Below, one piece after another: positions 1 through 41,489 of a stretch of DNA of 41,489 bases. The notes under the pieces were generated by a model. That model did not search any database. It saw only the letters and a list, made by a program, of their open reading frames with translations, and was not told the DNA's origin. The stretch's first letter is position 1. Each line of letters begins with the position of its first letter. The position numbers were made by a program, and so were the translations under genes. This stretch comes from Atractiella rhizophila (lineage: Eukaryota): the NCBI GenBank assembly GCA_021432655.1, contig MU271587.1, forward strand, positions 1 through 41,489, given 5' to 3'.

Positions 1-104
1 TAACCCTAACCCTAACCCTAACCCTAACCCTAACCCTAACCCTAACCCTAACCCTAACCCTAACCCTAACCCTAACCCTAACCCTAACCCTAACCTAACC
101 CTAA
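1..104. repeat. Telomeric repeat array (TAACCC)n; chromosome end
   Basis: 15 perfect TAACCC units (1-90), then a TAACC variant, TAACCC and TAA. C-rich strand at the 5' end, as expected for a left telomere. Confidence 0.98.
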
Positions 105-194
105 GAGGTAGGAACAGGAAGATGGGGGATATCCTTTAGTCATAGGAGAAAGTGTGAGCTCTTTTAGTTGTGGTGTAGGGTGACCATGGGTACG

Positions 195-219
195 CCTAAC
201 CCTAACCCTAACCCTAACC
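195..219. repeat. Interstitial telomeric tract, about 4 units
   Basis: cctaaccctaaccctaaccctaacc, same orientation as the terminal array, 90 bp inside it. Confidence 0.9.
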
Positions 220-399
220 TCGCTCAAAGAGCCATGAGCAACAATGAAATATGAATGCTTAAGGAGAAAATACGGACAGGAATATGCCCTCTAGCCTTAT
301 CCATATCTTCTTGAGGTATATCAGTCTCGTTCTTGATGAGAAGAAGAAGCTTTTGATAGCAAGTAGGCGCCTTTATGATTTTGAGCCGTCCTAAGATGG

Positions 400-824
400 T
401 GTTAGGGCTGACACTATGTGCGGTCGCCGATAGGCGATGCGTCTGTAGTGGAGGTAAACCTAAGGGAATAGTATGGCATGAGGAGACTAACCTGTAGTGG
501 AGGTAAACCTAAGAGAATACTCTGAGGTCACCACCACTACATCTCGATGTATATATACATATGTAAAAGCACTGCCATAAACTGTATCATAAGTTCTTGA
601 AACATGTAAGATAGCTAGATCAGGAAAGCAATAAAAGGAAAACTCGGAAATAAGACATACTGAGCAGTACAAGTGGGAAAAGGACAATAAAGCAATAATG
701 GAGACGGTGCAGACCGGCGAAATGTTTAAGGTTTGCTGAGCGGCGATTAGTGTGAGACAGGGAAGGCGGCGATCAGCGAGAACGTGAGCAAAGCGGCGAT
801 GGGCAGGTACGTGGCCCTATGGCA
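400..824. mobile_element. LTR-like repeat, copy 1
   Basis: Begins TGTTAGGGC and ends GCCCTATGGCA (TG...CA, imperfect inverted termini). About 400 bp are repeated at 2678-3078. Internal direct repeat GTAGTGGAGGTAAACCTAAG occurs twice. Confidence 0.65.
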
Positions 825-839
825 TGGTAAAGTAGGTCA

Positions 840-2030
840 CGTGACTTCAGATGGTGCATTTCGGTAATGCGTAGGGGCAAGCCTGACAGATGGCCTTCGA
901 GGCTGGAATAGTTGTTGTGGCTGGCTTTTGTCACTCGGCAGATGTAGTCGCAGTGATAGCACCCATAATATTTGTCTCCTTCGCTGTGACCCCTCTTGAC
1001 ACGGAGTGGGACGCGAGCTTCGTCTGGAGAGATCTGTTTGAAGAAGTAATGGACGGTTGCTCAGCGTCGAGAGCTTATCAACTGAAACACATAGGTGGTA
1101 AGAAAGAATTCCGAATGTAAAGTAAGAGCATACTTTTGACTGTTGCTTAGCGTGTATCTTGCGAGGACTAAGAGCTTTCATTGTGGACATGGGAGTAGTT
1201 GTGCCATTCTGTAAACATGTTCAGTTCATTTGACACCGCCAAATTGAAGCAACAGACCTGGCTGCGCTTCTTAGACTTCTTCATTGTTTTTGTCGGCAGC
1301 ATCTCAGCCAGCTCCCGATTTGACACCACCTCCTCCGCCTTGTCGCCATCATCATCCTTACCATCCTCCATCTCCTCATCATCGTCCTCTCTGAAGACAG
1401 CACGAAGAGGCTGCCATCACCACCAATCTCATCCACTACTAGATCTCCAACCAGGACAGTGTAGAAGTGAACAGCGACCACACATAATGAAGCCTTCTGG
1501 GTCTTTACGAGATATGAGGAAATACCATAATTTTTCTCGCTTTTGCATAATCCGTCCCAGAGAACCTTGAGGCTCCGGAGACCGTGTCGAAAACCAGATT
1601 CAGACGAAGACTGAGGACGGTATCCAGAGAACGAACGATGAAATGGGCAGTCATTGTCTTCATCCTTGCAGGAGAGCATTGCCTTGAGGTTCTCACAAGT
1701 CTTATAAAGCCAAGATGTAGCCCAATACAGAGATCAGTTAAAATTGAAGAGAGAGTTAGAGAGGAACAATGTACGTAGTCCTTATCTCGTCGTACAGTTG
1801 TGGCAGACGACATCAACACTTCAAGCTGCTCGTAACCAGGAATAGTCAAGTCCCTGGCACAAACAAAGTCAACACCACACATCATGTTGAAAGATGAAAG
1901 GACTGGCATACACTTCTCGCTCCCGCTTCTTTCTTTCTGCCTTGCTAAAAGCAGTCCCACCTTCATTATGCCTCTTCACCATATCCACCAGTTTGATCTG
2001 CCGAATTGACTTTGTTGATGCCATCGTGGT
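840..2030 (-). pseudogene. Decayed ORF with a Zn(II)2Cys6-like cysteine cluster and acidic/low-complexity tail
   Basis: ORFs 1869-2117 and 1281-1679 share one frame, broken by stops: WC*LCLCQGLDYSWLRAA*SVDVVCHNCTTR*GL. Boundaries are approximate. Confidence 0.4.
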
Positions 2031-2677
2031 CAAGGAATAGCAATGTGTTGAGGGTGACGGTGGGAGGGCTGAGCACCTTTTATAGTCATTTTGGTTGGGG
2101 TTTGGTGGTGGACACATTGATACCCAGTTATCAGGTTGAAGCCAACTTGCTTTTGTGGTTGGAATATTCTCGAGCTGGGGTTACCCAGAGAATCCGAAAC
2201 ATCTATTCATGAGGAGGCGTGGTCACGGTCGCGACTGGCATCCGATTATACAACAAGCGTAAGCACGCATGGAGACGGGTCTGTTTGGGGTGGACCTACC
2301 GTGCGTCTTGCCGTCCGTGCACAGGACGGGCGGGTAGGAGCTGGTTGATTCTGGTTCAACGTAAGTCAAAATTGGCGGGTATCCCACACGGGTGCCAAAC
2401 CCGTGACGTACCGTTGTGCATCCCTATTGTTTGGCGAGGATCCTTTACATCTGCCTTGACAGTTTCTGCATCCACCGTCTTCTCCTCGTCTGGCTTGTCC
2501 CAGTTAGGCATCAACTCTGTCCTCATCGTCAGTTTGCCTAACACACATGTCTCAACTGTTATAAATTAATTTTGCATCTTTGAATGTACTTTGTTTACTT
2601 GGAGATATATGGTAAATATGAGCCAGAGCAGTCTAAGGAAGCAAGGATTTCAATGGATAAGTGATTTAAGATGTGTC

Positions 2678-3078
2678 TGTTAGGGCAAACACTATGTGCA
2701 GTCGCCGATGGGCGATGCGTCCGTAGTGGAGGTAAACCTAAGTGAATAGTATGGCATGAGAAGACTAACCTGTAGTGGAGGTAAACCTAAGAGAATACAC
2801 TAAGGTCACCACCACTACATCTCAATGTATATATACATATGTAAAGGCACTGCCATAAACTGTAACGTATGTTGTTTCTTGAAACACGTAAGATATCTAG
2901 ATCATGAAGCAACAAAGGGAATACTCGGAAATAAGATATACTGAGTAGTACTAATGAGAAAGCATAATAAGGCGAAAATGGAGACGGTGCAGACCAGCGA
3001 AATGTATAATGTTTGCTGAGCGGCGATGCGTGTGAGAAAGGGGAAAGCGGCAGACAGTGCGGGCATGAGCAAAGCGAC
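2678..3078. mobile_element. LTR-like repeat, copy 2 (right end truncated or diverged)
   Basis: Starts TGTTAGGGC like copy 1, is colinear with 400-800 with scattered substitutions, and loses similarity after gagcaaagcg. Confidence 0.65.
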
Positions 3079-3412
3079 GTAAAAACCATGATGATGTTCA
3101 CCAAAAAACTGATGAAGGGACCTGCTGGTGCTGGGGGATTATGAAAAGTTCAGTAGATCTGATGGGATCATTCAGTTTCGTTTTCCCAGGTTGACAATGG
3201 TTGGTAGCATTAGGGTCACGCGGTCGAGCGGTGCAGACCCCAAGAAGTCACCACTTTTCCCATTACCTGAACTCGTACTGCAATAACAATCGAGGACCCT
3301 ACTTCGAATCATTATTTTCATGTAGGTCTCAAAATTACACTTGATCATCGACTGATAATGCCTTAGGGGCGACAGAAGAGCTAGAGTCAAACAGGATCAG
3401 TATCCATTGACC

Positions 3413-3809
3413 ATGGACACTCCTCCTCCTGTGGCCGCACGAACGAACGGCGGCCAACCTCCATACCTCCTTGGCTGGATACTTGACGACGACCTCCTGC
3501 TCAAGATGGGTGCCAATCATATTGACCTGGTTGATCTAGCTATCAAGTGGCGCAAAGCGAATATGTAAGTTCTACAGAGTTTCGCTTGAAGGTTATGGAA
3601 CAGATTGTAGGGAAGAACCTTTCAATTATTGGTATTGCCAGCGAAATGGCCACCAGAAAGTCATTTTGCAGATCGGAAACAGCTCGACGCAAGAATCTCT
3701 TGACCTCGCTTCGACACCCGATTATATCGACAGAGCAAAGAATGTGTATGGTATTGACATTGCACCTGCATGGTATCGACGTGAGAGGGACGCGCTCCTC
3801 ATCTTCTAG
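3413..3809 (+). CDS. Small hypothetical protein, about 116 aa, two exons (3413-3564, 3611-3809)
   Basis: A GTAAGT...TAG 46-nt intron joins MDTPPP...PPYLLGWILDDDLLLKMG...WRKAN in frame to EEPFNYWYCQRNGHQKVILQIGNSS...RAKNVYGIDIAPAWYRRERDALLIF*. Not in the ORF track. Confidence 0.55.
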
Positions 3810-5659
3810 TTGTTTGTGTGGCGTGATTGCTCAGTCATATCGCTGGTTTCTACGCGAAATCTCCGTTCTTCAATCACACATTGCGGTTGGCATTACCCTA
3901 GTGCCTTTAAACAGATCAAAAGTTGCCTATTAGTTGCACTCATTAGGACAAACACAAGCATACGAGGCCAAATTGGTGGGTTAGGGATGGTTATGAGCTT
4001 CAATTCGTGAAAATTTACTGCCGAGAGGCAGACCAAGAACCTCTTTCAGTCCAAAACCAAGCAAAGGAAGGGAAAAGATGCGACGAATTTCGGAGCACAT
4101 CCATAGATCACGATGGGCAAAAGGGGTGAGGAAGAAGGAAGAAGGGTTAAAGAATGATGAGATTGCGAGGCGCAAACCAAGTTGGATGGCGGCCACGATC
4201 GACTAGAAAGCGCGGGAGATATTGTTCCACCAACCAAACGAGTTCATTCAAAACTATTTTACACTTTTGGGCTAGTGTTAACGTTGACCAACTCCAACTC
4301 CTTGTGCGATAGGTCTGCTATAATGGTAGGAAGGGTTACAGATGAAGTCAGACCCGGAGACAAGACGGAAGGGTCAAGCAGGCGAGTTAAAGGCGAGAGA
4401 GCGCCGTGACTGCCCAGCCCGCTGGATCTCTCCCTCAGTGTCCCTCAGCTCCAAACTCACTTACTGACCATCGGGAACACAGGAGGTGTCCTCTCGCCCT
4501 TGATTCCCCTTGCCACCCGCGCTGTCCTTCCTCCGCCCATTGTCCTAGCATGACCGTACGCACCCTCGCGCCTCTTTCACAACATGGTCGTTCCGAGCGA
4601 GACGAGTGCGAGAATGAGTTAAAGAAATAAACAAGGGCAGTAACGCTGTCGGAGGACAACCCACATTCTCCAGCCTTGTTTACGTCCTGTCCCACCCTCT
4701 CACCCAACCTCTCATAATCCGTTGCACTTTCCACCAATGGCTTCCACCTTCCCTCCCCTCAAATCCATCAGAAATCGACAAGGCGGCGCGACAGGAATAT
4801 TTTAAAACGAAACAGGAGAGCAGAGTGGACAAGAAGATGGGGAACAAATCGGACACCTCCCTTCTCCTCGTGCTCGTCATTGCCCTTGTCCGTGTCTATT
4901 CGCGCTCCTTTGCTATCTTGCCTCGCCTCTCCCCGTTCTTGACCAACACTTGACCACCAGCTTTCGCGTTAACCCACAGAGTAACGTCGTGGATCTTATT
5001 TCTTATTCGTCGAAATCAGTGATGGAGAAAACGATCGCTGCTTTTCAATTTGGGAACGCCCCAGGCGTTGTATTTCCGTGAGGTTGTGAGGTTTGAGAAT
5101 TTGAGCTGCCATGCTGACGCTGATAATTTAGTCAGAGAAAAGCAAAGTACTGGAGGTGAGACTGACTCACAATCGGAGTGGAGACACGGCAGAACCTCTG
5201 TAATAATGTGCAATGTGCAGGTGAGACATCCTGTTGAGTTGTCCAATAAACGCTGAGGGGATCACATGGAGCAAACTCCAATACCAAACGAGGGTCTTGG
5301 GGGGTCTTGGGGGGGGGGGGAGCAGCATGATGATCGCTCTCATGAAGGCTCCAGGGAAACCGATGAAGCTGCGGGAGTGGGAATAGGTCGTCTGATAGAC
5401 TTAATAGCAGAGTCCGAGACGACCGTTGACTCCTAAACTGAACTTGTCATTAAGAATTACGATGAGAGTAGGAATTTGTTGCACTATGATCCTTCCTTCC
5501 CACTTAAATCGACAAATATCATGTAGAACAGACTAGTTCAATAATAAAACGAGCTGTTTGCGACAGGGCAAGGTTTTGATCAGATACGTGCATGAGGACA
5601 ACATTATTCATTTCAGAACTCCACAGCGATGTGGATGATCTCTCCTGCTTCTCCCCGTT

Positions 5660-8600
5660 TCATCGCTTCCCCTTCTTTTGCTTTGGTGTCACGACTTTGA
5701 AATTGGCATTAACGTTCCACTCCTGACTATTCTTTCTCGGTACGCCCTTCAGAGCGTCAGCCATTGTTCCCACTGTCTTCCCATTGGCGGCATTACCAGC
5801 AATAGAACTAGCTTTCGGGATCCTCGCGAGCGCGTCAGCCTTCCTTTTGGTAACAAAATCATTGGCAAATCTCCTTCCATCTAATGTCGTTGAGTTCTCG
5901 TAGACACTGTCCGAAATAATTTCCAAGTGGTAAGATGCAGGTTCTAGAGGGAAATCGAGCAGCATTTGAATGAAGTCGTCCACTGGAGAATCAAATCAAC
6001 AACCATCGCGGTTGTAGGGGAGTTGTAGGGAGTACAAACCATTAACAGTCAAACCTCTCAATGCTTCTCTGCACCATTTCAGAAACTCGGGAGAAGGTGA
6101 TGGCGTTTGCTCCCCGCTCAAAGCTGGGGTGGAAACTGGTGTGGCTTTCTTCGTCACGGAAGGCGAACTAGAGGTAGAGGAAGGTGTAGTTGGCTTGAGC
6201 GGCGCCTTCGTTGAAAGTTTCGGCCCTATACCGGGGATCACACGGTTTGGAGGGGTTTGGTTTGGAGCAGCTGAAGCATTAGTTGTTGGAGGAACTGGAC
6301 CAGTCGGTTTGGCAGGTGGCGTTTTCGCGCCGACAACTGTCCAAGAAGCATTTGCAACCTGAAATCATCGATATGAGCACAACCACATGCAGATGTGAGT
6401 GGAAAGAATGACTAGCCTTTTGGGCAGCCGTGGCTGCACTAGAAGCATAAGCACGCTGAGGCGGATTAAGTTGATTTGCGGTAGCCGCAGCCTGAGCCTG
6501 CTGAGCAGCTATCCTCTTTTTCCTCGTTTCTTCTTCCTGCTGGATTTCCATCAGACTCTTCGTCCGGTGTGGTCCAGAACCCGTCGGCTTGACCCAGCCC
6601 GCACCTCCTTTCGCATCACCACCTGACCCCCAGGTGCTCGATAACGGTAAGGACTCCGCTTCCTTTGCTAATGCAGCACGTTCAGCAGCCAACTGCTCCG
6701 CGTGCGCGTGCGCTTGAGACTGTAGCACCTGAGCCTGCCTCTCCGCTGCTTTGCGCGCTTCGGCTACCTTCGATTCAGCTTCCTGAATTTGTTTTAACGA
6801 AGGAGCGGTTCGGTCTTCCTCCTTTACCCATGGCGCAGGTTTAGGAATGGATGCAGCTAGTGCGGCTCGAGGTTGTTCGTGGAAAAAGGTAGTGCCTGAA
6901 GACTGGGCGATGCTGGAAGATTTGACTGCTTGGAACTGGGCTGGAGTGACGACGGATACCTTTCCAGACGTAACTTGTGACGGTACAAGCTCAGGAATTG
7001 GGTCTGATGGTGGTGGCGGGTCCACAACTGGCTTTGAGTGTGGCTTCACGACCACAGATTGCCACGGTCCTGATTCCTCTTCTGCTTCAAGGCGGCGCAT
7101 CGGAGCTGTGGACACTAGTCGAATCTCTTCTCTGGTCAGCGAGGGTTGCGCAACGGTGACGTCTGCTTGCTGTGGTGCAGGAGCACGTATCTGAGAGGGC
7201 ATGATGGACTCGTCTTCCTGGGCGAAATGGTGGCGCTAAGATTGGAGTGACTGTTCAAATGCGACGGGGGAAGAGTTAAGCTCATGTAAACTAGGGAATG
7301 GGGACTCGTGAATTACATCTGTACCAGTGCCAGCAAGAGGTGCAAGGCCCACACTCCCCTCTCTTTGATTCCGCTGCAAGTGAGGCAGGGGACCCAGAGG
7401 ATCGAAACTCCCGTGAGCGGGAAGTACCTGGGACCACGGTCCAGGTGGGCTCGTCATAGGTGGTGTGGATTGTTTTTGGGCCGTTAAACCCCATTCGGGG
7501 GGAAGGGCAGCAGGGGAGTGTTGAGGGAATCGATCAAATAACCCTGGCGACGTGGGACCCGTCACACCTTGCGAGTGTGTGGGATGAGAAACATGGGTTG
7601 AAGGGGATGTAGAAGCGAAAGAGTCGTTCATGGGAAGGCGAAATTGCTGATGTTGCTGAGCATATTCGCGAAGAAGATTCTGGCGTTCTCGCTCGCGCTC
7701 CTGTTGAACTGACGCGACGCCAAGGGCAGCGAGGAGATCGGCCTGCTGCCTCGAAGCGACAGATTGCTGCTGGGTCCCATATACTCCCGCTCCATTTAAC
7801 CTCTGTTGCGCTTGGGCCGCCAAAAGCGACATCTCCAGTTCCTGTACATCCCGCCATCCGCTTGACAGGCCCACACTTCCCCTCCTTATCGGCTCCAATC
7901 CTCCAGATCCCATCCATGGGTCTCCTTGCTGAAGCTCAGGAGAGAATGATTCCCTGCCGGGCAAGGGGATAGACATACTACGGCCAGGGGGAGATGTCGC
8001 CTGCTGCAGAAGAGCTTGGATCTCCTTTTGCTGTTGCTGTTGCACTTGCTGGGGTATCCCAAACGCGTCGTAACCGGCAAAGATAGAGGCAGATTGTTGT
8101 TGCCGTTGTTGCAACTGCTCTAACAAAAGATTTGACTGCCAATCCAACTCCGCTCCTCCTCGTCCTTCCATAACATTTCCACTGCGAGGCATCTCATAAA
8201 CCCCCTCTGCTACTCGCACTCCTCCTCTTCTAGTCATCGAAACTCCTTGGTCGAGCAATAGATCGCTACCTCGTCTCTCCCCTCCAACTCGCAAAGCTGC
8301 GCGCACATCCTCAATGGGAGCATTGTGCATCAGCATCATTTCTCGCCTAGCCCAGAAGTCCTCATCTGACGACCCGATCTGAATCGGCGGCACCTGCTTG
8401 AAAAACGGTTCTTCGTCGATTCCCACCCTCGCAATAAAGTCCACAAGCCGCACAAAATCTGAATCTTCTCCCAGTCTCTTCACCAGCAAATCGTCCGGAA
8501 AGTAAGAGCGCGAATACCAATCCTGCATCTGCGTTGCACTGAATGGTCCTTGCACTTGGCCCTTGGGATCGCGATACTGCCATTTCGCATTCATAGGATT

Positions 8601-10541
8601 CTGGGAATGGGGCTCTTGGGGAGGATGAGCATGTTGAAAGCCGGGTGGAGCTTTGAGTTGAGAATGGGAGGGACCAAGCAGATCGCTCGATCTCCTGCTA
8701 GTACTCGGGATCGGTTTCTCTAGAACCTGATTGTGCCCCAGGAGTCGATCCATCTCTGCCACCTCATCCGCTTCATTCAGCGATAAATTTCGGACGTCAG
8801 TTAGGAGGGCATGCTTAGAAAGGTCCAAATCGGGTTCGGGGACAGAGGAAAGGAAGGTCGAGGCTTGGAATGTCGGCTGCTGTTGACCAGATAAGGCATC
8901 GGGTTGCGGGGCTGGAAGGTACGAAGTAGAGAGCAGAGGGTCGGAGAATGGGGAGAATTGTTGTCGCGATTGGCTGGAAAGGGGAGGAGAAAAGGTAGAG
9001 GTGGGGAGAGTGGTGGAGAGCAGAGGATCGGCTACTGGGGAGATAGCAGGCAGCTCAAGGTCTTCTTTCGCTGGTGCTTCTTTGACACCTCTAGTTTCCT
9101 GTTGTTCATCTGGCGGCTTCGCTTGAACCGTCAACTCCTCTTGCTTATTCGTCGGCAAATCGTCCACCTGCTCTTCCCAGCTATTAGGTGGTTCGTCCTC
9201 AGTCCCTTTCTCATCGCCAGTCTTCTTAGCGTGTCCATTAGCCCTCTCCTTTTCTTCTCCTTTCACCTCCGGAGCTAACAAACCCAACCCTTCCCTATCA
9301 GCCTCTCCCACCGTTCTTCTCCTCCACATCGCAGGTCCCCATGCAGGCCCACTTCCTTCTTTTGCCTTCTGACTCCACTTGTTATCTACTCCCTCCTTCA
9401 AATTAGTGGCGTTTGCGGTAGGAGATGTGGGACTCTCGTCCAGAATAGATTCGCGAATGTTGAAGGATGAGGAGGTCTTGCGGTTCAGGGAAGGAGGAGG
9501 TATCGTGCCAACGCCTGAGGCGGATGGCGTGCGTCGAGGGAAGCGGGAGGATATTGTATCTTGAAGGTCGCCATTAATTCTAACCTAACAAAGAGGGAGG
9601 AGTGTAACTAACCACCACCAGCACTCTCCGATCCTCCTCTCCTCCTCCCTAAACTGAGACTTCCTACCTCCGTCCCCGTGCCGTTCCCTCCCACACCCGC
9701 TAACACTCCTCCCACAAATCCGACGCCGCTCATCCCTCCACTTTCACGCCTTCTTATTCCGATTCCAACGCCGCGCTCACGTCGATCGCCTTTGCCGGAA
9801 GGAGGGGAAATAGGAAGGGAGGGCAAGGAAGAAAGGGAGGGGAGTATCGAAGATGTGGAAGCGCTGGAGGGCATTGTCGGTCGACGCTCAGGGGTTAGGC
9901 AGGTAGAATACGTCTGGGTCCCAACGTTGTCAGTATGAGAGACAGTAATTTAGGCGTCCCAGAGTCTCAGGACTGTATCTTCTGATCTAAAGACACCACA
10001 CGATCCATACGATCATGTGGGAACCTAAGTTGTTCGCTCTTCTACCCTCTCGCTACATAACCACATCCAGTTGAAACGCTACACTGTAGACTGCAATTGG
10101 GAGATACGTAAGAGTTGCCATTCGAGGACAGAGAGCGAAGTTCTCGCGTATTCAAGCAAGACGCTGACCTTGCCACCCGTCAACAGGGTCTGACGAGGAA
10201 ACGACTCGCTCGACACTCTCGAATAATATGTTCGTTTGGACAGTTTTTCCCACAAGATCTCGCCCTCATCATGCCGCAAGGAATCAAAAGCTCACCTCTC
10301 CCTCTGGCTCATTGATTCCGATAGGTTCACCCACTCCCTCCCTCCTAACCCCAGTCACCTTCCCCTCTTCCTCGTCCTTCGCCGCCTCCTCGAAGTCTAC
10401 GGGACACCCAGACCCATAGACGCGTTCGTTGGAGAAGAGAGAAAGTATTTGGGCACGTGGGTAGTGGAAGGGCTTGGAAAGCGGTGGAGGGGTTGAGGAG
10501 GGGGATGGGGAGAGTACGGCGGAAAATGACAAAGTAGACAT
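5660..10541 (-). CDS. SMY2: GYF-domain protein, Smy2/Syh1/GIGYF family (multi-exon; in-frame TAG at 7236-7238)
   Basis: GYF domain KWQYRDPKGQVQGPFSATQMQDWYSRSYF; SLKQIQEAE and SLMEIQQEE motifs; C-terminus EFLKWC...DDFIQMLLDFP...DGRRFANDFVTKRK. Introns inferred at 9914-10295, ~9560-9612, 6359-6416 (GC donor) and ~5983-6039. Confidence 0.88.
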
Positions 10542-11325
10542 TTCGTGTGCTCTCGGTTTACGCTGTTGTTTCTTTGCTGTGAACCTCTCAAAAGGCGCGT
10601 TATGCTGTTGGCAAGCTGGCTGACTGTCGAAGATGCTCGTTGATCTGAAGAAAAATCCCCGCCTCGTGCGGCAAGTACCTTTGTTGGAGCCGAAGAGAAC
10701 CTTATCCACTTCCTTCAACGTTACACTCCAAGGAGTTGAACTTTGAGAAATCCTTCAAGCTTAGAGGACACAGAAGCGTATTGTTTTGAGGAGATACAAG
10801 TGGGTCAGTTAAATGGATAAATTATGCAAGGATAGCAGCGTCGAGTCCTCTTCAACTCACTTCCTCCGACCAGGACAAGTCAAGAAGTTCAGTGGAACTC
10901 GCATGACCCAAAGGACACTTGACTCGGACCAGGAAGAGCATGCAACGCGAGATGTCGGAGTCCAATACTATGTCTTGTAAGGGAACGATGCACATTCTAA
11001 TTTCTGCCGTCAGAAGTATATGGAGCTGTTAGCACTATCCACCTTCTTTATGCAGTGATTGTGCTGACCGTTCTATAATATTGCCGATATTACACAGTGA
11101 CGGCGGTGCAGATGCAGAAATAACGAGAAGGCCCAGGAAGGCGTTGGAAAACAACTTCAAAGTACTAAAGAATACAGAATTTGTATTGCCCCGGCCGTTG
11201 TTCCGGGTTAGAAAAAATGAACTGTTTCATCAAGTTTCATGGAATGAAAAATAAAATATTGATTGTCCTCTACGAGCAATAAAGTCGACCTCTCCCACTC
11301 AAAAGTTGACTCAAGGTATACAACG

Positions 11326-12858
11326 ATGTGGCTCACACTGCTGCTAGCTGCCCTTCTCATCCTCTCCACCGCCATCTACCGCCGGTTCACCTCAGCCAAC
11401 TTCACTGACCAGATACCTTACGCCTACTCTCCATCCTCCCCTTCGCACTCCTTCCTCGCCCGCCTCAAAGCCGCACAAGAGTACAGCACCGACCCTGTTC
11501 CGTTCCTCCAGGCCCAAAGGGCACGTCTCGGAGACGTCTTCTGCGTCGATTTGATAGCCACGAGAATCGTCTTCTTCGCGGGAGAGAAATGGACAGAAAG
11601 GGTGTTAAGAGCAGATGAGGGCTCCTTGAGCTTCGACGAGATGATCAGGCTCATGGTCGGTGGTGAAATTGGGAAAGGTGATTATTCCATTATTACCTCA
11701 ACGCAAAGCATCCTAATCTATGAATGTGGAGCTCTGGATGTTCGTGCCTTCTGCGATCCGCTCCCAAAAATCATTCGTAACGGCCTCCTTTCCTCCACCC
11801 GAATCCAAGACACCCTCTCACACTCTTCACCCGACCTCCAGTCCAACCTTTCCGCATGGGCCAACGCATCTGCAATTCCACTTTTCTCCTCTCTCAACCG
11901 TGTAATCGGCCACATCTTCATCCGCTTCTTCCTAGGATCTTCCTTCGCCTCAGAGCACGGAGATGAGGCGCTCTCCTACGTGAGAGAGTTGGTGGATGCG
12001 CTCCAGTCTCCTGTCTTCGTCGCTTGCCCTCAGATCCTGCGACCATTCACCCCTCCTGGTCGTAGGCTCCAGAAAGCGCTAGACGGGATGCGCGCGCTTG
12101 TCAAGGAGCAGATTGCGGATTATTACGATGGTAAAGGGGAGGGAAAAGAGAAGGAGGAAAGAACGGATTATTTCTGGTACATCGTCCAGATGTACGACAG
12201 GGAAGTCGCCGATGAGAACTTTGGAGCTCACTTCATCACCATGATCTTCGGAGCGATGGCCAACTTACCTCTGACCGTGTTCTGGTTGATGATACATCTC
12301 TCTCAAAACTCCAACGACCTCGAGAAGCTTCGACTGGAGCTGTTGGCTGTGGAGCAGGAAGAGCAGGAAAAAACGCCTTTTCTGGACGCTTGTTTAAGAG
12401 AAATAGGAAGGATGTACGCGAACCTACAACTAGCTCGACTCTCGTCAGGCTCCAGCACTACGAACTTCTTCAACTACCATCTGCCTCCAAACACAATGGT
12501 CGCCTGTTCTCCACTCCTAACTCATTACGATCCCAACCTCTTCGACTCACCAAAAACCTTCAACCCCTCCCGTCACATCGCTTCCACCCAGAACGGAACT
12601 TCCAGCCTACAAAAATCGGCTATTATCCAATTCTCACTCGGACCTCACGCTTGTCCCGGAGAGAAATTGGCGAAGGCGGTCTTGAAGGAGGCGATGACGC
12701 AGTTGCTGAAATACGAATGGACCCTGGTAGAAGTTGAGGGCCGTGGAGCAATTGTAGGACGGGATGGAATCGACGTGAAAGCGGAGTGGGTAAGGAGGAA
12801 CCTGGGTACTCCTGAGCCTACTGAGGATGTTGTTGTGCAAGTGAGCCGGAAGGAGTAA
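11326..12858 (+). CDS. Cytochrome P450 (CYP51/CYP7-clan-like)
   Basis: N-terminal anchor MWLTLLLAALLIL, ExxR (EIGR), FNPSR and heme motif FSLGPHACPG. Probable in-frame 54-nt intron 11678-11731 with a CTAAT branch site. Confidence 0.93.
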   Translation: MWLTLLLAALLILSTAIYRRFTSANFTDQIPYAYSPSSPSHSFLARLKAAQEYSTDPVPFLQAQRARLGDVFCVDLIATRIVFFAGEKWTERVLRADEGSLSFDEMIRLMVGGEIGKGDYSIITSTQSILIYECGALDVRAFCDPLPKIIRNGLLSSTRIQDTLSHSSPDLQSNLSAWANASAIPLFSSLNRVIGHIFIRFFLGSSFASEHGDEALSYVRELVDALQSPVFVACPQILRPFTPPGRRLQKALDGMRALVKEQIADYYDGKGEGKEKEERTDYFWYIVQMYDREVADENFGAHFITMIFGAMANLPLTVFWLMIHLSQNSNDLEKLRLELLAVEQEEQEKTPFLDACLREIGRMYANLQLARLSSGSSTTNFFNYHLPPNTMVACSPLLTHYDPNLFDSPKTFNPSRHIASTQNGTSSLQKSAIIQFSLGPHACPGEKLAKAVLKEAMTQLLKYEWTLVEVEGRGAIVGRDGIDVKAEWVRRNLGTPEPTEDVVVQVSRKE

Positions 12859-13194
12859 TATTATTGTTTCGATGTTTGACATGATTGACCTACTTCTTCG
12901 AACTTCATCATATCCCAACCTTCATTAATTGGTTGTCTTATTGATTCCTAATTGTGCTTCGTAATTATTCATTTTCAGTGTCGTGACGGCATGGAGCTGA
13001 CGAGAAGTTGTTTCCTTGCCCCATCAAATTACCTTACCATCAACAGCTCACATAGTTTGAGACGGTACGCTTTGGTAGATCTGGCGACAACGTAGTGACA
13101 ACATTAACTGAGAGTATTAATCCAGTGTCTATAAACAAGGAATCCAGCGAACATCGAATCTATGCCCTCCCAAACCAAGCTCAACAACCCAACA

Positions 13195-15312
13195 TCACGC
13201 TCCATGGCCGTGCCCTCCCCACATCCAACTCAAGAAGAGAGGCAAGATCATCCCGACGAGAGTCGCGAGCCACTTTTTGTCCTTCAACCCCTCATCCTCC
13301 TCCACATCATGTCCCCCTTTCAGATGGCTCGTGCTGACGAAAAGAAACGTTCCTCCGCTGTACAACAGTGCGACGCCCGTCCACCATCCGAGATCTGATC
13401 CATTGAGTCCATCATCGTCCTCCAAGCTACCGAGCAATCCGACAATCATGTACGTGACGATGGCCCCTAGCGGCGCCGCGGCAGAGAAGAGGAAGAGGAC
13501 TTTGCGTACATCCTGGTGCGAAAGAGGGTTAGGAGGAGCGAGGAGGATGGATGCCAGACCGAGGGAGGCGGGGAGCTTGTGGATCATGATGGCGAAGAAG
13601 ACGGTTAGGGACAGTGAGGATGACACTCCGGATGAAGCGGCCGATGAGGCGCCTAGGGATACTCCGTCAGCGAGGGAGTGAACGAGCAGGCCGATTATTG
13701 TGGACAAATGGTTGGACGGCGAGCTCGTTATTGTCGCCCGCCTTTGAGAAAAGAGCGGTGTGCTGGAATCCCGTCTTGTTGCAGGACTGTTACCGCGATT
13801 CGAGTAACGCGCGACCAAAGGCGGTGGCTTGTGAGGGCGCTTGATTTGGGATGGTTTCGAGGCAGGAGACACCGTCAATAATTCATTGTCATGCTCCAAG
13901 ACCTTCCGTGGAGGCTCTGTGAATTCATCTTGATCGAAAAGGTCGCTGTGGTCGTCGGAGTCGCACATGTTCAGACAGGTTTCGTCCGCAAGTGTTCGCT
14001 CATCCTCTTCAAGTTCCGAATGTGTATTCAGGTAGCGATGTGAGTGGTGGGTAGGAAGGAATGGAGACGTGTATTTTGATGTAATGTAAGTTTGCAGCCG
14101 TTCAATGAGGAACCTGCAACGATCCTGTCAACTGCTATGTCTGTTTTGAAATCCAGGGTAACAAAAAACAGACGGAATACGCTGCTCTCACAAGAGGCAA
14201 GAGAGAAGAGTGTTTTCATAATAATCTCCAACAATATCATAGGAGGGTTCTGCTTATTATATGCTTCCATATGGACTCGAGAAGGAGGGAGTGCTTCATT
14301 ACTGTTACTTTCTATGACAACCCCCTGGACGAGTAAAATATAAAGAGTAGCACATCGTTCCTTGCTTCCTCAGTGTACTTAGAGCAGGTTCTAAGTAGCG
14401 AGCTTCCCTATACTCACGTGAAACCTCCACCGACGGTCACTTCATCTTGCCTTAGAGGCGAGGCCAGCACAGAGCGAAAGAACGTCAAGAAAAGAAAAGT
14501 TCTTCAAAATGCAGACTCTTTCTGTCACTCTCAAAAGGACAATGGCTGATGCTGATTGGCGCTTTACACGTTGTTTGGAAAATATGAAGAAAGGGATTTG
14601 AATTCACGTCTGGCGCGTTCTCAAAATATGCAGACACGAGACTGATCATCTTGCACACGTCCCTCTCCATGGACTGAGTTTATGATACATGTTGGCACTC
14701 GCCTACTCGACGGCCAACATGGATTGAAATTGAACTGGGACTGCGGAGCGCATGAGCTCTCGGCTTCAAGCGTAGTACATCGAAAGGAAAGAGTGATGCA
14801 CGATCCCCATGCGTGGCATTTCCATCATTAGCAGAGCTATCCTCTACCAGTGGGATACTCGCATACATTTAAGGTACTCATCGCAAACCAAAACACAACC
14901 GCCTCATGCCAGTTGATTTAAGGAAGTGAGGAAGAGAAAGACACTCACATGCTGAGGAAACCTCCGACGATGGCCACAGCCACTGTCCTCCCTACATCTC
15001 CCTTCCCTTCTTGGTCCACATTCTTATGATGTTCGTGTCCCAGCTCCTGGTCTCCTTCTCCTCCTAACAAGCTCTCTATGCCTTCGGGGATAACGACGCC
15101 AAGCGCTGCGCCTGTCAGCAATCCCTGCCATCACTACGTCAGAATACACTCTCCGATACAATAGATGGCAAATATGGAATACATACGGCGCCGAGTGAGG
15201 AAAGGAGGGACAGGAAAGGAGACTGGGGCGAGAGCGGGAGATGGAGGGGAGAGGTGCCGACGAGGAAAGTGGAGAAGAAGAGGGCGGTGAGGAGGAGCAG
15301 GAAGGACGACAT
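13195..15312 (-). CDS. ZIP-family metal transporter, ZIP9/Atx2 type
   Basis: GLLTGAALGVVIPEG in exon 2; GLLVHSLADGVSLG and IMIHKLPASLGL metal-site helices; LLYSGGTFLFV. Short intron ~15127-15186 and long intron 14114-14948. Confidence 0.88.
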
Positions 15313-15861
15313 TTTGATAATATGGGGATATGTGATCTATGAGAGTAGTCACATCGACACAGGAATATCGAAAGCTGCCAGAAGGACCAGTCCGCAAGTC
15401 GGCGATGATGAGTGTTGATGACATGCCAACGACAGGTCAACTCGTGTAAGACGCACGAGCAAGAATGGTGTGGTTGAACCAAACGGCGCAGTGGGAGTGC
15501 TGCTCTGCGGCTTGCCCACCAAACCAAAAATGTGACTTTGTCTGATTCTGCGTATACTTTTGGGTGGTGAAAGTGGTCAAGATTACGTAAAGTCATTTCC
15601 TCTCCTTCTCCTGCTTACTTACTGACAACCCGAACGGCAGGAGCGGTCATGCTCCTCTCTTTAATCACTTCTATGCCCTATCTAACGCCGTGAAGCCTGT
15701 GCGCTTCAGCGGACTTCAAATGCACTGGCTGACGTCTAGCTGTCCCCACTTGAAAGACGTCAAGCGGGAATAAAAACAGCCATCTCTTGCTCAGTCCTTG
15801 CCCTCGCTTACTCAAGCACCAAAGACGTGTTACATTATACTTGAAGGTAGTCTGCGAAAAG

Positions 15862-17337
15862 ATGAGTGAACAAATTGGATTCATCGGTAGGTCCTCTTAG
15901 TCTTTCATGTGAGTGACAGAGGAAGCATTTTGTGAGTGGAGACAATCGAAAGGTTGAGGACGGAGCAACAGCTCCAATATCTTATCATTAGATGATTCAC
16001 GTAGCACATGCGATCAGATCTCCCCACTCATGATTCTTCTCTCACATATAACTGCTTGTCTGCGAAACAGGATTAGGAAACATCGGTTTCTACATCGCCG
16101 CCAATCTCTCCCGCTCCCTCTCCACAACTGGCCACCCACCTCTCAAAGTGTACACGCGCAGCGAACCCAAACGGACCTCTTTTGTGTCTGAACATTCTCA
16201 CTCCGTCGCTGTCTCCAGTGTAGAAGAGATCGGTAACACCTGCGACATCGTCATCACCTCCCTCGCCAACGACGCCGCTGCCAAAGAGGTGTATGAAGCC
16301 TTACTTACGGGCAGCAAGGAGCGGAGGGAGAAGGGTGATCGGGGAAAGATCATATTCGTCGACACATCCACTCTGTTCCCCACTTTGGTCGGGGAACTCG
16401 AAAAGAAAGCTTCAGAAGTCGAACATCGTTATTTCCTCTCCTGTCCAGTCTTTGGCCCTCCACCACTCGCCAAGGACGCAAAGCTCATCCTCGTCCTCTC
16501 CGGTGATGCAAGCGCAAGGAGGAAGATTAAAGATTTGTTGGTTCCAGCTTGTGCCAGGAAGGTGATCGACGTGGGAGAGGACGTCGAGAAAGGTACTCTT
16601 CTCCTCCCCCCTTTCCTTCCCATGTACTGGTTTGACGATGAAGCGCTAGGCGCGAGTCTAAAGTTAGTCGGGAACTCCTTGATCCTTGGAGTGGTGGAGA
16701 TGCTCGCTGAATGTCTGCTCCCCTCTTCTCCTTAAATAGTGTAATGGACCTGACGATGATGCAGCCTTCACCCTCGCGGATCGCACCGGAGTCGGAGCGG
16801 AGAACATTTATGAGTTCATCCAGGTCTGCTTTTATCAACATTTTTCTTCTTAGCGTATGTTCTGACTTGTTGCGTTGGCGCACTGTAGGAGTTCCTTCCA
16901 ACACCATCGTTCCTAGGGTACGGTGCGAAGATGCTCAAAGACGACTATCCTGCAGGTGCTGGTTTCTCCGTAGCTGGAGGAATGAAAGATGCAGAACACA
17001 TCCTTGCTCTTGCAGCGAAGCACAACAATCCCATGCCAGTCGTCAATGCCGTTCGTCTTCAAATTCAGAATTCAAACACGCCAGATGCTGATGCTAGATG
17101 GCAGGCATATCACCACCTCCAGACCGCCAGGCAGCTCACTGGATCCAAAGCAAACGAATTCGATTGGTCCTTCCTGGTCGCTGGGCAGAGGGCTACAGCA
17201 GGCGTGGACCCATTCAAGTGCGTCTATCTCCTGTGCACTTCAGACCGATATGTGTCTCATGTTCACGCAGGAGAGAAGTCTTCAAGGGAGCGGAAAGGGT
17301 TACTACGGAGTCGGCTGGAGAGTCTTCCAAGCAGTAA
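15862..17337 (+). CDS. NAD(P)-dependent beta-hydroxyacid dehydrogenase (3-hydroxyisobutyrate/6PGD NAD-binding family)
   Basis: Rossmann motif QIGFIG|LGNIG across intron 15887-16070; IFVDTST, SCPVFG and catalytic LKLVGN; GFSVAGGMKDA. Multi-exon, ending ...ESSKQ*. Confidence 0.9.
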
Positions 17338-17902
17338 GAAGTGCTGTCGGGTATCTGTGGTATGTGGACGCCTCCGAACGGGAGGGTACAAAGAGTACCA
17401 TTCAAGTGTGTATCACGGGTATGGTCGAATAAATGCAAACTTTGATTGGTTTTTGCATTCCGTGAGGGGTTCGCCCAATAGATGGGCATTCATGGATGTT
17501 TTCCGACTAAAGATGTGCAACAAAAGGATGTGTAGAAACAGTCTACCCAGGACTAACCAAGGAGACAAACACGCAGGACAACATCATCCTTAATGTGGAA
17601 TTACACCTGTGCGAACACCATTGTTCAATGATCTTTCAGGCGAAATCGACTCGGACTGGTCAGACCGCCGGTAGGGTCCATGAAATGCCTGATAAAATGT
17701 TTTTAGTACTCAGAGGTTTCACACTCGCATCCTCCCACACTGTTCCCCCGGTTGTTCATGGCGTGTTTGTGGCGACTATAGCTACTGTATCGGTGCGTAT
17801 CCAAGAACGCATTGCGTGGATCAAGGACTTGTTGCAGACTTATGGACAAGTCCGAAGTCCCAGCCAAGCTGATCCTCCCTCCCTAACCGAAGCGAAGGGG
17901 GA

Positions 17903-17910
17903 GATATAAA
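17903..17910 (+). promoter_or_regulatory. Putative TATA box of the secreted-protein gene
   Basis: GATATAAA about 80 nt upstream of ATG 17990. Confidence 0.4.
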
Positions 17911-17989
17911 GAGGGATGGGGCTTAGTAACTTGTTCTCTACATCTAACCGCTACTCCCGGACTCTCGAACCACTTATAGGTTGACTACG

Positions 17990-18670
17990 ATGAAGACTAC
18001 ACTCATTTCTGCCATCGCGCTCCTCGCCACTCTGTCTTCCGCCTCCTCGCTCAGAAGCGCAGAAAAGCAGAGATCAGCGAAGCGTGGTAGGATTTCTGCT
18101 CCCTCACCCAGACGAGTGGCTGATGCAGACCTTGTCAAGCTATTGCATCTGGAACAGTTGGCTGTCTCCAGGCTGTTTTTGAAGACGGAACTACTAAATG
18201 GATCAAAGATGAAGAGAACAACTTCCCTGCTCTCGAAGGGAGTGAGAAAGATGCGTCAGGTGTCTTCCTTCAAGTCAAACCTACCGCTCAAGGGGGCAAC
18301 ATCAACAGGTAAGGACTTTCTCTACGAAAATGGTATATTGATACGTTTGAGATAAAGTGTAACCGTCGAAGTAACCTCTTCTCTCTCGAAAGGCCTTTTC
18401 CTCACCTTTTCCGGTGATTACGACGGTGTTTACGCCGGTGAGTTTTGTCACTTTTCAAGAAAGAAACCTTGCTGACCCATTACACTGGTAGACACCTACG
18501 AGACCAAATGGTCCTTCGACGCTGAAAGCGGGCACTTGAGCGCAGGTTCTAGCTTTGCCTTTTACGGATGCGAGACTGGTACGCTCGTGAGCATCGATAG
18601 AGTCAACTTCCCAGATGATCAGCCTGGAGAGGGATGCAAGCCCATCACTTTTACTTTTGTCCCCAAGTAA
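17990..18670 (+). CDS. Small secreted protein, 5 exons
   Basis: Signal peptide MKTTLISAIALLATLSSA and propeptide ending KR. Four ~50-nt introns give a continuous frame ending ...KWSFDAESGHL...FYGCETDDQPGEGCKPITFTFVPK*. Confidence 0.75.
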
Positions 18671-18861
18671 AGCAACCTGGCATGGCTTTGGTAATACAAT
18701 GAACCTTTCTGGACATTCTCTGAATGGAAACTCGGCCACAAATCGACTCGTCACGGCAGGTCACGGGACAACATGTTGAAGATTGTGCACTTAAACATCA
18801 CTCTCTTCTACAGTCTACAGCCACAACGGAGATCGTTCACTGGTTTAAAGAGTGGGAAATC

Positions 18862-20182
18862 ATGGTGTCTCTACCTCCTGAAATCATCTCGGATTTTCTC
18901 GACGAACTTGTTCAATTGCAGAGAAGTCAATTGATGGAACAAAGGGTTACACAGAGTACCACGAAGTGATGAAAATGAATGCTCAAATAATTTCCCTGTC
19001 GCTCATGTGAGTCGCCGCATCAAAATGCTCTCAAACGTTTTCGTTTTTGACTGTTGGCACAGTTCTCGCGCCTGGACGGCTGAAGTGAGGAAGCGATGCT
19101 TTAGGACCATCCATTTGCATTGTGGTGCTTCCCTCCCTTCTACTGATAAACAATACGCCCATGAGTGGCTGGACTCGATGAATTTCACTTCCCTTCGACG
19201 ATTTCCTCGGTGGTTGCTTTTATTGCTGCGCTCCCAGCCCATCCGTGGATCCCGTTTCTGGTCATTCACATCTCCATTCACCTAACAGCGGACGGTTCAG
19301 ATGACTATTGGAGCCTCGTCAAACCATCCTTAGAGCAGCTAAGAAACCTGCGAAGGATCGAGTTATACAGTTGGGATTCTAACCACATGCCGATCCCGTT
19401 TGCCTTGTTGGATTGTTTTGTCGACGTCGGTCTGCAGGTCATCCAGCTCACGAACTTGACACCATCCAACAATCTTGGCCTTTTAATCGCGTTTTTGTCT
19501 AATTGCAAACAGATTAAAACTCTCTTGTTGAATGATATTGCTTTCGAAGAACAAGTCAGCATTAACGAAACTGATTTAAGTCAACTTCAACACTTTCAAT
19601 TAGCTTGGTCCAGGTTCCACTTTACTTCTAATCATGGGAGACCTGCTCTGTCCAACGTTATCGCGAAAACAAACGAGCTGCGCATCCTCAAAATATGGAG
19701 ATTGTGGCTTTATGACGGGAACATAGATCATCTTTTCACGTTTAACGATGATTTCGTGCTTCCCTCCCTCACAGACCTCTCGCTATACATATGCTCTTCC
19801 GATATACCAACTGGCCGTCTGCCAGTGAACGATCTGATTGCGCGTTGTTCCAAGCTTACGTTCACTCGACGTAAAGGAGGGCACTTTTCACGGCGGATGG
19901 GACATGGAAATTATGCCACTTTTATCGCCCAAGTTAAAATCTTTAACGATGAAATTTCGACCTTCATCAGTATTTAAACCGTCGCCAGAATTGACTCTGC
20001 ATAACATATTTTCTGAACACTTGGACGACTGGTTACCAGAGCTCAATACTCTGAGAGTGACGGTTGTAGAGTCTACTCTGTTCCAACAACATTGGTTGAA
20101 TGCTTGCGCTGGGATCGAAATGAAAATTCAACACAGGAGGGATTGGGTTGGTCTGTCATTCACGCCTCATTTCAGCTGGTAA
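18862..20182 (+). pseudogene. F-box / LRR-like gene with two apparent frameshifts
   Basis: MVSLPPEII...SLSLISRAWTAEVRKRCFRTIHL F-box (intron 19007-19062), then LxxLxL repeats. Frame breaks near 18940 and 19857 have no intron explanation. Confidence 0.65.
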
Positions 20183-20396
20183 TTGTGTAAGTTGTGTGTA
20201 CTCCTTCATAGGTCAGGGTAAAGGTAGCAGTTGGGCTAGATTTGGCATGGAATACATCGATGGCCTTCAACAGCGATACATGCGCTGGCAACTGGACTCA
20301 ACGGAAAGGGCATGCTACAGGAGTAAGAATTATGCAATGCGCTAACATTATTTTGCAAGAGAGTAGCCGCAACTGGGTCTGCACAACAAATGTCGT

Positions 20397-21450
20397 CTAG
20401 TCGTCCTTTTTCCCAGCTTTCGCCTTCTTCTCCGCCTCCTTGATAGCAGCTTTATCCGTTTGAGGATCAGAAGCCGATCCTACAGCCCCGTCAGGAAGGA
20501 GGAAGGTAAGGTAAATGAGCCAACGAACCCATGAGTCCTCCCGATTTAAACGGCCTCTTCAGGTCACCAGTCGCTTCCTTTCCGAGCAGGTGAATTTGGA
20601 TAATCTGCATATTTGTTATAACTGGAAGATACAAAAGGTTAAGGGGGTACCTTAGCGTCGTAAAGACCCTTCAGAGGCATAATGGATTGGAGAAAGAGCG
20701 GTTGGGTGTACTTCATGTACAAATGCAAAAATCCCATCATGGCACATCCGAGGAGGACTTGCCTGAACCATCATTAGTATGCGGTAAGGTGGACATCAGT
20801 CAAGCTCACCGGACTCCTTCCGTCACTTTGGACAGGTCGTAATCCTTGTGCGTCGTTGTCACGAGGTTACCACCTTCAGGCTTGGAGAGGGATGGAGGCT
20901 CCACATATTTCAGGATGGTCAGATCGTTCCTTTGGCGAATCTACAAAAGAAACGGTGAGTGACGAAGGAAAGCATTGGGAAATCTGAAAGGCGGGCGGCT
21001 GAACAACTAGCGACTCCTTCGAATACACAGAGGAGATACAACTGCGGAAGCAATAACAGGACGAGAAAGTATTATGTAAAGCACAATGACGACCTCACTT
21101 TACCCCAACATGGCGGAAGTGCAGTCTGACAGGGTATAAGCACAAGACACATTCAATACAACATCCATGAGGCTTAAAGTAGACTTTGGTCTTTCAGACT
21201 CTCTTGACTCGTAAGCCTTCCCGAAGCTTTCGCGGCAGCCACCAAACGCCACATCACCCATTTATATTCAGAATGACAAAAGCCTCACCTTAAAAGCTGT
21301 ATAGTAATAAACAGCAAAGCAAAGGAGCTGGCAAGTGACATATCCTATCCGTACATAATCCATGGTTTGTGGATCGTCGAAAGGAATCTTCCTTGCCACC
21401 TGCATCAAGCCGAGAGTCATAACAAGCTGAGTAACCGCTGGGCTCGCCAT
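20397..21450 (-). CDS. PHO88: Pho88/Snd3 ER membrane protein (SRP-independent targeting)
   Basis: MQVARKIPFDDP, NDLTILKYVEP, TTTHKDYD, FLHLYMKYTQPLFLQSIMPLK and ATGDLKRPF motifs; 4 introns; ends KKDD*. Confidence 0.93.
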
Positions 21451-21669
21451 TTTGGTCCTTTTGGGTCGGAATGGAGGAGTGGAACTTGGATGAAGTCTCA
21501 ATTAGGGAAGCGCTGAGACGAGTTGGTCGAAAAAAGACGTGGCAGTTTCGATTTCGTGACCTCGGCTCCGACAGACAACAACACATCTCAGCTTCAGCTT
21601 CTTGTTCAGAATATTCAGACCTTCAGGCTTATTCCCCCAACCAGCAATTCTAGGTAGCACTCAACCAAG

Positions 21670-22402
21670 ATGGTAGAGCACTTGACCAGCCTCAGCCAAC
21701 TTGACGGAGCGATGTCGAAGAAAGGGCTGACTGTAATCGACTTTCACGCAACGTAAGCTACCCTTCGGTTCATTGCTGTTCAAATTGTGACCTCAACGCT
21801 AACTATCGGACGTCATAGATGGTGTCGTCCATGTCATAGTAAGTAGCCCATCCACCTGAAGGCATCTTTGACACATGAAAACGCAGTGATAGCACCATTT
21901 TACGAGAAGCTAGCCTCTCAGGTCCTGACCTCTTTTAACTGCTCGACCAGAGCTAATTAGGCCGCTACATAGCACTCTGCGAACGCCACTTTCTTCAAAT
22001 GTGATGTCGACGCATGTCGCGATGTCGCGAGCCGCTACCAAGTATCGGCAATGCCAACTTTCATCTTCCTCGACAAAACGGGTTCGCACTCCATTCAACC
22101 TTCATTTGCTTTGGTAAATTCTCGCTGATTTCCATTGTGATCTAGGCAAAGTACTCTCAACGGTTCGCGGAGCCGATCAACGAGTCCTAGAGTCTACATT
22201 GTCGCGTCACCTTGGTTCAACACCCAAGGGTGGCAGCGGGAACTTCCCGACTTCTGGTGGACACAGATTGGGAGGCGATGAACCAAGCTCGTCTGCGCAT
22301 CCCGTGGACGGATTGCAGATGCATTTCAGGAGGATCCTAATGGCTGTTGCATTTGTTGGGCTCCTGTATTACTATCGAGGATCGGCAGGAGGGCAAGCAT
22401 AA
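21670..22402 (+). CDS. Thioredoxin (WCRPC) with a C-terminal transmembrane tail
   Basis: VIDFHAT|WCRPCH|MIAPFYEKLA, FFKCDVD, VSAMPTFIF and VRGAD; tail RRILMAVAFVGLLYYYR; 4 introns. Confidence 0.88.
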
Positions 22403-23766
22403 TGCAAGATTTGCCTCAGTTCATCGAATTGTAGATTGCTTTAAGGTTCGTGTATGACTACACACGTTCAGATCGGGTTTCTGTCATTAACCGCTGCTTC
22501 ATCTGCATACACGGCAGCCTGTGACATTTCTTCACCTTTTCAGTTCAGTACTTTGTGATAACCAGGCGGCTTTGTCGCATTGGTAGCTTCTAAATATTAT
22601 TGAACCACATTGCAAGATGCAGAAAGGCATTATTGCTTCGTTCAGGTGCCGTCAATGCGGCCACAATCCACAGGCTCGAGTATGAATCAACTCTGGTCCG
22701 AGCTGTCACATTACAGCTTAAGAACCAGGGGCGTCTGCACATAGACAGGCTCATGTGTCTAGCGGTCATCAGTTTATCAGATCTCGTTGCTCAATTTAAT
22801 TGTACAGCCCCTCCCTTCACTCTGCGATTCCATCCCAAGACTTGACTGACTGGAAGAGCTACGAACACAATGAACATTGCGGTTGCTGGGAGTGTTTTAA
22901 GTCTGTGACGAAGCTGATTTGAAGGGTGACAACGAAGAAGTAAAGACACCTACCTAACGGAGCCAAAGAACCAGAAACAAATAAGCTGGAATGGAATATT
23001 TTGCTTCGTAGTGGTGAAGCCGGTTCAAGAAGATCATTCTCATATTTGTATTTGGCGACAAGTCTTAACGATTTGTGTAATTTTTCCAAGTTACCATGGT
23101 TCCATAAACATGATCAGAACTAGGATCACGTAGTCCGCTCAGCTTTCATTGTCGGCAGCACTGTGCTCAATCAAGAAGTTAGGATCACAGAGCCATCCGA
23201 TAGCGAGAATAAACTATTGCGGATGGGCCGAACTTGCGTATGACTGTCCAAGAAACAGCACTGTGATACAATGGGAAAGAAGTGAGAGGACGTCTATAAC
23301 TTCGCATCGCACATGATTGATATGAGGATATGAGGAGACTGGAGAGATTCAAAAGCAAGAGTAGCTGCCATAGTTCGAGTTGGATTTGAGTCGCTCTTCA
23401 GAGTTTCAGCCGCTTTATTATCATCCGCTTCTGAGCGTTGCAAAACTGCTGATAGGCAGAACCCCACAGCTCGTCATTTGATCCATAAACGTTCGGCGAG
23501 TGTCATCATGTCGTTTTTGCACAGAGAATGCTCGCTCGTTAACCTTGTAGCCGCAGGAAACATGAGCAGCAGTCAAAACCTTTCATCAATTTCATTCTTT
23601 TCTTTGACGTAACGTCGCTGTACAAATTGCAAGGCTGGCACTACATGAGATGGTTCCATTCTCAAATGTCTTCCAAAATTGAGATGGTGATACTGGACTA
23701 CCTCCACATTGTCTGGCCATCAAGGACACCAACTGATATATCAATGTATTATTGACATGGAGAATA

Positions 23767-24462
23767 TTACACGTCATGAACAAGCCGGATCGAACCTCCT
23801 CTCACGCGGCTTCGCCATTCTGCCCCTAGGCGCCATACGTAGTAGCCAGGAAAAGATGCCAATGTTACAAGTATTACCATTGCTGGGAAGACAAGACCCG
23901 TAGAGCTGAGCATTTGCAAAGAGATAAGTAAAGGAAAGAAGATCCATGCCATGCATCCGAAGAAGAGCGACTGGAGGAGCTGCAGTGGGATTTCCTTCAT
24001 CCCGATAATCGTAACGCGGGGAGGAACAGGATGCCCACATGTTGAACAGGTTGGAGGCGGCGGGGGCTGATGACAGGTCGGGCAGCTGTTGATTGGAGTG
24101 GCTATTCTTTCGTCAGGGCTACAATTCAGATCGGTTTAGTAATTGGGTAAACGATGAATGCCAAAATGTTACATTTCTTCAGCACTGGCGTCGCTCGTGC
24201 TAAAACTAGGCCGACGAGCCCACCGAACACTCAAATAGAAAGCGTTTACGGAGGATCCCAGAATCACGAGAAGGAGGAAACTGCTGAGCACGTCCGTGTA
24301 GAGTTCCGCTGCAAAATAGATGGCGGTGGCGCCAGCAGCAGCGACGGGGGAGATGATCGCGGTGAGGGTAGCCGTCTCTCTGATTTGCTTCCGCTTCAGA
24401 TGTTTGAATGCCTCCTCCGCTGTTGGGTGCAGATGGTCAGAGATAGTAGAATCTGGTGTCAT
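23767..24462 (-). CDS. Hypothetical 4-TM membrane protein with a CxxC...CxxC loop, about 213 aa
   Basis: A 54-nt GT-AG intron (24119-24172) joins ORF 24169-24498 in frame to ORF 23767-24000 through SCPTCHQPPPPPTCSTCGHP. Confidence 0.7.
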
Positions 24463-25216
24463 TGTTTTCAGCTTCGCTTGAGTGACAATCGAGGTCAATG
24501 GATGCTTTTATGTTGACTGATTGAATATCCCTGCGAATTTCCGCGTCCCTCCTCTGCTTGTATCCGGGCACTGCTTATTGACTTCAAGTGGTCACGAATC
24601 CCCGCCTTTCGCCCTTCGCTTGTCGTCAACTTCTTTAGACCCAGTCAGACAACATGAACATTGTGAACCAGTCGAATCTACCATCACCCCCATTCGCCCG
24701 CCAAGAGACGCACGCATTCCGGCGACTGCTACCATGCTTGCTTCAACAATCGTGTGTACTTAGATTTGTTCAAGCCAAGTTATTTCGTCTTTCGAGTTGT
24801 GAGTTGTCTCGCCCAAATGCTCCTCCTGGTGTACTATATTGTAGCGATCGTGCAATCTCTCTGGCATTAATAACGCCACAATAGTTTGGGTTTAAGACGG
24901 TAGCAGCCTGAGCCTAGGTTTTAACCTCGTGCAACCATTGCTTGTACATGAGTGTGAGCGCTTTCACAACTCAGTATCCTTCATAACTTGATATATGCAT
25001 AGTTTTGGAAGTCGCACTCCATTAATGGCGCTCGTTTCTAGCAAAGGATAATTATCCAGTACCCCGAACAACGTTTGCCATCACCTTAAGGTGAAATCAT
25101 GCTGCAACCAAGAGAAGTTGATAAATGTCGCTGGATAGAGCATACAAACTTTGCATTAACTGACTTGTATCACGGACTCTATCATGTGCTACAATTAAAA
25201 AACACTTCTCAACTCT

Positions 25217-27596
25217 TCAACCAGCATACTTAGATCGTGCTCTGATTTCCGCTCCCTTCTTATAGAAAATCTAGACAAGCGCATTAGTGCAATGGAACGG
25301 AGCAAAAATGTGCTCACATAAAGAATTGGGATCATGAGTGCACTCAAGCCGGCCAACAGACTGCATCCACCACCGATCGTCAATCGTTTATACATTGCCC
25401 TGGCAAACAATGGGAATGCCGCTCCTGAAGAGGACCGGAAGAGATCGTTTCCAGCAAGTAGAGAAGCTGCATATTTTGGGAAACACATCGGAAGATAAAC
25501 GATGCAAGATTGGAAAATGAGGAAGGCGCCAGCTAGAAGTAATGAATGGGTTATTGCTTTGTGAAACAAGCCACGAGACACATACGAACGAACAGTCCTG
25601 CCGCAATAACCGGTCCAATCCAGTGAATATCGTCTCTTGAGAGCCAACCTTTCCTCTCATGAGCTAGGTCCACTAAGCGATGTAAAGAAAACTTACCGAA
25701 AAGTAAGAGAGAAACTGGCGGAAACAGAGAGCCAAACAGCCCAATCTCAAGCCGTTGCTCGGGGGTAAACATTCCTGTCCGCATCACGAGTGGCTCAATG
25801 TGATACTTTTGATAGCAGATATATCCTATGAAGGCCAATGCAGCCCCGATCGCAATGCTGAGAAAGGGTAAACCCGCCTCTCCAAGGTTGAAGCCGTGAA
25901 TTTCAGTAAACACCAGCGGGAATGCTTCGAACCACCTAGAATTCTTGTCAGAATCAAGTTCAACCAAGTGCGTGGAAGTCACTGACAAGTAGAAAATAGA
26001 GTAAAGGAGAGCGATGTAAATGTTAATGAAGAGAACGGCGGGTTCAAGTAAGAGGACGAAGGGTCTGACGAGGTTGTCGAACAAGATGTCGGTAGTGGAA
26101 AGCTTGGCCTGATCGATCTCGCTTTGGCTCCTCAACTTCTCGTTTCCAGTGATCTTCCTGAGCCTCTGCGCACGTTTAAGGAGGATGGTTGGTGCATACG
26201 TTTCGGGAAGGATGAACGAGAGCACGACAAGTCCGAAACCAGAGATCCACAGCAGCTGTGGCGTCCAAAAGTCAACCAAAGAGCATCACAATGACTGAAG
26301 CCATACTTCATACAGACTCCATTTCCAACCATTGGCTTGGACGGCGAAACCTTAGTACCATTTAGCACGAGCTCGCAAGTTGCGCAGAAACACCAACCGC
26401 TAACAATCGGACCCAGGACAGGACCAAGGATGGCTAATACGGTTGAATCATCAGTGTATATTTTCGCAAGAATTTGCGAGGATACGGACCTCCGCAACTC
26501 CTAAACAACTATGTCAGTTACAGCCCCTAGATTGAAATAAGTACTGACCAAAGAGCAATCGCATAAGGAATCTTCATTGGAGCCCAGACTGTTTCCAACA
26601 TGGGCAAGTGCTGCATTGCAGAGAAAGCAGGAACTCACTGTCCGCAAGACTCGCGCCGCCGGTCGCCAGTGCAGGGCTACCAGCAAATCCAGTGAGAAAC
26701 CTCATGGCCATCAGGACAGAATATTTGTCCGCGGTGACAGCTGGAACTTGCAAAACAACGAAGAGGAAAAGGGTGATGATGTATACTGGGTTTCGCCCGA
26801 TAGCTGGAATTTCTGATAAAGGTGACAGAATCATAGGTCCTACAAACCATCGACTCAGCTTACAAAATCCAAGTGACCAATTATGCTTGAATCGACGTAC
26901 CGACTCCATATCCCAGCACAAAAAGAGATAGTCCCAAAGTTCCTTTGGTGGTCGACACGTGAAACGTTTCTGAGACCCCAGGAATCGAAGGAGCGCTTTG
27001 TCACAACGCTGTAAGCTAAAAAACCGCTGGAGCGGGAAGATAACTCACTAGATAGCGGAGCCAATGTAAACTGACAATTTTCAAAAAGTCAGTCAGCTGC
27101 GCGAACTGATGATATAAGGAACCGTACCAGAAAATGTTAGGAGCATGATAGCAGCCGTGGTTACTGTTTTCTTCGCAAAGCTCCAGTTCTGAGGGTTCTC
27201 AGGGTCGTTCTCGTCATACCAATCGACAAGATTAGGATCGATGGCTTTCTTTTCTCCCTCTGGCTCTTTCTCATCAAGCTTCCCCTTCTCGACGTCACTC
27301 CCATCAGCAGCAAGTGTAGCATTCGAGGCGGTCCTTTCCAACTTCCTTCCTTTTATATCCTCCTCTGATTGTTCTGCATGTCGATTCTTGACATCCTCTT
27401 CCTCGATCGGGGCAAGCGTTGCGTTCGACCCTCGCGAGAGAGGATCTGACGCTGGTTTCGGGAGGTAAATGGCAGGAACGACGAAATCAGGACGCTCTTC
27501 AGGGTGAGCAAAGAGTCGACCATTCGAAAGGTAATGCAGAGACACTCCGACAGCTGAGTCCCGAAGGACGGAAGCTAAAGCTTCAGAGTAGGACAT
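25217..27596 (-). CDS. MFS multidrug transporter, DHA1 family (Mdr1/Flr1/Caf5-like)
   Basis: [60 protein letters not shown] and [14 protein letters not shown]; many short introns. Confidence 0.93.
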
Positions 27597-27662
27597 TGCG
27601 CCACGAATAAAGAATAAAACGAGTTCGAGTTCGAGTTCGAAACAATTCAAAGAACGGGACCC

Positions 27663-27670
27663 TTTTATAT
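27663..27670 (-). promoter_or_regulatory. Putative TATA box of the MFS gene
   Basis: ATATAAAA on the minus strand, about 70 nt upstream of ATG 27596. Confidence 0.45.
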
Positions 27671-29332
27671 CCATGCCACTGGGCGAGGCCGTTTTTCAGC
27701 CATTAGGGAGAAAGGCGTAAGCGTCGGACACAACATCGGGCAGACTTGAAGGTGCATGTCTGACAATTCATTCACAAACGGCTCTAAAGTCGAATCACAG
27801 GGATGAATCATCCGAATTCGGTGTTTAGGGGAGGTGCGCGATCGCGTCAGGATACTGTCAGCACACCAACATGAACGAGAAACCTCGCTCTTTCCTGCCT
27901 ACAGGCGACATATGCATACGCCTATGCTTTCAGCTTAGGGTTCCAACGATGCCAGTGCAGACCAGCGTAGCTGCAGATAGGAAAAATTCGGCCTGCTGGA
28001 GAAGTGGAGGAAGTGGAGGGGAGGAAACCTCCACTCCGCCGCTGTCTCTCACCGTGATCGGGATTGGTAATCATTAAATCATTCTGTTGGCAGAGAAGTA
28101 TATGGTCGCGTAATGGATATGACTGGAGAAATAAAAGCTACGGCTGAATCTACGACGCGACCTGGCAAGCATAAAGAAACCGAATTCGACTATAGTCATT
28201 GATCTGTCACGTCCCGGCTTTAGAAGGGGTCCAACAACTTAGCTAGCCGAGATACAGTGAGACTGTAGCTGGTTCGGGATGGAAAGGAGAGGGCATTCCA
28301 AAGTCAACTTGACCGACAAAATCCGACGCAGGGGCCGTTCATATCAGATTAAACAATGAAAATCTTGCTAATAATAATAGGTCAGGAGAGTGGCGGCCTC
28401 CTGAAACCCGTTAGGATCCTTCATGGGAACGCGATTGTCTATGCTCGACGTGTAATTTCACTGATGAGTTTTAATCCCAGCAAACATGCTTCCCAACTAA
28501 CGATTGGGATGGCGCATATCCTCAAGTCCGATTCTGCTGATGGACTCTGAGATGCGGATAATAGCGGTCACGATTGCACCTGACAAAGCAATGACAAGCA
28601 TTCGCCAACTGATGGTGATAGTGACACAATACTCCCGTGGTTACAGGGTTTTGAAGGGGTCAGAGAGCAAAAAGAACAACTAAGGGCTCTTAGCGCGAAG
28701 ACAGCGAAGACAGCGAATTCTAGTACCGAAGGAGAACGAGTGTGACCGAGAAAGGAGAAACGAAGTGAACGGAGTTTGCGATAAAAGGACTCAGCGACCG
28801 CTTAGCACGTTGAGCGAAGTAGATTGACGGAAACCTTTAAAGCTTGACTGCCGAGCAGGCAGCATCGGCGATAACCCGTTTGTTACGCAACACAATAGAA
28901 CGGCGTCTGCAAAACAATCCTGTGTAAGTACTCGCAAGAGATTCTTCTCAGCCCGGTCTCAGAATTGCTCAGACCGCGAGACATTGGGCCTCCGTTCCTC
29001 CTTAGTAAGAGCAAGCTTGACAGGACAAGGATTTGAAAAGACAACAGAGTATCCAAAAGTGCTGTGTAGCACTCACCTCATCAGTACCCGGCCGACATCC
29101 TCTTTGCTGTGTACGTAATTCTGTAATGGATGGTTCGTCTGTTTAAGCTCCAGTTGGAGATGACTCAAACCGGCAATCACCCAGATTCAAAATTGCCGCA
29201 AACTAAACTACGGGTTCACGGTGGCCAACGGAGACACGACTTCGCGTCATCGTAAATTCGTGCTCAATCCACGCATAAAACGAGATAAAGCCACTGTCAA
29301 GCAGCCCACCATCCCTCAAAGCAGCAACAGAC

Positions 29333-29969
29333 ATGTCTTATCCTCCTCCCAGCTACAACTCTAACCCTTACCCGCCACAGAACTACCCCCAAGACGGCTT
29401 CCAGAACGTCGGGGGTTTCGCTCCGCCAGGCCAACAACAACATCCAAGTCCAAGTCAATACCAACCCTATCCCCCTCACGGTGACGGGGAGAATCAAAGC
29501 TACTATGCCCAGCAGCAGTCTTCATATCAGTCCCAGCAACCTCCTTATCCTCCTCAAACTTCGCCCTATCCACCCCACGACCAGTCTGGTCAACAACCTC
29601 CTTATCCTCCTCAGGGACAGCATGGTGCAGGGGATGATCGTGGTTTAGGCAGCGCATTCGCTGCCGCCGGAGGCATTGGAGGCCTCGCGAAGCTCGGACA
29701 ACAATATTTAGGACAAGGATCTTCCCATGGAGGCTCGGGACATGGTGCTCCCCTAGGTGGCGTGTTGGGAGGCGTAGCAGGGTTGCAGGGAGCGAAACAT
29801 AAGAAGGACAAGAAGGATAAGAAGAAGGACAAGTACAAGGATGGGCATAAGGTCCGCACTTTCACTTGAAGTGCAGGCCAAATGGTGACCGTTGTACCCG
29901 CTACAGAAGGAGAAGAAACATAAGAAGCGCGGAGGCTCCAGCTCATCGTCCTCTTCTGATTCGGATTGA
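29333..29969 (+). CDS. Small low-complexity protein: P/Q/Y-rich N-terminus, glycine-zipper-like middle, K/H-rich and Ser tail
   Basis: QQPPYPPQ repeats, DRGLG...GGVLGGVAG; an intron after DGHK leads to KEKKHKKRGGSSSSSSSDSD*. Confidence 0.8.
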
Positions 29970-30444
29970 AGCAAGGAGGCTTGAAGGAGCTGTTAACCGG
30001 CCATCTGTCGCGCATCTGTCAATGAACTACGGTGATGTTTGGATTCTGAAGTTCAAGTCTTGTTGTTGTGGTGGGAAAAGTCTCACGTTGTACTATTGCT
30101 TCATAAATTGTTTGGAATGTTAAAGTAGCTTTGTATCAAGAACGTGGGGGTCATGACGACATCGTTGAGGATTCCACTCCGTGGCAAGCATTCCTCCGCG
30201 CATTTATTGAATGCACGGCCAATCAACTAGTCCTTTCACTGTCGTCTCCGGGACATAGCCAAAAGGTGTTTATATGCAAGTACGCGCTCGGTTGAGAGTT
30301 CAGCGTAAAGAAAAAGCCTCCTGACCTTCGAGAACAGGTGGAAGAGGGCACAGCCAAGTATATTACTTCAAATTCCAACGGACCATTTGTTGATCTAACG
30401 CTTTGCGAGCAATCAGCAGGGGAATATCAGGTTCAGTTTCCGGC

Positions 30445-32052
30445 ATGCCTGACGACGTTGCTGTCGTCCATTTCTACGAAACATTTCTTTTGCCAAAGCG
30501 GCCAATGTCTGTACTCTTCAGCTGGACGCCATGCTTCAAGAACCGCACGAATACCCGAAGAGTTTCTTTGCACTGGGTCTCATCCATGCCAACCTCAACT
30601 CCTACGGAGTGGAATCTGAATGGTTACAAAGTTCAGTCGGTCGACTCATACGATCCCGAACTTCATATTTTTTTTCTCCCAAATCTGCTAGAGGAGTTCG
30701 GGAAAGCGTGGACTGTTCAGGATTCTCTTGATTTTTTCATTTCCAACTCTTCCGAATACGATTTATGGAGCGAGGAGGTGTCGATAGCGCAAAGTCATCA
30801 TTTCGTCATTGATGAGGCACCAAAGGTCATCCTTTTAGAGTTTCCTTCCAAACTTTCAACAAAATGGCGGTATTCTCATGGGGTATTTCAACTTTCAACA
30901 CTTCCATTGCGATCGCCAATCCAAAATCTCCCACCAGAGACATTAGATTTGATCCTAGAATATGCCGTGCTTGCTCATTCTTCCTTTTTCGAATCCGCCG
31001 GGACAGTTTGTCGACTCTGGTATGAGCGTACGCAGACACTTGAACCGGAACCTGCTCATTCATGGCAAAAGATTGTCCAGCTTAAATCGTACCCCGAATT
31101 TCGAAGAATGTGGAACAGATTTGATTACAGCGCTGAAGATCGCGACTCAGATATCGACCTTTTAAAAGCCTTCCGAGTCGCAGAGGGATTCCAACCGTTA
31201 TTTACTGTGATCTGGCTGGAGTATCCGCCATCTTTTCAGCCATTCGAGCAAACATTTTTAGAAACTTCAACATCATTGACGAGCATCAAAACTTTGAAGC
31301 TTAGTAAGTGGCCACAACGCTTCATCCAGGCATTTATGCAACGCACGAGGTCTTGGGACACGCTAGAAGCAGTGTATTTGTCGAGCACTTTAGATTCTTT
31401 GAACCAGGACATAGACTTGTCAGAATTTCGATATGCAGTCTGTCCACGCAGACAGCGCAGCTTCGCTATTGTTGATCTCGAAAACATCTATTTTGCGCCA
31501 TTGTTTTGCACCATGATACCGCGAGATTTCATCAGCTTGGAGGGGTGTTTGTTATCCGACTTAGATTTCGATTACACGGCAACGGCTGATGAAGCTTCTG
31601 ATAATTCCCTCACTGGCATCCACATTTCATTAAATCCTTCCAAATGGTTCAAGGATATAGACTTGAACGTCATCCGATTCCCAAAACCATTCATGAGTTT
31701 CAAAGTTTATCCTCACCTCCAAGTTTTTAGAATCGACGGCGGCCATGAGAACAGCAACATCGTTCCATTTGACTTGTTCTCTATCCTCCAGAGCCACAAC
31801 TTCTTCCCACGGGTGCTGATCCTTTGTTGTTGCTCCATCAATTCTCAAGGAGCTTTGGACTATGTCACCGCGTCCTTATCTCGGCCTTTCGGCGACGAAG
31901 AGTTCAAATTACACATTGAACTCCTATTTGGACAATGGGAAGAGAAGATCTTCAGCATAATAAAGACGAGGGTGCAGGAAATCGACGGCACGTTCCTCTT
32001 AGGTCCTTCGGATGATGACAGGATCTTTGTGTTGAAGGAGTGTACTGACTGA
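30445..32052 (+). CDS. F-box-like protein with an N-terminal extension and LRR-like C-terminus
   Basis: Long uninterrupted ORF with an internal F-box SPIQNLPPETLDLILEY...VCRLW. First ATG is at 30445; the true start is uncertain. Confidence 0.7.
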   Translation: MPDDVAVVHFYETFLLPKRPMSVLFSWTPCFKNRTNTRRVSLHWVSSMPTSTPTEWNLNGYKVQSVDSYDPELHIFFLPNLLEEFGKAWTVQDSLDFFISNSSEYDLWSEEVSIAQSHHFVIDEAPKVILLEFPSKLSTKWRYSHGVFQLSTLPLRSPIQNLPPETLDLILEYAVLAHSSFFESAGTVCRLWYERTQTLEPEPAHSWQKIVQLKSYPEFRRMWNRFDYSAEDRDSDIDLLKAFRVAEGFQPLFTVIWLEYPPSFQPFEQTFLETSTSLTSIKTLKLSKWPQRFIQAFMQRTRSWDTLEAVYLSSTLDSLNQDIDLSEFRYAVCPRRQRSFAIVDLENIYFAPLFCTMIPRDFISLEGCLLSDLDFDYTATADEASDNSLTGIHISLNPSKWFKDIDLNVIRFPKPFMSFKVYPHLQVFRIDGGHENSNIVPFDLFSILQSHNFFPRVLILCCCSINSQGALDYVTASLSRPFGDEEFKLHIELLFGQWEEKIFSIIKTRVQEIDGTFLLGPSDDDRIFVLKECTD

Positions 32053-32310
32053 TTTCTCCATCCTCATCCTGGGCCAGCTCTCCAGTAGTTATTGATAGAC
32101 CCACATAGGATATTGAAGTATTGTTGAGATTATTCTAGACTTATCCAAGATAAAGTAAACTGAGTACGGAGGAAATGAATTATTCAGATGCCAAAGAGCT
32201 TTTATATGCACATTAGACTCTCGGTAAATTCTTCTGTTGGATTGGCAGATGGACGATGCGTGTCTGCTGGAAAACAGTTTGTAGTTGTACTTGCCTGACT
32301 GGTTCACGGC

Positions 32311-34507
32311 CTAAGAGGCATACTTTGATCGTGTTCTGATGCCCCTTTCTTGTAGAAAACTAGAATCCTGGTTGACAGTTGGCCAAGGAAACGAAATCAT
32401 TGGCTCACATAAAGAATTGGATTCCTGAGAGGGCTTAAGCGAGCAACAAATTGCAACCTCCACCAATAGTCAGGCGTTGATATTTTGCGCGATCGAAGAG
32501 CGGAAAGACAGCGCCGCTCGTCGACCTGAACAACGTGCTGCCAGCGAGGAGGGAAGCGGCATATTTCGGAAAGCACATCACTGGGAGTAGATAGGCGACC
32601 AAAGTTTGGAATATTAAGAATGCACTGCCTGACAGATGATTGTAGTTCAGTGATCGTGGATGTGTAGACTCGAAGATGTATGTGTAATACGGGTTAGAAG
32701 TATTGATAATGTGCAATGTTTACGTTGAAGTACTTATCTGATTCCATGTTCAATTTCCAATCTGTCTCAGTCATTTCTCCCTCGCACACAACCACCATCT
32801 GTCTTTACTCGTAGCGTCTTTTAATCGTTACGCATTGTTGTAGTGTGCGAGGTGAGTAGCCCTTTACTTTCTTACATCTTACTTATGCCAATGGGCACTC
32901 TTCAGGTTCCTTAACATTCCCCCTTTTGAGAGCCCCTGTTATCGTATAAGAGCACCCGGACTAGAAGGTAGGCTTAGGCCTTCTTAGTCCACATTCTTGT
33001 CGCTTATTTCTGTCACAGAGATATTGCTACTTGACTCTGTTCGCACCCGTTAGACGTGCGACTAGTTTGGGTGTTTTTAGGTATGCTTCCTTATGTCTTA
33101 TGGTATTCCTATTATCTTATGCAACTATGTGTTTTTAGCCTTATCAATTCACGGTCCGCTTGCCCCCTTATCGGCTCACCCCCGTTTGGATCCGTGCCAG
33201 GTCCAAGCTCGGGTTATAGTATGAGCAAACAGTTCTGCTGAAATGACAGGTCCGATCTAGCGAATATCAGCTCTCGAGAGCTAGCATTGAATGTGATCAG
33301 TACTCCCCCTCTGCCGGAAAGGGAAGGCGGCTACGAAAAAGTAATAGAGATACTGGAGAACATAGTGAGCCTAGAAGACCTACGAAGGTATCTGCAGCTC
33401 AGATGGCGATGCTCATGAAAGGCAAGCCCGCTTTCCCCAGATTAAAACCACGAAGCAGAGTAAGCGCAAACCCTTCGTACTACCTAATTTCTGCGTCGGA
33501 ATGGACGTCAATAAATTGATGCTAAGGTTTACAGGGAAAATATGGAGTACACCTTTGTAACGCAGGTGTTGATGAAGAGAACCGCGGGTTCTACCAAGAG
33601 GACAAAAGGTCGGATGAGGTTGTCGAACAAAGAAGGGAGTGGGAGATAGTTTCGCATGATCACTATCGCTTTAGCTCCTCAACTTCTCATTCCCATTAAC
33701 CTTCCTAAGCCTTGGTGCGGGCTAAGGAGAATAGTCGACGCATTGGAGAGAAGTGCACTATCGGCCAGGATTGCACCTCGTGTCAAGAAGTCAGGAGAGC
33801 CAGCGAACCCAGTAAGTTCTCATAAGCACGGAGTAGTTATCGGCAGTAACGCCAGGAACTTGAAGAACGCCTAAGAGGAAGATCGTGATGATGTAGATAG
33901 GATTCCCCCAACTGCAGGAACTTCGGACAAGGGAGAGAGGATTATCTGGCCTAAACTCCCTCTCGTCATTGACACATAGAACGCCACGGTGAGCCAGAGA
34001 CAGGAAGCACTCACTAGATCCCGCGATCGATGCACACATTTAAGATAATTAACATAATTCCTCCTGTTGCCATTGTCTTTTTGGCAAAGCTCCATTTCTG
34101 AGAGTTCCTTGGATCATTCTCATCATACCAATCGACAAGGTTGGAATCGATCGCTTTCTTCTCCCCATCTAATTTTTTTGTCTCAAGCAACCCGTCTCTA
34201 AGTATACTCGGTTCGGAAATATCGAATCTGAAGTGATCAGTGTCAATCCAACTACATTCTTACATTCTTGGTAAGTCCCACCTTACCTGACTGTTTCGCG
34301 ATCTGATCTTCAGCTAGAGCGAGTGTAAAATTCGAAGCTCCTGAGATCAAATCTGAGCTAGGTTTCGAGAGGTATATGAGAGGGACTACGAAACTAGGGA
34401 GCTCTTGGATTGAGGGAGGAGACGACCGTCAGGTAGTGCAGCGACGTTCCCTTTGAAGTAGACGTGAAAGCTTTCGGCACCACGTTTGCGGCAGAAATGT
34501 GTGCCAT
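32311..34507 (-). pseudogene. Decayed DHA1 MFS transporter, paralog of 25217-27596
   Basis: Fragments [66 protein letters not shown] and RSKYAS*. Contains frameshifts, stops, deletions and an inserted LTR. Confidence 0.88.
32683..33218. mobile_element. Solo LTR, 536 bp, with a 5-bp target-site duplication
   Basis: GTATG|TGTAATAC...GGGTTATA|GTATG, with TSD copies at 32678-32682 and 33219-33223. Terminal CA reads TA. Removing the insert restores colinearity with the intact MFS paralog. Confidence 0.8.
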
Positions 34508-34575
34508 CACTTTCTCCTAAAAAGATGAAGGAGAAATCCTTTCCTTTACATTTCATCCAACCGCCAAAGGTCTAT

Positions 34576-35871
34576 TATGCTTTCAGGGCTTGTTGTTGGT
34601 GATCGTAGTGAGCTGACTACGAACTCAGACTAAGTCACGCCTGGAAAACGCCTGCATATTGACGACGATCTCCTCCGCTTGTAGATTCCTGCACCAGCCT
34701 CATCATGGATGGTGGTCCACCCGCAGAAGAGGACTTTGACAAACTCACCATCGAGGACCGTATAAAACACAAGGTGTGTCTTCGCACCTCCTCCAGGTTG
34801 GTGCTGATTGCGTCGAGTAGAACTGGAAAGCACGTCTATCCGGATATCATGCACTTTCCTCTTTATTCTATGCAACGACACTCCTACGACGGACTCTCGG
34901 AAAAGACGCGAAAGCTTGCGAGTACGACTTTTGCGACAGAAATTTATGATATCGCTCCTCTAACCAGCTCCGATTGACACGAACCAGCTGATTCATCCCG
35001 AGTTAGATTAATATTACACAATCCCTTCATTTTGCTGCAGCAAGAATTACCTATGCATTAACATCTGAAAACTTATAAGCAAAGGTAACTATGAGCACGC
35101 TTGCGTCCACTTATAGCTATGCGCGGCGGCGAGTACCGTGCTGTTAGAACAGAAAAACCATATCCGACGATGCTAAATTATGGGCCGACACAATTCTTCC
35201 GCTAACACCTGCAGCCATGAATGCAGGTCAAACGACGTAGAGGCATGCCCTGTGACTAAGAATAAGCGGCGCCAGTACAACTCGATGTACAATGTAGGAA
35301 TCTCACAGCATGCCCAAAACTGATCTGACAGATCATTTTGGACTTGAAATTGTTATGCAGATATCCTTCCATCAACTTCGACTGAAGCTGGCCATTGGGA
35401 TGCACATGAAGAGAGATGAACCGAGCGGATGATGGCTAGAATATATGCATGCGTAGATCGCATGCTTTCCTATCATAGAAACAAGGAAATAATGAACGTA
35501 TGAAACCTAATACTATAGCAACTTGTAAGAGGTTTTGGCGTTGAGCAGACGTGACGGGGACTTCCTCATCAAAAGCGGCTGTGAGGAAGGGAAGAGGCTG
35601 GTGATGAAGCATGGGCATAAAGCTCACCGCTGCTGTACGACGTAACATCATTCAAACTCCATCGACATCCATTCAGCTTGCCAGCTCCTTGCGAAACGCG
35701 ATGCATCGATGTCCCTTCATCCCCCTTCGGGTATGCCTTCTGGGCTTGTTGGTGATCGTAGTGAGCTGACTACGAACTCGGACTAAGTCACGCCTGGAAA
35801 ACGCCTGCATATTGACGACGATCTCCTCCGCTTGTAGATTCCTGCACCAGCCTCATCATGGATGGTGGTCC
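34576..35871 (+). repeat. About 140-bp direct repeat (34576-34718 and 35732-35871) of the STU2 promoter/5'UTR and first codons
   Basis: Near-identical sequence ending atggatggtggtcc in both copies; a few substitutions and a 3-nt indel. Confidence 0.95.
34705..34949 (+). other. STU2: Detached 5' exons of STU2/XMAP215 (start of TOG1)
   Basis: MDGGPPAEEDFDKLTIEDRIKHK|NWKARLSGYHALSSLF (intron 34774-34820) matches the XMAP215 N-terminal signature. Similarity is lost after ~34880; TGA at 34947. Confidence 0.85.
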
Positions 35872-38800
35872 TTACAGCGGTATTTATTGGGATGACATGC
35901 AGGCAATTCGGTCCGAAAATCGTTCCTCCCAAGCTCGTCCTCTCCTCCCTTCCGCGCATCTTCGCACACAACGACAAGACAGTCCGAGCGGAGGGAACGA
36001 CGCTAGTCTGCAACCTATACGCGTACCTAGGTCCCACTCTCACATCCGCTCTGTCCACCCTCGATCCTCCTCTTAAGCCCATCCAGCTGACTGAGCTGCA
36101 ATCCAAATTTTCCGAACTCGACGCGTCTGGCGCAGGAGCGGGGACCGCGAAACAGGAGAGATTGACGCGTGCGCAGACGAGGGATAAGATTGTACGCGAG
36201 GCTGAAGGACAATTGGAGGGCTCGTCCGGTGGTGGAGATGGAGCGGCTGGAGGGGAAGAGCCAGAAGCGGAAATGGACCCGATGGACTTGATGGAAGCCA
36301 AACCGATTATGAATAAGCTGCCTGGCGAATTTTGGGCTAAGATTGCGAGCTCGAAGTGGAAGGAAAGGAAAGAGGAAGCGCTCGAGCCTTTGCTTGAGAT
36401 ACTGAACAATACCCCAAAACTTGCGGAGGGTGATGATTACGGCCAATTGGTGAAGGAGCTCGGGGTAAGAGTGGAGAAAGACTCGAACGTCATTTGCGTC
36501 ACTCTGGCTGCTCAATGTCTAACCGGACTCGCCAAAGGTCTGCGATCATCGTTTGGACGATACAAAGATGGGTGTTACAAGTCGTTGTTGGAGAGGTTGA
36601 AAGAGAAGAAGGCAAGTGTGGTAGAAGCTTTGGCTGCCGCCCTAGACGCGGTCTTTGCCAGCACGACCCTCCCAGATATACTAGAGGAGACTATTCCTTA
36701 TCTATCTCACAAGACACCAGCCGTCAAAATCAGCACCTTGCAGTTCCTCTCCCGCGCTCTCTCAACCACCACCGTCCCGCCTCCCAAACCTCTCCTCTCC
36801 CCATTCGCTGCTGCGATGGTCTCCAACATCGGAGACTCAAATGGCGACGTACGTGAAGCGGCACAGGAATCTTTCGCAACGCTCATCAAGGTGGTTGGTG
36901 AACCTGCTCTGAAAGCAGAGTTAGATGGTATGGATGATATAAGGAAGGCGAAGGTGATGGAGTGGAAAGATAAAGTCACCGTCAAATACAAGCCGAAACC
37001 CGATCTGAAAGCGTTGGGAATCATTGGAGGAGGCGGAGGAGGAGGCGGAGCGAAAAAGATGCCCCCTAGTCTGGCAAAGAAGATGGCGCCTAAGGCTGCC
37101 CCTCCGCCGCCGAAGGAGGAAGACGACATGCCTCCCCCACCTCCTCCAAAGGCAGCAGTCAAGAAGCCCCCGGCATCAGCCAAGAAACCTGCAGCAGCAG
37201 CACCTCCCGCTAAAAAACCACCAGCTGCGGCAGCACCTCCTCCGGCGAAAGCTGGTGGAGGCGGGAAGGCACCAGAGCCCATTAAGTTCAAGATGTCCCA
37301 AGAAGACGGGGAGGCGAGAGGCGAAGCGGAACTTCCGGCTCCTATCGTTGCAAGTTTGGGAGAGGGAGCTTGGAAACTCAGGTTGGAGGGGATGGATAAC
37401 CTCGTGCAGTGGTTGGAGGGTGAAGGGGCGGAGATGGAGGCTGAAGTTGTGGTGAGGTATTTGAGGAAGAAGCCGGGGTGGAAGGAGAGCAATTTTCAGG
37501 TTAGTCCTCTCCATTCCATTTTCTGTTTCGACAAAGGACTTTGGACGCTTGCTAATCTTTTGCCGTGGTTTTGTGCAGGTTTATGGAAAGATGGTTGCGG
37601 CCTTTCAGACGCTGGCCGAGCGTAATCCCACTTTCTCGAAAGCAGTCGCTTCTCTCGTCATTCCGCCCATGGTCGATAAACTAGGCGATATCAAACTTAA
37701 GAAGCCTTGTGGGGATGCGCTAGCTGTGATTGCAGAGAAGACGTCGCTTCAATTCGTATTGAGTCAAGGTGGGCGTCTTCCAACCCCCGTTCACCGCTGT
37801 GACACTAATGACAAACAAACAGCATACGAGCCTATCGCCTCACAGAAAGCACCAAAGGCTCAAGCCGACTGTTATGCTTGGGTAGAGATCGTGCTAATGG
37901 ATTTTGGGATTGTGGGACTTGGGATAAGGGACTTGATCGAGTGCTTGAAGAACGGATTGAAGAGCTCTAACGCCGCCGTTAGAAGTAGCGCTACGAAGGC
38001 GTTGGTCACTTTGAAGCTATTTGTTGGCAACGGTATGTCTGATCCGTCATTTTCCCGTCGCTTCGTTGGGATAGTGCTGAGACGCACGTGTAGATATCAT
38101 GAATTTTGTTCAAGACCTCAATCCCCAACTTCTCACGACCATACAGTCCGAGTTCGCCAAAGTTGACGGTGCTCCGGCCCCCGAACCAATCAAGACGTCA
38201 GCTGACAACGCTGCTCCTTCTTCCGGTGGAGGGGGAGGAGCTGGAGGCGGCGGCGGCGGGAAAGGAGCAGATCCACTGGACGAATTATTCCCTCGTGTTG
38301 ATCTCGAAAAGCTCGTCAGCTCTTCCAATGTGTCAGCTTGCAATGATGCGAACTGGAAGGTCCGGAAAGAAGCCCTGGAGAACATTCAGTCGATTCTGGA
38401 GGCGAACAAACGATTGAAGCCAAATTTGAGTAGGTTGTTCCTTGGTTTTACTGACAGCCAAGTACTTACATTGCGGGCGGAAGGCGACATCTCGACCGCC
38501 ATCAAGCAACGGTTGGGAGATAGCAATAAAGTCGTCCAAGGGCTTGCACTAGACATCCTAGCTCGCATCGCGAACGGAATGAACGAACCTTTTCAAAAGT
38601 ACGCCAAGACCTTTGTCGCTGGTGTGTGCACTGTCCTCGCAGATCAGAAGGCATCCGCTCGTGCCGCTGGTGTCACAGCTTTAACAGCGATGGGCGACAA
38701 CGCTGGATTGGAATGCATGATAGGAGCGCTGGGGACGGCTTTAGAGGTACAAAATCCAGTCCAAAGGAAGGAACTGCTCCAGTGGCTAGAGCCTCGGCTC

Positions 38801-41489
38801 GTTGATAACGCCGCTGCTGCCAACTATGACCTAACACCACTAGGGGGACCTATCATTTCTTGCCTTGAAGATCGCAATGCGGAGGTAAGGAAAGCCGCAC
38901 AAGCTATCCTCCCTGTCGTCGTCGCCCGTGCCGGATATAGCTACGTGATGGATCAGACGAACAATTTGAAACCCGCATCACGGGCAGCCGTCATTCCGAT
39001 GATCGATGCCGCAAGAGGTGGTGCTCCTGATCTTCCAGCAATATCTTCGAACAAAGCGGGAGCTGCGCAATCTGGTCCACATTCCAAGCCATCTGCAAGA
39101 CCCCTGTCGACTAAGCCAGGCGTGAAAACACCTGCATCGGCTGCTCCTCCTTCTCCACGCAACCCAGGGACCCGTCCAACAAGCCCCGAAATGGAGCAAC
39201 CAGCTTCTCGAGCAGTGGGAGGGAGGAAGTTGGTCTCGAAACCATCAAAAATTACCTCTCCCTCCGCCAAATCAACTCAGAACTTCGCTGCGATGCCTGC
39301 GCTAGAGAACGAGCCACCATTGCTGAGCGCAGATCCGAAATTCAAAGCCTCGAGGAAGTTGAAGGAGACCGGCCCTCTTAAGTGGAGCGTCGATGGATCA
39401 GTTCGACCCGATCAGATTGACTACCTCCACCAACAAGCTGCTCCTCACTTCAGCGCTTCCCTGCTCGCTCTTCTTTTTAGTAAAGGTCATCATGCCGACA
39501 AGGATTTCTTGTCTGGTGTAACACTATTGGACGACTGCTTGACAGATCCCATGGTCTGTGAGAAATATGACGTGACATGGGAAGAGATGAAGGGTCGCTT
39601 CTTCGCTAATAGCGATATCATTCTCAAATACGTCACTGTCCGGTTTACGGACACAAACACAACCATCGCTATCAAGTGTATTGAACTGTTGGAACACTTC
39701 TTGGCTGTGACTGCAGAAGAGGAATATACCTTCTCAGATTACGAGGCCCAAATTTTGCTTGGTGGTCTCGTAGCTAAGGCAGGTCCACTTTTCACTCATT
39801 GATTAGGTTAGGTTTCTAATGGTTTATGTGCAGGTTGGTGACTCAAAGGAAACGATTCGTCAACGGATACGAGATTTATTCCACGCTGTTTGTCGATTAT
39901 ACCCATTCAGCAAAGTGTTCACGTTCCTGGGAGATGTTGGTCTGAAGTCGAAAAATGCACGCTGTCGATCTGAATGTGCCGAAGAGCTTGCTTCGATGCT
40001 TCAGAAAAACGGCATGTCCTGCTGTCACCACCCAGAGAAAGCCTTCCCAGCACTCGCGGCGCTCATTTCGGATCGTGATCCCTCTACTCGAAATGCGGCG
40101 CTAACAGCTCTATCGCAAGCTTACGTTCTCATCAACGATGAGCTCTTCTCCTATATTGGAAAGCTCCCCGATAAAGATCAAACTATGCTCAACGAGAGAC
40201 TAAAGCGCACCCCCAGCTCTCCCTCCAAATCGGGGTCCTCGTCTCAACTTCCCACAGCGCCGTCTTCACGTCCGGAAAGTAGGACAGGTCTGCGAAAGTC
40301 GATAGGTATCGCCCGATTACCAGCAAGTGCCAAGAAACGCTCAAGCATCGCAATCCCCAATGGCGACAACATTACTGCCGCTCTCCAGGAAGCCAGTAAC
40401 AACGCTACGACGCGGCTCCCAACCCGTCCACCGTCTTCGGGAATCTCGCGACTCACACCGAAGGGAGGATTCGGGATGCGTCCACAGTCGATGTATCAAG
40501 CTGCGACACCAAAACAGCGAGCCCCTTCACCGCCAATGTCAGAGCCAGAGGAACCGCAACATGATAACGAGGTCGAGAACGCCATTACAGAAATCTTCAG
40601 CAGCGATCCGAATCGAAGTACAGATGCATTAAAGGCTATTCAAAAGATGATTTCCGTATCCCCTGATATGCTACGGCCAGCGTCTACGCAACTGACGGAC
40701 GCCATCACGGTGCAGATGAATTTGGCTTTTGAAGGGCTTGATGCTTCGACCTCGCAAAGCATTCTCCGCCTCTGCAAGCACCTCATGCAAACTCTTTCTA
40801 CATTCTTCGATCAGAAGTCTCTTGCTAGATCTGTCGACCGGCCTTCACTGTCAAGATTACTCGCGGAGCTTACCAAGAGACTATTGGAAACCGCAGATAA
40901 TTCGACCAGCGAGTCGATAATGAGCCTTTCCAAAGTGCTTAACATGGTCCTGATTCGAATATTCCATCATGCGGATCAGAGCACTTGTTTTGGGTTCGTT
41001 TGCCGCCAACTTCTCCTCTATTGCTCTGACATTGCAACAGTGCACTTTTTAGTGTCCTGGAAACTGCCACTGTGGATCTACGGGAGCTCAGAGGGCCCAC
41101 GCTTCAAGAGCGTGCAAAGTACGCAGAACTCGTCATGAAGGTCTGTCGCATGTTCTTTCGTGTGTTCGCATTACTGATTGCTCCTTGAAGTGCTTGTGGA
41201 AGATCTCCAAGACGGTAAAAGAGTCGTTGGAATCCGAAGCGTTAGATCCCAAAGTCCTGCTTCTTGATATCGATCAATTCCTCCAAGTCATCCCTCCCGC
41301 AGAATGGCGACGAAGATCAACAGACAACGTTCCGTTAGCCGACATGCCTCTACGAACCGTGAAGACAATCCTTCAGCAAGTGGTTTCGGTGATGGGAGAC
41401 GCAGTGTACGACGAGCTCTCCCTCATCGACAGCCCTGAGAACAGCTTTGTATATCAATACCTCTTCCGCCTCCTCAACAATTCCAAGAC
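35862..41489 (+). CDS. STU2: XMAP215/Dis1/Alp14/Stu2 microtubule polymerase, multi-TOG; 5' end rearranged, 3' end outside the window
   Basis: IFAHNDKTVRAE, SSKWKERKEEALE, AWKLRLEG, GWKESNFQV, DANWKVRKEALE, KSKNARCRSEC and ELVMK|CLWK. Open frame maintained across 7 short introns to the window edge. Confidence 0.92.

What the first reader, a model, noticed from the sequence alone, without database searches (positions are those of the whole stretch)
34576..35960. STU2/XMAP215 5' end is split and duplicated, with part of TOG1 missing and two possible rescue routes
Seen: the promoter plus ATG occurs twice. Copy A carries exon 1 and the start of exon 2 (HKNWKARLSGY) and then runs into unrelated DNA. 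Copy B stops after MDGG and abuts an intron-like remnant (CATGCAG acceptor at 35902) before QFGPKIVPP, which lies mid-TOG1. The cognate ATG at 35858 is now out of frame (72 aa), while an overlapping ATG at 35862 is in frame. A GA|GTACGA donor at 34922 spliced to 35903 (981-nt intron) would also be in frame and rejoin the true N-terminus. Known: XMAP215 proteins are normally essential and TOG domains have six HEAT repeats. Inference: roughly 100 aa of TOG1 are lost while the remaining 5.6 kb show no lesion, so this is a naturally TOG1-crippled polymerase, a very young pseudogene, or a misassembly.
Basis: partly seen in the sequence, partly recalled or inferred. Interest (0 to 1): 0.75.

Follow-up and report, generated by a model that had tools for sequence, protein, structure and literature searches.

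The report
Broken STU2 start on chromosome-end contig
The start of a microtubule-polymerase gene (STU2/XMAP215) is scrambled in this short chromosome-end contig, but close relatives express the intact gene, so this is a private broken copy or an assembly error.

Summary
A 143/140-nt block (promoter, 5'UTR, first 14 coding bases) occurs twice, at 34576-34718 and 35732-35871. Exon 1 and 49 nt of exon 2 follow copy A. A 31-nt intron tail and the rest of STU2 follow copy B. About 123 codons of TOG1 are absent from the whole contig.

New evidence:
- The window is a complete 41.5-kb contig, with a telomere at base 1 and STU2 cut off at the other end.
- Spliced RNA-type contigs from two other samples (X3, X4), about 99% identical, run from 34869 and into 35903 through sequence the window lacks. 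The intact TOG1 mRNA therefore exists.
- In DNA contigs of the same species (X1), the 861-nt spacer continues directly into the promoter. That makes the spacer the gene's native upstream DNA. No X1 contig crosses the exon2/spacer junction.
- 25 of 29 listed exonic differences from X1/X3 are synonymous, so the downstream body has not decayed.

Verdict: the arrangement is private to this contig. It has three non-native junctions within 1.3 kb. I favour a recent real rearranged chromosome end made by template-switching repair, with an intact STU2 elsewhere (about 0.47). A misassembly is second (about 0.33). A sole-copy TOG1-less polymerase is unlikely (about 0.08). Both proposed rescue routes are arithmetically correct but have no supporting data.

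The parts
1..107 (.). Telomere repeat (TAACCC)n at the contig start. STU2 therefore lies about 35 kb from a chromosome end in this contig.
   Evidence: (family D1)
32397..34571 (-). Block 'L': a fragmented MFS-transporter-like gene, paralogous to 25195-27695. Its 5' end abuts copy A of the STU2 promoter.
   Evidence: repeat families D4, D6, D7, D9; ORFs broken across frames. One search gives a weak MFS_1 match for the paralog only, 24.8 bits, below the cut-off.
34576..34718 (+). Copy A ('P') of the duplicated block: promoter, 5'UTR and the first 14 nt of the CDS (ATG at 34705).
34705..34773 (+). STU2 exon 1 (MDGGPPAEEDFDKLTIEDRIKHK).
   Evidence: matches P0002 residues 5-20; X3 joint.
34774..34820 (+). 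Intron 1, 47 nt, GT..AG. It is spliced out in the X3 contig.
   Evidence: joint 34771>34819, cut +2.
34821..34869 (+). Native start of exon 2 (NWKARLSGYHALSSLF plus 1 nt). Native sequence ends here.
   Evidence: the X3 contig runs on unlike the window behind 34869 for 85 letters, and the X1 piece ends at 34869..
34870..34870 (+). Junction J1. This single base belongs to neither flank in the laid contigs. My reading of the piece ends may be off by one.
   Evidence: X3 loose end starts with C; X1 record 3 fits only from 34871.
34871..35731 (+). Spacer 'X', 861 nt, non-coding. It is the native upstream region of STU2, not foreign DNA. It has no long ORF, no RNA family, no tRNA and no other copy in the contig.
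   Evidence: X1 record 3 fits 34871-35410 exactly, and two X1 variants run from 35660 into the promoter..
35732..35871 (+). Copy B ('P-prime') of the duplicated block, with ATG at 35858. It differs from copy A by 3 substitutions and a TTG indel.
35872..35902 (+). 31-nt 3' tail of a native intron (junction J3 at 35871/35872). Its acceptor CAG at 35900-35902 is the one used in X3 and X4 RNA contigs.
   Evidence: X3 and X4 loose ends 'before 35902'.
35903..41489 (+). The rest of STU2: the last third of TOG1, further TOG/HEAT domains and 7 introns. It runs off the contig end, about 215-227 codons short of the orthologs' C-termini.
   Evidence: P0001, 1732 aa; (the exon model reproduces P0001 exactly); (X1 record 6 continues 1371 nt beyond 41489).
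35858..36076 (+). 72-aa out-of-frame ORF opened by the cognate ATG of copy B. The in-frame ATGs at 35862 and 35892 lie inside it.
34922..35902 (+). It is in frame, but no data support it.
   Evidence: One search shows no such joint among the rows listed; 4 joint rows were not shown.

Best explanation
This is a real but private and non-functional rearranged 5' end of one STU2 copy, sitting on a chromosome end.

The native order in the species is spacer X, promoter P, exon 1, exon 2, the rest of TOG1, then the rest of the gene. In this contig the order is telomere, 34.5 kb 'L', P, exon 1, 49 nt of exon 2, one extra base, X, a second P with 14 nt of CDS, a 31-nt intron tail, then the rest of the gene.

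That gives three non-native junctions within 1.3 kb: L|P at 34575/34576, J1 at 34869-34871, and J3 at 35871/35872. About 123 codons of TOG1 are lost.

I infer a one-ended break inside STU2, repaired by break-induced replication with template switches (MMBIR type). Reading from the retained gene body towards the telomere, synthesis would have:
1. copied P and X;
2. switched to exon 2, exon 1 and P, probably on the homologue, because the two P copies differ by allele-like changes;
3. switched to another subtelomere (L) and run to the telomere.

The product can make at most a 57-aa N-terminal stub, from the copy A promoter. From the copy B promoter it can make a 72-aa out-of-frame peptide or, inefficiently, a polymerase without TOG1. 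The cell would live on an intact STU2 on the homologue or elsewhere.

What is shown: the anatomy, the existence of the intact mRNA in close relatives, the native X-P adjacency, and the lack of decay downstream. What is inferred: the mechanism, the ploidy, and the presence of an intact copy in the source strain.
For: - Anatomy.
- The window is a whole contig with a telomere at base 1, and the gene is cut at the other end. In X1 the gene continues 1371 nt beyond the window (record 6).
- An intact mRNA exists. X3 contigs skip 8 of 8 introns of the window's gene part and carry unlike sequence behind 34869 (85 letters) and before 35902 (178 letters). The last 30 letters of the latter, joined to the window, read ...CVTAMGSIV-R-QFGPK by my hand translation. 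That parallels P0002 ...SVTVLKEII-R-LFGPK. X4, from another study, shows the same loose end before 35902.
- X is native upstream DNA. Two X1 variants (depth 128.1 and 130.6) start at 35660 and run at least to 35770, inside P-prime. X1 record 3 matches 34871-35410 with 0 differences.
- In X1 one contig (depth 302.9) covers 34665 or earlier to 34869, so P continues into exon 1 and exon 2 without a branch (my reading of 'from_end').
- The three junctions are clustered, a nearby sequence is copied in, and a deletion accompanies it. Duplications mixed with deletions are what the start of the abstract of PMC2621351 names, and complex events at sub-telomeric breaks what that of PMC13065848 names (both search listing only).
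- The event is recent. 25 of 29 listed exonic differences from X1/X3 are synonymous, against 24% expected at random. There is no frameshift or stop in the 1732-aa model.
- A contig that reaches only 5.6 kb past the junctions into shared sequence is what an alternative chromosome-end contig would look like (inference).
Against: - No reads or contigs of the source strain itself were identified. X1 carries the other allele at all 29 listed exonic sites, so none of the three junctions is independently confirmed.
- In X1 no contig bridges J1. The depth of bin 34698-34980 is fully accounted for by one piece ending at 34869 and record 3 starting at 34871. Record 3's first 72 letters do not fit the window.
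- J3 in X1 could not be settled. The 'from_end' values argue against it, while bin-depth sums allow a contig across it.
- The allele-like differences between the two promoter copies fit a haplotype-mixed assembly error equally well.
- Microhomology at the junctions could not be checked, because the native flanks are not in hand.
- A short contig ending inside a unique gene is also typical of poor assembly.
Confidence: 0.47

Rival explanations
1. Assembly artefact. The source genome has only the intact order X-P-exon1-exon2-TOG1. In a heterozygous sample the assembler placed pieces of two haplotypes in series, giving a false duplication of the promoter. It dropped the piece carrying TOG1 HEAT A-D and joined the result to a subtelomeric block.
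For: - None of the three junctions is seen in the only same-species DNA run. No X1 contig crosses 34869/34871, and P runs into exon 2 unbranched.
- The two promoter copies differ by 3 substitutions and one indel. X1 itself shows two variants just upstream.
- X1 shows contigs at about half depth (102.9-141) beside contigs at 253-325, so the species or sample looks heterozygous.
- The contig is only 41.5 kb and ends inside the gene.
- The gene body is undecayed.
- Only the intact form is seen in RNA-type contigs.
Against: - Three junctions without shared sequence within 1.3 kb are hard to obtain from overlap or de Bruijn assembly. Misjoins normally happen inside repeats.
- There are no Ns or gaps in the contig, and the sequence quality allows an unbroken 1732-aa model.
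- A single chimeric read would not normally carry two or three junctions at related places.
- X1 is probably a different strain, because the window's allele is absent at all 29 listed exonic sites. Its lack of the junctions therefore does not test the source.
Confidence: 0.33
2. Sole, working copy. The strain is haploid and lives with a TOG1-less XMAP215. The protein would be translated from ATG 35862 or 35892 on a transcript from the copy B promoter, or rescued by a 34921/35903 splice.
For: - In-frame ATGs exist at 35862 and 35892, and an in-frame GT...AG pair exists.
- The remaining 5.6 kb is intact and shows a purifying-selection pattern.
- Four further Pfam TOG/HEAT regions remain.
- In fission yeast Alp14, TOG1 and TOG2 have separable roles. 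[quoted passage not shown] Partial function without TOG1 is therefore conceivable.
Against: - The first AUG of that transcript (35858; A at -3, G at +4) is out of frame and in a better context than 35862 (T at -3) (by eye).
- A 981-nt intron is 12 times the longest of 8 real introns, and its donor GTACGA lacks the T at +6 found in 6 of the 7 GT donors.
- The purifying-selection pattern only says that the break is young.
- The contig ends inside the gene, so the copy is not even shown to be complete.
- Close relatives all show the intact form.
Confidence: 0.08
3. Old, species-wide two-locus arrangement. The species would have an intact STU2 plus a conserved N-terminally truncated paralog behind its own copy of the promoter.
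For: Bin-depth sums for X1 over 35547-36112 can be fitted with a contig of depth about 250 running across 35871/35872 (my arithmetic).
Against: - The X1 contig carrying exon 1 and exon 2 extends at least 54 nt into the shared promoter stretch without a break. A second exit from that stretch should prevent this.
- X3 RNA depth is 0 over 34981-35829, and X3 shows a loose end rather than the intron tail before 35902.
- An old pseudo-paralog would not keep 25 of 29 differences synonymous unless it were functional.
Confidence: 0.05

Closest known systems
XMAP215/Dis1/Stu2/Alp14 microtubule polymerases, long basidiomycete form of about 2100-2200 aa (for example P0002, 'microtubule associated protein [Pseudohyphozyma bogoriensis]', and P0005 from Meredithblackwellia eburnea)
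   Same: The 529-aa query matches 331 proteins of this family at E<=0.001 among 8000 candidates scored. The best non-self hit is P0002 (50% identity, E 1.7e-125). Pfam XMAP215_CLASP_TOG scores 182 bits in 4 stretches, alongside CLASP_N and CEP104-like_TOG. The exon 1/2 peptide aligns to the orthologs' N-terminus.
   Different: In this contig the first TOG is split. Roughly the first 36 residues sit behind one promoter copy, and profile positions 158-230 sit behind the other. About 123 residues between them are absent. The last 215-227 residues lie beyond the contig end.
Complex rearrangements by break-induced replication with template switching (MMBIR/FoSTeS), including telomere capture at broken ends
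   Same: Breakpoints are clustered, a nearby sequence is copied in together with a deletion, and a chromosome end is involved. These features are taken from the starts of the abstracts of PMC2621351, PMC4215184 and PMC13065848 in the search listing only.
   Different: Junction microhomology could not be examined. The event itself is not confirmed in the source strain's reads. The use of the homologue as template is only inferred, from 3 substitutions and one indel between the two promoter copies.
False duplications of heterozygous regions in genome assemblies (recalled from the literature; no paper looked up here)
   Same: There are two near-identical copies with allele-like differences in a short contig from a sample that looks heterozygous. 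The junctions are unsupported in another run of the species.
   Different: Such artefacts usually give simple tandem copies of both haplotypes. They do not usually give a permuted order with loss of 0.4-0.6 kb and three junctions without homology.

Membership tests
XMAP215/Stu2 TOG-domain polymerase | Sequence orthology to family members along the protein | tested here: met
   331 hits at E<=0.001 among 8000 scored candidates. All named hits are STU2, microtubule-associated or TOG proteins of fungi. PF21041 at 182 bits, cut-off 27.1.
XMAP215/Stu2 TOG-domain polymerase | Complete N-terminal TOG1 (six HEAT repeats; full PF21041 profile) | tested here: not met
   only profile positions 158-230 of 230 are present at the start of P0001, whereas P0002 covers 1-230; the counterpart of P0002 residues 37-159 is found nowhere in the contig.
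XMAP215/Stu2 TOG-domain polymerase | Complete C-terminal region | not testable with these tools
   The contig ends at 41489, inside the gene. The orthologs have 215-227 more residues. The X1 contig continues 1371 nt, but its letters were not available.
XMAP215/Stu2 TOG-domain polymerase | Tubulin binding and polymerase activity | not testable with these tools
   This needs biochemistry or genetics.
MMBIR / template-switch complex rearrangement | Two or more clustered junctions, with copied-in nearby sequence plus a deletion | tested here: met
   There are three junctions, at 34575/76, 34869-71 and 35871/72. The copied X-P block is natively contiguous in X1.
MMBIR / template-switch complex rearrangement | Microhomology or short insertions at junctions | tested here: inconclusive
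   One unassigned base lies at J1. The native flanks (the 72 letters left of X in X1, and the upstream part of the intron) were not printed.
MMBIR / template-switch complex rearrangement | Junctions present in the DNA of the organism (reads of the source strain) | not testable with these tools
   No whole genome is held.
Assembly false duplication | Junctions absent from reads of the same sample | not testable with these tools
   The source sample was not identified among the runs. In X1, no contig crosses J1.

The most novel reading that the evidence does not exclude
The strain is haploid and this is its only STU2. It is a natural XMAP215-family polymerase that has lost HEAT repeats A-D of TOG1. 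It would be translated by leaky scanning from AUG 35862 or 35892 behind a duplicated promoter, and would still support growth. That would be a natural experiment on how many TOG domains a five-TOG polymerase needs.
Probability: 0.07. Interest if true: 0.6.

Novelty: new member of a known kind. Interest (0 to 1): 0.25.

Why it matters
The main value is for annotation. The 1732-aa model P0001, which starts MTCRQFGPK, should not be read as evidence that this fungus has a TOG1-less XMAP215. Close relatives express the full N-terminus.

If the arrangement is real, it is a compact, sequence-resolved example of a three-junction template-switch repair. It would have captured a new telomere and destroyed one copy of a probably essential gene in a basidiomycete yeast. 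That would imply the source strain is diploid or carries a second copy.

If it is an artefact, it is a useful warning about short subtelomeric contigs from heterozygous fungi.

Tried and rejected
- Whole-genome search: no genome is held for this window.
- Earlier findings of this scan: nothing by place or by sequence.
- Cluster members of P0001 (the cluster has 2 members): the query could not be made because the database was switched off.
- Protein search for short fragments (54-174 aa) overlapping 35904-36200, to recover the missing TOG1 part from the same species. It gave 2 hits among 14 candidates, both distant (53% and 49% identity).
- Metagenome scan with a 23-nt exon pattern: 0 matches.
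- No RNA holder was listed for the stretch. X3 and X4 nevertheless behave as RNA contigs. No RNA of the window's own allele was seen, so expression from copy B is untested.
- J3 (35871/35872) in X1 is unresolved. The 'from_end' values argue against a branch there, while bin-depth sums over 35547-36112 fit slightly better with extra cover. The 302.9-depth contig being laid in two places could also explain that extra cover.
- Idea that exon1/exon2 plus P was inserted between L and X with a 5-nt TCTAT target duplication: rejected. X1 record 3 fits only from 34871, not from 34867.
- Idea of a simple tandem duplication of the 1153-nt unit X-P-exon1/2: rejected as sufficient. Copy A is preceded by L rather than X, and copy B lacks exon 1/2.
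- Idea of an engineered knock-in with vector or marker DNA in the spacer: rejected. The spacer is present in the X1 contigs, has no ORF of 72 aa or more, and matches no RNA family or tRNA.
- The spacer has no other copy in the contig.
Full report
**What is in the sequence**

Reading 34000-36600 and the repeat search confirm the duplication. There is a 126-nt repeat at 34593-34718 and 35746-35871 (99% identical). A 23-nt repeat lies directly to its left, at 34576-34598 and 35732-35754 (87%). My alignment joins them into one block of 143 and 140 nt with three substitutions and one TTG indel. The start-to-start spacing is 1153 nt. Left of the block the two flanks are unrelated.

The block holds the STU2 promoter, the 5'UTR and the first 14 coding bases (ATG at 34705 and at 35858).

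Behind copy A come exon 1 (to 34773), a 47-nt intron (34774-34820) and exon 2 from 34821. Behind copy B come 31 nt ending in CATGCAG (35872-35902), then exon sequence from 35903 that reads R-QFGPKIVPPK.

The public gene model of this contig (P0001, 1732 aa) starts at ATG 35892 with MTCRQFGPK. An exon model with seven introns reproduces it exactly.

**What is missing**

tBLASTn with the first 300 residues of the two best orthologs finds three pieces in the contig:
- residues 5-20, at 34726-34773;
- residues 21-39, at 34821-34877;
- residues 160 onward, from 35901.

Nothing corresponds to residues 37-159 of P0002, which is 123 aa. Pfam's XMAP215_CLASP_TOG profile is matched over positions 1-230 in P0002. 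At the start of P0001 only positions 158-230 are matched.

**Context**

The window is a whole contig. The protein database lists P0001 on a single contig of 41,489 nt, the window's length. It starts with (TAACCC)n at 1-107 and ends inside STU2. The orthologs have 215-227 more residues after the last motif encoded.

Directly left of copy A lies a fragmented MFS-like gene on the minus strand (32397-34571). It is a paralog of 25195-27695.

The best relatives of the protein are Pucciniomycotina fungi at about 50% identity. No close relative is in the protein collection.

**Evidence from public runs**

One search found five runs, and four were laid. All are assembled contigs, not raw reads.

*X3 and X4 behave as RNA.* X3 is labelled '?' and comes from another organism label. 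Its contigs skip all 8 introns of the gene part in the window: 34774-34820, 37500-37578, 37769-37822, 38033-38093, 38430-38483, the GC-AG intron 39779-39833, 40994-41040 and 41141-41190. The boundaries were refined.

X3's 5' contig covers about 34643-34773 plus 34821-34869. This follows from my depth arithmetic: 191.7 x 125/283 = 84.7, which equals the observed bin value. It then runs on for 85 letters unlike the window.

A second X3 contig fits from 35902/35903 onward and is preceded by 178 unlike letters. The last 30 of those letters, joined to the window, read ...CVTAMGSIV-R-QFGPK by my hand translation. This parallels P0002 ...SVTVLKEII-R-LFGPK.

X4, from a different study, is also spliced at 38033-38093. 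It has the same loose end before 35902, with one letter different. X3 has zero depth over 34981-35829.

A transcript with the full TOG1 therefore exists in very close relatives. The CAG at 35900-35902 is its genuine acceptor.

*X1 is DNA of the top-ranked organism label.* Its share of words is 0.83.
- Record 3 (612 nt, depth 102.9) matches 34871-35410 with no difference. Its first 72 letters do not fit the window.
- The contig covering 34767 (depth 302.9) has both piece ends at least 103 nt away and ends at 34869.
- The depth of bin 34698-34980 is exactly the sum of these two pieces: 302.9 x 172/283 + 102.9 x 110/283 = 224.1, as observed. No X1 contig lies across 34869/34871.
- The 302.9 contig reaches 34665 or further left. 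It therefore runs from the shared promoter stretch into exon 1 without the break that a second exit (to the intron tail) should cause in a k=31 graph. The k value is recalled, not from a call.
- Two X1 variants (depth 128.1 and 130.6) start at 35660 and run at least to 35770, from the spacer into the promoter block.

The 861-nt 'unrelated DNA' (34871-35731) is therefore the gene's own native upstream region. The native order in X1 is X, P, exon 1, exon 2.

I could not settle whether J3 (35871/35872) or the L|P junction occurs in X1. The relevant rows were among those not shown, and bin sums are ambiguous.

*X1 is probably not the source strain.* In 37576-39564 it carries the same 12 exonic differences from the window as X3, and neither run shows any further exonic difference there. 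Random loss of one allele of a heterozygote would not give this pattern. X1 does look heterozygous elsewhere, with contigs at 103-141 beside contigs at 253-325.

**Age of the break**

Of the 40 difference rows shown (128 more were hidden), 33 lie at 36134 or beyond. Four of these are intronic, 25 synonymous and 4 non-synonymous. Random changes in this CDS would be 24% synonymous. The one listed difference in exon 1 (34767, AAA to AAG) is also synonymous, by hand.

The 5.6 kb behind the break has therefore evolved as a working gene and shows no decay. The rearrangement is either very recent or not real.

The two promoter copies differ at about 2-3% of positions. That is more than a very recent duplication within one chromosome would give. 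The copies look like two alleles.

**The rescue routes**

ATG 35858 opens a 72-aa out-of-frame ORF. ATG 35862 and ATG 35892 are in frame.

The first AUG has A at -3 and G at +4, whereas 35862 has T at -3 (by eye). Most ribosomes should therefore take the wrong frame.

A splice from 34921 to 35903 is in frame. However, it needs a 981-nt intron in a gene whose 8 introns are 47-79 nt. Its donor GTACGA lacks the T at +6 present in 6 of the 7 GT donors. No joint of that kind appears among those listed (4 rows not shown).

No RNA of the window's own allele was available.

**Explanation**

The arrangement has three non-native junctions within 1.3 kb: L|P, exon 2|X with one unassigned base, and P-prime|intron tail. 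It contains a copy of the native upstream block X-P and has lost about 0.4-0.6 kb. The lost DNA comprises the 123 codons, the head of the intron whose 31-nt tail remains, and any further introns there; its true length is unknown.

I favour a real, recent event at about 0.47. A one-ended break in STU2 would have been repaired by break-induced replication that switched template three times and finally copied another subtelomere out to the telomere. This accounts for:
- the clustering of the junctions;
- the templated copy of X-P;
- the allele-like differences between the two promoter copies, through use of the homologue as template;
- the telomere 35 kb away;
- a contig that extends only about one long-read length into shared sequence.

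The starts of the abstracts of PMC2621351, PMC4215184 and PMC13065848 name such complex events, including events at sub-telomeric breaks. I saw only the search listing.

On this reading the copy is null or nearly so, and an intact STU2 must exist on the homologue or elsewhere.

A haplotype-mixed misassembly is the main rival, at about 0.33. No junction is confirmed anywhere, the sample type looks heterozygous, and the contig is short. Three homology-free misjoins in 1.3 kb without any gap would nevertheless be unusual.

A sole-copy polymerase without TOG1 (about 0.08) cannot be excluded. In Alp14, TOG1 and TOG2 have separable roles (abstract of PMC6724690). Nothing here speaks for this reading, however.

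An old species-wide truncated paralog (about 0.05) fits poorly with the X1 and X3 data.

**Comparison and novelty**

The gene is a clear ortholog of the long basidiomycete XMAP215/Stu2 proteins. In this contig it fails the defining feature of a complete TOG1, so the model P0001 should be flagged as partial or disrupted.

As a phenomenon it is either a new instance of a known kind of complex repair product or an assembly error. Interest is low to moderate.

Noticed in passing
window 1-237: Terminal (TAACCC)n array at 1-107, and a second short telomere-like run at about 197-219, behind 90 nt of unique sequence.
   Followed up: no
window 400-762 and 2678-3042: Direct repeats 2.28 kb apart, in three collinear blocks at 85-92% identity. 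They look like a duplicated subtelomeric element.
   Followed up: no
window 25195-27695 and 32397-34571 (minus strand): A pair of MFS-transporter-like paralogs, 73-86% identical in blocks. The telomere-distal one, next to STU2, is broken into short ORFs in several frames and looks like a pseudogene.
   Followed up: partly
window 33000-33282: Summed contig depth in X1 is about 2700, against about 300 elsewhere, with many loose ends in X1, X3 and X5. This points to a high-copy repeat or mobile element next to the MFS-like fragment.
   Followed up: no
window 39779-39833: A GC-AG intron in STU2 (donor GCAGGT). It is spliced out in the X3 contig and is required to reproduce P0001.
   Followed up: yes
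window 30394-32052 (+) and 29279-29869 (+): A 552-aa open frame and a 196-aa Q/P/G-rich open frame. Neither has a Pfam match at E<=0.01.
   Followed up: partly
window 35556-35715: In the spacer, the only X1 contig over 35556-35659 differs from the window by three small deletions and one substitution. From 35660 on, X1 has two variants of equal depth. The STU2 upstream region is therefore much more polymorphic than the coding body.
   Followed up: partly
runs X3 and X4: X3 has no recorded kind and X4 is labelled 'DNA?', yet both carry spliced STU2 contigs. They behave as transcriptome data.
   Followed up: yes
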